Source of the DNA: Dehalococcoidia bacterium
GTDB taxonomy: Bacteria; Chloroflexota; Dehalococcoidia; SM23-28-2; RBG-16-64-32
Reading direction: 5' to 3'
NCBI GenBank assembly: GCA_963665775.2
Contig: CAXXTF010000002.1
Span: 1,107,231-1,171,230 of the forward strand
Length of the DNA: 64,000 bases
Below the pieces are notes generated by a model that searched no databases, had not been told where the DNA came from, and saw only the letters and a program-made list of their open reading frames with translations. This document shows, piece by piece, positions 1 through 64,000 of this stretch; the first letter of the stretch is position 1, and each line of letters starts with the position of its first letter. Made by a program: the position numbers and the translations under genes.

Positions 1-825
1 TCTACGTTCACCCGGGAGGAGTACGAGGCGGCGATCCGGCGGGCGCTCGCCTACATCCGGGCGGGCGACATCTACCAAGTGAACCTCTCGCAGCGCTTCC
101 AGGCTCCCTGCGGCGGCAACCCCTTCGATACGTACCTGGCCCTGCGCTCCCAGTCCCCAGCCCCCTTCGGCGCTTACCTCTCGTACCCTGGCTTCGCCGT
201 CCTGTCATCGTCGCCGGAGCGCTTCCTGCGCTATCAGCCGCAAGGCAGCCTGGTGGAGACGCGGCCGATCAAGGGTACACGCCCGCGCGGGGCCGACCCG
301 AGGTCCGATCGTGCCCTAGCCGGAGAGCTCTTGGCCAGCGCCAAGGACCGGGCCGAGAACGTCATGATCGTGGACCTGGAGCGGAACGACCTGGGAAGGG
401 TGGCGGCGGTGGGAAGCGTGGTTGTCACCGGCCTCTGTGAGCTGGAGACGTACGCCACGGTCCATCACCTCACGTCGACCGTGCAGGCCCGCCTGAGTGC
501 GGAACGGGATATCGTCGACCTGCTGCGGGCGACGTTTCCGGGCGGCTCCATCACGGGAGCGCCCAAGATCCGGGCTATGGAGATCATCGACGAGCTGGAA
601 CCGGTGGCCCGCGGCCTCTACACCGGCGCCATCGGCTACGTCGCCTTCGACGGCTCCCTGGACCTGAACGTCGCCATCCGGACGATGGTCGTAAAGGACG
701 GCGTCGCCTCGTTTCATGTGGGCGGCGGCATCGTCGCCGACTCGGACCCGGCGCAGGAGTTCGAGGAGACGCTGCACAAAGGTGCAGCCATGACCCGAGT
801 CCTGGTAGGCGAGGGCGGACCATGA
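1..825 (+). CDS. pabB: aminodeoxychorismate (or anthranilate) synthase component I, C-terminal part; the 5' end lies outside the window
   Basis: Frame 1 is open from nt 1 (STFTREEYEAAIRRALAYIRAGDIYQVNLSQRF) and runs into the listed 79..825 ORF. Chorismate-binding enzyme motifs are present (PGGSITGAPKIRAMEII, RGLYTGAIGY, GGGIVADSDP). The ATGA overlap with a class IV aminotransferase gene favours PabB over TrpE. Confidence 0.8.
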   Translation, partial: STFTREEYEAAIRRALAYIRAGDIYQVNLSQRFQAPCGGNPFDTYLALRSQSPAPFGAYLSYPGFAVLSSSPERFLRYQPQGSLVETRPIKGTRPRGADPRSDRALAGELLASAKDRAENVMIVDLERNDLGRVAAVGSVVVTGLCELETYATVHHLTSTVQARLSAERDIVDLLRATFPGGSITGAPKIRAMEIIDELEPVARGLYTGAIGYVAFDGSLDLNVAIRTMVVKDGVASFHVGGGIVADSDPAQEFEETLHKGAAMTRVLVGEGGP

Positions 826-1673
826 CGTGGGTGTATCTGGACGGCGCCTACCTTCCCGCAAGGGATGCGAAGGTGGCCGCCAGCGACGCCGGGCTCCTCT
901 ACGGCCGCGGCCTGTTCGAGACGTTCCGGGCGCGGCGCGGGGCCGTCTACCGGCTGGAACACCACTTCCAGCGGCTACAGACGGGAGCGCAGGTCCTGGA
1001 GATCACGCTGCCGCTGGCGCTGGCGGAGCTGCGGGTCGCCGTGCGCGATCTCGCTGACCGATGCGGTCTGGAGGACGCCCGTGTGCGGCTGACGCTGACT
1101 GCCGGCCCTTCGACGGGGGTCATGCCAGGCCCCGAGGGCGGGCAGCCCTCGCTCCTCATGCAGGCGCGGGCACCCACAGAGTATCCGCCGGCGCTGTACG
1201 AGCGGGGCATGTCGGCGATTATGGTATCGGTCCGGCGCAACGAGACATCGCCCCTGAGCCGGGTGAAGTCGCTGAACTGTCTGGATAACCTGCTGGCCAG
1301 GGAGGAGGCTCAGCGCGCCGGCGCGACCACGGCCGTCCTGCTGAACACGCGCGGCAGGCTTGCGGAGGGCTGCACGGCCAACCTCTTCCTGATCCGGGAC
1401 GGCGACTTACTGACGCCACCGGTAGAGGACGGCGCCCTGCCGGGCATCACCCGCGGCGCCGTGCTGGAGCTGGCCCGCGCGAACGGGATCAGCGCGCGAG
1501 AGGCCTCGCTGTCCCTGGATGACCTGCGAGAGGCCGAGGAGACGTTCCTCACCGGCGCCGTGATGGGGGTGATGCCCCTGGTGTCGGTGGACGCAGCGAA
1601 GGTGGGCTCCGGCCAGCCAGGGCCACTGACGGGCCGGCTCAGGGCGCTCTACGAGACGGCAGCGAGGGGTTGA
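822..1673 (+). CDS. pabC: aminodeoxychorismate lyase / class IV (branched-chain/D-amino-acid) aminotransferase
   Basis: The 283-aa ORF has class IV fold-type features (LLYGRGLFETFRA, EGCTANLFL, PGITRG). Its start overlaps the pabB stop (ATGA). Confidence 0.7.
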   Translation: MTWVYLDGAYLPARDAKVAASDAGLLYGRGLFETFRARRGAVYRLEHHFQRLQTGAQVLEITLPLALAELRVAVRDLADRCGLEDARVRLTLTAGPSTGVMPGPEGGQPSLLMQARAPTEYPPALYERGMSAIMVSVRRNETSPLSRVKSLNCLDNLLAREEAQRAGATTAVLLNTRGRLAEGCTANLFLIRDGDLLTPPVEDGALPGITRGAVLELARANGISAREASLSLDDLREAEETFLTGAVMGVMPLVSVDAAKVGSGQPGPLTGRLRALYETAARG

Positions 1674-2638
1674 TCGTGCCAGACGAACATACACTCCTGC
1701 CATCCGATCTCGCGAGCCTCCCAAAGGCCGAGGTGCATATTCATCTCGAGGGCGCTGTGCGCCCAGCAACGCTCGAAGAGTTCTGCACCCGCACTGGCCT
1801 GAGTGTTCCCAGATCGTTCACAGACCTGGATAGCTTCGTTCACCTTTATGAAACCGCTTGGCAGGCGATGGCCTCGCCGGGGGACTATGCCCGCCTCGTG
1901 CGCGAGTATTGCCAAGACGCCGCCCGCGCTGGCGTGCGGTACGCCGAACTTGAGTTGACGCCCACCGGCCGGACGTTCGACTGCCTTCAGGAAGCTGTCG
2001 AGGCGGCGGCACGGCAGCGCGACGTGTCTGTTCGATTCATCGTCGAGGTATCACGCCACCTTCCGGTCGACGACGGCTGGGAGATACTGGAGACAGCAAA
2101 GGACACACCGGAGGTCATTGGTGTCGGGCTGGGCGGCCGGGAGGATGGCTTCCCGCCAGATACCTTCCGCGATTTGTTTGCAGAAGCACGTCGTCGCGGC
2201 CTCCATGTCGTGCCCCATGCGGGGGAAGACGCTGGCCCAGAATCGATCCGTGAGGCACTGTCAGCCCTACAGGCAGAGCGTATTCAACACGGCGTTCGGG
2301 CTGTCGACGACCCGGTGCTTGTCACAGAACTCGCCTCACGCCACATCCCGCTGGCGGTCTGTCCCACATCCAACTTGCGGCTCGGCGTAGTGCCCTCGCT
2401 CGACGAGCACCCTCTGCCGCAGCTTTGGGACGCAGGAGCCCTGGTATCCGTCAACACCGATGACCCAGGCTTATTCGGCTGCGATCTGGTCGATGAATAT
2501 GCGATCGCCGGTCGCTTGCTCCATCTCGATCGCCAGGGCTATGCCCAGCTAGCGCTGAACTCAGTCGAGAGCTCCTTTGCGCCAGACACGCTGAAGGCGG
2601 AGATGATAGTCGCCATCGACGACTGGGCAAACCGGTGA
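1670..2638 (+). CDS. add: adenosine deaminase family metallohydrolase
   Basis: LPKAEVHIHLEG metal-binding signature, HAGE, and SVNTDDPGLF near the C-terminus. The TTG at 1670 overlaps the pabC stop. The in-frame GTG at 1676, 6 nt after GAGGGG, is the more likely start. Confidence 0.8.
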   Translation: MIVPDEHTLLPSDLASLPKAEVHIHLEGAVRPATLEEFCTRTGLSVPRSFTDLDSFVHLYETAWQAMASPGDYARLVREYCQDAARAGVRYAELELTPTGRTFDCLQEAVEAAARQRDVSVRFIVEVSRHLPVDDGWEILETAKDTPEVIGVGLGGREDGFPPDTFRDLFAEARRRGLHVVPHAGEDAGPESIREALSALQAERIQHGVRAVDDPVLVTELASRHIPLAVCPTSNLRLGVVPSLDEHPLPQLWDAGALVSVNTDDPGLFGCDLVDEYAIAGRLLHLDRQGYAQLALNSVESSFAPDTLKAEMIVAIDDWANR

Positions 2639-2645
2639 GCCGCTC

Positions 2646-3236
2646 CTATTCCTCACCCGCTCTCGCTCGCCCGAAGTAGCTCAGGGCCAGGCGCACCTTC
2701 TCCTCCACCGGAGCGTCCGGCGGCAGGTCGCTCTTGGCCACGGCCTCCAGCGCCTCGGCCTGGGAGTAGCCGAGGCCGATGAGAGCGGAGACGACCTCGG
2801 ACTCCTCGCCGGGTAGGGCCGTCGGCACCCCTGAGACCAGCTTGTCGCGGAGATCGAGGACGATGCGGCCGGCCAGCTTCTGACCGACGCCCGACGCTCG
2901 GGCCAGGGCAGCGGTGTTGCCGGAGGCGATTGCATAGGAGAGCTCATCGACGGTCATGACAGAGAGTAGAGCCAGGGCGGCCTTGGGACCGACGCCGTTG
3001 ACGCCCACGAGGGCCTGAAAGAGCCGCTGCTCGTCGGCTGAGGAGAAGCCGTAGAGGGTCATGCCGTCCTCGCGGACGACCAGGTGGGTGTGTAGAGTGA
3101 CCTCGGCGCCGCTGCGGGCGTGGGCGAGGGTGCCGCTGGGACCGTAGACGAGGAAGCCGACACCGCCGACATCGACGATAATCCAGTCGGGCCCGCGCTC
3201 GATGACGGCGCCTCTGAGGCGGGCGATGGGGCTCAT
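2646..3236 (-). CDS. ruvA: Holliday junction DNA helicase subunit RuvA
   Basis: The 196-aa ORF reads IARLRG...GVGFLV...FGF.....F..L..V.GVGPK.AL, followed by the helix-hairpin-helix region. It lies directly downstream of ruvC. Confidence 0.9.
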   Translation of the reverse strand: MSPIARLRGAVIERGPDWIIVDVGGVGFLVYGPSGTLAHARSGAEVTLHTHLVVREDGMTLYGFSSADEQRLFQALVGVNGVGPKAALALLSVMTVDELSYAIASGNTAALARASGVGQKLAGRIVLDLRDKLVSGVPTALPGEESEVVSALIGLGYSQAEALEAVAKSDLPPDAPVEEKVRLALSYFGRARAGEE

Positions 3237-3238
3237 GG

Positions 3239-3742
3239 CTACACCTCGACGAGGTTAGCGCGGCGGCGCAGGCAGTGGCAGAGGGCGACGGCCAGGGCGT
3301 CGGCGGCATCGGGCGGCTCGGGCGTCTCCTGGAAGTCGAGGAGGGCTCGCACCATCGCCTGGACCTGCTCCTTGCTGCCGCGGCCGTAGGAGGTGACGAA
3401 CTGCTTCACCTCCAGGGGCTTATACAGGGAGACGGGGAGACCAGCCTCAGCGGCGGCCAGGAGGGCCATCGCGCGTGCCTCGCCAACGGCGACGGCGGCG
3501 CGGACATGGCCGACGATGAAGTCCTCAACCGCCACCTCGTCCGGCTTCCAGGCGCGGATGACGCCGGCAAGCGCCTCGTGTATGCGATGAAGCCGCTGCT
3601 CGCGGGGAAGACGGGCGCTGGTGCTGACGGCGCCGAACTCCAGGGAGCGCTGGGAGCCGCCCTGAGTGAGGACGAGCCCATAGCCGGTGACGGCGAGGCC
3701 GGGGTCGACCCCCAGAACGGTGAGCCCGCGCTGGTCTGACAC
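3239..3742 (-). CDS. ruvC: crossover junction endodeoxyribonuclease RuvC
   Basis: VLGVDPGLAVTGYGLV N-terminus and typical RuvC length (167 aa). It sits in a yebC-ruvC-ruvA arrangement. Confidence 0.9.
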   Translation of the reverse strand: MSDQRGLTVLGVDPGLAVTGYGLVLTQGGSQRSLEFGAVSTSARLPREQRLHRIHEALAGVIRAWKPDEVAVEDFIVGHVRAAVAVGEARAMALLAAAEAGLPVSLYKPLEVKQFVTSYGRGSKEQVQAMVRALLDFQETPEPPDAADALAVALCHCLRRRANLVEV

Positions 3743-3756
3743 GGGCAGCAGGCCCG

Positions 3757-4512
3757 CTAGCGGGCGGCGTACTCCATGAGGACCGCTTCCGGAAAGTCGG
3801 CGTTAGAGTACACCTTCTGGACGTCGTCCAGCTCTTCGATCTGGTCCAGCAGCCTAAGCGCCTGGGCGGCCGCCTGCTCGTCCAAGGTCACCGTGGTCTT
3901 GGCAAGTTGGGAAAGCTCAGCGGAGGTCGCGGCAAGACCAGCCTCCTGGAGCTGGCGGCGCACCTTATCTAGCTCCGTCGGGGGGGTGTACACCTCGACG
4001 AGATCCCCCTCGACGTGAACGTCCTCGGCGCCGGCATCGATGGCCGCGAGAGCGATCTCTTCCGGGTCTGCCTCGTCGGCCACCTCCAGGGCGATCACGC
4101 CTTTGCTCTCGAACTGCCAGGCCACGCTGCCGGACTCGCCCAGATTGCCGCCGCCGCGATTTAGCGTGGTGCGGAGCTCGGAGACGGTGCGGTTTCGGTT
4201 GTCCGTGAAGACCTGGACGAGGATGGCGACACCGCCGGGGCCGTATCCCTCGAAGGTAATCTCCTGGAGAGCGGCGCCCTCGCCCCCACCCACACCACGC
4301 TCGACGGCGCGCTTGATCGTGTCGGCGGGCATATTGCTCTCGCGTCCCTTGTCGATGGCGAGGCGGAGGCGCGGGTTCATGGCGGGGTCGCCACCGCCCT
4401 CACGGGCGGCGACGGAGATCTCGCGGGAGAGCTTGGTGAAGAGCGTGCCGCGCTTGACATCGGAGGCACCCTTCTGCCGCTTGATCTGGGACCAGTGAGA
4501 GTGTCCGCCCAT
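3757..4512 (-). CDS. yebC: YebC/PmpR family DNA-binding transcriptional regulator
   Basis: MGGHSHWSQIKRQKG...KRGTLFTKL signature at the N-terminus, 251 aa. Confidence 0.9.
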   Translation of the reverse strand: MGGHSHWSQIKRQKGASDVKRGTLFTKLSREISVAAREGGGDPAMNPRLRLAIDKGRESNMPADTIKRAVERGVGGGEGAALQEITFEGYGPGGVAILVQVFTDNRNRTVSELRTTLNRGGGNLGESGSVAWQFESKGVIALEVADEADPEEIALAAIDAGAEDVHVEGDLVEVYTPPTELDKVRRQLQEAGLAATSAELSQLAKTTVTLDEQAAAQALRLLDQIEELDDVQKVYSNADFPEAVLMEYAAR

Positions 4513-4676
4513 GGTTTCGCAGGTATCTTACCGCGAGGCGAGAGGGCGGGTCAAAGCGGAAGAGGCGACGCGGGCCGGGACGAGGTGCGCGGTTACACGG
4601 GGCGGTATATCATTGAGCGAGCCGCCCAGCCTCATCGAGGCGCTACACCTAAGCGGTAAGCTGAGGGGTAAGCGAC

Positions 4677-5153
4677 ATGATCACGTTTGACGAGGGCAAG
4701 GCGAGGTTCAACTACCGCGTGGTGGGGATCGCCCTGGATGGCAGCCGGGTGCTGCTGCACAGAGCGGACTGGGAAAGGTTCTGGTATCTGCCGGGAGGTC
4801 GAGGAGAGCTGCTGGAGCCCGCCCGAGAGACGCTAAAGAGGGAGATGCGCGAGGAGCTAGGCGTGGAGATCGAGGTCGGGCGGCTGGTGTGGGTGGCCGA
4901 AAACTTCTTCGAGCATGAAGAGAAGTCCTACCACGAGCTGGGTTTCTACTTCCTGATGACGCTTCCGGACGGCTCAGGTCTCCGCCGGAAGGATGAGTTC
5001 GTGGGGGACGAAGAGGGCGTCAAGCTGATCTTCAAGTGGTTTCCGATCGATGAACTCGAAGGTGTCCCGCTCTATCCCGCGTTCTTGCGAGAGGGGCTCA
5101 GGTCGATCCCTCAAAGCACAGAACACGTGGTGTACACAGATGTCATCAAGTGA
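4677..5153 (+). CDS. NUDIX hydrolase
   Basis: Nudix box GGRGELLEPARETLKREMREELGV (GX5EX7REUXEEXGU pattern). Confidence 0.75.
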   Translation: MITFDEGKARFNYRVVGIALDGSRVLLHRADWERFWYLPGGRGELLEPARETLKREMREELGVEIEVGRLVWVAENFFEHEEKSYHELGFYFLMTLPDGSGLRRKDEFVGDEEGVKLIFKWFPIDELEGVPLYPAFLREGLRSIPQSTEHVVYTDVIK

Positions 5154-5181
5154 CTTCGCTGGCTCGGCCTAAGCTCAAACC

Positions 5182-6024
5182 CTAGTCTGAGGCCAGACTC
5201 ACGTTATCGATAAGCCGGGTGCCACCGATCCGCACCGCCAGCGACACCAGGGCCGTGCGGTCAACAACCGCCAGCTCCGCCAACGAATCGGAGTCGGCCA
5301 CGCTGACGTAGTCGACCTGAGCCAGGGACTCCTGGGCCAGCACCTCGGCCACCGCCCGGCGCAGCCCTTCGGCGTCGCGCTCGCCCGCCCCGAACCGCTC
5401 CTCCGCCCGGCGGAGGGAGCGCCAGAGCACCATGGCCGCCCGTCGCTCCTCGGTCGAGAGGTTGACGTTACGGCTGGACATGGCCAGTCCGTCGGGCTCC
5501 CGCAGCGTGGGGCAGGGCACGATCTCCAGCGGCAGGCCCAGATCGCGGACCATACGGCTGATGACCCGAAGCTGCTGGGCGTCCTTCTGGCCGAAGTAGG
5601 CGCGGTGGGGCCGCACGATGCGGAAGAGCCGGGCGACGACGGTCGTGACGCCGCGGAAGTGGCCGGGGCGTGAGGCCCCCTCCAGACGGTCGACCAGGGG
5701 CCCGCTCACCTCCACCCAGTCCTCGAAGCCGGGCGGATACATCTCTTCGACAGAAGGCATGAAGAGCACGTCCACGCTCTCGCCCTCCAGGAGGCGGAGG
5801 TCACGCTCCGGGTCACGGGGGTAGCGGTCGAAGTCCTCGCCGGGACGAAACTGGGTGGGGTTCACGAAGATGCTGACGATGATCTGGTCGCTCTCGGCCC
5901 GGGCGCGCCGGACAAGGGAGAGGTGACCTTCGTGAAGGTAGCCCATAGTCGGCACCAAGCCAACGCTGCCCGCCATGCGGGCCCGCTGGGCCTCCATCTG
6001 GGCGACGGTCTCAACGACGTTCAT
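5182..6024 (-). CDS. panC: pantoate--beta-alanine ligase
   Basis: VPTMGYLHEGHLSLV (HIGH-like) motif and FVNPTQF; 280 aa; downstream of panB. Confidence 0.9.
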   Translation of the reverse strand: MNVVETVAQMEAQRARMAGSVGLVPTMGYLHEGHLSLVRRARAESDQIIVSIFVNPTQFRPGEDFDRYPRDPERDLRLLEGESVDVLFMPSVEEMYPPGFEDWVEVSGPLVDRLEGASRPGHFRGVTTVVARLFRIVRPHRAYFGQKDAQQLRVISRMVRDLGLPLEIVPCPTLREPDGLAMSSRNVNLSTEERRAAMVLWRSLRRAEERFGAGERDAEGLRRAVAEVLAQESLAQVDYVSVADSDSLAELAVVDRTALVSLAVRIGGTRLIDNVSLASD

Positions 6025-6092
6025 GTTGGGGCGGGAAAACGTATCGCCCCGAGATCGTCGGGGCGATAACGAGAAACACCTCGCTATGCTCG

Positions 6093-6935
6093 CTAGGCCA
6101 GGTGAGGCACCTCAGAGAACACCGACTCTTCCATGATGAAGCTCTCAAGATCGGTGGGGAAGCGACCGTCCTTCACCTCGGAAGTGTACTGGCGGACAGC
6201 GTCGACGACGGAATCGGCGAGGTGAGCGTAGCGCTTGGCGTGCTTGGGCATGAAATCAGCGATCAAGCCCAGCATGTCGTGGAGCACCTGCACCTGGCCG
6301 TCACAGTCGGGCCCGGCGCCGATGCCGATAGTGGGAACGCTGACCCGCTCCGTGATGGCCTTGGCCAGCTGAGTAGGGACGGTCTCCAACACGATGGCGT
6401 AGACGCCCGCCTGTTCCAGGGCAACGGCATCGTTCACGATCTTGACAGCGGCGGCGGGGGTCTTCCCCTGCACCTTGTAGCCGCCGAACTGATTGATGGA
6501 CTGTGGGGTCAGCCCCAGGTGGCCCATAACTGGAATGCCTGCCTCCACCAGACAGCAGACCGCATCGGCGACGCGCCGGCCGCCCTCCAGCTTCACGGAT
6601 TGAGCGCCGCCCTCCTTCAGCATACGGCCGGCGTTGTGCAGAGCCTCCTGCGGACCGGCCTGATAGCTCATGAACGGCATGTCCGCCACCACATGGGCGC
6701 CACGGGTGCCCCGCACGACAGGCTTCACGTGGTGAAGCATCTCGTCCATCGTCACGGGGATGGTGGAGTCGTAGCCGAGCACGACCATGCCGAGGCTATC
6801 GCCGACGAGAATGAGCGGTACGCCGGCCTCCTCCACAAGACGAGCGGAGGGATAGTCGTAAGCGGTCAGCATGACGATCTTCTCGCCACGCTTCTTCATC
6901 GCCTTGAGGTCGGTTACTGATACGCGCCGGTCCAT
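6093..6935 (-). CDS. panB: 3-methyl-2-oxobutanoate hydroxymethyltransferase
   Basis: KIVMLTAYDYPSARL, LVGDSLGMVVLGY and KLEGG motifs; 280 aa. Confidence 0.9.
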   Translation of the reverse strand: MDRRVSVTDLKAMKKRGEKIVMLTAYDYPSARLVEEAGVPLILVGDSLGMVVLGYDSTIPVTMDEMLHHVKPVVRGTRGAHVVADMPFMSYQAGPQEALHNAGRMLKEGGAQSVKLEGGRRVADAVCCLVEAGIPVMGHLGLTPQSINQFGGYKVQGKTPAAAVKIVNDAVALEQAGVYAIVLETVPTQLAKAITERVSVPTIGIGAGPDCDGQVQVLHDMLGLIADFMPKHAKRYAHLADSVVDAVRQYTSEVKDGRFPTDLESFIMEESVFSEVPHLA

Positions 6936-6948
6936 GTGGGATCACCCC

Positions 6949-7323
6949 TTATACAGCTAGGGCCACTTCCTCGGCTACCCGCACGACGCGGTTATCCTTG
7001 TCCACGTAGACGAGCTTCGGCCGGTGGGAGCGGGCTTCCTCTTCCTGGAACTGACCGTAAGTGAGAACGATCACCAGGTCACCGGCATGGACGAGGCGGG
7101 CGGCGGCGCCGTTGAGCACAACCTCTCCGGCCCCGGGTGTCCCCTCTATGGCGTAGGTGGTCAGGCGAGCGCCGTTGTTTATGTCGAGTACGTGCACTTG
7201 CTCGTAGGGGATGATGTCGGCCGCCTCCATGAGGACGGGGTCCAGAGTGATGGAGCCCTCGTAATCGATGTCGGCCCCCGTGACGGTAGCCCTATGTATC
7301 TTGCTCTTGAGCATCGTCCGCAT
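6949..7323 (-). CDS. panD: aspartate 1-decarboxylase
   Basis: MLKSKIHRATVT..DIDYEGSITLD includes the G-S self-cleavage site; 124 aa. It is the first gene of the panD-panB-panC unit. Confidence 0.9.
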   Translation of the reverse strand: MRTMLKSKIHRATVTGADIDYEGSITLDPVLMEAADIIPYEQVHVLDINNGARLTTYAIEGTPGAGEVVLNGAAARLVHAGDLVIVLTYGQFQEEEARSHRPKLVYVDKDNRVVRVAEEVALAV

Positions 7324-7356
7324 CTATCTCACCTCAGTCCCTCAGGCACCTAAAAT

Positions 7357-7382
7357 GCCCTCCCGGTGGCAACCGAGAGGGC
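7357..7382 (-). terminator. intrinsic-terminator-like hairpin in the pan leader (putative expression platform)
   Basis: The minus-strand RNA GCCCUCUCGG-UUGCCA-CCGGGAGGGC forms a 10-bp stem with one G.U pair. It is followed by AUUUUAGG, then the SD GAGGUGAG and the panD AUG. Confidence 0.5.
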
Positions 7383-7404
7383 ACACATGTTTCGCCTCTA
7401 TGTG

Positions 7405-7478
7405 CCGTCTCGGTCGGGTTTCCGATCCAAGCGGGTGCAACTATTCTTCGTGGCTCGCTGCCCACATGGGTCAGCGGC
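7405..7478 (-). promoter_or_regulatory. tandem bulged-adenosine hairpins in the panDBC 5' leader (pan-motif-like cis-regulatory RNA candidate)
   Basis: Hairpin 1 (7478..7453) is GC-C.GCUG-A-CCC[AUGU]GGG-CAGC.G-A-GC. Hairpin 2 (7434..7405) is CCG-CUUGG-A-UCGG[AAAC]CCGA-CCGAG-A-CGG. Both have a 4-nt loop, a 5'-side single-A bulge, exactly 5 bp, then a 3'-side single-A bulge. Both were folded by hand. Confidence 0.5.
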
Positions 7479-7484
7479 AGGCCG

Positions 7485-7514
7485 ATTATAGCAGGCACAT
7501 AGACAGCGGGTCAA
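7485..7514 (-). promoter_or_regulatory. sigma-70-type promoter for the pan operon
   Basis: Minus strand reads TTGACC (7514..7509), an 18-nt spacer, then TATAAT (7490..7485). The predicted TSS falls about at the first base of hairpin 1. Confidence 0.5.
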
Positions 7515-7586
7515 GTACACGAAGACCGAGAACCCAGTTGCCCACACTGAAGAAACTAAAGAAAGAGTCACAGCAAACACACCCCC

Positions 7587-8573
7587 CTAGGACGCTGACT
7601 GCAGCCACTCCCTCGCCGAGGGCACCCCGGCCAGACCTGTCGCCTGCGTCACCCCTCGCACGATGGCCCGCTCGACGGCGCGGGCCGCCAAGGCGCCCAG
7701 CTGCAGGATGTCCGTCTCGGCGTTCGTGCTGCCGGTGGCCAGAGCGAAGATCGTGTCGCCGTCGACAGGGCTATGCGCGGGACGGACGGCGCGGGCGAGG
7801 CCGGTCTGGGCCATGACGGCGAGCCGGTAAGCCTCCTCCTTCGTAAGGGAAGCGTCTGTGGCGACCACGCCGATGGTGCTGTTGGGCTCTCGCGCGAAAG
7901 GGGAGCGAGGCGGCCGCGCCCGCAGCGCCGCCAGGGTGTCGGCGAAGGCACCGGCGGTCTCGCCACGGGGCCCAGCGACGACACGACCGCTGTCGGGCTC
8001 AACCACCTCGCCGAAGCTGTTGACGGCGACGATGGCGCCGACGGTGACACCTGAAGCCGTGCGCTCACAGGCGGTTCCGAGGCCGCCCTTGAGAATCCGC
8101 TCTCGACCGAGGGCCTTGGCCACCGTGGCCCCCGTGCCGGCACCGACGCAACCCTCATCGACAGCGCCATCGCCGGCAGCCCGGCAGGCCGCGTAGCCGC
8201 TGTCGGCGTTCGGCCGTACGTCGGACCGGCCCAGCGACAGATCGATGAGCACAGCGCCCACGACTATCGGTACCACGCCCGCCGAGATGGGGAAGCCGTG
8301 GCCCCGCTCCTCCAGCCAGCGCATGATGCCGGCGGCGGCGTCCAGGCCATAGGCGCTGCCCCCCGTCAGGAGAACGGCGTGCACGCGCTCGACAAGTTGG
8401 CCCGGCCTCAGGAGGTCGGTCTCGCGGGTGCCGGGGGCGCCGCCGCGAACGTCGGCGGAGGCGACTGCGCCCTCCGGACAGAGGACGACAGTGCAGCCGG
8501 TAGCGGCCTCTGAATGGGTCCAATGGCCTACTTGAAGACCGGCTACAGCGGTTATCGCGTCAGGTTTGATCAA
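7587..8573 (-). CDS. peptidase family S58/P1 (DmpA / beta-peptidyl aminopeptidase-like, Ntn hydrolase)
   Basis: The 328-aa ORF carries NSTIGVVATDASLTKEEA and PVDGDTIFALATG motifs typical of DmpA-type aminopeptidases. Confidence 0.75.
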   Translation of the reverse strand: MIKPDAITAVAGLQVGHWTHSEAATGCTVVLCPEGAVASADVRGGAPGTRETDLLRPGQLVERVHAVLLTGGSAYGLDAAAGIMRWLEERGHGFPISAGVVPIVVGAVLIDLSLGRSDVRPNADSGYAACRAAGDGAVDEGCVGAGTGATVAKALGRERILKGGLGTACERTASGVTVGAIVAVNSFGEVVEPDSGRVVAGPRGETAGAFADTLAALRARPPRSPFAREPNSTIGVVATDASLTKEEAYRLAVMAQTGLARAVRPAHSPVDGDTIFALATGSTNAETDILQLGALAARAVERAIVRGVTQATGLAGVPSAREWLQSAS

Positions 8574-8730
8574 GATGATGCATCCGATTGGGCACGCAGC
8601 ACGTCTATAATAAATGATACTCTGAACTAGAGACCAAGCCTGGGGTAACGTATCCGTTGGTCCATTCGTTTATACTCAAGAGTTGGGCAGGCAGTAGCTT
8701 GCGCCGAAATCAGCGTTTATCGGAGGTTAG

Positions 8731-9498
8731 ATGAGGGGCATTCTGAGTAGGCGAGTACTGGTCTCATTGGGAGCAGTCGCGTTCGTCGTGGGGATAATCA
8801 TGACGGCGGTGGGAGTGCTCAGCGTCCTCGACTCCCCCGACAAGAGCGCGGCAAACCTAAGCCTACCCTCTGCAGCGACAGCAACCGCGACAGCGGCACC
8901 CGATACGACGCCCACACCCGCGGCGACCCTATCGGCTACGGTAACAGATACGCCATCGCCCACACCAGAGCCGACGCCGCCCCTGGGAGAGACGCCGTTC
9001 CGTATGGTTATCGAGAGCATCGGCGTGGACGCGCCGGTCGAGACGTACGGGCTGGACGCTAACGCGATACCCGAGGTGCCCACCGATTACAACAGCGACA
9101 ACCCCGCTGGCATCGTCGCCTGGTACAGCTTTTCGGGAGAGCCGGGAACGGGCGATAACGCCGTATTCTCCGGCCACGTGACCTGGTTCGGAAAGGCCGT
9201 GTTCTGGGACCTCAACAAGCTGGAAATTGGCGACACCATCAAGCTAAAGGGTGAGAACGGGGCAGAGCTGGTATACGCCGTGTCCGACAGCTTTCTGGTG
9301 GACCCCACCGATCCTGAGGCTGTCAGGGTGATGGACCACGCAACAGAGGACATCATCACCCTAATCACCTGCGACGGTGCGTTTGTCGACACCGGTGACC
9401 CCGTCTTCGGCGGCGAGTACTCGGACCGACGCGTAATCCGCGCCGAGCTGATGAGCATCACCGGGCCGGACACGCCGGCGGGGCCGTACGAGCCTTAA
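8731..9498 (+). CDS. sortase family transpeptidase (class E/F-like), membrane anchored
   Basis: N-terminal TM helix and a Pro/Thr/Ala linker. Catalytic His context is AVFSGHV, the TLxTC motif is IITLITCDG, and a conserved Arg is present (RRVIRAEL). Confidence 0.8.
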   Translation: MRGILSRRVLVSLGAVAFVVGIIMTAVGVLSVLDSPDKSAANLSLPSAATATATAAPDTTPTPAATLSATVTDTPSPTPEPTPPLGETPFRMVIESIGVDAPVETYGLDANAIPEVPTDYNSDNPAGIVAWYSFSGEPGTGDNAVFSGHVTWFGKAVFWDLNKLEIGDTIKLKGENGAELVYAVSDSFLVDPTDPEAVRVMDHATEDIITLITCDGAFVDTGDPVFGGEYSDRRVIRAELMSITGPDTPAGPYEP

Positions 9499-9568
9499 GG
9501 CGGCGGCTAGAATCCACTGAACTGCAACTCCTGCAGCTAGCCTTAATCCGCGCTCATCTGTAGCTGAT

Positions 9569-10384
9569 CTATCGCTGACACCGGGGGCAGAAGTGGGTGC
9601 TGCGGCCGCCCACCTTGACGCGCCGGATGGGGGTGCCGCAGTCGTAGCAGGGCTGGCTCGTGCGTCGGAAGACCCGCACGTGCAGCTGATGCATGCCCTC
9701 CCTTCCGGCGCTGTCCACGTAGTCGCGAAAGCTGGAGCCGCGGTTGCCCATCGCCTCGACCAACACCTGCCGGATAGCGGCATGGAGACGGTCGCTCGCC
9801 TGCCTGGAGAGGCCGCGGGCGGCGCGCCTGGGGTTGATCCTGGCGACGAACAGGGCCTCGTCGGCATAGATGTTGCCGATACCGGCGATCGCCGCCTGAT
9901 CGAGGAGGACAGACTTCACGGGAGCCGAGCGCCGCAGCAGCGGGCGCAACTCCTGGGGTCCGAACTCCTCGCCCAGCGGTTCGGGGCCGAGCTTACCGAC
10001 GACCATAGACTCGTCGTCCACCAGCCACATCATGCCCAACTTGCGCAGGTCCCGGTAGCAGAGCCAGCTACCGTCATCCAGGCGGAAGCGAGCGCGCAGG
10101 TGCAGGTCAGCGGGGCAGCCGGAGCTGCTGTACTGGAGGGAGCCGGTCATGCGCAGGTGGACGACCCAGACGAGGCCGCTGGCCAGGCGGAAGAGGAGGT
10201 ACTTGCCACGGCGGGCCACGTCATCGATGCGCTGGCCGGACAGGACGCGGCAGAGCTCTTCCGGCGGCAGAAGCTGGACCAGCTTGGGGGCGTCCGGCGA
10301 GACCCTGGCCTCCACGATCGTGCGGCCCAGGATGAGGGGCATTAGGTCCCGCCGAATCGTCTCGACTTCGGGGAGCTCAGGCAT
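9569..10384 (-). CDS. mutM: formamidopyrimidine-DNA glycosylase
   Basis: MPELPEVETIRRDL N-terminus and a C-terminal zinc finger (CYDCGTPI...HFCPRCQ). Confidence 0.9.
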   Translation of the reverse strand: MPELPEVETIRRDLMPLILGRTIVEARVSPDAPKLVQLLPPEELCRVLSGQRIDDVARRGKYLLFRLASGLVWVVHLRMTGSLQYSSSGCPADLHLRARFRLDDGSWLCYRDLRKLGMMWLVDDESMVVGKLGPEPLGEEFGPQELRPLLRRSAPVKSVLLDQAAIAGIGNIYADEALFVARINPRRAARGLSRQASDRLHAAIRQVLVEAMGNRGSSFRDYVDSAGREGMHQLHVRVFRRTSQPCYDCGTPIRRVKVGGRSTHFCPRCQR

Positions 10385-10439
10385 CTACGCTTTTCGGGCG
10401 ACGAAGTCGTCCTGCGCGTAGCCGCCGGAGGGGTCCACG

Positions 10440-13310
10440 CTACCCGCCCATCTCCTCGATGCCGGAGGGCTCTCCGTACTCCATCTCACCCCAGTTGCGG
10501 CCCACCTTTGTGTCCACCTTCAGGGGAACGAACATCTCCATCGACTTGGGCATTATGTCGAGGACGAGGGCGCGAATCTCCTCCAGCTCCTCCTGGGGGC
10601 ACTCGAAGATCAGCTCGTCGTGGACCTGGAGCGTCATGAGAGCGCGCATCTTGCGGCGCTCCATCTCGGCGTCGATGCGGCTCATGGCGATCTTGATGAT
10701 GTCGGCGGCCGTGCCCTGGACCGGCATGTTGATAGCCGCCCGCTCGGCGGCCTGGCGGACGTTGAAGTTGCCGGAGCTGATCTCAGGCAGGTAGCGACGG
10801 CGGCCGAACAGGGTCTCCGCGTAGCCCAGCTCGCGCACCCGCTGGACAGTCTCCTCCATATATCGCTTGATGCCGGGGTACTTTTCGAAGTAGGTACGGA
10901 TGAACTCGGCCGCCTCCTCGCGGGGGATGCGCTCGCGGGTGGAGAGGCCGTACTCGCTGAGGCCGTAGAGGACACCGAAGTTGAACACCTTGGCGCGGCG
11001 GCGCATGTCGGACGTGACCTCCTGGAGGGGGACGCTAAAGACATGGGAGGCGGTCGTGGCGTGGATGTCCTCGTCGCGGAGGAAGGCCTCAACGAGGCCG
11101 GGGTCCTGGGTTATGTGAGCCATGATGCGCAGCTCTACCTGGGAGTAGTCTGCGGAGAGGAGACGCGGATCGGGCCCGACATCACGGGCGACGAAAGCGC
11201 GGCGAATCTGGCTGCCCAGCTCGGTGCGGACGGGGATGTTCTGGAGGTTGGGGTTGCTGGAAGAGAGGCGCCCGGTGGCCGCCCCCGTCTGGTTGAAGTC
11301 GGTATGGAGGCGGCGAGTACGAGGGTGAACGAGGTCGGGAAGGGTATCCAGGTAGGTAGACTTGAGCTTGGTCAGCTCCCGGTACTCGTAGATGAAGTCG
11401 ACGATGTCGTGCAGGCCACGCAGGCCCTCCAGGGCCTGGGCATCGGTGCTGTAGGCGCCGCTCTTGAGATGACGGGTCTTGGGCAGGTGCAGCTCCTCGA
11501 AGAGGATGTGGCTGAGCTGCTGGGGCGAGCTCATGTTGAACTCGTGGCCGACGGAGCGGTAGATATCCTCCTCAATGCGGCGAACCTCCAGGGCAAGAGT
11601 CTCCGACATCTCCCGCAGCGCTCCCCTGTCGATGGCGACACCGTTCATCTCCATGCGGGCGAGGATGGAGACGAGCGGCATCTCGATCTCCTGAAACAGG
11701 CGGCGCATCCCCTTCTCCTCCAGCTCGGGCTCGAACAGGTCGCGGAGCCGGGCGGTCATGTCGGCGTCGGCGCAGGCGTAGCGGGCAGACGTCTCGATAT
11801 CGACCTGATCCATGGTAAGCTGCGTGCCCTTACGGCCGCTGCCCAGGAGGTCGGAGATCGGGGTCATCTCGACGCCCAGGCGGCTGGAGGCGAGCCACTT
11901 GAGGCCCAGGGCACCCTGGCCGGGGCGACCGCCGCCTTCGCCCAGGAGATAGGCGGCGATCATGGTGTCGAAGGCGACGCCACGGGGCCAGACGCCGTGT
12001 TGGGCCAGAACCACGATGTCGTACTTGAGGTTGTGGCCATCGAGGCGAACCTCCGGCTCCTCCAGGAGGGGGCCGAGGCGTCCCAGGACGGTGGAAAGCG
12101 GTAGCTGACCATCGCCGGCGTGGCCCACGGGCAGGTAGAACACCTCGCCGTCGCCGAGGCCGATGGAGATGCCCACGAGGTCGGCGCGCATGGCGTCGAT
12201 ATCCGTGGTCTCGGTGTCGAGGGCGAACCGCTTCTGCCCGGCGATGCGCCCGGCCAGCGCGTCCAGCGCTTCCTCCGTGCGGACGGTGGAGTAGCGCTCC
12301 TCCGGGGCGCCGGCGGAGGCGGGCATAGCCCGGGCGACCTCGCTGGCTGCCGCCCCTTCTGGCACGCGGGACGCGAGGCTGCGGAACTCCAGCTCCCTGA
12401 AGAAGTCTAGGAGGCGCTGGCGATCGTAGTGGGCGGCGACGTCCGCGCCATCAAGATCGAGCTGCACGGGCGCGTCCATGACGATGGTGGCTAGGAGCTT
12501 GCTCTGACGCAGTTGCTGCTCGCCGGCACGAATGGCGCCCTCGATCCTCGCCGGCTGCACGTCGTCGATCCGCTCCAGAATCGCCTCGACGCTGCCGAAC
12601 TCCTGGATCAGCCTGATGGCGGTCTTCTCGCCGACACCGGGCACGCCAGCGATGTTATCGGATGCATCACCCTTCAGGGCCTTGAGGTCTGGCATCTGGT
12701 TAGGCATGACGCCGTAGCGCTCAGCCACATCATCGTCGGTGAGGTAGAGCACGTAGTCGCGCTGATAAGGGCGGTACATCCAGAGTTGAACGCCGGGCCC
12801 GACGAGCTGGGCGATGTCCGAATCCAGGCTGACGAGGGTCGTGTCGACCCCTTGTTCCGCGGCCTGGCGGGAGAGGGTACCCAGGAGATCGTCGGCCTCG
12901 TAATCCGCCAGCTCGTAGATGGGGATGCCGAAGGCCTCGATGAGCTGGCGGCAGCGTCCCATCTGAGCACGGAGCTCGTCGGGCATGGGCGGGCGGTGAG
13001 CCTTGTAAGTCTCGGTGATCCGGTTGCGGAATGTGACCTCGCTAAGGTCCATGGCGACGGCGACGTGAGTGGGCTTCAGCTCCTGGAGGACGGAGAGGAG
13101 GGTGCCGGCGAAGCCATAGACGGCGGAGACCACTTCACCCGTACTCTTGACGGTGAGGGGCTGCGCCTTCTCAAAGGCGTGGAAGGCGCGGTGAATAAGG
13201 CCATGGCCGTCTATGAGTACGAGGCGGGCCTCAGCTTGGGGGCTCACGAGGCGATTATAGCACCGCGGGCGAAGCCGGCACTTCATCACCGCCGTCGCAG
13301 GCAGCGCCAA
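10440..13310 (-). CDS. polA: DNA polymerase I (5'-3' exonuclease, 3'-5' exonuclease-like and polymerase domains)
   Basis: LVLIDGHGLIHRAFHA (5' nuclease), FALDTETT, and Pol A motifs (LLSADYSQVELRIMAH, QVHDELIFE). The real start is probably the in-frame GTG at 13247 (VSPQAEARLVLIDG), not the ATG at 13310. Confidence 0.9.
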   Translation of the reverse strand: MALPATAVMKCRLRPRCYNRLVSPQAEARLVLIDGHGLIHRAFHAFEKAQPLTVKSTGEVVSAVYGFAGTLLSVLQELKPTHVAVAMDLSEVTFRNRITETYKAHRPPMPDELRAQMGRCRQLIEAFGIPIYELADYEADDLLGTLSRQAAEQGVDTTLVSLDSDIAQLVGPGVQLWMYRPYQRDYVLYLTDDDVAERYGVMPNQMPDLKALKGDASDNIAGVPGVGEKTAIRLIQEFGSVEAILERIDDVQPARIEGAIRAGEQQLRQSKLLATIVMDAPVQLDLDGADVAAHYDRQRLLDFFRELEFRSLASRVPEGAAASEVARAMPASAGAPEERYSTVRTEEALDALAGRIAGQKRFALDTETTDIDAMRADLVGISIGLGDGEVFYLPVGHAGDGQLPLSTVLGRLGPLLEEPEVRLDGHNLKYDIVVLAQHGVWPRGVAFDTMIAAYLLGEGGGRPGQGALGLKWLASSRLGVEMTPISDLLGSGRKGTQLTMDQVDIETSARYACADADMTARLRDLFEPELEEKGMRRLFQEIEMPLVSILARMEMNGVAIDRGALREMSETLALEVRRIEEDIYRSVGHEFNMSSPQQLSHILFEELHLPKTRHLKSGAYSTDAQALEGLRGLHDIVDFIYEYRELTKLKSTYLDTLPDLVHPRTRRLHTDFNQTGAATGRLSSSNPNLQNIPVRTELGSQIRRAFVARDVGPDPRLLSADYSQVELRIMAHITQDPGLVEAFLRDEDIHATTASHVFSVPLQEVTSDMRRRAKVFNFGVLYGLSEYGLSTRERIPREEAAEFIRTYFEKYPGIKRYMEETVQRVRELGYAETLFGRRRYLPEISSGNFNVRQAAERAAINMPVQGTAADIIKIAMSRIDAEMERRKMRALMTLQVHDELIFECPQEELEEIRALVLDIMPKSMEMFVPLKVDTKVGRNWGEMEYGEPSGIEEMGG

Positions 13311-13416
13311 GCGCCAGTAACATTACGACCGGCGCCAGAGCGAATAGTCGCATGGAAGCCGCTTTCACGTTGGCAGTATAACGCGGGGGCAGCGCCCGAG
13401 ATACGCTCCCCATTCG

Positions 13417-14322
13417 TTGACGGCAGCTCTGGAAAGACCTATCATCGGCTCAATCATGACAGACCTCACGTACGACAGCATCGAGGTGGGCAGCGAGTTC
13501 GGCCCCTGGCAGTACCCCCTACAAGAGCGTATCGCGCGGCACCTGGAGGCGGTGGAGAACAGCTTCTCCTGGCATCGGGAGAAGTCCCCCTGGGGCCCGC
13601 CCGTGGCTCCGCCGGCCATTCTCACGATCGCCACCCTGCGCTTCCTGGACTCGATCGGACCATTGCCGCCGGGCACCGTGCACGCCGAACAGGAGCTCGA
13701 GCTCATCTCTGTCCTGCGGCTGGACCGGCGCCTCGTCGGCTACGGGCGGTTCGTGGACAAGTACGCGGTAGAGGGACGCCGCTACGTCGTGTTCGAGGCA
13801 CGATACCGAGCCGAGACCGGCCTGATCATCGGCCACTCCCGCGCCAAGATCGCCTTCCCAGAGCAGGGGAAGGCGTCAGAGACGGGAAAAGAGAAAGAGG
13901 CAACGGGCCCGGGAGAGCTGCCCGCCATCTCACGAACGCTGACACAGGAGAGTATAACGGGCTACTCGGAGGACTCAGCCAGCGCCTTACGCGGGCAGTC
14001 GATCCACCTGCAGCCAGAGGTGGCGAAGGAGGCGGGCTACGGAGCGACGGTGGCCGAGGAGCTGATGTCCGCGGACTACATATCGGAGCTGATGACGGGC
14101 GTATTCGGACAGGGATGGCTGCTGACCGGCCGAATGTCGCTCGCCTTCGTGCGACCGGCCCTGTGCGGTGACACCCTGACGGCCAACGGTCGGGTGACGG
14201 AGCGGATCTACGAGGGATCCTTCACACGGCACGTTTACCAGGTGTGGTGCGAGAACCAGCGTGGAGAGATGGTGGCCGTGGGCACGGCCAGCGGCCTGCT
14301 GCCGAGCGCGGGCGAAAAGTAG
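13417..14322 (+). CDS. double hotdog-fold protein, MaoC/FAS1-like dehydratase family
   Basis: The C-terminal half resembles a MaoC hydratase (IHLQPEVAKEAGYGATVAEELMS) but lacks a clean D-x-N-P-x-H motif. The N-terminal half is hotdog-like. An alternative start is the ATG at 13456 (MTDLTYDSIEVG). Confidence 0.5.
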   Translation: MTAALERPIIGSIMTDLTYDSIEVGSEFGPWQYPLQERIARHLEAVENSFSWHREKSPWGPPVAPPAILTIATLRFLDSIGPLPPGTVHAEQELELISVLRLDRRLVGYGRFVDKYAVEGRRYVVFEARYRAETGLIIGHSRAKIAFPEQGKASETGKEKEATGPGELPAISRTLTQESITGYSEDSASALRGQSIHLQPEVAKEAGYGATVAEELMSADYISELMTGVFGQGWLLTGRMSLAFVRPALCGDTLTANGRVTERIYEGSFTRHVYQVWCENQRGEMVAVGTASGLLPSAGEK

Positions 14323-14493
14323 TCACTCCACCTTCGCCATTCGTGCTAGAATACGTGTCGCCCTCTCAACGGCAGTAGCCCACAATAGCGAGCACCGCCT
14401 GCTACCCCTGGGAACAGTTGAGCGCTCTTTCCCCCAGACTTGACCACACCATCGCACTCCTCCGTATCGGCAGTGCGAAACAGCAACTAGACG

Positions 14494-15762
14494 TTGAGTA
14501 GCCGAAGACAGGTCTTCTATGGATGGTGGCTGCTGGCCGGGTCGGTGGTTGCCATGGCCGTGGGAAGCGGGGTCTCCCTCTGGTCCTTTGGGCTGTACAT
14601 CGGCCCCCTGGAGGAAGAGTTCGGCTGGTCGCGAGCGGAGGTATCGCTGGGCTTTTCCGCCTCTTTACTCATCGGCGGCCTGTCCAGCCCATTTATCGGC
14701 AAATGGATTGACATCCGGGGCCCCAGGCTGGTGATCATTGTGGGTGCGGCCCTGACTGCTGCCTCCTACGGGCTCCTCGCCACCACGAGGGAACTCTGGC
14801 AGTGGTACGTCTTCCTATCGGTCAACGCCCTATTCCGGCAGATGATGTTCTTCATCCCCTTCCAGGCGCTGATCTCCCGCTGGTTTGAGCGCAAACGGGG
14901 CATTGCGCTGGGTATCCTGGGCACGGGGTTCTCCATGGGCGGCTTTGTGGTCGTGCCCGTGCTGCGGCTGATCATCGACAGCGCTGGTTGGGAGGCCGCC
15001 TTTATCGTCTCCGGCATCGTCATCGGCGCAGTGTTCGTGCCGCTGGGGCTGTTCCTCGTCCGCGACAGCCCGGCGGATGTGGGCGCCGCTCCCGACGGGG
15101 TGCTCCTCGCCAAGGATGAAGCTCCGCAACCTCAGACCCCGACCGGCCTGAGCCTGGGACAGGCGTTGCGGACGCCGCTCTTCTGGACACTGTCGGTAGC
15201 CCTGACGCTGTTTTTCTACGGTGTATTCGGTTGGATAGTGCACCAGGTGCCGTTCTATGAGTCGATCGGGCTCTCGCGGGGCGTGGCGGCGGCGCTCGTA
15301 TCCGCAGCGGCTGGCCTTGGCGTCCTCTCGCGACTGGCGTTCGGCCTGCTGGCGGACCGCATGCCACGCATCGAGAAGGCGGCAATGGGGCTGCTCGCCT
15401 TCCTCATCGCCGGGATGACCGTACTCCTCCTGAACTCGGGAGCGGCTGGCATCGTAGTCTTTATTATTTTCTGGGTCGTGGGCAGCAGCGGCGGCCCCCT
15501 GCTGGAGCCGCTGCTCATTACCCGCGCCTTCGGGTTGTCCCATTTCGGGGCGATCCTAGGAGCGTTCGTGGTGATCGAAACCGTCGGCTTCATCGCCAGT
15601 CCCACCATCGCCGCCGCCATCTTCGATGCGACCGGCTCATACGACCTCGTCCTGGCGATGTTCGCGGGAACCTTCGCAGCCTCAATCGCCCTCTTCTACC
15701 TGGCCGCGCGCCTGCCCTTTCCCTCGATTCCGCAGCCTGAGCCGGTTCCCGCCACCCCCTAG
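14494..15762 (+). CDS. MFS transporter (oxalate/formate antiporter- or monocarboxylate-transporter-like)
   Basis: The 422-aa ORF has about 12 hydrophobic segments, an N-terminal YGWWLL...G.G region and a mid-protein loop. The subfamily assignment is by resemblance only. Confidence 0.65.
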   Translation: MSSRRQVFYGWWLLAGSVVAMAVGSGVSLWSFGLYIGPLEEEFGWSRAEVSLGFSASLLIGGLSSPFIGKWIDIRGPRLVIIVGAALTAASYGLLATTRELWQWYVFLSVNALFRQMMFFIPFQALISRWFERKRGIALGILGTGFSMGGFVVVPVLRLIIDSAGWEAAFIVSGIVIGAVFVPLGLFLVRDSPADVGAAPDGVLLAKDEAPQPQTPTGLSLGQALRTPLFWTLSVALTLFFYGVFGWIVHQVPFYESIGLSRGVAAALVSAAAGLGVLSRLAFGLLADRMPRIEKAAMGLLAFLIAGMTVLLLNSGAAGIVVFIIFWVVGSSGGPLLEPLLITRAFGLSHFGAILGAFVVIETVGFIASPTIAAAIFDATGSYDLVLAMFAGTFAASIALFYLAARLPFPSIPQPEPVPATP

Positions 15763-15930
15763 CCCCGCCACTCCCGTAGCCCTCGTCCAGCCAGGGCGCG
15801 CAAGCCAGGACCCGGCTGTTCGTTCATGCTTCGCCCCCTTGCTAACCGGTCGATCATAAATTGACAACGATTATACTTCTGGTGCGATGGCGCAGCGAAC
15901 TCCACATTCGACCGCTGCTATAATGCTCTC

Positions 15931-16383
15931 GTGACCACCATCTCCGAATACGGGGAGCACTTCCGGGAGGCCTTCGCCGCCCTTCACGGAGGCCGTCCCG
16001 ATGACCCTGAGGGCGCTGTCGAGCGCGAGCCGGCTGAGTCGTTGGAGGAGTTCCTGACGCGCAGCCGCGGTGAAGCGCTGGGCGGGCTTCAGAGGCGGCT
16101 AACGGCCCTGGCGCCTCCACCGCCGCTGCGCAAGGCCCACGACGTCCTGGTACGCCTCCTGGAAAGCTCCGAGGAGGCGGACGCCGCCCTGACGGCACAG
16201 GTGGCGGCGTACCGCTGCGACCAGTTCCAGGAGAGCATCGCTCACTCCGACCGGCTGCACAGCCTCGTGGCGGAGAGCGCGCGGCTGGACCGGGAGCTGA
16301 TCCTGGCGCTACAGGAGGCAGAGTCGAACCGCAGTGGCACCCTGGCCGAACTGGGGCTGGCCGATATTGTATCGCCCTCCTGA
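15931..16383 (+). CDS. hypothetical protein
   Basis: The 150-aa ORF has a GTG start lying 6 nt after a TATAAT box and no SD, so it may be leaderless. I recognised no motif. Confidence 0.4.
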   Translation: MTTISEYGEHFREAFAALHGGRPDDPEGAVEREPAESLEEFLTRSRGEALGGLQRRLTALAPPPPLRKAHDVLVRLLESSEEADAALTAQVAAYRCDQFQESIAHSDRLHSLVAESARLDRELILALQEAESNRSGTLAELGLADIVSPS

Positions 16384-16459
16384 ATGCACTAGCATTGCGG
16401 CGTAGCGGTACGGAGCCCGCCACGAGCGCTCGGAGTTTTAACCAGCAGGGAGTGATCTC

Positions 16460-18103
16460 ATGGCCCTAGTTGACGGCGGCGACCTGGTCGTTCGCGCCAT
16501 CAAGCAGGAAGGCGTGGACACCATCTTCACCCTCTGCGGCGGACACGTCCAGGCGGTCTACGACGCCTGCCTGGACGAGAACGTCCGCGTCATCGACGTC
16601 CGGCACGAGCAGGCAGCGGGCCACGCCGCCGAAGGCTGGTCGCGGGCGACGCGGGGCTGCGGCGTGGCGGTGCTGACCGCCGGCCCCGGCGTCACCGACA
16701 CCGTCACGGCCATCGCCAACGCCTACCAGAACCGCTCGCCTATGCTCGTCATCGCCGGCCGCAGCCCCCTCTCACGATTCGAGATGGGGGCGCTGCAGGA
16801 GATGGATCAGGTGGAGCTGGTGCGGCCCATCACCAAATGGGCCCGCTGTGTCTATGAGACGGCGCGGATCCCGGAATACATCGCCGCCGGATTCCGGGCC
16901 GCCCTCACGGGCCGCCGGGGCCCGGCCTTTCTGGAGATCCCCGTAGACATCCTGTTCCGCAAGGTTAACGAGGATGATGTCTATTTCCCGGCCAGCTACC
17001 GGCCGCAGGGCCTGATCTATCCAGACCCGAAGGCGATCGGGCGGGCGGCGGAAGCGCTATCGAAAGCGGAACGACCGGTCGTGGTGGCCGGCTCGGAGGT
17101 CTACTGGCAGGAGGCCCACGAAGAGCTGCGCCGGCTCGTGGAGCTTACACGGACCCCCGTCTACTTGAACGCTATGGGTAGAGGCTCCCTGAGTCAGGAG
17201 CACCCTCTCTTCTTCAGCCGCAGTCGGCGGCGTGCCCTGAGCGAGGCGGACGCCATCGTTATTATCGGGACCCAGATGGACTTTCGATTGGGCTACGGCA
17301 AGCGGTTCAACCCGGGGGCGACGACGGTGCAGATCGACGCCGACCCCCAGCAGCTGGCCCGAAACCGGGACATAGACGTGCCCATCGAGGCGGACACCAA
17401 GCCCTCCCTGGAGGCGCTAGCAGGGAAATTGGCCGGTTACAGCTCCGACCACCAGGAATGGCTGACCAGCCTCCGTAACGAGGAAGAGAAGGCCCGCGCC
17501 CAAACGGAGGAGTGGATGAACTCGGAGCGGGTGCCCATCCACCCCCTCCGGCTCTGTCGCGACATCGCCGAGTTCGTGGATGAGAACACGATAGTGGTCG
17601 GGGACGGAGGCGACATCGTGACCCTGGCGGCGCGGGTGTTGCCTATCAATCAGCCGGGGCAGTGGTACGACCCCGGCCCCATGGGGACGCTGGGGGTGGG
17701 GACCGGCTTCTGCATGGCCATCCACAGCGTCCACCCGCAGAAGCGCATCCTCATGGTGAACGGGGACGGGACCTTCGGGCTCAACGGCTTCGAATTCGAC
17801 ACCTTCGTCCGGTTAAACATGCCCATAGTCTCCGTCGTGGGAAACGACCAGCAGTGGGGGAACATCGCCGTGGGCCAGCGGATGATGTACGGCAAAGAGC
17901 GGATGGTATCTACAACCCTCAGCGATAACGCCCGCTACGATAGGGTGGTCGAGGCGCTGGGCGGCCACGGCGAGTTCGTTACCGAGCCAGACCAGATTCG
18001 GCCGGCCATCGAGAGAGCCTTCGCCTCCGGGAAGCCAGCCTGCGTCAACGTGATCATGGACCCGGAGCCGCCGGGAATCATGGGCGGCACCGACATCATG
18101 TAA
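16460..18103 (+). CDS. thiamine-diphosphate-dependent enzyme (oxalyl-CoA decarboxylase / 2-hydroxyacyl-CoA lyase / acetolactate synthase-like)
   Basis: RHEQAAGHAAEGWSRATR, TAGPGVTDT, GALQEMDQVELVRPITKW and the ThDP motif GDGTFGLNG...NDQQWG. A DQ after the QE is more Oxc/HACL-like than IlvB-like (resemblance only). Confidence 0.7.
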   Translation: MALVDGGDLVVRAIKQEGVDTIFTLCGGHVQAVYDACLDENVRVIDVRHEQAAGHAAEGWSRATRGCGVAVLTAGPGVTDTVTAIANAYQNRSPMLVIAGRSPLSRFEMGALQEMDQVELVRPITKWARCVYETARIPEYIAAGFRAALTGRRGPAFLEIPVDILFRKVNEDDVYFPASYRPQGLIYPDPKAIGRAAEALSKAERPVVVAGSEVYWQEAHEELRRLVELTRTPVYLNAMGRGSLSQEHPLFFSRSRRRALSEADAIVIIGTQMDFRLGYGKRFNPGATTVQIDADPQQLARNRDIDVPIEADTKPSLEALAGKLAGYSSDHQEWLTSLRNEEEKARAQTEEWMNSERVPIHPLRLCRDIAEFVDENTIVVGDGGDIVTLAARVLPINQPGQWYDPGPMGTLGVGTGFCMAIHSVHPQKRILMVNGDGTFGLNGFEFDTFVRLNMPIVSVVGNDQQWGNIAVGQRMMYGKERMVSTTLSDNARYDRVVEALGGHGEFVTEPDQIRPAIERAFASGKPACVNVIMDPEPPGIMGGTDIM

Positions 18104-18217
18104 CGGGGTCAGCCGCGGACTGAGACAGATGATCACAGACCAGATTTAATCTGAGCCTATCTGTGCCCATCTGTGACCCAAATGAAGGGGCCTGGTCGCT
18201 GCGCTATACTATATCCC

Positions 18218-18517
18218 ATGCAGGCGGGAGAGCGGCGACCAGGCGAGGGCGACGTTTCCGGACCCACCCGTGGTGACTTCACCGACTGGGATAATCCAGA
18301 GGACGAGTGGGAGGAAGCCGCAGACGAGTACGATGACGACGAAGCGTACGGAGAGATGGATCCTGACGACCCGGACTACGACCTTTCGGAATCGGCCGGA
18401 TACGCCGACCGGGAGCCGCCGAAGGGCCGGCCCTTCTTGCCGGAATGGTTCATAGTGGCCGTATCGCTGCTGCTGGTCCTGGCCCTGGTGCTACCCGCTC
18501 TGCGGCTGCTGAGCTGA
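18218..18517 (+). CDS. hypothetical acidic protein with a C-terminal TM helix
   Basis: MQAGERRPGEG..., a D/E-rich middle, and WFIVAVSLLLVLALVLPAL at the C-terminus. The ATG at 18218 lies 7 nt after a TATACT box. The listed ORF begins at 18173. Confidence 0.4.
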   Translation: MQAGERRPGEGDVSGPTRGDFTDWDNPEDEWEEAADEYDDDEAYGEMDPDDPDYDLSESAGYADREPPKGRPFLPEWFIVAVSLLLVLALVLPALRLLS

Positions 18518-18721
18518 AGCCGCGGTCACGCCGCCGACCTCCTCGAGTTCGGTCTCCACATAGGAGTTGCCGTAGCGGTCGCGCTTGATCTCGGCGCGGC
18601 TGACCTGACCGTGGTGGAGGGTGTTCTCCTCCCAGTAGGACATCTTCTGCCCCACGAGAGTGGCAGCCAACACCTTGAGCCCCTTCTCATCCATGGCGAA
18701 GCGAAGCTCTTTAATGGCCAT
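18491..18721 (-). CDS. hypothetical small protein (76 aa)
   Basis: The ORF lies directly downstream of the acyltransferase gene on the same strand. No motif recognised. Confidence 0.35.
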   Translation of the reverse strand: MAIKELRFAMDEKGLKVLAATLVGQKMSYWEENTLHHGQVSRAEIKRDRYGNSYVETELEEVGGVTAASAQQPQSG

Positions 18722-18814
18722 GCTTAATCCCTCACTTCGTAGTAGTCCACGATCATGATAGCGTACGCGAATGTGGAGGCAAAGGGAGACCGTCAGCGGG
18801 GACGGATCGCGAGG

Positions 18815-19732
18815 TCATTCGGGCCGCGGTTCCGGGAGCGGCGAGCCCTCGTCTGGCCACATGTCTCGGAAGACGTACCACTGCTCGGGATAGCGCCGCA
18901 CGAACCGCTCGAAGACGTTGACGATGGCCTGGGTGATCCGGCGGGCGTCCTCCTCCGGGTCGAGATCACGGTTCGAGAGGATGGGAGGAGTGACATGGGC
19001 GAGATAGCGGCCGCCCGGCCTGCGGACGGCGAGCCCGAAGACGATAGGAGCGCCGCTGAGTCGGGCCAGCCGCGCCGGGGCCACGGGAAAGACCGTCTCC
19101 TGACCGAAGAAGCTGATGGGGATGCCGCCTCCCCTGTCGATGCCCACATCGACGACCATGGCGACCATCTCCTTCTTGCGGAGGGCACGCAGAAGCGCGA
19201 TGCCGGACCTCGTAGGCGTCAAGAGCGTGATCCCCATCCAAGCGCGGCAGGCTTCCGCCCAGTCCATGAGGCACTTCGGGCGTAGCCGCTCCGATACGGC
19301 CGTAATCTTGTAGCCCCTGAGAACGGCGATGGATGCCGCGATCTCCGCGCTGCCCATGTGGGCGCTGGTGAAGATGATGCCGCGGCCGTACGACTCTGCC
19401 TCGGCGAAGTGCTCCTCGCCCTCGACCTCCATCCGCTCCAGGGTAGACTCGGTATCCCAACCCTGGACGTGAATCATCTCCACGATATACTGCCCAAACT
19501 GCCGGAAGCAGTCCCGGGATAGGCGACGGACAACCGGGTCGTCAACGCTCTGGCCAAGAATGCGCGCGTAGTTACGGCGAGCCTTCTCACGCTTGCCCTT
19601 GAAGATGGCATGGGCCAAGTCGGCGAAGGGGAGCGACAGCCGGCAGGCGAAGCCAAAGGGGAAGATGGGAATAGCAGTGCGATTGAAAACATAAAGCCCG
19701 GGGCCGGGAATCCAGCTCGATCGTTGGTTCAT
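18815..19732 (-). CDS. lysophospholipid / lipid A biosynthesis (LpxL/HtrB/PatA-type) acyltransferase family protein
   Basis: The 305-aa ORF has the region RGIIFTSAHMGSAE, an H-x4-acidic acyltransferase motif. Its overall layout resembles the Lip_A_acyltrans family. Confidence 0.65.
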   Translation of the reverse strand: MNQRSSWIPGPGLYVFNRTAIPIFPFGFACRLSLPFADLAHAIFKGKREKARRNYARILGQSVDDPVVRRLSRDCFRQFGQYIVEMIHVQGWDTESTLERMEVEGEEHFAEAESYGRGIIFTSAHMGSAEIAASIAVLRGYKITAVSERLRPKCLMDWAEACRAWMGITLLTPTRSGIALLRALRKKEMVAMVVDVGIDRGGGIPISFFGQETVFPVAPARLARLSGAPIVFGLAVRRPGGRYLAHVTPPILSNRDLDPEEDARRITQAIVNVFERFVRRYPEQWYVFRDMWPDEGSPLPEPRPE

Positions 19733-19740
19733 CGGAGCCG

Positions 19741-20238
19741 CTAGCCCCTCGCCGGCTGCCCTTCAGCGCGGCCCAGATAGAAGGCCTCTAGCTGGCGAGC
19801 GCGCTCCTGCGAGACCCGCAGGAAGACGGCGTTCGCCTCGGCCAGCAACCGTCCCTCAGGGCTACGAATCGCCGCCGCCACCTCTAGCCGACGACCGCGA
19901 TCTCGCGTGACCTCACCCCTGACGGTGAGCTCCTGATCGAGGGGGAGCGGCCGCCGGTACCTGACCTCCATCCTGGCCGTCACAGCCCAGATGCCGGCGG
20001 CGAACACCGCCCAACCCATCGCCTCGTCCAGGGCAGCCGCAGTGATGCCGCCGTGGACGAGGCCGGGGAAACCCTGGTGCAGGGTGCGGGCCTGGAACCG
20101 ACCAACCGCCGTCGTCCCCTCGACGGCGAACTCGATCTGGAGCCCCTCGGGATTGGCTTCGCCGCACCCGTAGCACCAGCGACGAGGGCTATCCACCGGC
20201 TCCTGTGTCACCATGGTACTTCCGGAAGGCGATAACAC
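19741..20238 (-). CDS. PaaI-family hotdog thioesterase
   Basis: CYGCGEANPEGLQIEF followed by GLVHGGITAALDEAMG. The likely start is the ATG at 20214 (MVTQEP), which still overlaps the fabF 3' end by 26 nt. Confidence 0.65.
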   Translation of the reverse strand: MLSPSGSTMVTQEPVDSPRRWCYGCGEANPEGLQIEFAVEGTTAVGRFQARTLHQGFPGLVHGGITAAALDEAMGWAVFAAGIWAVTARMEVRYRRPLPLDQELTVRGEVTRDRGRRLEVAAAIRSPEGRLLAEANAVFLRVSQERARQLEAFYLGRAEGQPARG

Positions 20239-21445
20239 CGTTCTGCCCCCCGAAGCCGAAGCCGTTGACCAGGACCACCTGCACCGGGGCCCGGCGGGCG
20301 GTCAGGGGCACGTAGTCCAGATCGCATTCCGGGTCCGGGTTCTCCAGGTTGATCGTGGGGGGGATGAGGCCCTCGTCCAGAGCCAGAATAGCGGCCAGGG
20401 CAGACACGGCGCCGGCCGCGCCAAGCTGGTGTCCAACCATGGACTTGGGGGCAGTGACGGCCAGGTTATAGGCGTGCTTCCCCAGGGCCCGCTTGATCGC
20501 GACGGTCTCGGCGACATCGTTGAGCGCGGTACTGGTACCGTGAGCGACGATACAGTCCACCTCTTCTGCTCTCAGGCCAGAGGCCTTGAGGGCGCGCTCT
20601 ATGGCCAGGGCGGCGGCGTCGCCGGTGGGATCGGGGGCGGTGATGTGATAGGCATCGCAGGTGGTGGCGCCGCCGCAGAGTTCGGCGTAGATACGCACGC
20701 CGCGGGCCAGGGCGTGCTCCAGACGCTCCACGACCATGGCGGCGGCCCCCTCACCGTAGACGAAACCGTCCCGATCGAGATCGAAGGGGCGACAGGCGCG
20801 CTCGGGCTCGTCGTTGCGAGAGGACAGCGCCCGCACGTTGGCCATGGCGGAGACGGCGACAGGCACGATGTTGGCCTCCGCACCACCGACGATCGCAACG
20901 TCCACCTCACCCAGGTCGATGAGCCGCTTGGCGTCGACGAAGGCGAAGATGCCGGCGGCGCAGGCGGCGACGGAGGTGATGGTGGGGCCACGGATGCCCA
21001 GGTTAATGGCGACCTGGCAGGAGGCCATATTCGGGGCCATGGCCGGCACGGTGAAGGGGCTGACCCGGGAAGGACCCTTCTCCAGGAGAACGGTCTGGCT
21101 ATCGGCGATGGCGTCCACGCCCCCGCCGCCGGTGTTCATGATTACCGCGGTGTCGTCGCGGTTGCTATCGTCGATAACAAGGCCGGCGTGCTCCGCGGCT
21201 TGGCGGGCGGCCGCCACCGCGAACTGGGAGAAGCGAGCCGCCCGCCGCGCGGCCTTCGCCTCCATGTATCGTCTGGGGTCCCAATCCTTGACCTCGGCGG
21301 CGATCTGACAGTCCATGTCAGCCGGGTCAAAGAGGGTGATGCGCCGGACGCCGGAGACACCGGCGGTCAGGTTCGACCAAAACTCGTCCACGCTCTGACC
21401 GATGGGTGTGATACAGCCGAGGCCCGTGACTACCAACCTGGCCAT
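20189..21445 (-). CDS. fabF: beta-ketoacyl-ACP synthase II
   Basis: The Cys-His-His triad contexts are present: VAACAAGIFAF, VAHGTSTALND and SMVGHQLGAAG; 418 aa. Confidence 0.85.
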   Translation of the reverse strand: MARLVVTGLGCITPIGQSVDEFWSNLTAGVSGVRRITLFDPADMDCQIAAEVKDWDPRRYMEAKAARRAARFSQFAVAAARQAAEHAGLVIDDSNRDDTAVIMNTGGGGVDAIADSQTVLLEKGPSRVSPFTVPAMAPNMASCQVAINLGIRGPTITSVAACAAGIFAFVDAKRLIDLGEVDVAIVGGAEANIVPVAVSAMANVRALSSRNDEPERACRPFDLDRDGFVYGEGAAAMVVERLEHALARGVRIYAELCGGATTCDAYHITAPDPTGDAAALAIERALKASGLRAEEVDCIVAHGTSTALNDVAETVAIKRALGKHAYNLAVTAPKSMVGHQLGAAGAVSALAAILALDEGLIPPTINLENPDPECDLDYVPLTARRAPVQVVLVNGFGFGGQNGVIAFRKYHGDTGAGG

Positions 21446-21497
21446 TAGCTAATCCCCCATTTAAACGATCCGGGCGGCGCCGGCCTGAGCGACACGA

Positions 21498-21911
21498 TCA
21501 AGCGACCACCTCAGCTTTAGCCGACAGCAGAACCTCGCCGTGCTGGTTACGGCACTCCACGGTGCAGAAAGTGCGGCCATTCTCCGTCCGTTCGACGCGG
21601 CCCGACGCTGTAACCGTGTCGCCGGGCCGGGCGGCAGTGCGAAAGCGCGCCTTGATCCGGCTGCTGGAGAGCCATCGCGATCCGAATGCCGCCGTCATCA
21701 TCTCCGAGAGGTAGGCCAGGACGAGCATCCCATGGGCGATCGTGCCGCCGAACTGGGACTGGGCCGCAAACTCCGGGTCCGTGTGCAGGGGGTTACCGTC
21801 CCCACCGGCGCGGGCATAGCGATCGATCTTCTCCTGGGTCAGCACTTTCGCTACGGAGGACAGCTCGCCCCCCACCTTCGGGCCTGCCTCCCGGTCAAAC
21901 TGCTCGGTCAT
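21498..21911 (-). CDS. MaoC-like (R)-specific enoyl-CoA/ACP hydratase, catalytic hotdog subunit
   Basis: Hydratase motif GGDGNPLHTDPEFAAQSQFGGTIAHGML. I placed the start at the internal ATG 21911 (MTEQFD), 5 nt after the upstream gene's stop. The listed ORF extends to 22031. Confidence 0.7.
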   Translation of the reverse strand: MTEQFDREAGPKVGGELSSVAKVLTQEKIDRYARAGGDGNPLHTDPEFAAQSQFGGTIAHGMLVLAYLSEMMTAAFGSRWLSSSRIKARFRTAARPGDTVTASGRVERTENGRTFCTVECRNQHGEVLLSAKAEVVA

Positions 21912-21916
21912 CGCTT

Positions 21917-22354
21917 TCAGGTCCGGCTCTCCTGGCCCTGATCCAGGGGCATGGTCACTGTAGTCCGACCCGTCATGACGAGAGCGAGAGCCTCGTCCTC
22001 GACCTTGAGATCGATCCTCATGATGACCCAACCCTGACGTTCGCCCCGGCTGGCGATCCGGCCAGCCGCCGAGAGCCGCTCGCCCATGCCCACCGGCCGG
22101 AAGAAGGCCACCTCTTGCCCCAAGTGGATAGCACCGGTGGGAAGCCTGGCGCTATCCAGGAGAGCGCGGATGGAAAGGGCAGCCACGGCCATAGGGGGAA
22201 CCATGTCCCGGCCCAGGCCAGCGATGGCTCCGTCCTCCACGGCTTCCGCATACTCGCGCACCCACTGTGATGACAGGTGGAAGGCCACGGACGGGAACTC
22301 ATGGCCTTTGGACAGCGCCTCCAGGTTCAGCGGCATTCGCCTTAACCGGCCCAC
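21917..22354 (-). CDS. hotdog-fold protein, non-catalytic MaoC N-terminal-like partner (HadA-like position)
   Basis: The 145-aa ORF lies immediately upstream of the catalytic MaoC subunit and lacks the D-x-N-P-x-H motif. An alternative start is the ATG at 22336 (MPLNLEAL). Confidence 0.5.
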   Translation of the reverse strand: MGRLRRMPLNLEALSKGHEFPSVAFHLSSQWVREYAEAVEDGAIAGLGRDMVPPMAVAALSIRALLDSARLPTGAIHLGQEVAFFRPVGMGERLSAAGRIASRGERQGWVIMRIDLKVEDEALALVMTGRTTVTMPLDQGQESRT

Positions 22355-22537
22355 CCAGCGAAGGGGCTCGCATCGATGATCGATATATGCCTCACGGGGT
22401 CGAGTAACCTCCGGTCTCTTGCTCCGCAGCGATGGCGGCTCGACCTCAGTATAAAGGATGAGGCGAGCCTTGCGGCAAGGGCCAAGCCGTACCGAAAGCG
22501 GCAGAGGCGTGCTAACATCAGATAAGAAAGCAGGTAC

Positions 22538-22849
22538 ATGCCAAAGGTAACCATCCAGCCCCTGAATCTGACCATAGACGTGGAGGAGGGGGCCACGCTA
22601 ATGGAGGCGGCCTGGCGTCACGGCCTGTACTGGCCCACCACCTGCGGCGGCCAGGGCATCTGCACCTCTTGCACCTGTAGCGTGGAAGATGGGGCCGAGA
22701 ACCTGGAAGCCATGGGCCGCTCCGAGCGCAAGAGCCTGACCGCGGAGTTCAGCGAGGAAGCGCTCAGCCAGCGACGGCTACGTCTCGCCTGCCAGGCACG
22801 GGTACGTGGGGACGTGGCGGTCAGCAAGCGTGGAGTACGTCCGGCGTGA
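22538..22849 (+). CDS. 2Fe-2S ferredoxin
   Basis: Cys pattern CGGQGICTSCTC plus a distal C (LACQARV), 103 aa. Confidence 0.75.
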   Translation: MPKVTIQPLNLTIDVEEGATLMEAAWRHGLYWPTTCGGQGICTSCTCSVEDGAENLEAMGRSERKSLTAEFSEEALSQRRLRLACQARVRGDVAVSKRGVRPA

Positions 22850-23019
22850 CCCTCAGCGCCCACGCTAGGCTGACGCTGGGCAGCACAACAGGGGAACCGC
22901 CGTCGTCCCTGGGCCAGCTGACCGTTCACTGCCACTTGACGCTGGCGATATAAATCCTTAAGCTCTTGTATGTCTCCTATAGACACAGTCGATAATGCCG
23001 TACTCTGGAGGCTTCCTTT

Positions 23020-23922
23020 TTGGACTTCGGGCAGGTTCAGGCCTTCGTGCAGGTGGCCGCCCACAACTCTTTCAGCAGAGCGGCGGAGGTCCTTCAGCTG
23101 ACACAGCCATCCATCACGGCCCGCATTCAGACCATGGAACGCGAGCTCGGTGAGGAGCTGTTCGAACGGGGTGGCCGCGGGGTGCGGTTGACCGACGCGG
23201 GACGGACATATCACCCTTATGCGGAGCGGATCCTCCGGACGCTACAGGAGGGCCGCGATGCCCTGGAGGAGGTGGGAACCCTCCGGCTAGGTTCCCTTCG
23301 CCTCGGCTCGGCGCTGACCATCTCTACATACGTCCTGCCCAGGATTCTCCACACCTTCCGTCAGCGCTATCCAGGTGTCGATGTTGTCATCCGGACCGGC
23401 CGCTCCGAGCAGGTGCTGAGCATGCTCCAGGCTGACGAGATCCAGATAGGACTGGTTCGCGCCCTCTCTCACCCAGACCTAGAGACAGTCCACCTTTACA
23501 ACGATGAGATCGCCCTAATCGCCTACCCCGAACACCCGTTCGCCGGCGGCCCCAGAATCAGCGTGGAAGATCTGGCAAGCCAGCCCTTAATCCTCTTCGA
23601 CCGAGGCTCTTCCTATTACGGACTTATTCACAACCTCTTCCGCCAGGCAGGCGTCATTCCCAATGTGGCCATGGAGTTGGACTCCCTGGAAGCGACGAAG
23701 CGCATGGTGGAGGAGGAGCTGGGCATCGCGCTAGTGCCTCTCGTCACCGTCGAGCGGGAGCTGGCAGCGGGAACCCTGGTAAGGGTGGATATGAGCGATG
23801 CGGAGCCGCTTGAGCACCCCATCGCCCTCATCTCCCGTCGCAACCGCAAACGGCCGCGAACCGTTCAGGCGTTCGTGGACACCTTAGCCGAGATGTACGC
23901 CCCGAGCTTGCCCGTAGGGTAG
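23020..23922 (+). CDS. LysR family transcriptional regulator
   Basis: N-terminal wHTH (FSRAAEVLQLTQPSITARIQTMERELG) plus a substrate-binding domain; TTG start. Confidence 0.85.
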   Translation: MDFGQVQAFVQVAAHNSFSRAAEVLQLTQPSITARIQTMERELGEELFERGGRGVRLTDAGRTYHPYAERILRTLQEGRDALEEVGTLRLGSLRLGSALTISTYVLPRILHTFRQRYPGVDVVIRTGRSEQVLSMLQADEIQIGLVRALSHPDLETVHLYNDEIALIAYPEHPFAGGPRISVEDLASQPLILFDRGSSYYGLIHNLFRQAGVIPNVAMELDSLEATKRMVEEELGIALVPLVTVERELAAGTLVRVDMSDAEPLEHPIALISRRNRKRPRTVQAFVDTLAEMYAPSLPVG

Positions 23923-23972
23923 GTGGTCCCCAGCGTTCCACCCTCTACTTCTGTCTATCACCGCTTGCGGAT

Positions 23973-24503
23973 TCAGCGTTTTTGCTTCTCCGCCTGAACT
24001 CGATCGCGCAGCCGTTTGAGGGCGCGGAAGACGGCGACGCGCACATGACTCGCGGTCATACCCATGACCTGAGCGATCTCTCCATGCGTTAGCCCCGCTT
24101 CGAACTTGAGGGACAGGATCTCCTGGTCACGGTTGATCAGCGTGCGAAAGTGGCGCATGAGCTCGGCAATCTCTTCGTCTTGAACTGCCTGTTCCGCGGG
24201 ATCCGGGGGCCGATCCGCTAGCCAGACGGACTCTTTGGCCCGATCCATTGTGTTGAGCTCTCGCTTGCGCCTACGGAAGGAGCCCACAACCACGTTCCTG
24301 GCGATTGCGAACAGCCAGGCGCCATAGGCCCCCGCTTCCCTCAGGCTATGACCCTTGGCGTAAGCCCGCTCGAAGATCTCGGCAGTGAGGTCTTTGGTCA
24401 ACTCCACGTTGTTGACACGGCTGTACACGAAGGCGAACACCCTAGTGTAATAGCTCTCGTATAGCTCCGTGAAGACCGAGTCATAGTCCTTCTTGCCCGT
24501 CAT
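23973..24503 (-). CDS. ECF-type RNA polymerase sigma-70 factor
   Basis: Region 2 (YYTRVFAFVYSRV...WLFAIARNVVV) and region 4 (LTHGEIAQVMGMTASHVRVAVFRALKRLR). I placed the start at the ATG 24503 (MTGKKDY). The listed ORF extends to 24701, through an inverted repeat. Confidence 0.8.
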   Translation of the reverse strand: MTGKKDYDSVFTELYESYYTRVFAFVYSRVNNVELTKDLTAEIFERAYAKGHSLREAGAYGAWLFAIARNVVVGSFRRRKRELNTMDRAKESVWLADRPPDPAEQAVQDEEIAELMRHFRTLINRDQEILSLKFEAGLTHGEIAQVMGMTASHVRVAVFRALKRLRDRVQAEKQKR

Positions 24504-24571
24504 CTGGGCCTGCCTGACTTGCGAAGCCCTCCCCCGTTTCGATGGCCATCTCCCCTCAGCCATTTCTCGTG

Positions 24572-24657
24572 CTTCCATGCCCAGGAGGAGGATCTTCGCC
24601 AGCCGGACCGCGACGTTCAGGACGGCCTGGGGAAGATCCTCCTCCTGGGCATGGAAG
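24572..24657. repeat. perfect 26-bp inverted repeat (arms 24572..24597 and 24632..24657, 34-nt spacer)
   Basis: CTTCCATGCCCAGGAGGAGGATCTTC and GAAGATCCTCCTCCTGGGCATGGAAG are exact reverse complements, checked base by base. Confidence 0.9.
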
Positions 24658-24796
24658 AGTCGCACCGCCAGCTGCCGCAGGTGCCCTGTATCTACCGACA
24701 CCCCGTTCTCTCACATCAGGTCACAATGGCATGCAAGCACGAACCTTGACTATAGCGGAAAGACGGAGGCAGCAAACGTGATATCTGTGAAGGATG

Positions 24797-24819
24797 CCGT
24801 GAAGCTTATCGCTTCACGG
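24797..24819 (-). terminator. hairpin downstream of nfo (possible terminator)
   Basis: CCGTGAAGC-ttatc-GCTTCACGG forms a 9-bp stem about 47 nt after the nfo stop. There is no clear U-tract. Confidence 0.3.
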
Positions 24820-24865
24820 GGCCTATGGCAGGAGGAACAGGGCTGGGCAGCGCTTCGGCAGGCTG

Positions 24866-25720
24866 CTAGGGGCGCCGGCCGGTGGCCCAGATCTCTTTCA
24901 GTATCTCCAGGTTCTCGCGGTCGGGACCCTGCTTGGCGAATCCTGGCACCTCTAGGAGGAAGGGCACGTCCGCGAAGGCCGCGTGGGCCATGATCTTCTC
25001 GAAGCCGCCGCGGCCGATGTGACCCTGGCCAATGTTCTCGTGCCGGTCGACGCCACCGCCCAGCGGACACTTGGAGTCATTGGCGTGAACGGCTACCAGC
25101 CTCTCCAGGCCGATCTCCCTATCGAACTCCGCCATGGCGGCTTCCAGCCCGGCCTGGGACTTCAGATCGTAGCCGGAGGCGAAGGCGTGCTGGGTATCCA
25201 GGCAAACCTTGACCCGCGGGCTACCGGCCTCCCGTATAATGGCGGCCAGCTCGCCGAACTTCGAGCCGATGGCGTCGCCCATGCCGGCGCTGTTCTCCAG
25301 GATGAGCCAGACCTCCTCTGGCGTGGCCGCGATGATCCCGCGGACGGACTCCACAACCTGACCAAACACCTCATCGTAGCCCCTACCACGGTGGCTACCG
25401 ATGTGGAAGATAACGCCCGTAGCGCCCAGCAGGTGACAGACCTTCATGTCGTGGACGAGGGCCTCGCGGGACTTGGCCAGGTTCTCCGGGTTGCCAGTGG
25501 CCAGGTTCACCAGATACACGCCGTGGAGGAAGGTGGGGGAGATGCCGGTCTCCTCCACCCTGGCCGCATAGGCCTGCACCTCGTCCGGCTTGTACTCCTT
25601 ACGACGCCAGGCCTGAGGGGCACCGCTGAAGATCTGAACCGCTTCCGCGCCTATCTCCTGCGCGCGACCGATGGCCTTATCGACCCCGCCAGAGGCGGAG
25701 ACGTGAGCCCCTATCTTCAT
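24866..25720 (-). CDS. nfo: deoxyribonuclease IV (endonuclease IV, AP endonuclease family 2)
   Basis: MKIGAHVSASGG N-terminus and a TIM-barrel AP endonuclease layout (HGVYLVNLA, IFHIGSH, ILENSAG, CLDTQHAFASGYD). Confidence 0.9.
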   Translation of the reverse strand: MKIGAHVSASGGVDKAIGRAQEIGAEAVQIFSGAPQAWRRKEYKPDEVQAYAARVEETGISPTFLHGVYLVNLATGNPENLAKSREALVHDMKVCHLLGATGVIFHIGSHRGRGYDEVFGQVVESVRGIIAATPEEVWLILENSAGMGDAIGSKFGELAAIIREAGSPRVKVCLDTQHAFASGYDLKSQAGLEAAMAEFDREIGLERLVAVHANDSKCPLGGGVDRHENIGQGHIGRGGFEKIMAHAAFADVPFLLEVPGFAKQGPDRENLEILKEIWATGRRP

Positions 25721-26040
25721 CGTCGTCTCCTGGCCAGGGATGGGGTTCGGGCCAGAAGGCCGCGAGCCCAGGGGAGAAATACTTTATCCTGCACAGCTTC
25801 AACCGCCTCCTCGTCTGTCAGGCCGAAGCCGGCCCGCACCGTCGCTATCCCCATCCCCAGGTCGACTTCCGCCGACGCCGCACCGGGCAGCCCGTCCAGG
25901 GCCGCTCTCACGCGACGCGCTCATAAGCCACATATCATCCCCCGCACCTGAAGGCGAAGGGTCTGCCCTTTCTCATCGGACTCCAGGGATATCACCTGGG
26001 CTTCCGGGAAGACGAACAGATTACGGAGCCTGATGGACAT
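25717..26040 (-). CDS. heavy-metal-associated (HMA) domain protein with an in-frame TGA at 25923..25921; candidate selenoprotein (CxxU), or a nonsense-disrupted gene
   Basis: The ATG at 26040 is preceded by the SD GGAGGTG and a TGGTATAAT box. Translation gives ...TLRLQVRGMICGL[TGA]ARRVRAALDGLPGAASAEVDLGMGIATV...EEAVEAVQD. This follows the HMA pattern GMxCxxCxxxVxxALxxxxGVxxxxVxL, with the TGA at the second Cys. The stop overlaps the nfo start (ATGA). Confidence 0.55.
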
Positions 26041-26043
26041 CAG

Positions 26044-26068
26044 CACCTCCAGTGGACCAATTATACCA
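26044..26068 (-). promoter_or_regulatory. extended -10 box and Shine-Dalgarno of the HMA-nfo unit
   Basis: Minus strand reads TGGTATAAT (26068..26060), then GGAGGTG (26050..26044), then CTG, then ATG (26040). Confidence 0.45.
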
Positions 26069-26224
26069 AGTCTGATGCCCTAGGTCTCACAAAGGGCCCG
26101 CCTCTGACCGCCTGCTTGAGATCAATCGTGGCAGGGGCAGGATGGCAGCTACCTGAACGCTGGACTGGCTACGTCTGGCAGCGGTAAAATGTTGATAGGA
26201 TGTCGTCCCACACACGAGGTTGCT

Positions 26225-26641
26225 ATGTCCAATAGGCTCCAAAAGGAGGTTGAGGAGCTGCTGACCAAGCTGGACACCTTCCCACCCAAACGTCCCATCT
26301 GGGTCCGGGTTCGGGATACGTTCACCAGCCCCTTCAGGAGCACCGGTCGCTGGCTGCGCGATATGCGTCTGCCCCGCGTCTCTCCCGGTCATATCCTCCT
26401 GACCGCGATCGTGGTCATCATCGTCGCCTGGGTCGCCAAGCCGGGTGGCGACTCTATCGCCCGCTACCTCATCGTAGCGGGGATCGTCCTCTTCATCGGC
26501 GCCTTCGTCCTCTCCCTGCGACACCAATCCCAGACCCACACGCCGCAGAAGCGGTGGCGCGGCCAGCCCATGGATCTGAGCAGCCCCACAGCAGGTACCC
26601 GCCTGCGTTCCTGGTGGAGCCGCCGGCGTAGCCGCCGCTAG
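26225..26641 (+). CDS. hypothetical membrane protein (two TM helices, Arg/Trp-rich tail)
   Basis: MSNRLQKEVEELL... start with a GAGG 7 nt upstream. Two hydrophobic segments are present (ILLTAIVVIIVAWVA, LIVAGIVLFIGAFVL). Confidence 0.45.
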   Translation: MSNRLQKEVEELLTKLDTFPPKRPIWVRVRDTFTSPFRSTGRWLRDMRLPRVSPGHILLTAIVVIIVAWVAKPGGDSIARYLIVAGIVLFIGAFVLSLRHQSQTHTPQKRWRGQPMDLSSPTAGTRLRSWWSRRRSRR

Positions 26642-26648
26642 CAAAGCC

Positions 26649-27971
26649 GTGGCTGCTCCTAGACCCTGGCTCCCGCTCCTGGCCACAGCGGTGACGCTCC
26701 TGGTGCTAGCCTGCAACGGCAACGGCACATCTCCCTCGGCAACCCCCTCACCATCAGCGACGCCCTCCCCCACCCTCACCCCTAGCCAGTCACCCGGCCG
26801 TGGCAACACCAGCGAAGGCCAGCAGTTTGACGGCGAGGCTGCGTTGGCCCACATACGAGCCCTGGCCGTGGAGATCGGCTCCCGTCGCAGCGGCAGCGAG
26901 GCGGAGGCCGCCGCAGCCAAGTACATCCACGAGCAGCTAGACGGATACGGCTACGACACGACCTTACAGGAGTTTAGCTTCGACGCCTTCTTCGACATCG
27001 GGACGACCCTACAGGTGACCTCGCCGGACCAGCAAGCGATCGACGCTGTCCCCCTCGAGCCGAGCATCAGCGGCCTCGCCGAGGAGCATCTCGTGGCCGC
27101 CGGGCTGGGCCGTCCGCAAGAGTTCCCTACGGAGACGGCCGGCAAGATCGCCCTCATAGAGCGGGGCGACATCTTCTTCAGCGATAAGGGGATCAACGCC
27201 GCCGCGGCGGGGGCCGTAGCCGCTATCATCTTTAACGACGAGCCGGGCCCCTTTGCGGGAACCTTACGGGACGACGTTACCATTCCAATCGTGGGCATCT
27301 CTCGGGAGGACGGCCGGAGGCTCCTCACCCTACTCGGCTCGGGTCCCGTTTTCGTGCGCCTGGACGTGCTGACCGATTCCGGCTCCCAGCCTTAGCAAAA
27401 CGTTGTAGCGAAGCCGCCAGGAGGCCAGTGCCAGGTCATCGTGGGTGGGCACTACGATTCGGTGCCGGCCGGGCCGGGTGCCAACGATAATGCCTCGGGA
27501 ACGGCGACGGCGCTGGAGATCGCCAGCGTGCTGGCCGCCGACGGCGAGCTCGATGACGTCTGCTTCGTCCTCTTCGGGGCCGAGGAGGTCGGCCTCATAG
27601 GAAGCGGCGCGTTCGTCAGGTCACTCTCCCCGGACGAACGGAGTGACGTACAGGGCATGCTCAACTTCGACATGGTGGGGGCGGGAACCGACTGGCTTCT
27701 GTCAGGCTCCGATGAGCTACGCGATCTGGCCGCGGCGGAAGCGGATCGTCTGGGCCTGGTGTACCAGACTTCCGGCGGTTTGCCGGCCGGGGCAGGCAGC
27801 GACCACGCCCCCTTCATCCAGGCGGGCATTCCGGCCATCATCTTCCACCGGCTGGGCGATCCCCACTACCACACGAACGAAGATACGGCGGGGTTCATTC
27901 AGGTGAACTTTCTCGAGGAGATCGGCACCCTGGGCCTCGCCGTCCTTGACGCGCTGCTGATGGGACGGTAG
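26649..27971 (+). pseudogene. M28-family aminopeptidase lipoprotein with a PA domain, interrupted by one in-frame TAG (27393..27395)
   Basis: The listed ORFs 26649..27395 and 27441..27971 are in the same frame. Read-through gives ...DSGSQP[TAG]QNVVAKPPGGQCQVIVGGHYDSVPAGPGANDNASG..., the contiguous M28 core. A lipobox (LLVLAC) is at the N-terminus. Confidence 0.7.
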
Positions 27972-28018
27972 AGGTTGCCCCCGTCACGCTATTGGGTTAC
28001 GATGCGGCCGAGACTGCC

Positions 28019-28420
28019 ATGATCCCCCGCATACGGTTGACCACCGCTGGTCTCGCTCTACTGCTGGCGCTGGCCACGCTAGCCGCCTGTGGTGACGACG
28101 GTGAGCCGACCACGCTCCGCCCGGACGGCCAGTTGACGGATCCGGGCAGCGTCGCCACAGCCACCCCGTGGACCGTGCCGCCGGATGTGATCATCCTGGA
28201 GCCGGGGGCTCAGTCAACACCGGAGCCGAGCAACGGCGGCAACGGAGGTAACGGCGGTGTCACACCGGGAGTGTGCGGCGACACCTACGTCGTAGAGCCG
28301 AATGACAACCCGAGCCTCATCGCGGAGAAGTGCGGCGTGGACATAGACGAACTGATGCGGATCAACAGCATCGATGACCCCACGACGCTACAGATTGGCC
28401 AAGAGCTCATCCTGCCTTAG
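28019..28420 (+). CDS. LysM domain lipoprotein
   Basis: Signal/lipobox LLLALATLAACGDDG and a C-terminal LysM (YVVEPNDNPSLIAEKCGVDIDELMRINSI...LQIGQELILP). The listed ORF starts at the TTG 27992. Confidence 0.75.
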   Translation: MIPRIRLTTAGLALLLALATLAACGDDGEPTTLRPDGQLTDPGSVATATPWTVPPDVIILEPGAQSTPEPSNGGNGGNGGVTPGVCGDTYVVEPNDNPSLIAEKCGVDIDELMRINSIDDPTTLQIGQELILP

Positions 28421-28535
28421 AGGGAAGACCGGTGGGGAATTGCGAAAGTTTTCACTAAAGGGCCTCGACTGCCTTGCGTAATCAACGAAGGGATGCTACC
28501 ATCGGGCCGGCAATAGACAGTCGCTATCACATATC

Positions 28536-28681
28536 GCACGAGCTATAGACCTCTCATGGCCATCGACGAGAAGCGCACGGAGAATCGACTCTCAGAGCTA
28601 GAGCGTCTGCACGAGCTATAGACCTCTCATGGCCATCGACGAGAAGCGCACGGAGAATCGACTCTCAGAGCTAGAGCGTCT
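28536..28681 (+). repeat. perfect 73-bp tandem duplication (28536..28608 = 28609..28681) spanning the start codon and first 18 codons of the carboxyltransferase gene
   Basis: The two copies are identical on base-by-base comparison. Copy 1 creates a 21-codon ORF (28556..28621, MAIDEKRTENRLSELERLHEL) that ends 7 nt before the real ATG at 28629 (28622..28628). Confidence 0.9.
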
Positions 28682-30194
28682 GAAGGAGTCGGCCCAGCTC
28701 GGCGGCGGCAAGGAGCGCATCGAGGCGCAACACGGCCGCGGCAAGCTGACGGCCCGCGAACGTCTTAACATCCTGATGGACGAGGGCTCCTTCGAGGAGT
28801 TGGACTCCCTGGTCACTCACCGGTCCCACGAGTTCGGTCTGGAGAGGCAGAAATGCTACGGCGACGCCGTAGTAACCGGCTACGGAATGGTCGAAGGCCG
28901 GCTGGTTTACGTCTTCGCTCAGGACTTTACTGTCTTCGGCGGCTCCCTGTCCGAAGCGGTGGCGGAGAAGATATGCAAGGTGATGGACTTTGCGGTCAAG
29001 AACGGGGCCCCGATCGTCGGCCTCAACGACTCGGGCGGAGCCCGCATCCAGGAGGGCGTGGTGTCACTGAAGGGGTACGGCGACATCTTCCAGCGCAACG
29101 TCCTGTCCTCCGGTGTAATCCCTCAGATCTCAGTCATCATGGGGCCCTGTGCCGGCGGCGCCGTCTACTCCCCGGCCATTACGGACTTTGTCTTAATGAC
29201 ATCGGCCAATAGCCAGATGTACATCACCGGGCCGGACGTGATCCGCGCCGTAACCCAGGAAGAGGTGACGCACGACGATCTGGGCGGATCACTGGTGCAC
29301 AGTACAAAGAGCGGCGTCGCTCACTTCGCCATCGATGGTGAGGAGGAGTGTCTGAACGAGGTACGCCGCCTGCTCTCGTTCCTCCCTCCCAACAACATGG
29401 AGGACCCGCCTATCAGCGAGCCGGCGGACGAGCCCGATCGTCGCTGTGACGAGCTACGGGGCCTCGTGCCAGAGGACCCCAGCAAGCCCTACGACATGCG
29501 GGAGATGATCTACACTATCGCGGACGATGGCGACTTCATGGAGGTGCACGCTTCCTGGGCTCGCAGCATCGTCGTCGGTTTCGCCCGCCTGAACGGCCGC
29601 CCCGTGGGGATCGTCGCCAACAACCCCGCGGTGATCGCCGGCGTCCTAGATGTCAACTCCTCCCGGAAGGCCGCCCGCTTCGTACGTTTCTGTGACAGCT
29701 TCAACGTTCCCATCGTCACTCTAGCTGACGTGCCGGGCTATCTGCCCGGCACTGAGCAGGAGTACAGCGGGATCATCACCCACGGCGCCAAGCTCATCTT
29801 CGCCTACAGTGAGGCGACGGTACCCAAGGTCACCGTCATCGTTCGCAAGGCCTACGGCGGCGCCTATATAGTCATGGGCTCCAAGCACCTAAGGGCCGAT
29901 ATCAACTACGCCTGGCCCTCAGCCGAGGTCGCGGTCATGGGCCCAGACGGCGCCGTCAACATCATCTTCCGCCGGGAGATCGAGGCGGCGGAAGACCGCG
30001 AGGCCAGACGGCAAGAGCTGGTCGAGGAGTATCGCCAGAACCTGGCGAACCCGTACGTCAGCGCCTCCCGCGGCTTCATCGACGACGTGATCGACCCCAG
30101 GGACACGCGGATCAAGATCATCCGCGCCCTAGAGATGCTTCAGAACAAAACGGACAGCAATCCGCCCAAGAAGCATGGCAACATCCCGCTATGA
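28629..30194 (+). CDS. acyl-CoA carboxyltransferase (propionyl-CoA carboxylase beta chain / methylmalonyl-CoA carboxyltransferase 12S-type)
   Basis: The 521-aa ORF carries GGGKERIEAQHGRGKLTARERL, FAQDFTVFGGSL and VANNPAVIAGVLD, typical of the PccB/12S family. Confidence 0.85.
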   Translation: MAIDEKRTENRLSELERLKESAQLGGGKERIEAQHGRGKLTARERLNILMDEGSFEELDSLVTHRSHEFGLERQKCYGDAVVTGYGMVEGRLVYVFAQDFTVFGGSLSEAVAEKICKVMDFAVKNGAPIVGLNDSGGARIQEGVVSLKGYGDIFQRNVLSSGVIPQISVIMGPCAGGAVYSPAITDFVLMTSANSQMYITGPDVIRAVTQEEVTHDDLGGSLVHSTKSGVAHFAIDGEEECLNEVRRLLSFLPPNNMEDPPISEPADEPDRRCDELRGLVPEDPSKPYDMREMIYTIADDGDFMEVHASWARSIVVGFARLNGRPVGIVANNPAVIAGVLDVNSSRKAARFVRFCDSFNVPIVTLADVPGYLPGTEQEYSGIITHGAKLIFAYSEATVPKVTVIVRKAYGGAYIVMGSKHLRADINYAWPSAEVAVMGPDGAVNIIFRREIEAAEDREARRQELVEEYRQNLANPYVSASRGFIDDVIDPRDTRIKIIRALEMLQNKTDSNPPKKHGNIPL

Positions 30195-30271
30195 CTGGTT
30201 CAGCGTCAGGGGGAGGGCTGACGGCGCTCTTCCGGACCCCAGGCCTCTGACCCGGGCGGCGTAAGACGATT

Positions 30272-31744
30272 ATGGGGATCAAAATCACCGACACGACACT
30301 CCGCGATGCCCACCAGTCGCTGCTGGCGACGCGGATGCGCACCGAGGACATGTTGCCCATCGCCCCGGAGATGGACGAGGCGGGGTTTCACAGCGTGGAG
30401 GTCTGGGGCGGCGCTACCTTCGACACGGCGATACGCTTCCTGCGGGAGGACCCCTGGGAGCGGCTGCGGGAGCTGAAGAAGCGGTTCAAGAAGACCCCTC
30501 TTCAGATGCTCCTGCGGGGCCAGAACGTCGTGGGCTACCGCCACTATGCTGACGACGTGGTGGAGAAGTTCGTGGAGCTCTCGGTCAAGAACGGCATGGA
30601 CATCTTCCGCATCTTCGACGCCGTCAACGACCTGCGCAACCTGGAGACGGCGATCCGAGCCGTCAAACGGGCGGGTGGCCACGTCCAGGGCACCATCTGC
30701 TACACCGTCAGTCCCGTGCACACGGCGGATATGTTCGCCAAACAGGCCAAGGAGCTGGTGGAGATGGGGTCGGACTCCATCTGCCTCAAGGACATGGCAG
30801 GCCTCCTCCACCCGTTCGACGCCTACACCATCATCCGTAGCATGAAAAAGGTCGTAAACGTCCCCATCCAGCTCCACTGCCACTGCACGAGTGGCATGGC
30901 GGAGATGGCCTATGTGAAAGCCGTGGAGGCCGGTGTAGACATCATCGATTGCGCCCTCTCTACCATGTCGCAGGGGACGTCGCAGCCCCCCACGGAATCC
31001 CTCATCGCCACCTTCGAGGGGACAGATCACGACGGCGGCCTGGACCTCGAACAGTTGACCCACCTTGCCGATTATTTCGTCGATGTCCGCAAGAAGTACG
31101 CCGCTTTCGAGGGAAATGTACGGGTGGACGCCGGAGTGCTGTCACACCAGGTGCCCGGCGGAATGATCTCCAACCTGGTATCGCAGCTGCGGGAGCAGGG
31201 AGCGCTGGACAAGCTCAAGGACGTACACGAGGAGATTCCCCGCGTGCGTGCGGACCTGGGCTACCCACCGCTCGTGACACCCACGAGCCAGATCGTGGGT
31301 AGCCAGGCCGTCCTCAACACCCTCTTCGGGCAGCGCTACAAACAGGTCACCAAAGAGACCCGCGCCTATGTCCTGGGACAGTACGGCAACTCTCCGGCAC
31401 CGATAAGTGAAGAGATCCGCAAGATCATCGCCCCTGATGCTGAGCCCATCAGCGGGCGACCGGCTGACCACATCGCGCCCGAGATGGAGCAGGCCGCTCA
31501 GGAGCTGGGAGCGCTGGCCAGGAACGAGGAGGACACCGTCTCCTATGTTCTCTTCCCGCCCATCGTCCGCGAGTTCCTGGAGTGGCATGCGGGTGGGGCT
31601 AGCATCGAGCCAGATCTCGTGGCCGCCATCGCGACCGCCTTAACGCATAACCATCAGCCGGCCCAAGCGACACCAGCGGCAGCACAGGACGGAGCCCGGA
31701 GCCCGTGGAGACTGGCCGGGCGCCAGAGGCTGCTGCGGGGGTAG
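30272..31744 (+). CDS. pyruvate/oxaloacetate carboxyltransferase (transcarboxylase 5S / oxaloacetate decarboxylase alpha-type) without a biotin domain
   Basis: ITDTTLRDAHQSL and the HMGL-like TIM barrel (LKDMAGLL, HCHCTSGMA). It lacks a C-terminal AMKM motif. Confidence 0.8.
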   Translation: MGIKITDTTLRDAHQSLLATRMRTEDMLPIAPEMDEAGFHSVEVWGGATFDTAIRFLREDPWERLRELKKRFKKTPLQMLLRGQNVVGYRHYADDVVEKFVELSVKNGMDIFRIFDAVNDLRNLETAIRAVKRAGGHVQGTICYTVSPVHTADMFAKQAKELVEMGSDSICLKDMAGLLHPFDAYTIIRSMKKVVNVPIQLHCHCTSGMAEMAYVKAVEAGVDIIDCALSTMSQGTSQPPTESLIATFEGTDHDGGLDLEQLTHLADYFVDVRKKYAAFEGNVRVDAGVLSHQVPGGMISNLVSQLREQGALDKLKDVHEEIPRVRADLGYPPLVTPTSQIVGSQAVLNTLFGQRYKQVTKETRAYVLGQYGNSPAPISEEIRKIIAPDAEPISGRPADHIAPEMEQAAQELGALARNEEDTVSYVLFPPIVREFLEWHAGGASIEPDLVAAIATALTHNHQPAQATPAAAQDGARSPWRLAGRQRLLRG

Positions 31745-31747
31745 CCC

Positions 31748-32257
31748 TTGAAGCTGACCATCCAGGGCGAGGAGTTCGAGGTCCAGCCGGGCGGCGATAC
31801 CGTCACCGTCAGCGATAGGCAGTACACTGTCCGCGCGGCGCAGCAGGGCAATATCGTCACCGTCTATGTCAACGAGCGGCCCTTCCTGGTGCAGCTGCCC
31901 AGCCCGTTGGGACAGGGCAGTGCCATCAAGCTGCTGGTGGACGCCAAGGAGTACGAGGTGGAGGTCGAGGGCCGGGCCGCGTCTCCGCGTCCGAAGGCGC
32001 GGCCGGCCGGCCGGCGGCCAGAACCAGCGGGCGGTGCCGGTACCATCTTGGCCCAAATGACGGGGCGGGTCATCCGAGTGGACGTGCAGCCCGGTGACCA
32101 TGTAGAGGCCGGAGCCACCTTGATCATCTTAGAGGCGATGAAGATGGAGAACGAGATCGCCGCGCCCGGGGCAGGGACGGTGACAGAGGTGGCAGTAGCC
32201 ACCGGCTCCCGTGTCACGGAAGGGGACCTGCTGGTACGGCTAGACCTGGCCGAATAG
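31748..32257 (+). CDS. biotin carboxyl carrier protein (1.3S-type biotinyl subunit)
   Basis: C-terminal biotinyl domain with the EAMKMENEI attachment motif; TTG start 4 nt after the upstream stop. Confidence 0.8.
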   Translation: MKLTIQGEEFEVQPGGDTVTVSDRQYTVRAAQQGNIVTVYVNERPFLVQLPSPLGQGSAIKLLVDAKEYEVEVEGRAASPRPKARPAGRRPEPAGGAGTILAQMTGRVIRVDVQPGDHVEAGATLIILEAMKMENEIAAPGAGTVTEVAVATGSRVTEGDLLVRLDLAE

Positions 32258-32298
32258 ACTGCGGACTCCGGAAGAAGGGGTTCGGATCGGTGGGTAAC

Positions 32299-32324
32299 GT
32301 CGCCCAGAGCCAGCTCTGGGCGAC
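32299..32324. terminator. hairpin between convergent genes (possible bidirectional terminator)
   Basis: GTCGCCCAGAG-ccag-CTCTGGGCGAC forms an 11-bp perfect stem. There is no U-tract on either side. Confidence 0.4.
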
Positions 32325-32341
32325 CCCTCAAGAGCCCGGTA

Positions 32342-32578
32342 TTAGTCCGGTAACGTCACCAGGGAAGTCGTGCTCTGAATGCCGTCGATGCCGCGGATGC
32401 TTTCGCCGAGGATAGGCGGGATCTCTTGCAGAGTCGCCACTTCGATCTCCGCAACGATATCGTAGGGGCCCATCACCTCATGCATCTCTATAACAGCGGC
32501 GATTTTCCGTATCTCATCGACGACGTGCCTGGTCTTACCGGGGTCGGTAACCACCAGAACGTATGCCTTGACCGCCAT
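32342..32578 (-). CDS. Lrp/AsnC ligand-binding (RAM) domain-only small protein
   Basis: The 78-aa ORF reads KAYVLV.....HVVDEIRKI..V.E.HEVMGPYDIVAEIEV, typical of stand-alone AsnC-type RAM domains. Confidence 0.65.
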   Translation of the reverse strand: MAVKAYVLVVTDPGKTRHVVDEIRKIAAVIEMHEVMGPYDIVAEIEVATLQEIPPILGESIRGIDGIQSTTSLVTLPD

Positions 32579-32822
32579 ACAGGCTCTCCTTAATGGGGCA
32601 TTCCTGCCAGAAGCGAGAATCCGCGGTCATTATACAGCATGCGACACGTTCGGCCCTCGCATTTGGCAAAGAGAGGGCAAAAGGTGGTAAAATAAGCGAG
32701 GACTCTCCAAATTGACGCCTCTGTGCCTGGAGAGAGGACGAGTCAGCCTCTGTTCAGCGCGCGTCGACTGGAGTAGAATAAGGGACGGCGCCGCTGACCG
32801 GCGCATAGCAGGGAGCCTTGTC

Positions 32823-34550
32823 GTGCCTAAAGATGATTTCGTGATCCGGATAGGCGGCGACACTGCTATTGGCGGGGTGATCAGCACCGGCGAAAACTTC
32901 AGCGCTGCCGCATCTCACCAGGGCTTTCGGACATTCACTTTCCGCACCTATCCGGCGGAGATCAAGGGCGGCCACGCCTGGTTCCAGGTCAGGATCTCCA
33001 ACCGGTCTGTCATCTCCATCGGCGACGGCTGTGACATCCTCATCGCCTTCGACCAAGAGGCGTATGAACTCCACCGGGACGATCTGAACCAGGGGGGCGT
33101 CCTCATCTACGATTCCGACCAGATCGAGATCGAGCATGGGAAGTTCATCGAGTACGGCATCCCCTTCCAGAAGATCGCCCGGGAGGAGCTGGAATTCGTT
33201 CGCGGCACCAACGTCCTCATCCTGGGGGTCATGGCCGGCCTGTTCGGCCTGGCACCGGCCGCCCTGGAGGAGCTGGTGCGCACCCGCTACAAGCGACGGG
33301 CGGAGCTGCTGGAGAAGAACCTGGAGACGCTGCACTACGGCTACGAATACACCAAGAAGATCCAGAAGAAGGACACGTTCTGGCTGGGCAGCGCCGACCA
33401 GGTGTCCCGCCTGGTGATGACCGGCAATGATGCCATCACGGCGGGCGCTCTCCACGCCGGCTGTCGCTACTTTGCCGGCTATCCCATCACGCCCGCCTCG
33501 GACATCATGGAAACGATGGCCGCCCAGCTGCCGCACTTCGGGGGCGTCTGCCTGCAGGCCGAGGACGAGATGGCGGCCCTGGCATCGGTCATCGGCGCTT
33601 CCTACGCCGGGACGAAGGCGATGACGGCCACCTCTGGGCCGGGCTTCTCGCTGATGACAGAGCTGCTGGGCCTGGCCTCCATGGCCGAGATCCCAATCGT
33701 CATCGTGAACGCCCAGCGGTCAGGCCCCAGCACGGGGATGCCCACCAAGCTGGAGCAGAGCGACCTGTTCCAGGCGCTATACGGAGGCCACGGCGACTTT
33801 CCGCGCATAGTGGTGGCGCCGGCATCGGTGCAGAACTGCTTCCGGGTCAGCGTCCTGGCCTTCAGCCTGGCCGAGAAGTACCAGTGCCCTGTGATCCTCC
33901 TCTCCGACCAGTCCCTCTCCCACCGGACGGAGACCATCGAGCGGGTGGACGCGGATGTCTTCCCAATCCTGGATCGCCTGCGGCCCGACGGCGTGAGCCC
34001 TGATGATTACCTGCGCTACCAGATCACGGACAACGGCGAATCGCCGATGGCGGTACCCGGCCTGGACCACCACACCTACGTGGCCACCGGCCTGGAGCAC
34101 GACGAGCGCGGCCACCCCCGCCTAACCCCTGAAACGCACGAAGCGATGACAGCCAAGCGGTTCGCCAAGCTGGAAGCGGCGCGACTGGATATCGACAACG
34201 AGGATCTGGCACCCCGCTATGGGCCAGAGAAGGCCGACCTGGGCATCATAGGCTGGGGAGCCACCCAGGGCTCCATCCGCGAGGGGGTGGATCGGGCGCT
34301 GGCGAAGGGCTACAAGGTGGCGGCTATGCACCCGCGCGTGCTCTGTCCGCTGCCGGAGGAGCGACTCAAGGAGTTCATCGGCTCCTGCAAGCAGATCCTG
34401 GTCCCGGAGGTCAACTATCAGGGCCAGTTCGCCCATCACCTGGCCGCCAGTCTGGGCGTTCGGCCCATCCGGCTCAACAAGATCGGTGGTCTCCCGTTCA
34501 CACCCGCGGAGATCTTCAACAAGATCGAGGAGGTGCTCAATCATGCCTGA
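32823..34550 (+). CDS. korA: 2-oxoacid:ferredoxin oxidoreductase subunit alpha (fused gamma-alpha type)
   Basis: IRIGGDTAIGGVISTGE (gamma-like) then GNDAITAGALHAGCRYFAGYPITPASDI and AEDEMAA. I placed the start at the GTG 32823, 7 nt after GGGAG. The listed ORF begins at 32712. Confidence 0.85.
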   Translation: MPKDDFVIRIGGDTAIGGVISTGENFSAAASHQGFRTFTFRTYPAEIKGGHAWFQVRISNRSVISIGDGCDILIAFDQEAYELHRDDLNQGGVLIYDSDQIEIEHGKFIEYGIPFQKIAREELEFVRGTNVLILGVMAGLFGLAPAALEELVRTRYKRRAELLEKNLETLHYGYEYTKKIQKKDTFWLGSADQVSRLVMTGNDAITAGALHAGCRYFAGYPITPASDIMETMAAQLPHFGGVCLQAEDEMAALASVIGASYAGTKAMTATSGPGFSLMTELLGLASMAEIPIVIVNAQRSGPSTGMPTKLEQSDLFQALYGGHGDFPRIVVAPASVQNCFRVSVLAFSLAEKYQCPVILLSDQSLSHRTETIERVDADVFPILDRLRPDGVSPDDYLRYQITDNGESPMAVPGLDHHTYVATGLEHDERGHPRLTPETHEAMTAKRFAKLEAARLDIDNEDLAPRYGPEKADLGIIGWGATQGSIREGVDRALAKGYKVAAMHPRVLCPLPEERLKEFIGSCKQILVPEVNYQGQFAHHLAASLGVRPIRLNKIGGLPFTPAEIFNKIEEVLNHA

Positions 34551-35412
34551 TGGCACACAGGTTGCCGAGGTACCAGAGGCGGAAGTCCTAACCGTAAAGG
34601 ACTACAAGAGCGAGGTCAAGCCCATCTGGTGCCCCGGCTGCGGCGACTTCGGCGTTCTGAGCGCCACCTATAAGGCCCTGGCCACCCTCCAGCTCCAGCG
34701 ACACGACGTCGTGGTCGTCGCCGGCATCGGCTGCTCCAGCCGGACGCCGTACTTCATGAGCACGTTCGGGCTCCACGGCGTGCACGGGCGCTCCCTACCC
34801 ATCGCCACGGGGATTAAGCTGGCGAACCCGGATCTGACGGTCCTGGTGATGGGGGGCGACGGCGACCTGCTGGCCATCGGCGCCGGCCACTTCCCCCACG
34901 CCGCGGCCCGCAACATCGACCTGACCTGCATCATGATGGATAACCAGACGTATGGCCTGACCAAGGCTCAGGCCTCCCCTACGTCCTTCCTGGGACATAC
35001 GAGCAAGACAACGCCCTACGGCGTCATCTCCAAACCGATGAACCCCATGCTCTTCGCCCTAACCAACGGTGCCACCTTCGTGGCGCGGGGCTACTCCGCG
35101 AAGCCCAAGGACCTTACCGAGATGATCGTGCAGGGAATGGAACACAAGGGGTTCTCTTTCATACACGTGCGAAGCCCCTGCTCCGAGTTCTTGAACACCT
35201 ACGACTACTACGATGAGCGGGTCGTGGAGATGCCCTCCGATTGGAACAACGGCGACCTCCAGGCAGCGATCGACTTGACGCTCACTGAGGAGAAGGACCA
35301 CCTTGGCCTCTTCTACAAGGAGGAGCGCCCCATCTATGAGCGGTCGGCCCGGGAGTTCGAGCCGGAGCAGCAGCAGTTCGATCTGGAGACGTATCTCAAG
35401 CGGTTCGCTTGA
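34543..35412 (+). CDS. korB: 2-oxoacid:ferredoxin oxidoreductase subunit beta (ThDP-binding)
   Basis: WCPGCGDFGVL, GIGCSSR and GGDGD motifs. The ATG at 34543 overlaps the korA stop. Confidence 0.85.
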   Translation: MPDGTQVAEVPEAEVLTVKDYKSEVKPIWCPGCGDFGVLSATYKALATLQLQRHDVVVVAGIGCSSRTPYFMSTFGLHGVHGRSLPIATGIKLANPDLTVLVMGGDGDLLAIGAGHFPHAAARNIDLTCIMMDNQTYGLTKAQASPTSFLGHTSKTTPYGVISKPMNPMLFALTNGATFVARGYSAKPKDLTEMIVQGMEHKGFSFIHVRSPCSEFLNTYDYYDERVVEMPSDWNNGDLQAAIDLTLTEEKDHLGLFYKEERPIYERSAREFEPEQQQFDLETYLKRFA

Positions 35413-35595
35413 TCCGCATTTGAATAGGACCAGAAAGAAGACCCTTCGCCACAGCTCTCAGCGACGGCCCCGGGATCGTGCCCTGACCGAGCGTTCCCTC
35501 GAGCCTCTCCCGGACTGTCACCCTGAGCGGAGCGGAGAGCCCCATTCGAGGCGCAAACCACCACAACCAAGCGCCTGTAGAGAGGGAGACCTGAC

Positions 35596-37521
35596 TTGGG
35601 CAAGAGCCTGACCCGAAAGATCATCGAAGAGCACCTGGTATCAGGCAAGATCGAGCCCGGCGAGGAGATCGCGCTCAAGATAGACCAGACCCTCACTCAG
35701 GATGCCACCGGGACCATGGCCTATCTTCAGTTCGAGGCGATGGAGATCCCGAGGGTGCGCACCAAGCTGTCCGTCTCTTACGTGGATCACAACATGCTGC
35801 AGACCGGCTTCGAGAACGCCGACGACCACCGCTTCCTGCAAACGATAGCCGCCAAGTACGGCCTGTACTTCTCACGGCCCGGGAACGGGATCTGCCACCA
35901 GGTGCACCTGGAGCGGTTCAGCTCACCCGGCGATATCCTCCTGGGCTCCGACAGCCATACACCGACATCCGGTGGTGCCGGGATGCTGGCCATAGGCGCC
36001 GGGGGGCTGGACGTGGCGGTGGCCATGGCCGGTGGCCCCTACTACCTGACGATGCCCAGGATCGTCGGCGTGCATCTGAGAGGCCGGCTGCAACCCTGGG
36101 TGGCGGCCAAGGACATCATCTTCGAGCTGCTGCGCCGTCTCAACGTCAAGGGCGGCGTGGGCAAGATCTTCGAGTATTTCGGGGAAGGCGTAGCCTCCCT
36201 CAGCACGCCGGAGCGCGGCACTATCACTAACATGGGCGCCGAGCTGGGGGCCACGACGTCGATCTTTCCCTCCGACGAGCGCACTGCCGAGTACCTCCGA
36301 GCCCAGCAGCGTGAGAGCCAGTGGAGGCCGCTGGCGGCGGACGCCGACGCCGACTACGACGAGGTCATCGAAATCGACCTCGACAAGCTGGGGCCCATGG
36401 TGGCCCGACCGCAGAGCCCGGACAACGTGGTGCCTATCGAGGAGGTGGAGGGGACGAAGCTGGCCCAGGTCTGCGTCGGCTCCTGCACCAACTCCTCCTA
36501 CTACGACCTGTCGGTGGCGGCGGCTATCCTTAAGGGCCAGAAAGTAAACCCTGGCCTCAGCCTGACGGTTACCCCCGGCTCCCGTCAGGTGTTCACCATG
36601 ATCGCCCGCGGCGGCGCCCTCACAGACCTTATCGAGGCTGGAGCGCGCATCCTGGAATCGGCCTGCGGCCCCTGCATCGGCATGGGGCAGGCACCGCCCT
36701 CGGATGGCGCTTCTCTGCGCACCTTCAATCGCAACTTCCCGGGCCGATCGGGCACGGCCAACGACCAAGTCTACCTGGCCTCGCCGGAGGTGGCCGCCGT
36801 CTCCTCACTGCAGGGACAGATCACCGACCCGCGCAAGTGGGGAGAGCCACCCTCGGTGCCGCAGCCCACGGAGTTCACCATCGATGACGACCTCATCCTG
36901 CCGCCGGCCGCGGATGGCGAATCGGTGGAGGTGCACAGGGGACCCAACATCAAACCGCTACCCATTGCCCACCCTCTGGACGAGACGATTCGGGCGCCGG
37001 TCATCATCAAGCTGGGCGACAACGTCAGCACGGATCACATTTTGCCTGCCGGCTCCAAGATCCTGCCGTTGCGCTCCAACATTCCGGCGATCTCCGAGTT
37101 CGTTTTCCACTACGTTGATCCGGAGTTTCCCCAGAAAGCGAAGGCGGCGGGAACCAGCATCATCGTGGGCGGAGCGAACTACGGGCAGGGCTCCAGCCGA
37201 GAGCATGCCGCCATCGCCCCCATGTACCTAGGGGTGAAGGCGGTGTTGGCCAAGAACTACGCCCGCATGCACCACACCAATCTGGTCAATTTCGGCATTG
37301 TCCCCCTGCTCTTCGCCCGCGAGGAGGACTACGAGCGCATCAACGTAGGGGATCAACTGGAGTTCCCCGGCATAGGCAGCACCATCGGCAGTGGAGAAAT
37401 TGCTGTGCGCAACGTCAGCCAGGGGTTCGAGATAAAGGCCCGTCATAACCTCAGCGAGCGGCAGGTGGATATCCTGTTGAAGGGCGGGCTGCTGAGCCAC
37501 GTCAAGGCCCAAGCGGGCTAG
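35596..37521 (+). CDS. acn: aconitate hydratase (about 640-aa short aconitase type)
   Basis: DQTLTQDATGTMA, Fe-S ligand contexts (DSHTPT, GSCTNSS, CGPCIGMG) and a swivel domain (GGANYGQGSSREHAA); TTG start. Confidence 0.8.
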   Translation: MGKSLTRKIIEEHLVSGKIEPGEEIALKIDQTLTQDATGTMAYLQFEAMEIPRVRTKLSVSYVDHNMLQTGFENADDHRFLQTIAAKYGLYFSRPGNGICHQVHLERFSSPGDILLGSDSHTPTSGGAGMLAIGAGGLDVAVAMAGGPYYLTMPRIVGVHLRGRLQPWVAAKDIIFELLRRLNVKGGVGKIFEYFGEGVASLSTPERGTITNMGAELGATTSIFPSDERTAEYLRAQQRESQWRPLAADADADYDEVIEIDLDKLGPMVARPQSPDNVVPIEEVEGTKLAQVCVGSCTNSSYYDLSVAAAILKGQKVNPGLSLTVTPGSRQVFTMIARGGALTDLIEAGARILESACGPCIGMGQAPPSDGASLRTFNRNFPGRSGTANDQVYLASPEVAAVSSLQGQITDPRKWGEPPSVPQPTEFTIDDDLILPPAADGESVEVHRGPNIKPLPIAHPLDETIRAPVIIKLGDNVSTDHILPAGSKILPLRSNIPAISEFVFHYVDPEFPQKAKAAGTSIIVGGANYGQGSSREHAAIAPMYLGVKAVLAKNYARMHHTNLVNFGIVPLLFAREEDYERINVGDQLEFPGIGSTIGSGEIAVRNVSQGFEIKARHNLSERQVDILLKGGLLSHVKAQAG

Positions 37522-37647
37522 TGCGCTAAGCGCAACTCCGGACCTAATCGCCGGACATCACCATGGCCGGCAGTCACGCCCCGGCGAGGGCACCACGTCC
37601 CCACAGCCCCATCTGGTCGGAGAAGGTGCCGGTCGCGATGTTCCTGG

Positions 37648-38799
37648 CTACTGACCCCGCGTCAGGGCCAGAAACTGCTCGGCCATATACGACACTGTCC
37701 TCAGTACCGAGCCGTGGCTGTCCAAGACGCTCAGCCGTTCCCACCAGGGCCTGACCTGCGACGCTATCTCCTGCCAGCTAGGCGTCTCCCTGACCGGATC
37801 GGTTCTGAACTCGCTGCCGGCCTCCGTGATCAGATTCGGCGTCGGAGATGGCGACGGCGTAGGCATCTGCGAAGGTGCTGGGGACGGAGATGGAGACGGC
37901 GGTGGCGGTGTGGGCGATGGCCTCGGTGTGGGGGACGGCGCTGACGTCGTCGGCACCGGTGTGGGCGATGGTGTCGCCGTCGGCACCGGCGTGGGCGATG
38001 GTGTCGCCATCGGCTTCGGCGTGGGCGATGGTGTCGCCGTCGGCACCGGCGTGGGCGATGGTGTCGCCGTCGGCACCGGCGTGGGCGATGGTGTCGCCGT
38101 CGGCACCGGCGTGGGCGATGGTGTCGCCGTCGGCACCGGTGTGGGCGATGGTGTCGCCGTCGGCGCCGGTGTGGGTGATGGTGTCGCCGTCGGCACCGGC
38201 GTGGGCGATGGTGTCGCCGTCGGCACCGGTGTGGGTGAGGCCGTCGGCACCGGAGATGGTGACGGCGTTGTTGCCGGGGGCAGCGGCTCGCTCTGCCCCC
38301 CGAACTCGGTCGCCCAGTACCAACCGTACTTCGTCTCCGGCCCATAGGCCCGAGCGATGCCAATCACCTTAAAGTTCGGGTTCAACAGGTTGGCGTTGTG
38401 CCCAGGCGAGTTCCTCCACAGCTCGAAGGCCGCCTGCGCGTCCGCCACCCCCGCCGCCAGGTTCTCTCCCCTCCACGTGTTGTACGTGTAGCCGAAATCG
38501 TCCATCCTCTGGAAGGGATCCCGCCCCAGCGAGTCCGTATGGCCAAAGTAGTCGTTGGCTACCATGTCCTGGCTCATCCAACGGGCGATATCGTTCAGCC
38601 GGCTATTCACTGAGAGTGGCGCCAGGCCATCCGCCGCGCGGTAATCGTTAATGATCCGCAGGAACGCCTGCTCCTCGGCGTCCAGCGCTACTGCTGAACC
38701 GGACAGCGTGACCGCCGATAGCCCGATTACGGCCACCACCAGCACGGCCAGAAGGGATGCGCGAGAGAGCGCCCGCCCAATGCTGCCCCTGAAACCCAT
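37648..38799 (-). CDS. secreted CAP/SCP (PR-1-like) domain protein with a long Pro/Thr repeat region
   Basis: Signal/TM at the N-terminus and a CAP domain ([12 protein letters not shown]...[10 protein letters not shown]...GENLAAG...SPGHNANLL). About ten [10 protein letters not shown] repeats follow. Confidence 0.7.
37951..38240. repeat. 30-bp tandem repeat, 9 full copies plus a partial copy, inside the CAP-domain gene
   Basis: The unit cggcaccggYgtgggcgatggtgtcgccgt repeats head-to-tail from 37951 with only occasional substitutions. It encodes ([10 protein letters not shown])n on the minus strand. Confidence 0.9.
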
Positions 38800-38936
38800 G
38801 TGCTATACTCCGAAACGGACCTAACCCTAGCTGGGCGCGGTTCGTCTTGGACGGGGACCTTGGTTTCCAGGCCGACATCCCCCGTCCTTTACTGTTTCTA
38901 GATAGTGAGACGGCCCGCGCGGGCCGCTGTTACGGA

Positions 38937-39653
38937 ATGAATACCCTGATCAAAGGTGCGAAACGGTTAAGATTCGATCTGGCCCCTCGGCAGGTCGAAG
39001 CCTTCCGCATCTACCAGAAGGAGCTCATCGCCCAGCGTAGCCGGGCCGGCCTCACCTCCCTCACCGATAGCGGGGCCATCCAGCACCGCCACTTCCTGGA
39101 GTCGCTAGCCCTCCTGCGCGCCCTAGAGGATGCCGGCGTTTTCGCCTCCACCGCCATCGATATCGGCGCCGGGGCCGGTTTCCCCGGCCTCCCCATGAGA
39201 ATCGTGCGCCCCGACCTAACCCTTACGCTGGTCGAAGCCACCGGCAAAAAGGCCGCCTTCCTGGAGCGTCTGATCGAGCGGCTGGGACTGACTGGCGTCA
39301 CCGTAGCCAAGGCCCGAGCCGAGGAGCTGGCACACGACGGGGCGCACCGTGCCGCCTACGAGTTGGCCCTGGCCCGCGCCGTGGCCCCTCTTCCCACCCT
39401 GGTGGAGCTGGCCCTGCCGTTCCTCCGCCTGGGCGGCTATCTGGCCACCCCGAAGGGGAGCGCCACCCCCCGCGAGGTGCCGGACGCTGCCGTCGCTCTC
39501 CAGACCTGCGGCGGCCAGGTGGAACTCCTGCGGGCTCTGGATGTCGAGGGGCCTGAACCTGCGCCTACCATGGTCCTGGTTCGGAAGATCGCGGATACAC
39601 CGGATCGCTACCCGCGGCGACCGGGCATGCCGGCCAAGCGACCCCTGCGCTAG
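38937..39653 (+). CDS. rsmG: 16S rRNA (guanine527-N7)-methyltransferase
   Basis: LTSLTD...I..RHFLESL and DIGAGAGFPGLP SAM motif. The ATG at 38937 (MNTLIKG) is preferred over the listed 38847 start. Confidence 0.8.
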   Translation: MNTLIKGAKRLRFDLAPRQVEAFRIYQKELIAQRSRAGLTSLTDSGAIQHRHFLESLALLRALEDAGVFASTAIDIGAGAGFPGLPMRIVRPDLTLTLVEATGKKAAFLERLIERLGLTGVTVAKARAEELAHDGAHRAAYELALARAVAPLPTLVELALPFLRLGGYLATPKGSATPREVPDAAVALQTCGGQVELLRALDVEGPEPAPTMVLVRKIADTPDRYPRRPGMPAKRPLR

Positions 39654-39734
39654 TGGCGGAGTGCTTGCGCCAACCGACCGGACAAGATGTAGAATAGTTC
39701 CAGCCCTCGGCGGACAGCCGCAAGGGAGAAAGTT

Positions 39735-40355
39735 ATGAAATTACAGGGAACAAATCTCCAGACGGTGGGCAGCTGGCTCGGGCGGCTCCTGAGCCTCGAC
39801 TTCAGCGTCCTCGACGAGATACGCGCCGAGCCGGCCGCCACCAGGGCCGCTGTTGGTATCGTTCTGACCGCCAGCGCTCTGGCCGGCCTCGGCTCCTGGC
39901 TCTGGGCCGTACAGAGCACTAAGCTGGACGGTGTCGACACGGCCGAAGTGTTCCTCAAGTCACTGCTTCTGGGCAGCATAATACAGACGATGGTCTGGCT
40001 TCTCTGGGTCTACCTCACGTACCAGATCCTTGCGCGAGCCTACGGCGTCCCCACCAACTTCTCGGAACTCACTCGCATCATGGGCTTCGCGTTCGCCCCT
40101 GTGGGCCTCAGCTTGCTCGTCGCCGTCAAGGGGCTCGCCATCCCCTTTGGTGTCATCGCCTTCGCTATGGCCGTCCTCATCACCAACATCGCCGTCCAAC
40201 AGACCACGAACTCTGGCGCCCGGGAGACGACGATCGCCAATCTCTCCGGCTTCGCTGTCTTCGCCATCGTCATGGGCGCTTTCGCCAACATCGCCGAGGT
40301 CGAGGCTTTCGGCGGTCTCGCTCCCGGCATCTTCTTCTTCTCACTCGATCTCTGA
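39735..40355 (+). CDS. Yip1-like integral membrane protein
   Basis: The 206-aa ORF has five hydrophobic segments. The family call is by general resemblance only. Confidence 0.35.
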   Translation: MKLQGTNLQTVGSWLGRLLSLDFSVLDEIRAEPAATRAAVGIVLTASALAGLGSWLWAVQSTKLDGVDTAEVFLKSLLLGSIIQTMVWLLWVYLTYQILARAYGVPTNFSELTRIMGFAFAPVGLSLLVAVKGLAIPFGVIAFAMAVLITNIAVQQTTNSGARETTIANLSGFAVFAIVMGAFANIAEVEAFGGLAPGIFFFSLDL

Positions 40356-40387
40356 TCCCGCTGTCCAGCCCGAAACGGGCGCCTCCC

Positions 40388-40416
40388 TTGCCTGCGAACC
40401 GCCGTTCTGCTACGAT
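40388..40416 (+). promoter_or_regulatory. candidate sigma-70-type promoter of tRNA-Ala
   Basis: TTGCCT (40388..40393), a 17-nt spacer, then TACGAT (40411..40416), ending 11 nt before the tRNA 5' end. Confidence 0.35.
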
Positions 40417-40427
40417 GCTTTCGGCTA

Positions 40428-40503
40428 GGGGCTGTAGCTCAGCTGGGAGAGCGCCTCAATGGCATTGAGGAGGTCAGGGGTTCGAGCCCCCTCAGCTCCA
40501 CCA
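40428..40503 (+). tRNA. tRNA-Ala (anticodon GGC), CCA encoded
   Basis: The cloverleaf was folded by hand. The acceptor GGGGCUG/CAGCUCC has the G3:U70 alanine identity pair, the D-loop is AGCUCAGCUGGGAGAGC, the anticodon stem-loop is CCUCA-AUGGCAU-UGAGG, and the T-arm is GGGGUUCGAGCCCC. Confidence 0.9.
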
Positions 40504-40625
40504 ACTCCGTTTCTAACGACACAATGGCTACCGAAGGGAATGGCACAGGGCCCTCCGTCCCTGGACGCGGGGCCTTTAGGTTATCATAGACATTGGCTAA
40601 CAGCTTCTTTCGGGGGTAAATCAAG

Positions 40626-40979
40626 ATGCCAGAAGGACAATCGCATAAGAGAGCCAAATCAGAGGCCGCGGGCAAGAGCGGCCGCACCGAGGTCAAGATC
40701 AGCGGCGGACAACGATTGGATGCCATGACCAAGAATCGAGCTGTAGAGGTGGAGACCAGCGGTGCTTCAGCCAGATTAACGCAAGCCGCCCGAAGGCTAC
40801 AAGCAAGCGGAAAATTTCAACGCGTTCTAGTGGTTCCACAGAGAGATTTCCCTAAGGCCCGTCAAGCCATGCGGGGGGCCAAGGTTTCCGGTACGGTTAG
40901 AAACCTCACAGGGACAAGATCGAGTCATGTCCGTCCGTCCAAGGGACCCACAAGGACCTCGTCGTCTCGCAAGAAATGA
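40626..40979 (+). CDS. hypothetical small basic protein (117 aa), upstream partner of the PIN-like gene
   Basis: SD-like GGGGGT lies 7 nt upstream and the stop overlaps the next start (ATGA). The segment RLDAMTKNRAVEVETSG loosely resembles a PD-(D/E)xK core, which is weak evidence. The tail is Lys/Arg/Ser-rich. Confidence 0.4.
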   Translation: MPEGQSHKRAKSEAAGKSGRTEVKISGGQRLDAMTKNRAVEVETSGASARLTQAARRLQASGKFQRVLVVPQRDFPKARQAMRGAKVSGTVRNLTGTRSSHVRPSKGPTRTSSSRKK

Positions 40980-41560
40980 TGCCGACGCTGGAGGAATTCG
41001 TCAAGGAAGAAATCCAGGAGCACGGATTGCGCCTCTACTTCGACACTAGCGTAATCCTGGATCTCTTAAGGCCAAATCGGCGACCACAGTCCCAAGAACT
41101 CCTTGATCTCACGATGGCAAATGATTCGGAGTGTACGAGTTCTTATTTCGCGTTGATGGAGGCCCTCGATATCGAGCAAGAGAATATGTGGTTCCGAAAC
41201 AAGATACGTGCGGGGGAGGATGTAGCTAGTCTTCTCCGTCGCCGCCAGAAGCGGGACCCCCTCAGCCCTCAAGCGTCAGGAAGATTGTTTAACCAGATGT
41301 ATGGAAGGTTTGTTAAAGAAAAACAGGACTTCATCTCTTGGGTCATCCTTGATGAAGAGGCATGGGATGAAGCCCTCAGGCTGGCAATGACGAGCAACAT
41401 CAGGGCTCCTGATTGTATCCATGTCGCGGCGGCAGTCACTATGAATTGCAACATGATGATCACCTCGGACGAAATACTGCGAGACCTAGCAAATCAGCAT
41501 GTCCATACCGCCAACCCGATCCAGATGACCGCGCTGCTAAATCGGATATCTGGTAGCTAG
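40976..41560 (+). CDS. PIN-domain-like nuclease (oversized, 194 aa)
   Basis: Acidic residues fall in PIN-like contexts: YFDTSVILD, ALMEALD, APDCIHVAAAV and MITSDE. An insert of about 80 aa sits between the second and third. The gene is AT-rich relative to its surroundings. Confidence 0.45.
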   Translation: MMPTLEEFVKEEIQEHGLRLYFDTSVILDLLRPNRRPQSQELLDLTMANDSECTSSYFALMEALDIEQENMWFRNKIRAGEDVASLLRRRQKRDPLSPQASGRLFNQMYGRFVKEKQDFISWVILDEEAWDEALRLAMTSNIRAPDCIHVAAAVTMNCNMMITSDEILRDLANQHVHTANPIQMTALLNRISGS

Positions 41561-41671
41561 CTAGTCCGGAGGCGAGGAGCGCCGCTACATCGAGGGCAGT
41601 ACTGGCCTCATCCCGGATATAATCTAAGCCAGGCAAGCCAGTGACCAGTTAGGCCCGACCCGGAGTACGAC

Positions 41672-44122
41672 ATGAGTGACCGCTACAACCCACAGGCCAT
41701 CGAAAGCAAGTGGCAGGGGCGGTGGGAGGCGGACGGCCTCTACCGGACAGACCTGGGCGATGCCAGCTCCAAGTTCTACTACCTCACTATGCTCCCGTAC
41801 ACCTCGGGCGATCTCCACATTGGCCACTGGTATAGCTACATCGGCCCCGACATCCAGGCCCGCTACCGCCGCATGCAGGGCCAGAACGTCTTCTTCCCCA
41901 TAGGCTTCGACGCCTTCGGCCTGCCGGCGGAGAACGCCGCCATCAGGCAGGGCATCCATCCCCACAAGTGGACCTACGACAACATCGACCGCATGCGGGG
42001 ACAGTTCCGTTCCATGGGCGCCATGTTCGACTGGTCGAAAGAGGCCATCACCTCTGACCCGGAGTACTACCGTTGGAACCAGTGGTTCTTCCTGAAGCTG
42101 TTCGAAAAGGGGCTGGCCTACCGCGCCCTGGCTCCCACCAACTGGTGCCCCTCCTGCCAGACCGTCCTCGCCAACGAGCAGGTCCTGGCCGACGGCACCT
42201 GCGAGCGCTGCCACACCGCCGTCACCCATCGCGATCTGGAGCAGTGGTTCCTCCGGATCACGAATTACGCCGACGAGCTCCTCGACTTCTCCGGCCTGCA
42301 GTGGCCGGAGAGGGTCATCACTATGCAGAGGAACTGGATCGGCCGCTCCGAGGGCGTGGAGATCACCTTCGGCCTCGACATACCCGGCGTCGACCAGAAG
42401 GAGCTTCGGGTCTTCACCACCCGCCCCGACACGGTATTCGGCGTCACCTTCATGGTCCTCGCCCCGGAACACCCCCTGGTCCCCCTCATCACCACGCCCG
42501 ACCGTCGCGCCGAGGTCGAAGCCTACGTCGAGCAGGCCCGCCGTCAGACAGAGATCGAGCGCCTCAGCACCGAACACGAGAAGACCGGCGTCTTCACCGG
42601 CGCCTACTGCCACAACCCCCTCTCCGACGAGGACGTACCCATCTGGATCGCCGACTACGCCCTCCTCTGGTACGGCACCGGCGCCGTCATGGGCGTCCCC
42701 GCCCACGACCAGCGCGACTTCGAGTTCGCTGAGAGATACGGCTTCCCCGTTCGCGTCGTCATCGCCCCAGCCGATTGGGACCGCGAACCCCTGGACGCCG
42801 CCTACCTGGAGTCCGGGGTGATGGTCAACTCCGCCCAGTTCAACGGCTTCCCCAGCGCGGAGGGCAAGGACGCCGTGGCTGATTATGTCGAGTCTAAGGG
42901 CTCGGGCCGCCGCACCGTCTCCTACCGACTCCGCGACTGGTTGATCTCCCGCCAGCGCTACTGGGGCACCCCCATCCCCATCGTTCACTGCCCCACCTGC
43001 GGCGCCGTTCCCGTACCGGAGGAGCAGCTACCCGTCATCCTGCCTCAAGACGCCGAGTTCAAGCCTACCGGCGAGTCCCCCCTGGCCCGCCACGAGGGCT
43101 TCGTCAACACCCCCTGCCCTCGCTGCCAAGAACCCGCCCGCCGTGAGAGCGACACCATGGACACCTTCATGGACTCCAACTGGTACTTCATCCGCTACCT
43201 GAGCCCCCAGTACGACCAGGGCCCTGTAGACCCCGATCTCGCCCAGACCTGGCTCCCCGTGGACCAGTACACAGGCGGCACCGAGCACGCCGTCATGCAC
43301 CTGCTGTACGCCCGCTTCTTCTGGAAGGTCATCCGGGACTTGGGCGTCACCCTGGGGAGCGAACCGTTCATCCGCCTCTTCAACCAGGGCCAGATCCTGG
43401 GCCCCGACGGGCAACGCATGTCCAAGTCCCGCGGGAACGTCATCGCTCCCGACGAGCAGGTGGCCCGCCACGGTGCTGACACCTTCCGCTGCTACCTCAT
43501 GTTCATCGGCCCCTGGGACGAAGGCGGCCCCTTCGGCCTTGAGGGGATCGCCGGCATCTGGCGCTGGCTGAACCGCGCCTGGAGCCTGATCCTCAGCGAA
43601 CCGAACTTCGGGGCCGCCGAACCGGCCACCACCCGAAACCTGCGGCGCCTTACCCATCAGACCATCCGCAAAGCCACCGAATGCCTGGAGGGCTTCCACT
43701 TCAACACACTCATCGCCGCCCTCATGGAGATGACCAACGGCCTCATCCGCGCTCGCGAGGCCGGCCCCGTCGATCGCGCCGCCTGGGACGAGGCGACCGG
43801 CGGCCTGCTCCTGATGTTGGCACCTCTGGCCCCTCACATCGCCGAGGAGCTGTGGGCCCGCACCGGCCGTCCCTACAGCGTCCACCAGCAGGCCTGGCCC
43901 AGCTGGGACGCAGACCTGGCCCGCGAGGACGAGGTCACCCTGGTCGTTCAGGTGAACGGCAAGCTGCGCGATCGCATCCAGGTCGGCGCCGATATCGACG
44001 AGGCCCGGGCCAAGGAGTTGGCTCTGGCCAGCCCCCAGGTGCGAAAACACATCGATAACCAGGCGGTACAGCGGGTTATCTACGTCCCCGGCAAGCTGGT
44101 GAACGTAGTAGTAGTACGATAG
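41672..44122 (+). CDS. leuS: leucine--tRNA ligase
   Basis: YNPQAIE.KWQ..W, HIGH variant (SGDLHIGH), KMSKS (RMSKSRGN); 816 aa. Confidence 0.95.
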   Translation: MSDRYNPQAIESKWQGRWEADGLYRTDLGDASSKFYYLTMLPYTSGDLHIGHWYSYIGPDIQARYRRMQGQNVFFPIGFDAFGLPAENAAIRQGIHPHKWTYDNIDRMRGQFRSMGAMFDWSKEAITSDPEYYRWNQWFFLKLFEKGLAYRALAPTNWCPSCQTVLANEQVLADGTCERCHTAVTHRDLEQWFLRITNYADELLDFSGLQWPERVITMQRNWIGRSEGVEITFGLDIPGVDQKELRVFTTRPDTVFGVTFMVLAPEHPLVPLITTPDRRAEVEAYVEQARRQTEIERLSTEHEKTGVFTGAYCHNPLSDEDVPIWIADYALLWYGTGAVMGVPAHDQRDFEFAERYGFPVRVVIAPADWDREPLDAAYLESGVMVNSAQFNGFPSAEGKDAVADYVESKGSGRRTVSYRLRDWLISRQRYWGTPIPIVHCPTCGAVPVPEEQLPVILPQDAEFKPTGESPLARHEGFVNTPCPRCQEPARRESDTMDTFMDSNWYFIRYLSPQYDQGPVDPDLAQTWLPVDQYTGGTEHAVMHLLYARFFWKVIRDLGVTLGSEPFIRLFNQGQILGPDGQRMSKSRGNVIAPDEQVARHGADTFRCYLMFIGPWDEGGPFGLEGIAGIWRWLNRAWSLILSEPNFGAAEPATTRNLRRLTHQTIRKATECLEGFHFNTLIAALMEMTNGLIRAREAGPVDRAAWDEATGGLLLMLAPLAPHIAEELWARTGRPYSVHQQAWPSWDADLAREDEVTLVVQVNGKLRDRIQVGADIDEARAKELALASPQVRKHIDNQAVQRVIYVPGKLVNVVVVR

Positions 44123-44154
44123 GGGATGCCAGCAGCCGCCGCAGCCGGCGGTGA

Positions 44155-44685
44155 ATGCTGAACGTAGCCGAACTTTCTGAGATAATCGATTCGCCAATGC
44201 CAACGACCTCCGCTTCTCGAGTCATCGCCGCGCCCCAGCAGGAGATCTGGGCCACGCTAGCGGACGTCACCAACGCCAGCCGCTGGAACAGCGCCTGGAG
44301 CCAGATCGAGTTCACTTCCAGCCAGCAGGAGGGTGCCGGCACGAGCTTCCGCGCCCACGCCGACGGCCGCCCCTTCGAGTTCGAGATAACCCACTGGACT
44401 CCCCCCGAGCACATCGCCTTCGCACCGATCCGCCGGGACGACTCAGAGCGTTACGCTATACACCTGGAATCCCAGGCCTTTCGCCTGCAGCCGGCCGACG
44501 ATCACCACACCAACGTAGAGATCATCGCCACCGCTTCCCTGCACGGTATCCGCGGCCGTCTAATCGGCTACTTCCTCTGGCGAGGCTACCAGAAGCCAGG
44601 CCTGTACAGTGCCCTGGACGCCCTACAGGCCATCTTCGAGCCGCCGGAGGAAGATGACATCTCGGAGCCTGAGGAGACACCATAG
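44155..44685 (+). CDS. SRPBCC (START/polyketide cyclase-like) family protein
   Basis: The 176-aa ORF reads ...RVIAAPQQEIWATLADVTNASRWN..., typical of the SRPBCC N-terminal strand-helix. The call is by resemblance only. Confidence 0.45.
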   Translation: MLNVAELSEIIDSPMPTTSASRVIAAPQQEIWATLADVTNASRWNSAWSQIEFTSSQQEGAGTSFRAHADGRPFEFEITHWTPPEHIAFAPIRRDDSERYAIHLESQAFRLQPADDHHTNVEIIATASLHGIRGRLIGYFLWRGYQKPGLYSALDALQAIFEPPEEDDISEPEETP

Positions 44686-44831
44686 TACTCGCCGGACTGA
44701 TGGCAGTAGGGGCTCCCTGGGTCTGACTCCCGCTTCCCTGCACTCGACCCGCACTTCACTGTCCCTGAGCCCCTCGCCACGAGCGCGATCGCCCTGGCCC
44801 TCACCTGGCCACGCCGGCCGGGGTCCGGAAC

Positions 44832-45323
44832 CTAGCCCGAGTGGTCCACGGCCCGCCGCTCCAGCGTCTCGCTCCCCCGTTGCACCATCGCCAGGAACCC
44901 TTCCAGCTCCTCCTGCAACCGCTTCAACGTCTGGAGCGCGTAGACATCCGCCTCCCTCATCTGTGCCCGGCTCACCTCCTGGGCATCATCCAGGCGCGCC
45001 GCGGCCTGCTCCTCCGCAGCCTTCACGACCTCAGTCTCCGTCAGTCGCGCCTCCACCTCAGCCTGCGCCTGGGCCAGCAACCGGCCGGCCTCCTCCTGGG
45101 CCGCCAGCAACACCTCATCCCGCCTTTCCAACATCTCCCGGGCGTCATACACTTCCTTGGGCACCGCCACCCGCATCCTGTCCACGAGGTCAAGCAGCCG
45201 CTGACGTGACATCACCGCGCCCCCGCCTACAGGCAGCCGTCTGGCATCTCCAGCCATCTGCTCCAGGCGGTCGATCAGATCTAGTATGTCCAAACGTGGA
45301 GTCCCTCTACCTCGTCCCGCCAA
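44832..45323 (-). CDS. hypothetical coiled-coil protein (often annotated ATP synthase B-like) downstream of coaD
   Basis: LDILDLIDRLEQM... followed by long Ala/Glu/Gln heptad-like stretches. The ATG at 45323 overlaps coaD by 17 nt. The in-frame TTG at 45293 is an alternative start. Confidence 0.45.
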   Translation of the reverse strand: MAGRGRGTPRLDILDLIDRLEQMAGDARRLPVGGGAVMSRQRLLDLVDRMRVAVPKEVYDAREMLERRDEVLLAAQEEAGRLLAQAQAEVEARLTETEVVKAAEEQAAARLDDAQEVSRAQMREADVYALQTLKRLQEELEGFLAMVQRGSETLERRAVDHSG

Positions 45324-45792
45324 ACTTGCTCTCGAGCGCCTTGAGCACGTTCGCCGGCACCAGCTCCCCTACATCGTAGCCGAGACCAGTCACCTCGCGG
45401 ATGCGATGCCCGCTCACGTAGAGGTGCTCCAGGCTCGCGATAAAGTATATCGACTCGATCTCCGGCGCCATCTTCTTGTTCATCAGCGCCATATCCAGCT
45501 CTGTATCCAAGTCAAAAACCCCTCGAATCCCCCGCACCAACACCTTCGCCTGCTCCTTGCGGGCGAAATCCACCACCAGCCCGGAGAATGGCTTGACCTC
45601 GACACGATCCAAGTGACGCACCGCACCCTGAAAGAGCTTGACGCGCTCCTCGAGGGGAAAAAGAGGTCCGCCGGTCGCCACGTCGTACACCGCCACGACC
45701 ACCCGATCGAACAGGGTCGCCGCCCGCTGCACGATGTCCACATGGCCATTGGTAACCGGGTCGAACCTGCCCGGATACACGGCTGTTACCAA
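45307..45792 (-). CDS. coaD: phosphopantetheine adenylyltransferase
   Basis: AVYPGRFDPVTNGHVDIVQRA (HxGH motif), 161 aa. Confidence 0.9.
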   Translation of the reverse strand: MVTAVYPGRFDPVTNGHVDIVQRAATLFDRVVVAVYDVATGGPLFPLEERVKLFQGAVRHLDRVEVKPFSGLVVDFARKEQAKVLVRGIRGVFDLDTELDMALMNKKMAPEIESIYFIASLEHLYVSGHRIREVTGLGYDVGELVPANVLKALESKFGGTR

Positions 45793-45803
45793 GACAACAC
45801 CTC

Positions 45804-46352
45804 CTACCGGTAAATCGACACCATGCTATCGCCGTGCCTTCGTACGCTAGCCAGAGACAGCCGCCCTAGCTGAGCCGGCGGCTCCCCCCGCGCCCTGCTT
45901 TCGAACACGAGAACCGAACTCCCCGCCTCCACGAGCGGCGGTTCCGCCAACCGCTCCAACACTGAAAGAGCCATCGTGTCCGCGTAGGGCGGGTCCGCCA
46001 GCACCAGGGTATACACCCCCCCTAACCTCTCCACAGCCCGCTCCACAGGCAGGCGATGCACTCGCGCCTGCTCCTCGAAACCGGTGATGCGCAGGTTCTC
46101 CCTGATGACGACACAAGCCACGACCTCCCGCTCCACGAAGTCACACCACTCGGCCCCTCGGCTGAGGGCCTCGATCCCCAGGGCGCCGCTGCCGGCGTAC
46201 AGGTCCAGCACGCGCGTCATGTCCGCGCCCATGGCAGTCAGAGCCGAGAACACGGCCTCCCGCAGCCGATCGGTGCTGGGACGCGTTATCTGGGAGCGCC
46301 CCCGCGGGCCTTTCAGCCGATGCCCCTTCGCCCTGCCGGCGATGACCCTCAT
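45804..46352 (-). CDS. rsmD: 16S rRNA (guanine966-N2)-methyltransferase
   Basis: MRVIAGRAKGHRLKGP...TRPSTDRLREAVFSAL, VLDLYAGSGALGIEALSRGA and the DPPY motif (LADPPY). The listed ORF starts 30 nt further upstream. Confidence 0.85.
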   Translation of the reverse strand: MRVIAGRAKGHRLKGPRGRSQITRPSTDRLREAVFSALTAMGADMTRVLDLYAGSGALGIEALSRGAEWCDFVEREVVACVVIRENLRITGFEEQARVHRLPVERAVERLGGVYTLVLADPPYADTMALSVLERLAEPPLVEAGSSVLVFESRARGEPPAQLGRLSLASVRRHGDSMVSIYR

Positions 46353-46360
46353 CTCTGCTC

Positions 46361-48487
46361 CTACTGAGTAGGCTCCGAACATGCTTCATCGGCGGGCGGC
46401 CCTACGTTTCCGGAACTATTCACCGCCGTTACCACGTAGCAGTACGTTGTCCCAGGCTCCAAGTCTGAGTTCGTGTACAGCGTTAGTCCCACGGGCACGC
46501 TGGCCACGAAGGGGTACAGCCCTCCTGAGGCCGTACCGCGCCAGATGTTGTAGTGATCAACATCCTGACCCAGGATGGGGTTCCAGACCAGTGTGATCTT
46601 GCCGCTGGCCCCCCCGGGAATGGCCTCCAACCCGGTCACCTGGTCCGGCGGCGTACCGCCCGGCGTGGCGGTCGGTGTCGGCGTCGGAGACGGCGAAGCC
46701 CCAGGCGTGGGGGATGCCGTGGCTGTCGGCGCGGGCGTCGGCGTACCCGTCGGCGTGGGCGTGGGCGTACCGGTCGGTGTTGGTGTCGCTGTGGACGTTG
46801 GCGTCGGCGTTAGTGTCGGTCCCGGATTCACCTTTACCGTAATCTCTTGGCCGAACCGATTCTCACCATCGCTTACGGCGAGCACTATCACGTACTCCCC
46901 CTCCTCAGCGGGAGCGATCCAGGTGGACGTCGTGCCTGCCTCCGGCTCCAGGTCACCCCCGTCCGGCGCCTGCCAGCGGGGCAACAGGGCATCGTCGTTG
47001 GGACGCACCAGGGACACGGCAGCGGCCTCCACCAGATCGTTCACAGCGGGCCAGATGTTCGCCACATCTGACTGGGCAGAAGCATCGGACACCGCCAGGC
47101 CAGCCAATCCATGCGCCTGAACCATCTCCAGCTTGAAACCCACGCTGAAGCTATTCGCCAGGAAGATCGTCCTGCTCTGAGCGCCGCCGAAGGTGAACGT
47201 CACCGCCGCCGCGTCGTCGCTCCAGTGCAGCATAGTCCTTCCCTCACCGTTTACGAGATTAACCGCGACCAGCTCCACCGACACGCCCGGCAGTATCTGC
47301 CCCGGGTCCCCTGGCTCTCGCACCGCCACTTCCGACGCCAGCAGCATCGCCTGTCGATAGCCGATAAACCGCGTGACAGACCCCACACGTTCCACGCTGA
47401 GCGGGCTGACCACCAACATGACCTTCCCGGGGTCTACATCTTCCACGATCTGGCTGAGGGCATCGGGCATCGTCGCCCAATACTCCAGCGGGTCGGCGAT
47501 GGGCAACAGCTTGATCGTGTCCGCCACTTCCCCCAGCACCGGCCAATTGTAGGCCTGCGGCTCTCCCCTGGGAGGCGGCAGCGAGAGGCTGAGGCGCATC
47601 CCATTCTGGCGAAGCGCGACTCCCAGGCCCGTCACGAACTCCGTGAACGCCTCTTGAAGCGACGGGTCTACAGACGAGTACTCCAGGTCGATACCATCGA
47701 ACCCGCCCTCCTCAGCCAGCGCGGCGATCGCCTGAATGTGATCCGCGCGTAGCAACTCGTCGGCGAGTATGGCATCGACTATGGCCCGCGCCCCCTCGTC
47801 GCCTCCCACAATGGTCGGTATCAGGAGGACACTTGAGCCTCCCTGAATCTGGGTCGGCGTCCCCAGCACGGAACCATCTGCCGCCGGCGCGTAGTCCCGC
47901 GGGCTCACGATGTCCACCACTGCTTCCGGATGCAAGCTCCCGCCTGCCGGGAGCGATCCCGCTACATCGTATAGCTTGGCCGCCACCCTTAGAATCGCGA
48001 GATTGGAGGGCACGGACGAGAACTCTGCCGCACCCCGCGCGCCGTCGTCCACAAGATTAACGTCCGCAACCCTTTCCCAGCGCGTATCCAGGAACGTGTA
48101 GAACCCCAACGTGGCAGCGTCGGTAATCCCGCTCTGCAGCGGTAGTTCAATAACGACAGCCAGCTCCTCCACCGATTCGAACTCCACGAATTTGCTGGCC
48201 ACCTTCAGGCCAGGCGGCAATGGCGGCGGATCCACGATCCTCCCTTCGATCCCCGCAGGTAGGGAGGGCAGGCCCGATCCGCCACCGTTATCATCCAATA
48301 CGGATGAAAAGACCAAAACCAGGGCGATCACAACTGCCACGAAGGCGACGGTTCCGCCGATGATGAGGGGAGCCGGATCACGCTCCGGCCTCCGTCTCAA
48401 CGCGCGGTCAAAGGGACCCTCGGACCTCGGCGGATCGCGCCGCGGCCGCCGCTCCGGTGGCAAATCAGGGGACGGTCTTTCTGACAT
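46361..48487 (-). CDS. membrane-anchored multidomain protein: GH18-like TIM-barrel region, Pro/Thr linker, C-terminal fibronectin type III domain
   Basis: N-terminal TM (LIIGGTVAFVAVVIALVLVF). FDGIDLEY resembles the GH18 DGxDxDxE region but is incomplete. A TPTPT-rich linker and an FN3-like end (ITLVWNP...YNIWRG...YCYVVTAVNSSGN) follow. Confidence 0.45.
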   Translation of the reverse strand: MSERPSPDLPPERRPRRDPPRSEGPFDRALRRRPERDPAPLIIGGTVAFVAVVIALVLVFSSVLDDNGGGSGLPSLPAGIEGRIVDPPPLPPGLKVASKFVEFESVEELAVVIELPLQSGITDAATLGFYTFLDTRWERVADVNLVDDGARGAAEFSSVPSNLAILRVAAKLYDVAGSLPAGGSLHPEAVVDIVSPRDYAPAADGSVLGTPTQIQGGSSVLLIPTIVGGDEGARAIVDAILADELLRADHIQAIAALAEEGGFDGIDLEYSSVDPSLQEAFTEFVTGLGVALRQNGMRLSLSLPPPRGEPQAYNWPVLGEVADTIKLLPIADPLEYWATMPDALSQIVEDVDPGKVMLVVSPLSVERVGSVTRFIGYRQAMLLASEVAVREPGDPGQILPGVSVELVAVNLVNGEGRTMLHWSDDAAAVTFTFGGAQSRTIFLANSFSVGFKLEMVQAHGLAGLAVSDASAQSDVANIWPAVNDLVEAAAVSLVRPNDDALLPRWQAPDGGDLEPEAGTTSTWIAPAEEGEYVIVLAVSDGENRFGQEITVKVNPGPTLTPTPTSTATPTPTGTPTPTPTGTPTPAPTATASPTPGASPSPTPTPTATPGGTPPDQVTGLEAIPGGASGKITLVWNPILGQDVDHYNIWRGTASGGLYPFVASVPVGLTLYTNSDLEPGTTYCYVVTAVNSSGNVGPPADEACSEPTQ

Positions 48488-48600
48488 TACTTACGGGGCT
48501 CGTTACCTAAGTTTATGGAACATTCGATGACGGCGCCTGGCGGTCAGGCGGATTGTAACACAGCCCCTTCCTTCATAAAACATATAGGGACTTGCCGTGC

Positions 48601-48629
48601 TTTACAAGCCAGTGACCGAGGGTTAAAAT
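48601..48629 (+). promoter_or_regulatory. candidate sigma-70-type promoter of greA
   Basis: TTTACA (48601..48606), a 17-nt spacer, then TAAAAT (48624..48629), about 90 nt upstream of the greA ATG. Confidence 0.4.
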
Positions 48630-48717
48630 AGCGGGCAGAAGGTAACCGTAGTATCTGGCTGAGGGCCTAGCCCCCAGTCTCTTTTTTACCAGCGACCACG
48701 AGGAGTGTTAGGTAGCC

Positions 48718-49185
48718 ATGCCAGCCAAGGCAGTTCCCCTGACCAAAGAGGGCCTCGCCAAGCTCAAAGAGGAGCTGGAGAATCTCCTGACGGTGGGTCG
48801 TGCCGAGGTCGCCCAGCGTATCCATGACGCCAAGGAGATGGTGGGTGCGCAGAACTCCCCTGAATACGAGGACTCCCGCAACGCGCAGGCCTTCGTTGAG
48901 GGACGGATTCTCACGCTGGAGAACAGCATCCAGAACGCCGTCCTCATCGAGGAAGCCCACGACCACCAGCGCGTCAGCCTGGGCGCTACCGTCACCGTCA
49001 TCAATCACAAGGGCGAAAAGGAGCACTACACCATCGTGGGCTCCGCGGAGGCCGACCCCAAAGCCGGCCGCATCAGCAACGAGTCCCCCGTTGGGCTGGC
49101 CCTCCTGGGCAAGGGAGTGGGCGACGAGGTTGAGGTCAAGGCACCCGCCGGCCTCCTCCACTGGGCCCTCGTCGAGATCACCTAA
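48718..49185 (+). CDS. greA: transcription elongation factor GreA
   Basis: LTKEGLAKLKEELENL...EYEDSRNAQAFVEGRI coiled-coil, plus a C-terminal FKBP-like domain (ISNESPVGLALLGKGVGDEVEV). Confidence 0.9.
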   Translation: MPAKAVPLTKEGLAKLKEELENLLTVGRAEVAQRIHDAKEMVGAQNSPEYEDSRNAQAFVEGRILTLENSIQNAVLIEEAHDHQRVSLGATVTVINHKGEKEHYTIVGSAEADPKAGRISNESPVGLALLGKGVGDEVEVKAPAGLLHWALVEIT

Positions 49186-49430
49186 CGCCCGCAATCATCG
49201 GCGCCACGCGGGCCCACCTCCAGTGACCGGCTGCTCCCACTTTGCCCCCTCCGCCCGACCGAGGAATCAGCTTTCCCGGCCCCTAACCTGGCGAACGACC
49301 CCAACGACAGGTAAAATCAGGCAGGGCATGAAATCACCGTCCGTCTGGGGCATAAGGGCTGTAGGCCCGCCCGAGATTCGGTCAGTCCCGGTCGACCTTC
49401 AGACGACGCGACGAGGACACAGCTAAAGCG

Positions 49431-50900
49431 ATGAGCGAAGACGAATTTATCGCCCTCCGCAGGACGAAGCTGGAGCGCATCCGCTCCCGCGGCGCTGACC
49501 CCTATCCCACCCGCTTTCATCGCACCCACACCGCGCAGGAAGCCACCGGTCTGCTCCAGGACGATTCCACCCCTGAGGACACCGTTGTCGTGGCCGGTCG
49601 CATCACGGCCATGCGCCAGATGGGTAAGGCCACCTTCCTGGACCTGCGCGACGGCTCCGGCCGCATTCAGGCCTATCTCAAGCAGGAGACCCTGGGCCCT
49701 CAGACCTACGACACCCTCCGCGACATCGACCTCGGGGACATCCTGGGCGTTAGCGGCACCCTCTTCCGCACCCGCACTGGCGAGCCCACCGTCCAGGTCC
49801 ACAGCCTCACCCTTCTGGCGAAGGCCCTGCGACTGCCGCCCGAAAAGTGGCACGGCCTCCAAGATGTGGAGGTCCGTTACCGCCAGCGCTATCTGGACCT
49901 GATGGCCAATCCCTCCGTCCGCGACACCTTCGTCAACCGCTCCCGTATCATCTCCGCTATCCGCCGCTTCCTGGACAGCCGCGGCTTTCTCGAGGTCGAG
50001 ACGCCCGTCCTCCAGGCCACCGCCGGGGGCGCCGCCGCGCGACCCTTCGTCACCCACCACAACACCCTGGACCGGGACTTTTACCTGCGCGTCGCCCTGG
50101 AGCTCCATCTCAAGCGACTCATCGTCGGCGGCTTCGACAAGGTGTACGAGATCGGCCGTATCTTCCGCAACGAGGGCGTCTCCACCCGCTACAACCCTGA
50201 GTTCACGATGCTGGAGAGCTACCAGGCCTACGCCGACTATACGGACGTGATGGAGATGGTGGAGGAGATGATCTCCGGGGTGGCACAGGAAGTCGTGGGC
50301 GGCACCCGCGTCCCCTGGGGCGATACCAGCATCGACCTGACGCCGCCCTGGCCCCGCATCCCGCTCCGCGATGCCATCCGCCAGCACAGCGGCGTCGACT
50401 TTGAGGCCCACCCCGACACGGAGTCGATGCGTGAGGCCGTCGCCGGCTGCGGCATCCCCGTCGACGAGAGCTGGGGTCGCGGCAAGCTCATCGACGAGCT
50501 CATGTCCGCCAAAGTCCAGCCCAACCTGGTCCAGCCCACTTACCTTACGGACTACCCCGTCGAACTGTCGCCCCTGGCCAAGCGGAAGCCCGACAACCCC
50601 CCTCTGGTCGAGCGGTTCGAGCTGTTCATCGCCGGCATGGAGGTGGGCAACGCTTACACCGAGCTCAACGATCCGATCGACCAGCGACAGCGCCTCCTGG
50701 AGCAGGCCCGCCTGCGCGCGGCAGGGGACGAGGAGGCCGAGATCGCGGACGAGGACTTCCTCATCGCCCTGGAGCACGGCATGCCCCCCACCGCCGGCCT
50801 CGGCCTCGGCATCGACCGGCTGGTCATGGTCCTCACCGGCAACACCTCCATCCGCGAGGTGATCCTCTTCCCCGCCCTGCGCGAGAGGGGCCAGCAGTGA
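49431..50900 (+). CDS. lysS: lysine--tRNA ligase (class II)
   Basis: OB-fold N-domain (VVVAGRI...MGKATFLDLRDGSGRIQ) and class II motifs (FLEVETPVL, YEIGRIFRNEG, GLGLGIDRLVM). Confidence 0.95.
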   Translation: MSEDEFIALRRTKLERIRSRGADPYPTRFHRTHTAQEATGLLQDDSTPEDTVVVAGRITAMRQMGKATFLDLRDGSGRIQAYLKQETLGPQTYDTLRDIDLGDILGVSGTLFRTRTGEPTVQVHSLTLLAKALRLPPEKWHGLQDVEVRYRQRYLDLMANPSVRDTFVNRSRIISAIRRFLDSRGFLEVETPVLQATAGGAAARPFVTHHNTLDRDFYLRVALELHLKRLIVGGFDKVYEIGRIFRNEGVSTRYNPEFTMLESYQAYADYTDVMEMVEEMISGVAQEVVGGTRVPWGDTSIDLTPPWPRIPLRDAIRQHSGVDFEAHPDTESMREAVAGCGIPVDESWGRGKLIDELMSAKVQPNLVQPTYLTDYPVELSPLAKRKPDNPPLVERFELFIAGMEVGNAYTELNDPIDQRQRLLEQARLRAAGDEEAEIADEDFLIALEHGMPPTAGLGLGIDRLVMVLTGNTSIREVILFPALRERGQQ

Positions 50901-51592
50901 ACACTCATCGCACGTTCCGCGCCGTCATCTTCGACATGGACGGCGTGCTATGGGACGGCGAGCCCCTCTACCACGAGGCGTTCAACATCGTCCTCGCCCC
51001 CTACGGCCATCGCCTGAGCCAGGACGACTACATGCGGATCATCGGCCATTCCGTGGAGTGGAGCTGGGACTGGGTGCACGACCGCTTTGCTCTACCGGAC
51101 CCGCCGGAACGGTTCTTCCAGGCTTACGATGAGGCCGTCCTCCGGCTCCTACAGCGACCCGCGGAGCCCCTCCCCGGCACCCGTCCCCTCATCGACGAGC
51201 TGCGCCGCCGCGGCGTCCCCATCGCCGTCGCCTCCGCCTCCCTCCGACCGTGGGTGGACACCGCGTTGCGCGGACTCGGCCTCGACGACGCCTTCGGTGC
51301 TACCGTCTCCGCGAGCGAGGTGACCGAGTCCAAGCCGGCTCCCCATCTTTTCCTGGCCGCCGCCCGGCGTCTGGGCATCCCGCCGGACCGCTGCCTGGCC
51401 GTGGAGGACACCGCCGCCGGCATCGCCGCCGCCAAAGCAGCCGGCATGTTCGCCGTCCAGCTCCGCGCCGCCTCCACCGCCCTGCCCCCCCTTCCCGAGG
51501 CGGACCTGGTGCTGGACTCTCTGACGCAGTTCGACCTCTCACTTCTGGAGGCTTCCGCCTTCGAGGCGCAAGAGGAAGGGAGACCGCGCTGA
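50897..51592 (+). CDS. HAD-superfamily hydrolase (beta-phosphoglucomutase/phosphatase-like, subfamily IA)
   Basis: DxDGV motif (VIFDMDGVLWDG), S/T motif (VASAS) and a distal EDTAAGIAAAKAAGM. Confidence 0.75.
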   Translation: MNTHRTFRAVIFDMDGVLWDGEPLYHEAFNIVLAPYGHRLSQDDYMRIIGHSVEWSWDWVHDRFALPDPPERFFQAYDEAVLRLLQRPAEPLPGTRPLIDELRRRGVPIAVASASLRPWVDTALRGLGLDDAFGATVSASEVTESKPAPHLFLAAARRLGIPPDRCLAVEDTAAGIAAAKAAGMFAVQLRAASTALPPLPEADLVLDSLTQFDLSLLEASAFEAQEEGRPR

Positions 51593-52086
51593 GGCGTCAC
51601 TTCACCGCCACCGGCTTCGTAGTGCAGGGGGATTGCACTATCCTGCACTGGCACAAACGGCTCCAGCAATGGATGCCCCCAGGCGGCCACATCGAGCCGG
51701 ACGAAGACCCCGTTGCCGCCGTCCTCCGAGAGATCCGCGAGGAGACGGGCGTGACGGCCGAGGTCATCCCCTCTGCCCCCGTCCTCCCTTTCGCCCAGCC
51801 CGGCCAGGTGCAGCCGCCGTACACGATCCTCCTGGAGGACATCCCCGAGCCCGACGAGCCCCACCAGCACATCGACTTCATCTACTTCTGCCGCCCCCTG
51901 GATGGTGCGCCCACCGATCCTTCCCCGGACCCTACCCTCCTCTGGGTGGAGGAAGGGACGCTGCGCGCCAACCGACCCCTGAACGTGGCCGGCCGCGACC
52001 TCTCAGTGCCCATCGCCACGGACGTCCGGCTCCTCGCCCTCATCGCCATCGACACCGCCCGCCAGAGCCCGGATTCTAGGCCATAG
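51589..52086 (+). CDS. NUDIX hydrolase; start codon uncertain (probable CTG at 51589)
   Basis: Nudix fold begins at HFTATGFVV and the Nudix box is GGHIEPDEDPVAAVLREIREETGV. There is no ATG/GTG/TTG within about 200 nt upstream in frame. A CTG lies 6 nt after GGAAGGGAG and overlaps the HAD stop (CTGA). Confidence 0.6.
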   Translation: MRRHFTATGFVVQGDCTILHWHKRLQQWMPPGGHIEPDEDPVAAVLREIREETGVTAEVIPSAPVLPFAQPGQVQPPYTILLEDIPEPDEPHQHIDFIYFCRPLDGAPTDPSPDPTLLWVEEGTLRANRPLNVAGRDLSVPIATDVRLLALIAIDTARQSPDSRP

Positions 52087-52095
52087 GTTCTGCCA

Positions 52096-53400
52096 ATGCT
52101 TAGCCTACCCTTGATCCGTGAGGAGCCAGAGGGGGTCCGCCGCGCCCTTGCCCGCCGCGGCGCCGAGGCCCCCCTGGACGACGTCCTCGCCCTCGACACC
52201 GACTGGCGCCGCGCCCTCCAGGAGGTCGAATCCCTCCGCGCCGAGCGTAATGACATATCGAAGGAGATCGGCGAACTGGCCCGCCTGGCCAGGACCGCCG
52301 AGACCAAGGAGGCCAAGCACGCCGAGCACCGCCGCAGCGACCTGGTCGCCCGCTCCGCCTTCCTCGGCGAACGGCTGGAGGGCCTGGAAGGGCAGTTTCG
52401 GGAGATAGAGGGCCGCCTGCACCAGCTCCTGCTGGAGATCCCCAACCTCCCCGCGGATAACGTCCCCGACGGGCCAGACGAATCGGCCAACGTCATCGTC
52501 CGCACGGAGGGCCAGCCCGCCGAAACCACGTTCCATAAGCCCCACTGGGAGCTTGGCGAGGCCCTGGACATCATCGATTTCCAACGCGGCAGCAAGCTCT
52601 CCGGCAGCCGCTTCTTCATCCTCAAGGGCCTGGGCTCCCGCCTGGGGCGTACCCTCACCCAGTGGATGCTGGACTTCCACCTGGACCGTGGCTACACGGA
52701 GATCTCTCCCCCGGCCATGCTCAAGGAAGAGAACATGTGGGCCGGCGGCTGGCTCCCCAAGTTCGCCGACAACATGTACCACGACGCCGAGGAGGACTAC
52801 TGGTTCGTCCCCACCGCCGAGGTGGCCCTCACCAACCTCCACCGCGACGAGATTCTCGAGCCCCAGACCATCCCCTTGAACTACGTCGCCTACACCCCCT
52901 GTTTCCGCCGCGAGAAGATGTCCGCCGGCCGCGACGTCCGCGGCATCAAGCGCGTCCATCAGTTCGACAAGGTAGAGCTGTACCGGCTCGTCGAGCCGGA
53001 AAGGTCGGAGGCGGCGCTGGAGGCGCTGGTGGAGGACGCCGAGGCGATCTGCCGCACCCTGGCCATCCCTCATCGCGTACTCCAGCTTTGCAGCGGCGAT
53101 CTGGGCTTCAACGCGGCCAAGAGCTATGACATCGAGATGTGGGCGCCCGGCTGCGGCGAGTGGCTGGAGGTCTCCTCCTGCTCCAACTGCACCGACTTCC
53201 AGGCCCGCCGCGCCAACATCCGCTTCCGCCGCCAGAAGGGCGCCCGCCCGGAGCATCCCCATACGCTCAACGGCTCCGGCCTGGCCCTCCCCCGCACCCT
53301 CATCGCCGTCCTGGAGAACTACCAGCAGCCGGACGGCTCCGTGACGGTACCGGAGGTGCTTCGACCGTACATGGGCGGTATCGAGCGGATCGGCCCGTAA
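52096..53400 (+). CDS. serS: serine--tRNA ligase
   Basis: N-terminal coiled-coil arm and class II motifs (FRREKMSAGRDVRGIKRVHQFDKVE, GSGLALPRTLIAVLENYQ). Confidence 0.95.
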   Translation: MLSLPLIREEPEGVRRALARRGAEAPLDDVLALDTDWRRALQEVESLRAERNDISKEIGELARLARTAETKEAKHAEHRRSDLVARSAFLGERLEGLEGQFREIEGRLHQLLLEIPNLPADNVPDGPDESANVIVRTEGQPAETTFHKPHWELGEALDIIDFQRGSKLSGSRFFILKGLGSRLGRTLTQWMLDFHLDRGYTEISPPAMLKEENMWAGGWLPKFADNMYHDAEEDYWFVPTAEVALTNLHRDEILEPQTIPLNYVAYTPCFRREKMSAGRDVRGIKRVHQFDKVELYRLVEPERSEAALEALVEDAEAICRTLAIPHRVLQLCSGDLGFNAAKSYDIEMWAPGCGEWLEVSSCSNCTDFQARRANIRFRRQKGARPEHPHTLNGSGLALPRTLIAVLENYQQPDGSVTVPEVLRPYMGGIERIGP

Positions 53401-53454
53401 CCAGCCCCAGCGATCAACGGACACCCTCCAGCAAGTGGTAAGATAGAGAGTGCC

Positions 53455-54570
53455 ATGCGCATCCTCGCCATAGACGTGGGCACCGGCACCCAGGACATCC
53501 TCCTGTTCGACTCCACGCAGCCGGTGGAGAACGCCCTCCAGATGATCATGCCCTCCCCCACGCAGATCGCCGCCGGCCGTATCCGGCGCGCCACCGGGGA
53601 GGGTCGCCCTGTCGTCCTCACCGGCATCATCGCCGGCGGCGGCCCCTGCCACTGGGCCCTGGAGGATCACCTGAAGGCGAAGCGCCCCGCCTACGCCACC
53701 GCCGAGGCCGCCGTCACTTTCGACGACGACCTGGAGGCCGTCGAGCGCATGGGCGTGACCCTCGTCTCCCAGGACGAAGTCGCCTCGCTGGACGCCGATC
53801 ACGTCGACCTGCGCGACCTGGATCTGCCCGCCATTCGCGCCGCCTTCGCCGCCTTCGATGTCGATACCCACTTCGATGGCCTGGCCCTGGCCTGCCTGGA
53901 CCACGGCGCGTCGCCCCCCGGCTACTCCGACCGTCTATTCCGCTTCGAGCACCTGCGCCGAGTGGTGGAGAGCCGCAACGACCTGCGCGCCTTCGCCTGC
54001 CTCCCCGATGAGCTTCCCGATTACCTCACTCGAGCCCGCGCCCTCGTCGCCGCCGCGGACGCCGACATCCCCACCGTCTTCCTGGACACCGGCCCGGCCG
54101 CCGCCTTAGGCGCCCTGCAGGACCCCCTCGTTGGCCAGGCGCCGGAGCAGCTCGTCCTCAACCTGGGCAACATGCACGCCCTGGCCTTTCATCTCCGCGG
54201 CACCCGTATCCACTCCCTCTACGAGCACCACACCGGCGAGCTCACGGCCCAGCAACTTGAGGACTTCAGCCAGCGCCTTATCACCGGCGACCTACCCCAC
54301 GAGGACGTCTTCAACTCCAAGGGCCACGGCGTCTACTATGTGGACCGCGACGGCGCCCGCAACCCCTTCGTCGCCGTCACCGGGCCACAGCGCGGCAAGC
54401 TCCGCGGCAGCTGCCTTGACCCCTACTTCGCCGTCCCCCACGGCGACATGATGGTCTCCGGCTGCTTCGGCCTCCTCTGGGCCTTCGCCGAGAAGCAGCC
54501 CCGGCAACGAGATGAGATCCTCACCGCCCTCGGCATCAGCGAGGTGCCGGCGGGGGAGTCAGTCGCGTAG
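53455..54570 (+). CDS. ASKHA (actin/sugar-kinase-like) fold protein, DUF1786-like
   Basis: The MRILAIDVGTGTQDILLFD phosphate-1-like N-terminus recalls DUF1786. The family name is from memory and is not verified. Confidence 0.4.
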   Translation: MRILAIDVGTGTQDILLFDSTQPVENALQMIMPSPTQIAAGRIRRATGEGRPVVLTGIIAGGGPCHWALEDHLKAKRPAYATAEAAVTFDDDLEAVERMGVTLVSQDEVASLDADHVDLRDLDLPAIRAAFAAFDVDTHFDGLALACLDHGASPPGYSDRLFRFEHLRRVVESRNDLRAFACLPDELPDYLTRARALVAAADADIPTVFLDTGPAAALGALQDPLVGQAPEQLVLNLGNMHALAFHLRGTRIHSLYEHHTGELTAQQLEDFSQRLITGDLPHEDVFNSKGHGVYYVDRDGARNPFVAVTGPQRGKLRGSCLDPYFAVPHGDMMVSGCFGLLWAFAEKQPRQRDEILTALGISEVPAGESVA

Positions 54571-54756
54571 CGCTCGCCCTGATCCTAGCAAAGTGTACCG
54601 CCAGGTCAGCCTAGACGGGATAGGAAAGCCCGCCTGCAATTCGAGTTCGATGAGGTGTAGGGGGGCACAGCTACAGCTGTTGTCTGGCCTAAAGTCCACC
54701 TTCCCAGCCTGACCCCCTTACAAAGCGAGGCCCAAGAGTAATAGCCAGGAGGATCA

Positions 54757-55344
54757 ATGATGGCGAACCTGAACCTGGACAAGAACCGGACTGCCGTGAT
54801 AGCAAGCGAGCTATCCAAGGGAAACTACGCCAACAATCAGATGGCTCAAGAGCGAAACCTCATTGGAAACGCCAGAAAGGTTATCGATGCCGCAAGGGCC
54901 GCCGGCATTCCCGTGATTCACGTGACGATCGGTTTCCGAGAAGGTTACCCCGAGATCAATGACCGTAACAAGCTGTTTCGCATGATCAAGGAGTCAGGTG
55001 GCCTCAAGGCCGGCAGCGAGCACGTGGCGTTCCACGACGACGTGAAGCCGGCCCCCGGTGAAGTGGTCGTCAGCCGCCCGCGAGTCAACCCGTTCTACAA
55101 CTCCGAGCTGGAGTCTATCCTCAAGGCCAGAGATATCGACACCGTGGCCGTTATGGGCATGCTGACCAATTTCAGCGTGGAGACAACCGTCCGCCACGCC
55201 GCCGATGCCGACTATCGGGTCATCCTTCTGGAGGACTGCTGCGCCAGCCAGCGGCGGGAGGACCACGACTGGACGATCGAGAACTTTCTCTCTCGTCTGG
55301 CCGACATCGCATCCTCGGACGATTTCGTCGAGAGCGTGCGCTAG
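54757..55344 (+). CDS. isochorismatase-family hydrolase
   Basis: IPVIHV..., then DTVAVMGMLTNFSVETTVRHAADADYRVILLED. A Ser sits where cysteine hydrolases of this family have the nucleophile Cys. Confidence 0.65.
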   Translation: MMANLNLDKNRTAVIASELSKGNYANNQMAQERNLIGNARKVIDAARAAGIPVIHVTIGFREGYPEINDRNKLFRMIKESGGLKAGSEHVAFHDDVKPAPGEVVVSRPRVNPFYNSELESILKARDIDTVAVMGMLTNFSVETTVRHAADADYRVILLEDCCASQRREDHDWTIENFLSRLADIASSDDFVESVR

Positions 55345-55608
55345 CGGCCCCTCATCCTGGCCAACCCGGAAGCGAGCGCGTCCGCCACTGACCGGCGACG
55401 CCCGGCGGACGGCCACTTTCCCCGCCCGCCCATTGTCACCTTTGCCGCTGAAGCCCCCTCCCACCGCCGGCGGCCCGGTTGGTGAGCAACCTTCCCACGT
55501 GGCCGTCGGCCGCCGCCCGGTTGGAATCTCCCGTTACCGTGAAATGGGCACCTATCTGGAGCTGGCCCACGCCGACGAAATAGTCTGGTCGCGACGGCTG
55601 ATGAGGTC

Positions 55609-55638
55609 TAGACAATAGCAGGCTGACGTGTCTATAAT
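55609..55638 (+). promoter_or_regulatory. candidate promoter of the ABC permease genes
   Basis: TAGACA (55609..55614), an 18-nt spacer, then TATAAT (55633..55638), 45 nt before the ATG at 55684. Confidence 0.3.
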
Positions 55639-55683
55639 CACCAATCACGCCGTCTATGCGTTTAATCGCCAGAATCTATACCA

Positions 55684-56631
55684 ATGCATGAATACATACT
55701 GAGAAGGCTCCTCTACAGCATCCCGGTAGTATTCTTCACGCTGGTAATAATCTTCCTGATCATCAACGCCATCCCCGGGGATGTAGTTGACGTCCAAACA
55801 GCCGGGACCACTCTTTCAGAAGAAGCGATCGCCGAGTACAAGCGCGAGGTTGGTCTGGACAAGCCGTTGCCCTTGCGTTTCTTCTCCTGGTTAGGCGACC
55901 TAGCCAGGGGCGATCTAGGAACGTCAATCTTCACCGGAGTGAAGGTGCAGACCGAGCTGGAGAGGAGGGTGCCTGTCACGCTACAGCTGGGGATTTTTGG
56001 TCTCACTCTGGCGATGATCATAGCCATTCCCCTGGGCATCATATCGGCCATCCGGGCTAACACACCTATTGACTACGTGGCCAGGTTCTTGGCCATCGGT
56101 GGCCTTGCCGTGCCGAACTTCGTCGTCGCCGTACTGGCCATACTCTTGCTCTCCAAATACCTGAACTACTTCCCAGGGGTTGGCTACGTGCTCCCGTGGG
56201 TCGATCCGGTGGAGAACTTTAGGCTGATGTGGCTGCCCGTGTTGCTCGTTGGCACAGCTCAATCGGCATCGGTCGCCCGCATGGTCCGCTCCACCCTTCT
56301 CGAGGTCCTCCATTCCGACTACATACGCACGGCCTGGTCGAAGGGCCTCCGGGAGAGAGCGGTCGTGATGCGCCATGCTATCAGGAACGCCCTGATCCCG
56401 GTGATCACGATAATCGGTCTGCAGGCCCGAGCGATAATCGGTGGCATCGTCCTTATCGAGATCGTGTTCGGCAAACCAGGAATGGGATCCTGGATGGTAG
56501 AATCGATCTTCCGTCGCGACCTCATTCCCCTCCAAGCTATCATCCTCCTTTTCGCCCTGACGGTAGTCGTGGTGAATCTGATAGTGGACATCTCCTATTC
56601 TTGGCTTGATCCGCGTATCAGGCTGAAATGA
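55684..56631 (+). CDS. ABC transporter permease (DppB/OppB-type)
   Basis: ILRRLLYSIPVVFF N-terminus and the EAA-type loop (YIRTAWSKGLRERAVVMRHAIRNALIPV). Confidence 0.85.
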   Translation: MHEYILRRLLYSIPVVFFTLVIIFLIINAIPGDVVDVQTAGTTLSEEAIAEYKREVGLDKPLPLRFFSWLGDLARGDLGTSIFTGVKVQTELERRVPVTLQLGIFGLTLAMIIAIPLGIISAIRANTPIDYVARFLAIGGLAVPNFVVAVLAILLLSKYLNYFPGVGYVLPWVDPVENFRLMWLPVLLVGTAQSASVARMVRSTLLEVLHSDYIRTAWSKGLRERAVVMRHAIRNALIPVITIIGLQARAIIGGIVLIEIVFGKPGMGSWMVESIFRRDLIPLQAIILLFALTVVVVNLIVDISYSWLDPRIRLK

Positions 56632-56642
56632 TGGTTTGAGAA

Positions 56643-57542
56643 ATGGCTGTGCAACAACCGAATGTGCTAGTGCGCAGGCAACTTCCCGTTCTCAATACGG
56701 CCCTATCCGTGGTACGGCCGGCCCGGCGCTTTGCCAGGCGCCAGCCTGTGGGATTCGTCGCGGTGGTCATCTTACTTACCCTCATCGTGATGGCCGTCAT
56801 CGGGCCGGAGATAGTCCCTTACGAGGCGACCGAATTTACCAGGGATCGGCTCGAGGCGCCCTCCTTGAAACACCCCCTTGGGACCGACCAGGTATCGCGC
56901 GACGTCCTGAGCCGCGTAATCAGCGGTGCCCGCGTCTCCCTGCAGGTAGGGCTCGCCTCCGTGGCTCTGGGCATCGGCGGAGGGGCTGTTGTGGGCGTGA
57001 CCTCAGGTTACTTCGGAGGTCAAGTAGACACACTGGTGCAGCGAATCATGGATGCCATGTTATCCTTTCCGTCGTTGGTCTTAGCGCTCGCCCTGGCGGC
57101 GGTTATGAACCCCGGCTTGACAACGGCCATCCTCGCCATAGGCGTCACCATCCTTCCCTCCGCCAATCGAGTGGTCCGCGGCTCCACGCTCTCCATTAAG
57201 GAGAACGTGTATGTAGAGGCGGCGCGCGCTCTGGGTGCGTCCAATCTGAGGATTATATTGTTGCACATCGTCCCGAACCTGTTCGCGGTGGTCATGGTGA
57301 TGATCTCCATAACGATGGGCGCCGCCATCATCATCGAGGCCAGCCTGTCCTTCCTGGGACTGGGCGTTCAGCCGCCCTCGGTCTCTTGGGGCGCGATGAT
57401 CAACTCTTCACGCGTATTCATGGAGGTCGCGCCCTGGCTGGTGTTGGTGCCGGGCATCGCGATCGCTCTCGTGGTACTCTCCTTCAACCTCCTTGGCGAC
57501 GCCCTCCGAGATTACTTCGATCCTAGCCTGAGGGGACGCTAA
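56643..57542 (+). CDS. ABC transporter permease (DppC/OppC-type)
   Basis: HPLGTDQVSRDVLSRV motif and the EAA-type loop (YVEAARALGASNLRIILLHIVPN). Confidence 0.85.
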   Translation: MAVQQPNVLVRRQLPVLNTALSVVRPARRFARRQPVGFVAVVILLTLIVMAVIGPEIVPYEATEFTRDRLEAPSLKHPLGTDQVSRDVLSRVISGARVSLQVGLASVALGIGGGAVVGVTSGYFGGQVDTLVQRIMDAMLSFPSLVLALALAAVMNPGLTTAILAIGVTILPSANRVVRGSTLSIKENVYVEAARALGASNLRIILLHIVPNLFAVVMVMISITMGAAIIIEASLSFLGLGVQPPSVSWGAMINSSRVFMEVAPWLVLVPGIAIALVVLSFNLLGDALRDYFDPSLRGR

Positions 57543-57674
57543 ATCTCCTGAAAATCGGCTCTGAAAATCGCCCCTGAAAACTATTGACCTAAGGACCCGA
57601 CCTGTCTAATATATGAAACCAATTAAGATACTCCACAGCAGGGGAACCCGCCGCAACGGATAAAGGAGGCTACA

Positions 57675-59597
57675 ATGGCAGGCGACAGCAGCTACTGGCA
57701 GCGATACTGGTCCAAGAGAGTGACGCGCCGGGGAGTGCTTCGCGGCGGCGCCGTGGCGGCCGCTGGCTTAACCGCGGCAGCCGTAGTGGGCTGCGGCGAC
57801 GATGATGAGGCGCCGGCGGCCACCACACCGGCGGCCACGGCTACACCGCAGGCTACGAATGGACAGGTAGCCGGGAGGCCCTACTTCCGAACCTACCCGG
57901 CGGCCCCTTCCTACTCCTCGTCCGCAAACCAGGCACTCCTTAGGGAGTTCCACTTCTCTGTAATCGGGCCACAGGTCCACGTGCTGGGGACACCGCAGCT
58001 GGGCGGCGTGTTCTCCCCGCAAACGTTCAACCCCCCACCGACGTTGCACCCGCTGGACCCGGCGGTCGCCAGCACCGGCCAGTGGCCGGGCGGTCCCTAC
58101 GCCGCCAACCTGGTGATGGCCGACTGGTGGGACGACCCAGAGCAGAACGGCCCCACCACTCGCTACGCCGTTTCCGAGTCGTTTGAGACGCCGGATCCTA
58201 CTACTTTCAACTTCAGGCTGCGTACGCCGCGGCCCTGGTTCCATGACGTCCCACCGGCCAACGGCGACCCGCTCACGATCGAGGACATTCAGGCCACGTA
58301 CGAGCTCTACGCCGGGCACAAGTTTTTTGAAGCGAACTTCAAGGACATCACCAGCATCACGGAGCCGGAACCGGGCCTCGTACAGATCAAGACCTCTCAG
58401 CCCGCGGTCCACCTCCTGGGCGCGCTGCGGAAGGAAGCCTTCACGATCCTTAACAGGAAGCTGATCGAGGAGGGTGACGAGGCGATGAACTCGAAGGCTA
58501 TCAGCCTCGGTGCCTTTACCCAGCACACGTTCATCCCGAGCCAGCTTCGCGCTTATAAGCGGAACCCCAACTGGTGGTGGCCCAAGGATCAGTTCGGCAA
58601 CCAGCAGCCGTACCAGGACGGCTTCACGATGAACATCATTGCAGACCCAGCCGCTGGCTTAGCGGCGTTCCGTACCGGGCAGACCGACTACTATAGGCCC
58701 AACAGTGTTGAAGAGTTCGACCAGCTGCGCGGTGACCTCGGCGATGATGTGTGGCCGTTCGCATCGGTCGGCCCCGCTAGCTCAACAGTTGCCCTTGTTC
58801 CTAGCATGCGCGACCCAGCGTTGCAGAACCCCAACGTGCGGCGGGCCATATCGATGGGGATAGACCAGCAAACAATCCTCGATGTTGTGTTTGGTGGGGC
58901 GGCCACGCCCCGCCCCTGGATCCCCTGGTACTTCCGGGGTCTCAAATGGCCGGAAACCCTGGATCAGATGGGCCCATACTTCAAGTTCGACCCGGAGGGG
59001 GCCAAGAACCTCCTCGCCGAAGCCAATGTCCAGACGCCGCTCAAATTGCAGATGTTTTTCACGGGAACGGTGGAGCAAGCGGGCGGTGGTGGTGTGTTTG
59101 CCACCGGAGACCCGTACGTGGAGCCGGCACGGCAAACTCTCAAGGACATCGGTATCGAGTTGGACCTCGTGCCTCAGGACAGGACGAGCCTGAGACTGAA
59201 AACCTTCGACGGCGAGTGGATCGGCATGGGGTCTATCAGCATTGGAACCAGCGCCGTAGACGCGGACGAATGGGTCCAACGGGCGGTGTCCGGCACCGGC
59301 TCCAACCCTAACGGGATATCAGACCCCAAGATAGACCAGTGGTTCCTCGACGAGCGGGCCGAGGTTGATCCCGTGGAGCGGGCCAAGATCTTCCAGAAGA
59401 TAGAGCAGTACGCGGTTCAGGACCAGCTGCTGTGGGGTCCGGTGATGCCCAGGATCTTCAGCCTGGCCCTGTGGAAGCGGTACGTCCACAACATGATTGA
59501 GACCTCCCTGTACACCATCAACGGCGGCCTGCAGTTCCAGCAGACCGAGGTGTGGTTGGATAGCAACGCGCCCTCGCGCGACATTGACAACCTCTAG
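57675..59597 (+). CDS. ABC transporter substrate-binding lipoprotein, family 5 (peptide/nickel/opine type), Tat-type signal
   Basis: Twin-arginine TRRGVLRGG followed by the lipobox VVGCG; 640 aa with family-5 SBP layout; strong SD AAAGGAGG. Confidence 0.75.
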   Translation: MAGDSSYWQRYWSKRVTRRGVLRGGAVAAAGLTAAAVVGCGDDDEAPAATTPAATATPQATNGQVAGRPYFRTYPAAPSYSSSANQALLREFHFSVIGPQVHVLGTPQLGGVFSPQTFNPPPTLHPLDPAVASTGQWPGGPYAANLVMADWWDDPEQNGPTTRYAVSESFETPDPTTFNFRLRTPRPWFHDVPPANGDPLTIEDIQATYELYAGHKFFEANFKDITSITEPEPGLVQIKTSQPAVHLLGALRKEAFTILNRKLIEEGDEAMNSKAISLGAFTQHTFIPSQLRAYKRNPNWWWPKDQFGNQQPYQDGFTMNIIADPAAGLAAFRTGQTDYYRPNSVEEFDQLRGDLGDDVWPFASVGPASSTVALVPSMRDPALQNPNVRRAISMGIDQQTILDVVFGGAATPRPWIPWYFRGLKWPETLDQMGPYFKFDPEGAKNLLAEANVQTPLKLQMFFTGTVEQAGGGGVFATGDPYVEPARQTLKDIGIELDLVPQDRTSLRLKTFDGEWIGMGSISIGTSAVDADEWVQRAVSGTGSNPNGISDPKIDQWFLDERAEVDPVERAKIFQKIEQYAVQDQLLWGPVMPRIFSLALWKRYVHNMIETSLYTINGGLQFQQTEVWLDSNAPSRDIDNL

Positions 59598-59618
59598 GGG
59601 TCCCAAGCACTAGGCGCC

Positions 59619-59656
59619 CGGCGTGCCCGGTTGACGCGAGTCGGCCGGGCACGCCG
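59619..59656 (+). terminator. hairpin after the SBP gene
   Basis: CGGCGTGCCCGG-14 nt-CCGGGCACGCCG forms a 12-bp perfect stem, followed by TCTGGTTGAGTTGG. Confidence 0.4.
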
Positions 59657-59843
59657 TCTGGTTGAGTTGGGACAGCTTTGGGACTAAGGGCAGCAGGCTA
59701 GGCATGGCACTGAGCGCGAGACGCCCCGCTCGAATGTGTATCGTTGGAGGCTCTGCTAAAGCCCGAATCTTGCCGCGCCGGCACTTAAAAGCGTATCCTT
59801 CTGGCATTGTGAACTTCGCTATGTGTCCGGGAGGGGCCACGGG

Positions 59844-59872
59844 TTGACAGCGCTCCCGTAGGGATATAAGTT
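59844..59872 (+). promoter_or_regulatory. candidate promoter of the first molybdoenzyme gene
   Basis: TTGACA (59844..59849) is followed by TATAAGTT. This reads as TATAAG with a 15-nt spacer or TAAGTT with a 17-nt spacer. The SD GGAGGTG precedes the GTG at 59940. Confidence 0.35.
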
Positions 59873-59939
59873 CTAAGTACCATATGTAAAGCGTATAGCG
59901 GCGGATGGCCCCCTCTTCTAACGTCAATGGAGGTGCTAG

Positions 59940-62540
59940 GTGGTAACAAGCGATCTAGCCAGCCCAGCTCATTCCCCGACCAAGTTGGGGGAAGGGAAGA
60001 CGATCCCCAGCGTCTGCCACCTGTGCGTCTACGGCCAGTGCGCTACGCTGGTGCACGTCGTTGACGGCGTGGCAGTAAAGATAGAGGGGAACCCCGAGGC
60101 GCCTCACAACGAGGGGAGGCTCTGCCCGAGGGGGAACTCAGCCATCATGGAGCTGTACGACCCCTACCGGGTCAAGGTGCCGATGAAGCGGACCAACCCG
60201 GAGAAGGGGCTGGATGTGGACCCCAAGTTCGTGGAGATCAGCTGGGATGAGGCCCTGGACATCGTGGCGGAGAAGCTGCGGGCCGTAAAGGAAGAGGATC
60301 CCAGACAGTTCCACTCCAGCGGAGGAATGGCCGGGGGCGGACTTGCGCGGGGGAGGTTCCAGTCCTTCTTCGGCGGAGCACCGATGCACATGTTCGGCGG
60401 GGTGGCGGCCTGCGGCAGTTCAGAGCACGCCGTCTCTACCTGGGCCCACAACGGCCACGTCTCAGGATACGATCCCGACTACGTGGAGCTGCTCATCCTC
60501 CAGGGCACCAACGCCGGCTTTGGCACCTGGCTGGGCGGCGCCGCCGGTGGCGGCGTGAGCCGGCTCGCGGACGCCCGGGCGGAGCGCGGTACCAGGATAG
60601 TGAGCATCGACCCCCGGTGCGGGGAGGGGGCGAACAAGGGCGAGTGGATACCGATAGTTCCTGGCACTGACCTCGCCTTCAACCTGTCTATGCTGCACGT
60701 GATCCTCCATGAGATGAACCAGTTTGACGTGGAGTTCGTGAAGCTCCACACCAATGGCCCCTACCTCATCCAGCCCAACGGACACTACCTGAAGGATGCT
60801 GACGGTAAGCCCTTGGTGTGGGACGCGGATCTTCAGGCGACTAGACCCTTTGATGACCCGGAGATCAAGGACTTTATCCTCGAGGGGTCTTACGAGATAA
60901 ACAGCGAGTCCTACAAGACGGCCTTCCAGATGCTGAAGGATCGGATGGCGCCGTATACGCCGGAGTGGGCGGAGAAGCTCACCACGGTGCCGGCTGCCCG
61001 GGTAAGGAGCCTCGCCGCCGATTTCGTGAAGACGGCGAAGATCGGGGCGACTATCAAGATAGACGGGGTGGTGCTGCCCTATCGACCGGCGGCGATGATC
61101 GGCTATCACGGCTCAACGCGACACTACAACGGCCCCTACACTACGATGGCCCTGCGTCTCATCAACTGCCTCATGGGTAACTACGACGTGCCCGGCGGCA
61201 ACAAGGGGATGCCGGAGATCGCTGCCCACCCGGAGATATATGACATGCCTCCCCAGACAGACGGCATGCTGGAGTTCATCCCTCCGTCAGAGATCAAGTT
61301 CCCGCCGGATCCAGACCTGAAGCAGTTCTACCCACTTGCGGTCGACTCCAACATAGTGTGGTTGAACTGGACCCAAAAGGACGCTGCGATGCGGGAGAAG
61401 TTCAAGATCCCGTACAACCTCAAGGTCCTCTGCCTGGGAGGCACGAACCCCTTCCGGAACCAGGGCGATCCCCGGCACACCGAGGAGATGATGAGGGCCA
61501 TCGACTTCATCTTCACCGTCTCCGTGTGGATCGATGACCCGGCCCTGTTCGCGGACGTGGTGCTTCCAGAGGATTGTGCTCCGGAGCGGCTCGAAGTACA
61601 CAAGTACAACGCTATGTTCCAGATTGGGCTTCAGGGGACCATGTTGCGCCAGCCGCTCGTGGGGCGCCTTTACGATACTCGGCATACCGACGAGATGGTG
61701 ATAGAGCTAACCGAGAAGCTGGGCATGCTGTACGGCGAAGGCGGCTACATCGACTTCTTGAATAGGACTCTCGGTGGTTTCTCGAACTATGTCCAGGACG
61801 CCGGGCCCGCAGAAGGCGATGGACTCCTGGACATTCACAAGAAGCCCACTTTGGAGGAGGTCGTCGACGCGAGGCTTAAAGCAGCGCGGGGCCAGGAGAA
61901 GGGGGTGGAGTGGTTCAGGGAGAACGGCTTAGAGTTCGACAAGCTCCCGGTCGAGAAGGATTACCACTGGGCACCCCTATCCGGGCGCCGCTTCCCCCTC
62001 TACTTCGAGCCGGTGAAAGAGTTGGGTGACTTGCTGAAGAAGAAGATCAACGAGGAGTACGGATGGGACTGGGACACCTCCTGGTACGACGCGCTACCAC
62101 GCTGGGAACCATGCCCAGAACATGATACAGAGAAGTTCCCTCCGGACTTCGATCTGTATGTTATGAATTACAAGACGCCGTTCAACACCAACAGCCAGAC
62201 CGGTGCTAACCCCTGGCTGAGTGAGGTGTTCGAGGCTGACCCCTACTTCCTGCGGCTCTGGATGCACGAGGAGACAGGGAAGAGAAAGGGGCTTCGCGAC
62301 GGCGACAAGGTCTGGATCGAGTCGACCATGGCGAAGCTGGAGGCGCGCGTGAAGCTGAGCCAGACAGTCCATCCCCAGGTCGTCGCGGTCGGCGGCGCCG
62401 GGGGGAGCTGGGCCACCAGCCCCTTCGCCAAGAAGGGCATCAACTTCGCCAGCCTGCTGCCACAGACGCCGGAGCAGATCAACCCTATGCTCTGTAACCT
62501 CGATTGGTGCACGCGAGTCAAGATCACAGTACGGCAATGA
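59940..62540 (+). CDS. molybdopterin (bis-MGD, DMSO-reductase superfamily) oxidoreductase catalytic subunit, cytoplasmic; paralog 1
   Basis: N-terminal Fe-S motif CHLCVYGQC-x27-C (CX2CX4CX27C), EISWDEALDIVAEKL, and the MopB layout with a C-terminal beta-barrel (GDKVWIES...ARVKLSQTVHPQVV). No twin-arginine signal and no in-frame stop. Confidence 0.75.
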   Translation: MVTSDLASPAHSPTKLGEGKTIPSVCHLCVYGQCATLVHVVDGVAVKIEGNPEAPHNEGRLCPRGNSAIMELYDPYRVKVPMKRTNPEKGLDVDPKFVEISWDEALDIVAEKLRAVKEEDPRQFHSSGGMAGGGLARGRFQSFFGGAPMHMFGGVAACGSSEHAVSTWAHNGHVSGYDPDYVELLILQGTNAGFGTWLGGAAGGGVSRLADARAERGTRIVSIDPRCGEGANKGEWIPIVPGTDLAFNLSMLHVILHEMNQFDVEFVKLHTNGPYLIQPNGHYLKDADGKPLVWDADLQATRPFDDPEIKDFILEGSYEINSESYKTAFQMLKDRMAPYTPEWAEKLTTVPAARVRSLAADFVKTAKIGATIKIDGVVLPYRPAAMIGYHGSTRHYNGPYTTMALRLINCLMGNYDVPGGNKGMPEIAAHPEIYDMPPQTDGMLEFIPPSEIKFPPDPDLKQFYPLAVDSNIVWLNWTQKDAAMREKFKIPYNLKVLCLGGTNPFRNQGDPRHTEEMMRAIDFIFTVSVWIDDPALFADVVLPEDCAPERLEVHKYNAMFQIGLQGTMLRQPLVGRLYDTRHTDEMVIELTEKLGMLYGEGGYIDFLNRTLGGFSNYVQDAGPAEGDGLLDIHKKPTLEEVVDARLKAARGQEKGVEWFRENGLEFDKLPVEKDYHWAPLSGRRFPLYFEPVKELGDLLKKKINEEYGWDWDTSWYDALPRWEPCPEHDTEKFPPDFDLYVMNYKTPFNTNSQTGANPWLSEVFEADPYFLRLWMHEETGKRKGLRDGDKVWIESTMAKLEARVKLSQTVHPQVVAVGGAGGSWATSPFAKKGINFASLLPQTPEQINPMLCNLDWCTRVKITVRQ

Positions 62541-62712
62541 CACCCTAGGCTGATACGTCAATGACACAGGTGGTAAACCTCTGGCGCGGAACCTGCCGTG
62601 AGAGGGGGTCCACGAGGCCGGCCTTACCAAGCGCAAGCGGTGCCCGTCCCGTTGGAGTTCGGGCCGCTCAGATCGCCATCATATACTCCTATCCGCAGTG
62701 GAGGTACGTATA

Positions 62713-64000
62713 ATGCTCTCCCCAACAAGTGCCGATACGACTGTCGCTAGGAAGCAGTTGGAGGACGGCAAGATAGTGCCCAGCGTCTGCCACCTCTGCG
62801 TCTACGGCCAGTGCGCCACACTGGTGCACGTCGTTGACGGCGTGGCAATAAAGATAGAGGGGAACCCCGAGGCGCCTCATAACGAGGGGAGGCTCTGCCC
62901 GAGGGGGAACTCAGCCATCATGGAGCTGTACGACCCCTACCGGGTCAAGGTGCCGATGAAGCGGACCAACCCGGAGAAGGGGCTTGATGTGGACCCCCAA
63001 TTTGTGGAGATCAGCTGGGATGAGGCCCTGGACATCGTGGCGGAGAAGCTGCGGGTGGTCAAAGAGGAAGACTCCCGGCAGTTCCACTCCAGCGGAGGGA
63101 TGGCCAGCTTCGGTCTCGCTCAAGGTTTGTTCCAGTCCTTCTTCGGTGGGGCACCGATGCACATGTTCGGCGGGGTGGCGGCCTGCGGCAGTTCGGAGCA
63201 CGCCGTCTCTACCTGGGCCCATAATGGCCACGTCTCGGGATTCGATCCCGACTACGTGGAGCTGCTGATCCTGCAGGGGACGAACGCTGGATTCGGCACT
63301 TGGCTCGGTGGAGCTGCCGGCGGGGGAGTCAGTCGCGTAGCCGACGCCCGGGTGGAGCGTGGCTTGAGGATCGTGAGCATCGACCCCCGGTGCAGCGAGG
63401 GAGGGAACAAGGCCAACGAGTGGATTCCGTTAGTTCCTGGCACTGACCTCGCCTTCAACCTGTCTATGCTGCATGTAATCCTGCATGAGCTGAATCAGTT
63501 CGACGTGGAGTTCGTTAAGCTCCACACCAACGGCCCCTACCTCATCCAGCCTAACGGCTATTACCTGAAGGATGATGACGGTAAGCCTCTGGTGTGGGAC
63601 GCGGATCTTCAGGCGACTAGACCCTTTGATGACCCGGAGATCAAGGACTTTGTCCTGGAAGGTACTTACGAAGTCAACGGCGAGTCCTGCAAGCCGGCCT
63701 TCCAGATGCTGAAGGATCGGATGGCGCCGTATACGCCGGAGTGGGCGGAGAAGCTCACCACGGTGCCCGGGGCCACGGTACGGCGGCTAGCTGCCGATTT
63801 CGTCAAGACGGCGAAGATCGGGGCGACCATCAAGATCGATGGTCTGGAGCTGCCTTATCGACCGGCGGCGATGATCGGCTACCACGGGGCGGAGCGCCAC
63901 TACAACGGACCATACACGGCGATGGCCCTGCGCCTCATCAACTGTCTCGTCGGCAACTACGATGTGCCAGGCGGCAACAAGGGGATGCCGGAGATCGCTG
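62713..64000 (+). CDS. molybdopterin oxidoreductase catalytic subunit, paralog 2; the 3' end lies outside the window
   Basis: The ATG at 62713 lies 8 nt after GGAGGT, and the frame stays open to the window end. I translated it by hand (MLSPTSADTTVARKQLEDGKIVPSVCHLCVYGQCATLVHVVDG...). It is collinear with paralog 1 and shares long identical nucleotide runs. Confidence 0.75.
   Translation, partial: MLSPTSADTTVARKQLEDGKIVPSVCHLCVYGQCATLVHVVDGVAIKIEGNPEAPHNEGRLCPRGNSAIMELYDPYRVKVPMKRTNPEKGLDVDPQFVEISWDEALDIVAEKLRVVKEEDSRQFHSSGGMASFGLAQGLFQSFFGGAPMHMFGGVAACGSSEHAVSTWAHNGHVSGFDPDYVELLILQGTNAGFGTWLGGAAGGGVSRVADARVERGLRIVSIDPRCSEGGNKANEWIPLVPGTDLAFNLSMLHVILHELNQFDVEFVKLHTNGPYLIQPNGYYLKDDDGKPLVWDADLQATRPFDDPEIKDFVLEGTYEVNGESCKPAFQMLKDRMAPYTPEWAEKLTTVPGATVRRLAADFVKTAKIGATIKIDGLELPYRPAAMIGYHGAERHYNGPYTAMALRLINCLVGNYDVPGGNKGMPEIA

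Follow-up and report, generated by a model that had tools for sequence, protein, structure and literature searches.

In the pyr leaders of Bacillus that are under PyrR control, attenuation is protein-dependent, and an effector acting on the first hairpin brings about termination, so that the pathway is repressed by its end product. The NAD+-I riboswitch (nadA motif) and the guanidine-II riboswitch (mini-ykkC) are small metabolite sensors built from tandem hairpins. [quoted passage not shown] 2010, PMC2864571). Few universal coenzymes lack a known riboswitch, and CoA is among them (PMC9971707). We analysed a window of 64,000 nt (the whole stretch of DNA, numbered from its first letter) from a Dehalococcoidia bacterium, in which a first-pass annotation had proposed a pan motif whose expression platform works by transcription termination; the published taxa that it gave for the motif are correct against Weinberg et al. 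2010. We consider the leader of the panD-panB-panC operon in this window, with a probability of roughly three in four, to be a genuine, somewhat divergent pan RNA (RF01749) acting as a transcription attenuator. The leader adds a further example to an RNA family that is already catalogued.

The three genes of the operon lie on the minus strand, and each was identified by Pfam and NCBIfam equivalog models as the gene that the first-pass annotation had named: panD, aspartate 1-decarboxylase (6949..7323; PF02261, E = 2.5e-49; TIGR00223 equivalog above its cut-off), panB, 3-methyl-2-oxobutanoate hydroxymethyltransferase (6093..6935; PF02548, E = 8.5e-119; TIGR00222 and NF001452 above their cut-offs), and panC, pantoate--beta-alanine ligase (5182..6024; PF02569, E = 8.4e-106; TIGR00018 equivalog above its cut-off). 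Among the matches listed, the closest named pan operons are those of Chloroflexia MAGs, with a PanB identity of 70-74%. The gene upstream of the leader (7587-8573) encodes a family S58 peptidase. Three open reading frames that overlap the leader, at 7268-7816(+), 7024-7353(+) and 7398-7580(-), were treated as non-genes because none has a Pfam match, and no conserved leader peptide was found. A neighbouring NUDIX gene might have been read as encoding a CoA pyrophosphatase, but no family match supports this and the reading was dropped.

Transcription of the operon would begin at a sigma-70-type promoter on the minus strand (7485..7514), which combines TTGACC at 7514..7509, a spacer of 18 nt with a TG extension and TATAAT at 7490..7485, and matches the consensus at 11 of 12 positions. 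It is the only site of this kind that a promoter scan of 7000..7900 recovered, shuffled sequence giving 0.1. The predicted transcription start, at about 7478, coincides with the first base of hairpin 1. Homologous leaders share this layout: a TTGnnn-16..19-TAnnnT site ending 5-9 nt before the first hairpin occurs in 47 of 132 of them, including 42 of the 57 tandem leaders, versus 7 of 602 control anchors. With this placement transcription would be predicted to begin at the very first bases of the motif, which speaks against a start 3' of the hairpins. At the downstream end, the Shine-Dalgarno sequence GAGGUGA (7329..7335, minus strand), read from the sequence, lies 5 nt 5' of the panD AUG (7323..7321, minus strand). 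The 162-nt leader folds at -70 kcal/mol with a z-score of -3.95, a value that none of 200 dinucleotide shuffles equals, and its minimum-energy structure consists of hairpin 1, hairpin 2 and the terminator.

Hairpin 1 (7453..7478, minus strand), GCCGCUG-A-CCC[AUGU]GGG-CAGCG-A-GC at -15.0 kcal/mol, has a GC/GC foot, a 5-bp helix CGCUG/CAGCG, a CCC/GGG top stem and an AUGU loop, with A7471 bulged on the 5' side and A7455 on the 3' side. A linker of 18 nt (CACGAAGAAUAGUUGCAC, 7435..7452, minus strand) separates it from hairpin 2 (7405..7434, minus strand), CCG-CUUGG-A-UCGG[AAAC]CCGA-CCGAG-A-CGG at -15.8 kcal/mol, with a CCG/CGG foot, a 5-bp helix CUUGG/CCGAG, a UCGG/CCGA top stem and an AAAC loop; here the bulged bases are A7426 (5' side) and A7408 (3' side). 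Both hairpins thus follow one plan, a foot of 2-3 bp, a 3' bulged A, exactly 5 bp, a 5' bulged A, a top stem of 3-4 bp and a loop of 4 nt, and in each of them the sequence 5'-C-N-N-N-G-A, which ends in the bulged A, occurs on both strands and makes a pseudo-twofold unit around the 5-bp helix. In the 57 tandem leaders, position 1 of this helix is C-G in 39 and position 5 is G-C in 48. The only conserved unpaired positions are the two single bulged adenosines; the loops differ in both length and sequence. The first-pass annotation had described the TTGACC-18-TATAAT promoter, both hairpins, the identical geometry with exactly 5 bp between the bulges, and a Shine-Dalgarno sequence and AUG just 3' of the terminator, and every one of these features was recovered where it had placed them.

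Like the NAD+-I and guanidine-II riboswitches, this RNA carries a tandem pair of similar small stem-loops in the 5' leader of genes that make the presumed ligand. In those RNAs, however, the conserved positions lie in internal or conserved terminal loops, whereas those of pan are mostly paired with single-nucleotide bulges, and neither has sequence similarity to pan. When 401 nt were searched against 4227 Rfam families, RF01749 matched 7401..7479(-) over its full length (model positions 1-92 of 92) with 31.0 bits and E = 0.0014, hairpin 1 aligning to positions 1-29 and hairpin 2, with high posterior probability, to positions 60-88. Across the genome (2.35 Mb) the window leader was the only match to the model (E = 0.0019), and neither the covariance model nor a loose pattern for the hairpin 2 core found a second copy there. 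The pan model search that the first-pass annotation had suggested therefore returned a significant, full-length match that is unique in the genome, but one whose 31.0 bits fall below the Rfam gathering score for pan of 36.2 bits, an operational cut-off and no structural feature, so that a standard Rfam scan misses the leader. At gathering thresholds a scan of the window reports a tRNA alone, and the pan match appears with an E-value threshold; a match to c4-a1b1, a family with a gathering score of 46.7, reached 14.4 bits and is due to chance.

The score is lowered because 14 model positions are deleted in the linker, which is about 14 nt shorter than that of the model. Hairpin 2 fits the pan consensus GGAUC...GACCGrGAC, whereas the top stem of hairpin 1 is CCC/GGG where pan has UC/GA, and the terminator/antiterminator platform of the window lies outside the Rfam model. 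The leader has the pairs of bulged adenosines, the tandem hairpins, the position in the 5' leader of a pan operon, the full-length significant model match and the homology to accepted members that mark a pan RNA; we file it in the family because the curated cut-off is the only mark that it lacks, and many such leaders miss that cut-off. It is missed in 14 of the 15 genomes with a match (the window's own included). Of 18 distant leaders whose hairpin 2 core is identical, 14 likewise fall short of it and 4 pass, and the hairpin 2 core of the window leader is that of four leaders (L016, L018, L020 and L055) scoring 42-46 bits.

The pan model was also run on 41 related genomes, among them the window's own, and gave a match in 15, in each case 5' of panD or panB except at one locus (L013), at whose match no pan gene was found. 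Fourteen order-level leaders align block by block, and the window leader does so with that of G026/L002, the one relative to exceed the gathering score (44 bits). Over hairpin 1, hairpin 2 and the terminator, 97.3% of the cells in the alignment of the 14 relatives are paired and nine pairs have changed on both sides; none of 500 shuffles was as good, and slid partners were paired in 33-47%. Five of the eight pairs of hairpin 1 show changes on both sides, hairpin 2 is paired in 99.4% of its cells, and the terminator is paired in 95% with three compensatory pairs. The linker varies in length and sequence among the relatives, some of which have an extra hairpin in it. The geometry of the bulged-A hairpins is thus kept before the pan genes of relatives, with covarying pairs, and the first-pass proposal of a pan motif with a transcription-termination platform is supported by the model match, the orthologous leaders, the covarying stems and the alternative between terminator and antiterminator.

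This alternative is built from shared arms. Downstream of hairpin 2, beyond a stretch that reads CACAUAGAGGCGAAACA on the minus strand, lies a putative intrinsic terminator (7352..7383, minus strand) with a stem GCCCUCUCGGU/ACCGGGAGGGC (7382..7357), a UGCC loop and then UUUU (7355..7352), at -22.2 kcal/mol. An antiterminator hairpin (7371..7415, minus strand) can form in its place by pairing GACCGAGACGGCACAUA (7415..7399) with UGUGUGCCCUCUCGGUU (7387..7371) through 16 bp, with a single C.C mismatch and an energy of -25.1 kcal/mol, and takes up the 3' arm of hairpin 2 together with the entire 5' arm of the terminator, which makes hairpin 2 an anti-antiterminator. Folding of the alternatives, which had been called for by the first-pass annotation, confirmed that hairpin 2, the antiterminator and the terminator share arms and are mutually exclusive: in a nascent RNA that ends at the terminator loop, the fold of minimum energy holds the antiterminator and lacks hairpin 2, whereas in the complete leader hairpin 2 and the terminator beat the antiterminator. 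Three details of the earlier description needed amendment here. The alternative 8-bp helix GGCACAUA/UGUGUGCC does exist, though as no more than the inner half of the 16-bp antiterminator, and the terminator is where it had been placed (7382..7357), but its stem has 11 bp, or 12 bp with U7383-A7356, rather than 10 bp, and its U-tract is only UUUU. Because the U-tract is this short, the terminator was not flagged by a consensus terminator scanner, and termination may be inefficient.

The outer 10 pairs of the antiterminator are kept in essentially all of the 14 relatives. In five of them a C to U change in the terminator 5' arm keeps a G.U pair with the invariant arm of hairpin 2, and the terminator 3' partner has changed from G to A. 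The inner half, the 8-bp helix, is long in the window and has no fixed register among the 14 relatives, whose bulges sit differently, so that a count of pairs in one register fails for it. The energy of this inner helix is -5.43 kcal/mol for cognate and -4.73 kcal/mol for non-cognate arms, and in the distant set 134 of 5000 permutations do as well as the observed arrangement; the cognate preference is weak, and we claim no covariation of this helix.

Leaders from further afield bear on the same pairing. A terminator-like hairpin is present in 98 of 130 homologous leaders, and a clear pairing between the hairpin 2 arm and the terminator arm is found in 59 of 97 leaders from distant phyla. For these duplexes a dinucleotide-shuffle control was weak (median z = -1.1, with 12 of 97 leaders beating 99% of shuffles) and was replaced by a comparison against other terminators. 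Across phyla, that comparison found CCNTCTC, which is complementary to the GAGANGG of hairpin 2, in the terminator 5' arm of 37 of 96 pan leaders versus 2 of 274 control terminators taken from other parts of these loci. This enrichment ties the sequence of the terminator, beyond its mere ability to pair, to hairpin 2.

If the structures act in the order in which they are transcribed, RNA polymerase would start at about 7478 and make hairpin 1 and then hairpin 2 first. If hairpin 2 is left unheld, the stronger antiterminator (-25 versus -16 kcal/mol) would displace it during transcription, and this would block the terminator and allow the operon to be read. If an effector signalling sufficiency of pantothenate or CoA locks one or both of the bulged-A hairpins, the antiterminator would be blocked, the terminator would form and transcription would end before panD. 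In this model a stabilised hairpin 2 should turn the operon off. The design resembles that of the PyrR-controlled pyr leaders, where a 5' anti-antiterminator overlaps a stronger antiterminator, which in turn overlaps an intrinsic terminator. It differs from them in that the window leader has no similarity of sequence or structure to the PyrR binding loop, in that no RNA-binding protein is encoded near the pan loci listed, and in that the effector of pan may be other than a protein. The modelled structures are mutually exclusive and overlap the presumed sensor, as they do in the expression platform of a riboswitch; the leader is a candidate riboswitch only.

Among the matches listed, the exact core of hairpin 2, CGCTYGGATC-N(3-16)-GACCGAGACGG, turns up in the genomes of more than 118 species from about ten phyla, including Chloroflexota (Dehalococcoidia, Anaerolineae and Chloroflexia), Dormibacterota, Acidobacteriota, Thermoanaerobaculia, deltaproteobacterial lineages, Binatia, Clostridia, Veillonellaceae and others. 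Judged by these sequence matches, the distribution of pan is broader than the three phyla of the 2010 description. Three core matches (L017, L026 and L105) lie within coding sequence, lack pan genes and are set aside as due to chance. A strict second hairpin, with the pan geometry and 5' of hairpin 2, is present in 57 of the 131 leaders listed (at least 44%) versus 10 control-segment matches.

A census of 321 downstream open reading frames in the 133 loci listed found only enzymes and transporters of pantothenate and CoA supply. Among the gene types counted were panB (63 loci), panC (47), panD (46), a DUF2520 Rossmann protein (32), an S58 peptidase that is usually the first gene (10), PanE/ApbA, the ketopantoate reductase (9), the type III pantothenate kinase CoaX (7), an ECF ATPase (6, with CbiQ and S-component genes following it in 2), an SDR (4) and CoaBC (2). 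At one locus (L053) a single hairpin and a terminator precede coaX-coaBC by 67 nt, with no pan gene. None of these 133 loci has a gene for an RNA-binding regulator linked to the motif, which leaves room for a factor encoded elsewhere.

What the hairpins may sense has to be read from these same observations, which pull in different directions. The simplest account would be an unregulated leader, serving for example mRNA stability, in which the terminator-like hairpin amounts to a leaky pause site or a relic and nothing is sensed. The short U-tract would suit it, and we found no experimental or functional study of any pan RNA in the literature, on regulation or otherwise. We nevertheless regard this account as very improbable, since it sits badly with a geometry and sequence that are extremely conserved across phyla and always accompany pantothenate or CoA genes, with the compensatory changes in the stems, with a terminator 5' arm constrained to complement hairpin 2 and with the fold z-score given above. 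For a sensing leader, we lean tentatively, at somewhat less than even odds, towards a protein, possibly dimeric, as the effector; a small molecule of the CoA pathway seems to us unlikely if worth serious attention, and an effector of some other kind is rated a little lower still. With the same tentative preference, we picture attenuation of the PyrR or TRAP type, in which a protein would bind the bulged-A hairpins when pantothenate or CoA is plentiful and stabilise hairpin 2, causing termination; such a protein may be a homodimer, and may be an enzyme of the pathway that has taken on a second role. The pseudo-twofold unit in each hairpin, the tandem arrangement of the window and of at least 44% of leaders, and the logic of anti-antiterminator, antiterminator and terminator known from PyrR-controlled leaders all point this way. 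So does the location of the conserved sequence within helices, and the same feature counts against direct binding of a metabolite, since nucleotides that are nearly all paired, with variable loops, are unlike typical aptamer pockets. The discoverers themselves preferred a protein (Weinberg et al. 2010, PMC2864571).

Other observations weigh the opposite way. A dedicated regulator, often co-encoded, is what protein-mediated attenuation would lead one to look for, and in none of the 133 loci listed does the motif travel with a gene for a candidate RNA-binding protein; any such factor would also have to be conserved over about ten phyla. Leaders with a single hairpin are frequent, which weakens the argument from tandem hairpins to a protein dimer. 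These points, together with the identity of the hairpin 2 core in more than 118 species among the matches listed, speak for a true riboswitch, in which one or both bulged-A hairpins would bind a small metabolite directly and lock hairpin 2, leading to termination. Such a sensor would also accord with the use of one and the same hairpin with terminators and possibly with ribosome-binding sites, and with the question mark that the discoverers left against "switch" (Weinberg et al. 2010, PMC2864571). The controlled genes reach into pantothenate uptake and CoA synthesis, and the occurrence of the motif before coaX-coaBC alone and before ECF transporter genes suggests a late-pathway signal from the CoA pool rather than one from pantothenate precursors, so that CoA, dephospho-CoA and 4'-phosphopantetheine are the most plausible ligands, ahead of pantothenate or its precursors. 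We nonetheless think direct metabolite sensing unlikely: in 2022, reviews from the same laboratory still described a CoA riboswitch as "notably absent", twelve years after pan, which is found in the tractable B. subtilis. The narrower idea that the pan hairpin by itself forms a minimal aptamer, for CoA or for 4'-phosphopantetheine or another late intermediate, and would thus be the missing CoA riboswitch, strikes us as improbable. It would draw support from a control that extends beyond panB, panC and panD to coaX-coaBC, to ECF uptake genes and to a ThnT-like amidohydrolase, and from a single hairpin that works in many lineages with no partner protein gene travelling along.

Whichever effector is involved, the annotation gains a panD-panB-panC operon headed by a putative pan attenuator that Rfam-based pipelines miss at threshold, and the family gains details that can be tested, namely an explicit design of anti-antiterminator, antiterminator and terminator with coordinates and a pseudo-twofold 5'-CNNNG-A unit in each hairpin. 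Neither of these, nor the set of controlled genes, is peculiar to this window; pan is a widespread regulatory RNA of which the window leader is one instance. Two minor observations concern the homologous leaders. Possible occlusion of the ribosome-binding site was examined where no terminator is present: a long open reading frame begins within 20 nt of hairpin 2 in 13 of 32 such leaders, compared with 18 of 98 leaders that do have one, figures to be read in the light of the spurious reading frames that are common in GC-rich DNA. An AUAR element after each hairpin is weakly enriched, with 28 observed versus 16.9 expected and 21 versus 15.6.

The set of genes under pan control extends past panB, panC and panD to putative pantothenate uptake and CoA synthesis, since both coaX-coaBC and an ECF transporter module were found behind the motif. 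In L053, from a Chloroflexota MAG, coaX-coaBC is directly preceded by one pan hairpin, which lies some 110 nt from the start of the sequence covered, together with a terminator, and there are no pan genes beside coaX-coaBC at this locus. A module composed of an ECF ATPase, CbiQ and an S-component that fitted no class lies downstream of the pan motif in two further loci (L104 and L068).

Another gene is found within the pan operons themselves. Among the matches listed, 32 loci encode a protein of approximately 290 amino acids, with a Rossmann-like domain and DUF2520, between the pan motif and panD, where its gene comes first or second in order behind the motif (for example in L002, L016, L023, L030 and L076). 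NCBIfam leaves this protein without a name, and its domains and its position between the motif and panD suggest that it is a PanG-type ketopantoate reductase.

The pan leader of the window is adjoined on its upstream side by a gene for an S58 peptidase (7587-8573, minus strand), and in about 10 other loci among the matches listed the pan hairpin is followed first by an S58 peptidase gene, within the controlled operon (L018, L020, L058, L065, L067, L076, L099, L114 and L120). NCBIfam gives the window's gene no name either, and its nearest solved relatives are nylon hydrolase (5e-67), L-aminopeptidase/D-esterase and ThnT (2e-50). ThnT cleaves pantetheine to pantothenate and cysteamine, so by analogy with this relative the S58 peptidase may serve in pantothenate salvage or in the release of beta-alanine.

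The Rfam pan model (RF01749) is insensitive. Its gathering score, the curated cut-off of 36.2 bits, is reached by 1 of the 15 leaders from related genomes (L001-L015) and by 4 of 18 distant leaders (from L016-L059) in which the hairpin-2 core is identical; the model overlooks leaders that have a single hairpin or whose hairpin 1 is divergent. Four leaders from Anaerolineae/Anaerolineales and a related MAG (L022, L032, L038 and L103) lack hairpin 1 entirely, with about 8 nt between the end of the -10 box (TATAAT) and hairpin 2, and the 5' arm of their terminator is CCCGCC in place of CCYUCUC.

Directly 3' of hairpin 2, the sequence CAUA (window 7401-7398; columns 142-145 of alignment A1) is invariant in 14/14 order-level relatives, even where the antiterminator partner has shifted in register. 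In the wide set of leaders, AUAR after the hairpins is weakly enriched (28 observed vs 16.9 expected). Three loci, L017 (Corynebacterium MAG), L026 (Gaiellaceae) and L105, were rejected as chance matches in which the hairpin-2 pattern falls within coding sequence, with neither pan genes nor a terminator at the pattern; their number is about that expected for the size of the collection.

Elsewhere in the window, a NUDIX hydrolase gene (4677-5153, plus strand) is convergent with panC, and its reading as a CoA pyrophosphatase, by analogy with ThnR, was discarded as no family match supported it. At Rfam gathering thresholds the sole match in the whole window is a tRNA gene (40428-40500, plus strand; 62.7 bits).

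Follow-up and report, generated by a model that had tools for sequence, protein, structure and literature searches.

A candidate selenoprotein gene with an HMA domain, translationally coupled to nfo in Dehalococcoidia

The HMA gene and its in-frame UGA codon

The minus strand of the 64-kb stretch of DNA analysed here (the window) carries a small HMA-domain gene placed directly ahead of nfo, the gene of endonuclease IV (Table 1). The reading frame of the small gene is interrupted by a UGA codon. The start codon, this UGA and the ATGA overlap with nfo had been proposed in an initial annotation made from the sequence; all of them are present where it placed them, and the translations agree. In the translation, the protein starts with an N-terminal extension (MSIRLRNLFVFPEA...) and ends with a C-terminal tail (KVFLPWARGLLAR...). 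The gene is also present on contig ctg94104 of ENA ERZ28669063.

Table 1. Features of the HMA-nfo locus (window coordinates).
Feature	Position	Strand	Basis
Extended -10-like element TGGTATAAT, putative promoter without a -35 match	26060..26068	-	sequence
Shine-Dalgarno-like GGAGGTG, GGAGG core 5 nt before ATG	26044..26050	-	sequence
HMA-domain CDS, 107 residues, full-length product of about 11.7 kDa; proposed Sec is codon 40 (M-I-C-G-L-U)	25717..26040	-	translation, Pfam, family alignments
Start codon ATG of the HMA gene	26040	-	sequence
UGA within the reading frame, where GMxCxxC has its second Cys; proposed Sec codon	25921..25923	-	sequence, homologues
SECIS-like hairpin GCGGCCC-UGGAC-GGGCUGC, encoding A-A-L-D-G-L-P, beginning 15 nt after UGA	25887..25905	-	sequence, comparison
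Stop codon TGA of the HMA gene, overlapping the nfo ATG (25720) as ATGA	25719..25717	-	sequence
nfo (endonuclease IV, AP_endonuc_2), whose ATG shares the ATGA at 25720..25717 with the stop of the HMA gene	24866..25720	-	Pfam E=3.9e-50

When Cys is written for the UGA, the product matches the Pfam HMA family PF00403 over residues 30-84 (41.4 bits, E=1.9e-10; gathering threshold 24.8 bits). The metal-binding loop, located at the junction of beta-1 and alpha-1, reads G-M-I-C-G-L-[UGA] in the window and GM(V/I)C(D/G)x(U/C) across family members. Thus, the earlier claim of an HMA pattern with a stop exactly at the second metal-binding Cys is borne out. CopZ, MerP, NmerA, Ccc2a and the N-terminal domain of ZntA have the GMxCxxC loop as well, and a ferredoxin-like core like theirs is predicted for the family. 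In an AlphaFold model of the Cys homologue P0037 (pLDDT 81.6, a value that applies to this homologue and not to the window protein), the core superposes on CopZ, MerP and Ccc2a with 1.3-1.7 A over about 60 residues (target-normalised TM-score 0.71-0.80). According to this model, the family differs from Cys-type HMA proteins by about 30 extra N-terminal residues that place an additional strand beside beta-1, and by a C-terminal helix and a tail, predicted with low confidence, in place of the usual beta-4, which is absent from the prediction.

Both the extended -10 element and the Shine-Dalgarno motif that the initial annotation described ahead of the ATG are in the sequence, and TATAAT or TATACT is found at the equivalent place in L083, L084, L087 and L067. 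However, the element was not called by a two-hexamer promoter scan, because it has no -35. TGA terminates 10 of the 28 confident genes in the window, which follows the standard genetic code; a global reassignment of TGA is therefore ruled out. On the plus strand, a 322-aa ORF (24983..25951) runs antisense to both nfo and the HMA gene; it is regarded as an artefact of GC-rich DNA because the opposite strand carries nfo with its Pfam match (Table 1).

The UGA codon among homologues

The TGA is identical in seven other assemblies of the same species. The base call is thereby secured by eight independent assemblies in all, from different samples and projects, among which the ORF differs only by a synonymous TGT/TGC exchange in the codon of the first Cys. 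A sequencing or assembly error at this one base has a practically negligible probability: no point was found in its favour, and the TGA is found again in unrelated assemblies from other species.

A first k-mer search of protein databases with the Cys-substituted protein matched only the species' own 64-aa fragment. Using the C-terminal 67 aa as a query, a HMMER search gave 14 relatives, among which nine representative clusters, with no more than 50% identity between any two, are fragments of 61-67 aa with starts lying within a residue of one position, and three are full-length CxxC proteins. With a wider profile search, the count rose to 38 clusters of C-terminal fragments (58-71 residues, named 'HMA domain' or 'CopZ' in the databases), 35 of them starting at exactly one column, vs 18 clusters of in-family full-length CxxC (Cys) forms. 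Related loci were then retrieved with a six-sequence alignment. TGA is also present in nine further loci (L083, L084/85, L086, L087/88, L089/90, L091, L092, L093 and L094), which together with the window copy make up the ten Sec forms considered below. L087 belongs to assembly GCA_030649945.1 and L092 to GCA_022545505.1. At the protein level, identity is only 42-58% for these nine loci, a divergence that excludes that they come from the same species. The column is nevertheless always TGA and both halves of the gene are conserved. In the fragment loci, the N-terminal half upstream of the TGA is kept (MR.xLRNLF.RP.A ... GM.C..), and family alignments and the read-through translations show residues conserved before and after the UGA in diverged species. 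Every fragment locus for which DNA was available has TGA at the Sec column, and none of them has TAA or TAG.

At the same column, TGT or TGC is found in the syntenic orthologues L067, L097 and L098/99, where the gene order AcetylCoA_hyd_C - HMA - nfo is the same as in the Sec forms. Certain Cys forms resemble Sec forms more closely than they resemble the remaining Cys forms. The family is distributed in Dehalococcoidia (Chloroflexota) metagenome assemblies, in which Sec forms and Cys forms occupy the same place in the chromosome. Alignment of homologues at the UGA column thus yields the TGA/Cys alternation that the selenoprotein reading of the initial annotation called for.

A candidate SECIS hairpin downstream of the UGA

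The mRNA hairpin that had been folded by hand is present as described. Bacterial SECIS (bSECIS) elements are defined by a loop of 3-9 nt with a G in the first two loop positions, a stem of 4-16 bp, a distance of 16-37 nt from the UGA and a free energy of -7.5 kcal/mol or lower (PMC13188914). In the ten Sec forms, the loop is UGGAN (GGA when the U pairs), the stem has 5-8 bp, the loop lies 22 nt from the UGA and the free energy ranges from -8.3 to -13.8 kcal/mol, so that all ten lie within the four constraints (PMC13188914). The 5-nt loop matches N1-G-G-N-N2; in the window copy, N1 is U and N2 is C, which are unable to pair.

The core GCCC-UGGAN-GGGC is invariant in 10/10 Sec forms. Its four inner stem pairs never vary and therefore give no covariation signal. 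The two outer pairs show compensatory exchanges between GC and CG among the Sec forms, stemming from only two or three lineages. At the codon level, the hairpin uses a single codon in 9/9 sequences for Ala (GCC), Leu (CTG) and Gly (GGG), while outside it nine degenerate columns with an invariant residue each display two to four codons. It should be noted that the hairpin coincides with the most conserved peptide of the family, AALEGLP, so that part of this nucleotide conservation is protein-driven. With a covariance model built from the Sec forms, these score 63-74 bits, vs 23.6 bits for L097, 15.2 bits for L098 and no match for L067: Cys forms lose the hairpin. The initial proposal of a SECIS-compatible geometry is therefore upheld, by the fit to the bSECIS model and by the conservation of synonymous sites.

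The 81-nt stretch 25850..25930, folded as a single sequence, was no better than its dinucleotide shuffles (z=+0.39). Single-sequence folding being uninformative in DNA of 64-80% GC, comparative analysis was used instead. Taken from the window sequence alone, the arrangement is no more than chance; diverged homologues having the TGA, at the exact column and with the hairpin, are more than chance.

The candidate element shares with bacterial SECIS of the bSECISearch model (E. coli fdhF-type) an in-frame hairpin just 3' of the UGA, a small apical loop and a G-G after the closing N1. It has no sequence similarity to the fdhF and fdnG elements. Neither a SECIS nor a tRNA-Sec match was obtained from Rfam, whether the gathering or a permissive threshold was applied. 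Rfam holds no family-specific bacterial SECIS for an HMA CxxU gene.

Decoding of the UGA and the link to nfo

Since distant relatives keep both the TGA and the RNA hairpin, the family looks like an uncatalogued selenoprotein family recorded in databases as broken fragments. From these comparisons, we estimate at roughly 85% the probability that the minus-strand gene 26040..25717 is an intact selenoprotein gene whose UGA is decoded as Sec by means of the hairpin. The in-frame hairpin, acting as a bacterial SECIS, would recruit SelB with its Sec-tRNA(Sec), which would decode the UGA as selenocysteine. The resulting HMA-domain protein, with a loop G-M-I-C-G-L-U, may then bind a soft metal ion through its Cys thiolate and Sec selenolate, or form a redox-active selenenylsulfide. 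The Sec insertion, the metal or redox partner and the possible metallochaperone role are inferred. The host class is already noted for selenoprotein-rich genomes, with Dehalococcoidia MAGs containing 46-49 selenoprotein genes on record (PMC13326102). The selA, selB, selD and tRNA-Sec genes were found neither in the 64-kb window nor in the homologue loci examined.

Translation may instead stop at the UGA, giving a 39-residue peptide, and restart 9 nt on at GTG 25911 to give a 64-residue protein, the two pieces being separate or held in a non-covalent complex. Gene callers annotate precisely these two ORFs, one on either side of the UGA. The Val codon found four codons past the UGA is GTG in nine of the ten Sec forms and GTC in three Cys-form lineages, and conservation of both halves would be expected here as well. 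However, sampling accounts for part of this GTG excess, since a fragment reaches protein databases only with a start codon; in L084/L085 the codon is GTA, which is no start codon, and the downstream half is still conserved, and the fragments P0051 and P0052 are called from a later start. Moreover, no purine-rich Shine-Dalgarno motif lies between the UGA and the GTG. A split gene would also delete a metal ligand, since the stop falls exactly on a ligand Cys; it leaves unexplained why the stop is always TGA, when TAG is the most frequent stop codon of the genome, as well as the freeze of synonymous sites and the SECIS geometry of the hairpin. Such a split thus appears very unlikely. Little probability is likewise given to a near-cognate tRNA, for Trp or Cys, suppressing the UGA, possibly with the aid of the hairpin, to yield a full-length, selenium-free protein. 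This possibility would agree with L096, a contig of 678 bp from the L089 subgroup that has TGG (Trp) at the Sec position and an intact hairpin, and with the sel genes of the source genome being seen in neither the window nor the examined loci. Nevertheless, L096 is one short contig, possibly an error or a dead allele, and Trp would be non-functional as a metal ligand. The residue that alternates with the UGA is a Cys of a metal-binding CxxC, the classic Sec/Cys pattern, and the hairpin fits the SelB-type bSECIS model in both loop sequence and spacing. To our knowledge, there is no established mechanism for efficient programmed UGA read-through of this kind in bacterial genes.

The initial annotation had left a choice between a selenoprotein and a freshly inactivated gene. 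In the latter case, a nonsense mutation of TGT or TGC into TGA would have become fixed in the species, nfo alone remaining functional. A single transversion would indeed turn the TGT of the L067 orthologue into TGA, and a true species-specific nonsense mutation occurs 1.4 kb away, where an M28 peptidase gene has a TAG (27393..27395) in place of the Ser of its relatives. However, that genuine pseudogene stop is limited to one species, whereas the TGA of the HMA gene occurs in nine or more diverged lineages, with 42-58% protein identity, and Sec-type clusters outnumber Cys-type ones (38 vs 18). No further lesions accompany the TGA, and residues are conserved on both sides of it, which speaks against a decayed locus as well. 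We consider recent inactivation extremely improbable, and the TGA shared by diverged homologues, the Cys of the syntenic orthologues and the SECIS-type hairpin favour the selenoprotein. Other interrupted genes were also looked for with a GC3-based scan, but its output was too noisy for use.

The family falls below the cut-off of every NCBIfam HMA and selenoprotein model, and no stand-alone HMA CxxU entry appears among the 119 prokaryotic selenoprotein families listed in 2026. The best match among selenoprotein-specific models is NF041115 ('UxxU_metal_bind'), likewise a small stand-alone HMA-fold protein with Sec in the xxCxxC loop, including its second position. Five family members score 31.3-48.5 bits against its cut-off of 95. 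NF041115 has two Sec (UxxU) where the window family has one (CxxU), comprises 74 residues without the N-terminal strand and the C-terminal WAR..LAR tail, and, unlike the window family, has no known linkage to nfo. Sec-containing heavy-metal membrane transporters and fusions also have their Sec within an HMA-type motif, but in the Sec-containing ATPase it occupies the first position (UxxC) instead of the second. With NF045683, the score is at most 29 bits (cut-off 375). Cys-type HMA metallochaperones have their second Cys where the window family has Sec, and the CopZ and MerP equivalogs (NF047957, NF033795, NF033794, TIGR02052) give at best 52 bits against cut-offs of 85-95; the window family has nfo as its genomic partner, in place of a P-type ATPase or mer operon. 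If the gene does encode a selenoprotein, an HMA-fold CxxU family would be added to the approximately 119 prokaryotic families catalogued, and at least 38 public database clusters of 58-71 residue fragments would be annotation errors, namely halves of one selenoprotein. The sharing of a single chromosomal site by Sec forms and Cys forms would then offer a natural test of the contribution of selenium to a metal-binding CxxC loop.

The coupling to endonuclease IV noted earlier also holds in most of the family. An (A/G)TGA overlap followed by MK(I/V)GAHV is kept in eight of the ten Sec-form loci, and nfo also lies downstream of the Cys-form genes in L067, L097 and L098. Among 75 nfo loci from GTDB species representatives, the HMA gene was found upstream in one only, L067, and the closest nfo relative, L008, has none upstream. 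Ribosomes that end translation of the HMA gene could reinitiate on nfo at the ATGA overlap, which would let both proteins be made together. This conserved translational coupling suggests a functional link between the HMA protein and endonuclease IV. A bolder proposal, which we regard as tentative and rather unlikely, is that the Sec-containing protein is a dedicated partner of Nfo, made in stoichiometric amounts thanks to the overlap, that loads or guards its trinuclear metal site or senses thiophilic-metal or oxidative stress. If true, a selenoprotein metallochaperone would serve a DNA-repair nuclease. More generally, the conserved coupling points to a testable and so far unreported tie that would connect base-excision repair with soft-metal or redox chemistry.

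The HMA-domain gene and its in-frame TGA

All the features of the minus-strand HMA gene described in the initial annotation were found in the sequence (Table). The frame translates as MSIRLRNLFVFPEAQVISLESDEKGQTLRLQVRGMICGL*ARRVRAALDGLPGAASAEVDLGMGIATVRAGFGLTDEEAVEAVQDKVFLPWARGLLARTPSLARRRR*. With Cys written for the stop, the product matches Pfam HMA above the gathering score (E=1.9e-10), and the gene downstream, nfo, matches AP_endonuc_2 (endonuclease IV; E=3.9e-50), which bears out both earlier assignments. Of the promoter, the -10-like sequence is present but is not called by a two-hexamer scan. Moreover, the 81 nt following the UGA in the window sequence show no folding advantage over dinucleotide shuffles (z=+0.39), and Rfam gives no match. 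Thus, the single window sequence is by itself statistically unremarkable.

Table. Coordinates of the HMA gene features in the window and of HMA-type genes next to nfo in other genomes
Feature	Position	Strand	Remark
Extended -10-like element TGGTATAAT	26068..26060	-	read in sequence
GGAGGTG, SD-like	26050..26044	-	read in sequence
ATG start of HMA gene	26040	-	read in sequence
In-frame TGA of HMA gene	25923..25921	-	read in sequence
Hairpin GCGGCCC-UGGAC-GGGCUGC	25905..25887	-	read in sequence
Terminal TGA of HMA gene, ATGA overlap with next gene's ATG	25719..25717	-	read in sequence
HMA-type genes by nfo	L063:2538-2977; L068:2530-2930	minus relative to nfo at 3001	two Tepidiformaceae genomes

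Eight contigs, from different samples, carry the 64-residue C-terminal ORF of the gene, and the same TGA stands in all seven that were read; within the ORF they differ only in the synonymous choice of TGT or TGC for the first Cys. Since these same-species copies are ~99% identical, they exclude a base-call error and do not inform on selection. TGA ends 10 of the 28 confident window genes, TAG being the commonest stop; the genetic code is therefore standard, and genome-wide reassignment of TGA is ruled out. Another interrupted frame lies nearby, in a PA/M28 peptidase gene (26649..27971, +) with an in-frame TAG at 27393..27395. This TAG recurs in L001-L003, and the related loci L087, L089 and L098 have a conserved Ser (..SQNV..) in its place. 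The stop is apparently a nonsense mutation private to the species, in a pseudogene or split gene, and contrasts usefully with the TGA of the HMA gene, which is lineage-wide.

TGA and Cys codons among homologues

When the 67 residues that follow the TGA were searched exhaustively with HMMER against 1.84 billion cluster representatives, 14 matches resulted. Three are full-length C-x-x-C proteins of ~105 residues and nine are proteins of 61-67 residues whose starts coincide, to within one residue, at a conserved Val four codons past the TGA. A profile search returned 38 fragment clusters, 35 of them beginning at exactly one column, and 18 in-family Cys forms. The fragments are named 'heavy-metal-associated domain-containing protein', 'copper chaperone CopZ' or 'hypothetical protein' in databases. 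At each fragment locus with DNA (L083, L084/85, L086, L087/88, L089/90, L091, L092, L093, L094), the frame is open upstream across a TGA, never TAA or TAG, which occupies exactly the second-Cys position, and the conserved N-terminal half (MR.xLRNLF.RP.A ... GM.C..) is reached. The encoded proteins share only 42-58% identity with that of the window. These distant relatives settle the question: the TGA is neither an error nor a lesion private to the species.

Full-length Cys forms were found in L067 (TGT), L097 (TGC) and L098/99 (TGC), in the same neighbourhood as the Sec forms (AcetylCoA_hyd_C or promoter, then HMA, then nfo). On long loci such as L098, the wider flanks hold carboxyltransferase, LysM, M28 peptidase, sigma-70, LysR, ferredoxin and fatty-acid genes. 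The Cys forms P0011 and P0032 are 63-68% identical to Sec-type sequences versus 57% to the nearest other Cys form, implying that Sec and Cys forms have interconverted within the family.

Some variants should be noted. In L086 the spacing is longer by one residue, C-E-W-G-UGA (CxxxU; L086:699-752). L096:390-443 (GCA_044345325.1, a 678-bp contig of the L089 subgroup) has TGG (Trp) at the Sec codon with the hairpin intact; a sequencing error, a dead allele and a suppressor-like variant are all conceivable. P0016, a 76-residue member known as protein from an 849-bp NCBI contig, begins with 12 residues (MSAPGASGPFGK) unlike the family that span the expected UGA position, probably a frameshift or assembly artefact. 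The conserved Val codon (window 25911..25909) reads GTG in all but one of the 10 Sec forms, the exception being L084 (GTA), and GTC in all three Cys-form lineages. The GTG excess is partly a sampling artefact of gene calling; GTG might also act as a fallback start for reinitiation, or contribute to the recoding signal.

The hairpin downstream of the UGA

A core GCCC-UGGAN-GGGC is present in 10/10 Sec forms at a constant distance from the UGA. RNAalifold gives seven pairs, of which the two outer swap GC<->CG in the L089/92/93 lineage, one also in L091. Outside the hairpin, all nine degenerate invariant-residue columns use 2-4 codons; inside, Ala GCC, Leu CTG and Gly GGG are used throughout (monomorphic codons 3/4 versus 0/9, p ~0.014 by our own Fisher-type count). 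As initially proposed, the hairpin is compatible with a bacterial SECIS: it agrees with all four constraints of a published model (loop, stem, spacing and free energy; PMC13188914), having a 5-nt loop N1-G-G-N-N2, a stem of 5-8 bp, a UGA-to-loop spacing of 22 nt and a free energy of -8.3 to -13.8 kcal/mol. It is lost in Cys forms (GGC CTC ATC CGT CTC in L067, GGC CTG GAA GCG CTG in L098). In a covariance model built on the Sec forms, these score 63-74 bits, by construction; the informative scores are those of the untrained L096 (65.7 bits) and of the Cys forms (23.6, 15.2 bits or under threshold).

Reading of the UGA, protein fold and nfo linkage

The conserved TGA column, the Cys orthologues and the constrained hairpin favour the selenoprotein reading (probability about 0.85): the UGA would be decoded as Sec via a SelB-type SECIS, yielding an HMA protein with a Cys-x-x-Sec motif, co-translated with endonuclease IV. 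That members of the class use Sec is well documented: there are Dehalococcoidia MAGs carrying 46-49 selenoprotein genes (PMC13326102), and selenoproteins and tRNA-Sec have been described in Chloroflexi (PMC1794560, PMC5389517). The 64-kb window holds no sel genes or tRNA-Sec. Its molybdopterin oxidoreductase of the formate-dehydrogenase superfamily (59940..62540, +; Fe4S4, Molybdopterin and Molydop_binding domains) has no in-frame TGA and brings no independent evidence of Sec use in the window.

A split gene, with a stop at the UGA and a restart at the downstream Val codon where the database fragments begin, is improbable, given that L084 has GTA, that no SD is present and that a metal ligand would be lost. 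Read-through of the UGA by an amino acid other than Sec appears equally improbable. The initial annotation's alternative of a freshly inactivated gene fits poorly with recurrence of the TGA behind a conserved N-terminal half in distant homologues, and a pseudogene is very unlikely; a sequencing error, with independent samples in agreement, is least likely of all.

HMA-fold selenoproteins already exist as NF041115 (UxxU), the TIGR01525 ATPase (UxxC) and the NF045683 MerT/CopZ fusion. The window family scores 31-48 bits against NF041115 (cut-off 95), at most 29 against NF045683 (cut-off 375) and under the cut-offs of all CopZ and MerP equivalogs, and no stand-alone PF00403 CxxU family appears among the 119 prokaryotic selenoprotein families and subfamilies inventoried in 2026. 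The gene is therefore filed among the bacterial Cys/Sec selenoproteins, as one that has an HMA metal-binding fold and lies outside every named family. Judging from fold and motif, the protein would bind a soft metal or form a selenenylsulfide redox couple.

The HMA gene end overlaps nfo as ATGA in the window, as initially described, and as (A/G)TGA in Sec-form loci. nfo lies directly downstream in 8/10 of these and in the Cys forms L067, L097 and L098; L086 and the L091/P0046 subgroup lack this linkage. This conserved coupling hints at a role toward Nfo, which we regard as doubtful. In the 67-residue 'RRWLALLP' subgroup (L091:1166-1381, P0046), a convergent CDP-alcohol phosphatidyltransferase gene replaces nfo. 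In two Tepidiformaceae genomes, divergent HMA genes of the classical copZ-like and copA N-terminal kinds lie directly upstream of nfo, a second, independent adjacency to HMA-type metal genes. In the window, fpg (Fapy-DNA glycosylase) and polA (9569..13310, -) lie 13-16 kb from nfo, so that several base-excision-repair genes are loosely clustered.

An AlphaFold model was built from an alignment with the Cys homologue P0037 as its first sequence (pLDDT 81.6). Over ~60 residues, its core superimposes at 1.3-1.7 A on the CopZ, MerP, Ccc2a, ZntA and NmerA domains. The N-terminal extension is predicted as an extra strand flanking beta-1, and the C-terminal WAR..LAR segment, with low confidence, as a helix, not beta-4. 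The last five codons (25735..25717, -, and homologous 3' ends) are purine-rich because they hold the nfo Shine-Dalgarno sequence (AGGAG and similar), which partly explains the Arg/Gly/Lys C-terminal tail.

Follow-up and report, generated by a model that had tools for sequence, protein, structure and literature searches.

A tandem pair of PadB-like molybdopterin oxidoreductase genes in a Dehalococcoidia bacterium, and candidate partners for their six-copy family

The tandem genes and their surroundings

We have analyzed two adjacent genes at the 3' end of a 64,000-nt stretch of Dehalococcoidia DNA, referred to here as the window, in which all features described below lie on the plus strand. Paralog A (59940..62540) is a complete gene for a PadB-like catalytic subunit of the MopB type, 866 aa in length and lacking a Tat signal; its start codon is GTG, preceded by the sequence GGAGGTG. 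A spacer of 172 nt (62541..62712), in which a simple scan detected no promoter-like or terminator-like site, separates A from paralog B (P0001). The start of B lies at 62698/62713, and its first 429 codons occupy 62713..64000; the full gene of 865 aa (C2:1169943-1172540) runs past the window end to the equivalent of position 65310, and the gene call was identical in an independent assembly. The 2 genes are 88% identical in nucleotide sequence and 87.6% identical in amino acid sequence. Both contain the Pfam domains Molybdop_Fe4S4 and Molybdopterin, and the complete copy also contains Molydop_binding (69.1, 47.3 and 46.0 bits for Molybdopterin, Molydop_binding and the N-terminal Fe4S4 domain, against cut-offs of 24, 26.8 and 22.7, respectively). 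An earlier note on this DNA, made from the sequence alone, had described two collinear MopB genes at these positions and had suggested that their structures be modelled. The reading frames and domains bear out that description, and an AF2 model of A (pLDDT 89.9) gave ArrA and PsrA as its top folds. The best profile matches among solved structures were likewise to ArrA (6CZ7, E = 9e-94) and PsrA (2VPW, E = 3e-88), and comparison by fold gave TM values of 0.72-0.78 for these structures. By the Pfam cut-offs and the modelled fold, the tandem pair belongs to the MopB / DMSO-reductase superfamily.

The translation of A contains the FS0 [4Fe-4S] motif C26-x2-C29-x4-C34-x27-C62 (60015..60125), and the motif of B (62788..62898) has identical spacing. 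This cluster motif had been noted before and regarded as unusual. The motif itself is as described, but the x4 spacing was found in 64/119 family members, with x3 in 53/119, so that C-x2-C-x4-C is a trait of a subfamily and no oddity. Across 119 homologues, conservation is complete at C26 and C29 and at least 90% at C34 and C62. Equally invariant in that alignment is Cys158, within the segment GGVAACGSSEH (codon at 60411..60413), which aligns with the cysteine of ArrA 'SSVCAE', with that of PsrA 'SLCTAP' and with a cysteine of PadB. Cys158 is accordingly a candidate Mo/W ligand, as had been proposed. A twin-arginine motif is absent from A and B, in both of which residue 26 is the first cysteine of the cluster, consistent with the earlier assignment of the 2 proteins to the cytoplasm; Tat signals are present in sixteen other family members.

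Upstream of A, an ABC transporter comprising two permeases and an SBP_bac_5 binding protein (55684..59597) provides context only, and the order of transporter followed by MopB recurs in an independent assembly (L059). We observed no Fe-S, anchor or chaperone gene within about 10 kb to either side of A and B. The absence of such genes between and before the two copies, which had been remarked upon, thus extends to the sequence beyond position 64000, where B is complete. The suggestion of a low-GC accessory block fared less well. The GC content of the copies (0.587-0.611) is only slightly below the mean for long ORFs (0.644 +/- 0.033), and GC3 falls inside the interquartile range; the A/B block is slightly low in GC and forms no clear foreign island.

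Copy number, mosaic identity and selection

The 2.35-Mb genome contains six intact copies of the family, A and B in tandem and C, D, E and F dispersed, in agreement with the view that the family is expanding. The six copies form one clade with 100% support, to which the P0003/P0004 type is the sister clade (P0004 is 57% identical to A), and the family is monophyletic and lineage-specific. In this genome the P0003/P0004 type of alpha gene survives only as a 42-codon relic. Tandem alpha duplications within the family were also seen at four other loci (L014, L060, L077 and L089). The six copies fall into two subfamilies, with about 76% identity between them, and three of the copies are 97-99% identical.

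Exact identity between A and B is concentrated in long runs. The longer of those within the window, of 104 nt (60108..60211, equal to 62881-62984), cannot be extended and matches the extent first reported; the other, previously put at about 70 nt, measures 73 nt (60919..60991, equal to 63695-63767), and a third, of 137 nt, lies beyond the window end. The A-B offset shifts from 2773 to 2776 between the 104-nt and 73-nt runs, which confirms the 3-nt indel that had been noted; a further indel, of 6 nt, lies beyond the window end. Under a uniform model at 88% identity, the expected longest run is about 45 nt. A gene-conversion test and dN/dS values had been proposed as checks. A Sawyer-type permutation over polymorphic sites gave p = 0.0015 for the A-B pair and p <= 0.001 for C-D, C-E and D-E, and dS between A and B varied along the gene from 0.06 to 1.25. 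Mosaics are also evident among the dispersed copies: D is 98.6% identical to C over the coding sequence but has an F-like 5' flank, and within a 21-nt patch of copy E, 7/13 changes match the A/B state. Such mosaic identity is typical of gene conversion, and we attribute the long identical runs to gene conversion between copies; together, these are clear signs of gene conversion, one of the two origins that had been surmised.

Values of dN/dS were 0.10-0.15 across all pairs of the six copies, all of which are under purifying selection, and conservation between A and B is strongest in the FS0 domain (dN = 0.007). The characterization of the family as substrate-diversifying is unproven in view of these uniformly low ratios, and the 97-99% identity of three copies indicates homogenisation or dosage as much as diversification.

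Misassembly can affect 2.6-kb repeats that are 97-99% identical, and the near-identical stretches and multiple copies could in principle be collapsed or chimeric repeats. We regard this as very improbable. The same tandem, at 99.5% identity over 10.6 kb and with a different IS element downstream, was found in an independent assembly (ENA ERZ25766400, contig_4), which argues that the tandem is not an artefact; also, members of the cluster were found on contigs from several samples, and each of the six copies has an uninterrupted ORF, flanks of its own and purifying selection at the codon level.

Homology to PadBCD and the location of partner genes

PadBCD is the phenylacetyl-CoA:acceptor oxidoreductase of Thauera/Aromatoleum, according to Rhee & Fuchs (1999) as cited in PMC4453571, and the pad cluster consists of padBCD, padEFGHI and padJ (PMC4453571). 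Judged by sequence comparison, the closest studied relative of A is PadB of Aromatoleum, from the membrane-bound PadBCD that oxidises phenylacetyl-CoA to phenylglyoxylate (34% identity, residues 6-863 of A against 4-845 of PadB, E = 3e-148). The earlier statement that these genes match no characterised enzyme is therefore superseded, with the qualification that PadB is a full-length homologue and not an orthologue. In a tree made with FastTree only, the six copies, together with P0003, P0004 and P0007, form a clade apart from the Aromatoleum/Rhodocyclaceae PadB clade. The phylogenetic placement that had been called for therefore resolved the six-copy clade and led us to reject orthology to PadB. 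At the Aromatoleum toluclasticum locus (L074), which was identified as pad through the PadE equivalog NF045762 (317 bits against a cut-off of 300), the gene order is MopB, Fe-S, NrfD-like, FdhD and PadE. In the Dehalococcoidia genome, neither the phenylglyoxylate dehydrogenase genes padEFGHI nor the phenylacetate-CoA ligase gene padJ adjoin any of the six copies in the neighbourhoods examined, and no FdhD gene was linked to them or found.

The genome contains exactly one NrfD-type gene and, beside it on contig C1, one PsrB/PadC-like Fe-S gene. The latter, P0122 (C1:552466-553122), encodes a four-cluster ferredoxin of the beta type that is 44% identical to PadC and, like the alpha subunits, has no Tat signal; the former, P0121 (C1:551383-552444), encodes an eight-helix anchor of the NrfD/PadD type (gamma; about 8 TM segments) that is 28% identical to PadD (E = 3e-20). 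The pair is unlinked from all six alpha genes, near none of which we observed a partner gene and downstream of none of which we observed a beta or gamma remnant. The module adjoins cytochrome b/Rieske genes. In relatives, by comparison, the MopB gene is followed within 500 nt by an Fe-S gene in 47/69 species loci, and A, the Fe-S subunit and the anchor have their best matches in a single operon in each of three genomes from the same order (G029, G033 and G037). On a contig of a close relative (L060), the 3' end of a family MopB gene is followed by P0003 and, after 97 nt, by an Fe-S gene that matches P0122 at 42/42 aa and is 96% identical to it in nucleotide sequence; P0004 is likewise followed by an Fe-S gene, with 83% identity to P0122. 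In relatives, the alpha gene found ahead of beta is of the P0003/P0004 type, the sister clade of the six, and not one of the six themselves.

The system resembles PadBCD in the collinear, full-length homology of alpha, in the four-cluster beta and the NrfD-type gamma, in the lack of a Tat signal, which places the active site toward the cytoplasm, and in the cysteine at the ligand position. It differs in that PadB has a C-x2-C-x3-C motif where C-x2-C-x4-C is found in the family studied here, in that the alpha genes number six and are unlinked from beta and gamma, and in that the host has an aerobic respiratory chain.

Interpretation and alternatives

We favour, at somewhat better than even confidence, the interpretation that A and B are alpha subunits of a PadBCD-like, cytoplasm-facing Mo/W-bis-pyranopterin enzyme, in which six interchangeable alphas share one Fe-S/quinone module. 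Each alpha would contain a metal centre with a Cys ligand in addition to its FS0 [4Fe-4S] cluster and would most likely dock on P0122 and P0121; by way of the Fe-S chain, electrons from a cytoplasmic substrate would reach the quinone pool and then the aerobic chain. In this lineage the alpha gene would have become uncoupled from beta and gamma and have multiplied to its present six copies. The separation of the alpha genes from beta and gamma in this genome counts against the interpretation, as does the sister-clade position of the alpha type found ahead of beta in relatives. Any assignment of substrate is a guess, given the non-orthology to PadB and the absence of padEFGHI or padJ genes linked to the copies; by analogy with PadBCD, the substrate is possibly the activated methylene of CoA thioesters. 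Genes of CoA-ester metabolism adjoin copy F (acyl-CoA dehydrogenase, thiolase-like, CoA-transferase III) and copy E (ChsH2/DUF35), and such genes also adjoin the chaperone gene.

The six proteins had been described as soluble enzymes with no partners. They have no partner genes nearby, but the description is probably wrong, since likely Fe-S and anchor partners are encoded elsewhere in the genome as single PadC-like and PadD-like genes, homologues of which lie behind MopB genes, in alpha-beta operons, in relatives. A fuller version of this idea, which we judge possible but on the unlikely side, is that the six are stand-alone cytoplasmic enzymes, coupled by electron transfer to soluble ferredoxin or flavodoxin or catalyzing non-redox reactions as acetylene hydratase does, and that the Fe-S/NrfD pair serves the adjacent aldehyde:ferredoxin oxidoreductase (AOR), as a membrane-bound enzyme. 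The isolation of all six copies from partner genes and remnants fits this idea, as does the order MFS, beta, gamma, AOR, which recurs with no alpha gene across at least 7 assemblies. In this genome, each of the other two AOR genes lies beside a small Fe-S gene (Fer4_11, about 181 aa), which suggests that the beta-gamma pair may serve AOR; a Thermoplasmata MAG likewise has an AOR gene after alpha-beta-gamma, and 15/69 species loci have no beta gene near alpha, so that stand-alone alphas may exist. Yet the best homologues of beta and gamma sit in alpha-beta-gamma operons, gamma was found among relatives only where the genome contains a family alpha gene too (4/41 genomes searched), the FS0 domain is the part of A and B most strongly retained, and AOR is 180 nt from gamma, as compared with 21 nt between beta and gamma. 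Acetylene hydratase itself (2E7Z) is similar in being a cytoplasmic, Tat-less MopB protein with FS0 and a Cys ligand, and works without partner subunits; it is, however, of about 730 aa, without the C-terminal insert common to PadB and the studied family, and membership in its family was rejected from its much weaker match (E = 6.6e-51 against 9.3e-94 for ArrA) and from the adjacent beta gene in most family members.

Improbable, in our judgment, is an assignment of the six to cytoplasm-facing enzymes of inorganic sulfur or arsenic (Psr/Phs/Arr/Soe type, for example SoeA-like sulfite:quinone oxidoreductases). ArrA, PsrA and PhsA are the top solved-structure and NCBIfam matches, and enzymes of the bSreA/SoeA lineage are cytoplasmic with a Cys ligand (Wells et al. 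2023, PMC10100899); as described in that source, SoeABC and bacterial SreABC also resemble the present system in combining a Tat-less MopB subunit with Fe-S and NrfD subunits. But scores fell far under the equivalog cut-offs for PhsA/PsrA (NF012032, 226.9 against 694) and ArrA (NF041714, 157.1 against 1600), by which we rejected those identities, and the full-length identity to PadB, including the C-terminal insert, exceeds the identity of about 20% to ArrA and PsrA in structure alignments. Sulfur-metabolism genes are absent nearby, where the neighbours are instead genes of CoA-ester and peptide metabolism. PsrABC and ArrAB share with the present system the Cys-ligand segment and the design of alpha, four-cluster beta and NrfD gamma, but are Tat-exported and periplasmic; the periplasmic CISM class as a whole was rejected from the missing twin-arginine signal of A and B.

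An extension of the shared-module interpretation, which we offer as distinctly speculative, is that the single Fe-S/NrfD module is a docking hub for the six PadB-like alphas and also for one tungsten-type aldehyde oxidoreductase. If so, the hub would accept seven interchangeable catalytic subunits from two unrelated families of pterin enzymes, and an aerobic, small-genome Chloroflexota would gain plug-in oxygen-independent hydroxylases and dehydrogenases through which electrons from varied organic substrates, such as CoA esters and aldehydes, could enter the quinone pool. A partial precedent for several alphas on one module is YnfEFGH of E. coli, a periplasmic system encoded by a single operon, in which the paralogous catalytic subunits YnfE and YnfF occur with one YnfG/YnfH pair. 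Tandem alpha duplication is common to both systems, but the alphas here number six and none lies in the beta-gamma operon. In keeping with the favoured interpretation, the genome also contains genes for Moco synthesis, for orphan TorD-like chaperones and for a haem-copper oxidase.

The tandem pair and its flanks

Two collinear MopB genes close the window, which spans C2:1107231-1171230, on the plus strand: paralog A (59940-62540, an ORF of 866 aa) and paralog B, which runs from an ATG at 62713 to beyond 64000 and ends at C2:1172540 in the whole genome (865 aa). As the earlier note described, they share long identical runs, one exact over 104 nt (60108-60211 = 62881-62984) with mismatches flanking both ends, and a second exact over 73 nt (60919-60991 = 63695-63767). 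The A/B offset shifts between these runs from 2773 to 2776, which corresponds to the 3-nt indel reported in that note, and beyond the window we observed a further run of 137 nt and a 6-nt indel. Overall, A and B are 88% identical in nucleotides and 87.6% in amino acids; the longest run expected under a uniform model at this identity is ~45 nt, and a Sawyer-type permutation test, restricted to polymorphic sites, gave p = 0.0015 for the A-B runs. The reported absence of a twin-arginine signal also held, since no such motif is present in either protein and the Fe-S motif begins at Cys26 in both. A scan across A-B detected no promoter or terminator site. Assembly collapse or chimera formation does not explain the tandem, because the same 2 genes recur in an independent assembly (ENA ERZ25766400 contig_4), at 99.5% identity over 10.6 kb and with a different insertion sequence (IS) downstream.

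A and B come after a peptide-type ABC transporter, upstream of which (window 53455-55344) we observed a DUF1786 gene, with a putative PFL-activase-like annotation, and a gene for an isochorismatase-family hydrolase. Beyond the window, a tRNA-Ser(TGA) gene lies 450 nt after B (C2:1172996-1173085), and to its 3' side come genes for a SnoaL protein, a glyoxalase and a DDE_Tnp_1_4 transposase. The IS of this transposase (C2:1176903-1178228) has a second copy, 99.6% identical, at C2:48000-49113 in the vicinity of paralog D; the sister-strain version of the tandem locus (L059) has an IS3-type element at the corresponding site instead. A few kb upstream of D, a 1273-nt inverted repeat of 99.8% identity (C2:49884-51156 and C2:54195-55467) probably represents IS copies. 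On the minus strand of the other contig (C1:50740-52460), an acetate-CoA-ligase-like gene is split into ORFs of 390 and 194 aa, which match the N-terminal and the C-terminal part of a single NCBIfam model; the split reflects either a frameshift (pseudogene) or a sequencing error.

A six-copy family subject to gene conversion

The suggestion that the pair belongs to an expanding family was borne out by a whole-genome search. The Dehalococcoidia genome (2.35 Mb in 2 contigs, 91% complete) contains six intact copies, which together make up ~0.7% of it: A and B in tandem in the window, C at C2:219128-221692, D at C2:58134-60698, E at C1:782385-784949, and F on the minus strand at C1:54043-56613. 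Protein identity is 97-98.6% among C, D and E, ~88% between F and these three, and ~76% between A or B and C-F. The dN/dS ratio is 0.10-0.15 in all 15 paralog pairs, and selection therefore maintains all six copies. The only other MopB gene in the genome was rejected as a seventh member, being NuoG/FdhA-like and unrelated. A seventh member has been lost; its relic at C2:376561-376688 (minus strand) consists of the 3' end, 42 codons, of a gene of the P0003 type (a metagenomic sister-clade MopB), with 71% amino acid and 79.7% nucleotide identity to the end of P0003, and is of the type that precedes an Fe-S gene in relatives. Since none of 24 genomes from the same family has a close homologue of A-F, these genes appear to be a specific acquisition of this lineage or to have been kept only in it.

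The repeated unit is approximately the gene alone, with no more than 325 bp of upstream sequence shared. C and E have in common ~325 nt of near-identical upstream sequence (C2:218803-219127 and C1:782060-782384) with A+T-rich palindromic stretches (TATAATCACTGCATATAGTAATTATG), possibly a regulatory region common to both; the proximal leader that D and F have in common is a different one, of 75 nt.

Divergence between A and B is mosaic. Their dS averages 0.44, yet is 0.06 at codons 30-90 and 660-720 and reaches ~1.2, equal to the between-subfamily divergence, at codons 540-630. Runs tests were significant for A-B, C-D, C-E and D-E. The D coding sequence is 98.6% identical to that of C, with similarity beginning 2 nt before the start codon, whereas the 75 nt preceding D resemble F; also, 22 of the private differences of D from C/E fall in alignment columns 154-548, and half of these have the F state. 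A C/E-type sequence has apparently overwritten an F-type locus to give D. In E, a 21-nt patch (columns 2079-2099) contains 13 changes, and 7 of these have the A/B state. In the aggregate, these observations uphold the gene conversion that the earlier note had suspected. No conversion tract postdating strain divergence was found between this genome and L059: the B genes of the two strains differ at four positions, isolated points amid many retained A/B differences, which give no evidence of a recent tract. The genome offers a test case for the balance of gene conversion and divergence in such a family.

Relationship to PadB

Pfam searches found three MopB domains in the family proteins, and no NCBIfam equivalog came near its cut-off, the best being PhsA with 227 bits against 694. 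The best solved structures were ArrA (6CZ7) and PsrA (2VPW), with profile E values of 9e-94 and 3e-88, and an AF2 model (pLDDT 89.9) matched the ArrA/PsrA fold with TM 0.72-0.78. The cysteine of GGVAACGSSEH, proposed earlier as the candidate Mo ligand, retains that predicted role: it is Cys158, which is invariant in 119 homologues and aligns to the ArrA/PsrA ligand segment. The Fe-S motif spacing can no longer be called unusual, as it was from the window alone; C-x2-C-x4-C occurs in 64 of the 119 family members (16 with Tat signals) and C-x2-C-x3-C in 53, so the spacing marks subfamilies.

A scan of species genomes with a single protein found no relative; a profile scan was needed, and it returned Aromatoleum toluclasticum ATCC 700605. 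The locus there contains, in order, genes for a MopB protein, a four-cluster Fe-S protein, an NrfD-like protein, FdhD, a cyclase-like protein and a protein matching the PadE equivalog (317 bits; cut-off 300). The known pad cluster comprises padBCD, padEFGHI and padJ (PMC4453571), and PadBCD is the phenylacetyl-CoA:acceptor oxidoreductase, a Mo-Fe-S enzyme bound to the membrane (Rhee & Fuchs 1999, as cited in PMC4453571). Gene order and the PadE match identify the A. toluclasticum MopB gene as padB by position. Paralog A aligns with Aromatoleum PadB from end to end, C-terminal insert included (34% identity, E = 3e-148), and the earlier statement that the sequence could not be matched by eye to known enzymes lacking Tat signals is thereby superseded.

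Phylogenetic placement (FastTree, 98 members) put A-F in one clade, with the metagenomic pair P0003/P0004 as sisters (57-59% identity); PadB proteins branch elsewhere in this radiation as a clade of their own, and homologues from same-order genomes occupy a third branch. The proteins are homologous to PadB within one radiation but lie outside its clade, and by this tree they are PadB-like, not PadB orthologues. The radiation is large (>3000 homologues in Chloroflexota, Actinomycetota, Bacillota, Pseudomonadota and archaea), and to our knowledge PadBCD is its only studied member; we know of no solved structure for it, nor of its characterization on more than a single substrate. We read the A-F system as a PadBCD-like complex iron-sulfur molybdoenzyme with unlinked, multiplied catalytic (alpha) subunits. 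It differs from the Aromatoleum pad cluster with regard to FdhD sulfurtransferase, which is encoded in that cluster and was not found in this genome.

Candidate electron-transfer partners and possible function

The absence of partner genes beside A and B held locally, in that no Fe-S, anchor or chaperone gene lies within ~10 kb, including the sequence beyond 64000 in which B is completed. For the genome as a whole a lack of partners is doubtful, as it has exactly one beta-like and one gamma-like gene, on C1. The beta-like gene, P0122 (C1:552466-553122), encodes a PsrB/ArrB-like four-cluster Fe-S protein that opens with the first cluster motif and lacks a signal peptide; it lies directly upstream of, and 21 nt from, P0121 (C1:551383-552444), which encodes a gamma-like anchor of ~8 TM segments and is the only NrfD/DmsC-type gene in the genome. 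P0122 is 44% identical to PadC and P0121 28% identical to PadD. Two orphan TorD-type chaperone genes, Moco biosynthesis genes and a haem-copper oxidase are also present.

We favour, with modest confidence, the model in which the P0122/P0121 module is common to the six alphas, over the soluble enzymes of the earlier note. An Fe-S gene that begins 22 nt after P0004 is 83% identical to P0122, and a 3091-nt contig from a close relative (JGI 3300041077, L060) carries the 3' end of a family MopB gene, P0003 and, after 97 nt, an Fe-S gene that matches P0122 in all of its first 42 residues (DNA 96% identical). In three same-order genomes the best matches of A, P0122 and P0121 sit in one operon; P0121-like genes turned up only in genomes that also carry a family MopB, and an Fe-S gene lies within 500 nt downstream of MopB in 47 of 69 informative species loci. 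Operons with a tandem, MopB-MopB-FeS-NrfD, are seen repeatedly among family members (L014, L060), so that several alphas per beta-gamma module is an ancestral habit of the family. That A-F are instead stand-alone soluble enzymes we consider rather unlikely, although several observations favour it. The beta-gamma pair is tied to an AOR (aldehyde:ferredoxin oxidoreductase) gene in a block at C1:549229-554582, outside the window and adjoining cytochrome b/Rieske genes, whose order (MFS_3, PsrB-like Fe-S, NrfD/DmsC-like anchor, AOR) is conserved in at least 7 independent assemblies; the other two AOR genes of the genome each adjoin a small Fer4_11 gene, and in a Thermoplasmata MAG an AOR gene follows alpha-beta-gamma. 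This block may be a membrane-anchored AOR, and from these pairings the beta-gamma module may serve AOR, or AOR plus the MopB subunits. Also, the alpha that relatives carry upstream of beta is a sister-clade protein and not of A-F type, and 15 of the 69 loci lack a nearby beta gene. It is because of the AOR linkage, the sister-clade alphas and these 15 loci that we hold the two models at the strengths stated.

Downstream of the six copies we detected no beta or gamma remnant, and upstream of P0122 no alpha remnant, the match to L060 being limited to the beta coding start. In a same-order genome (G037:C1:908029-910775, L064), a second orphan MopB gene is followed by a 70-residue Fe-S gene remnant, which shows a path from duplicated operon to orphan catalytic gene. 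A gene annotated as an orphan soluble molybdopterin oxidoreductase may have its partners a chromosome arm or contig away, and six intact alphas with a single electron-transfer and anchor module provide a test case for alpha swapping on one membrane module.

By analogy with PadBCD, the alphas would be cytoplasm-facing, quinone-reducing dehydrogenases or hydroxylases, a proposal made because Tat signals are absent and an aerobic respiratory chain is present. Water-dependent, O2-independent oxidation of a C-H bond next to a thioester is relevant to anaerobic degradation and to that of recalcitrant carbon. Neighbouring genes give hints, not proof, of substrate: F has two acyl-CoA dehydrogenases, a thiolase-like protein, a CoA-transferase III and an acyl-CoA ligase nearby, E adjoins ChsH2/DUF35, a chaperone gene adjoins CoA-transferase III, a luciferase-like monooxygenase gene is found close to C, and D comes after a gene for a DAO-type flavoprotein. 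We consider a Soe/Psr/Arr-type role, on sulfur or arsenic, less likely. An OFOR beside the alpha-beta-gamma operon of one relative (G029) was considered as PadG/PadE and rejected as a generic 2-oxoacid:acceptor oxidoreductase. In Sulfitobacter sp. JB4-11 (NZ_CP166251.2, L118), ORF translations alone suggested a distant family MopB followed by a 527-aa Fe-S ORF, which may be fused to an anchor, and by genes for a PaaK-like ligase and for subunits of a 2-oxoacid oxidoreductase; this marine alphaproteobacterium thus seems to have a pad-like cluster.
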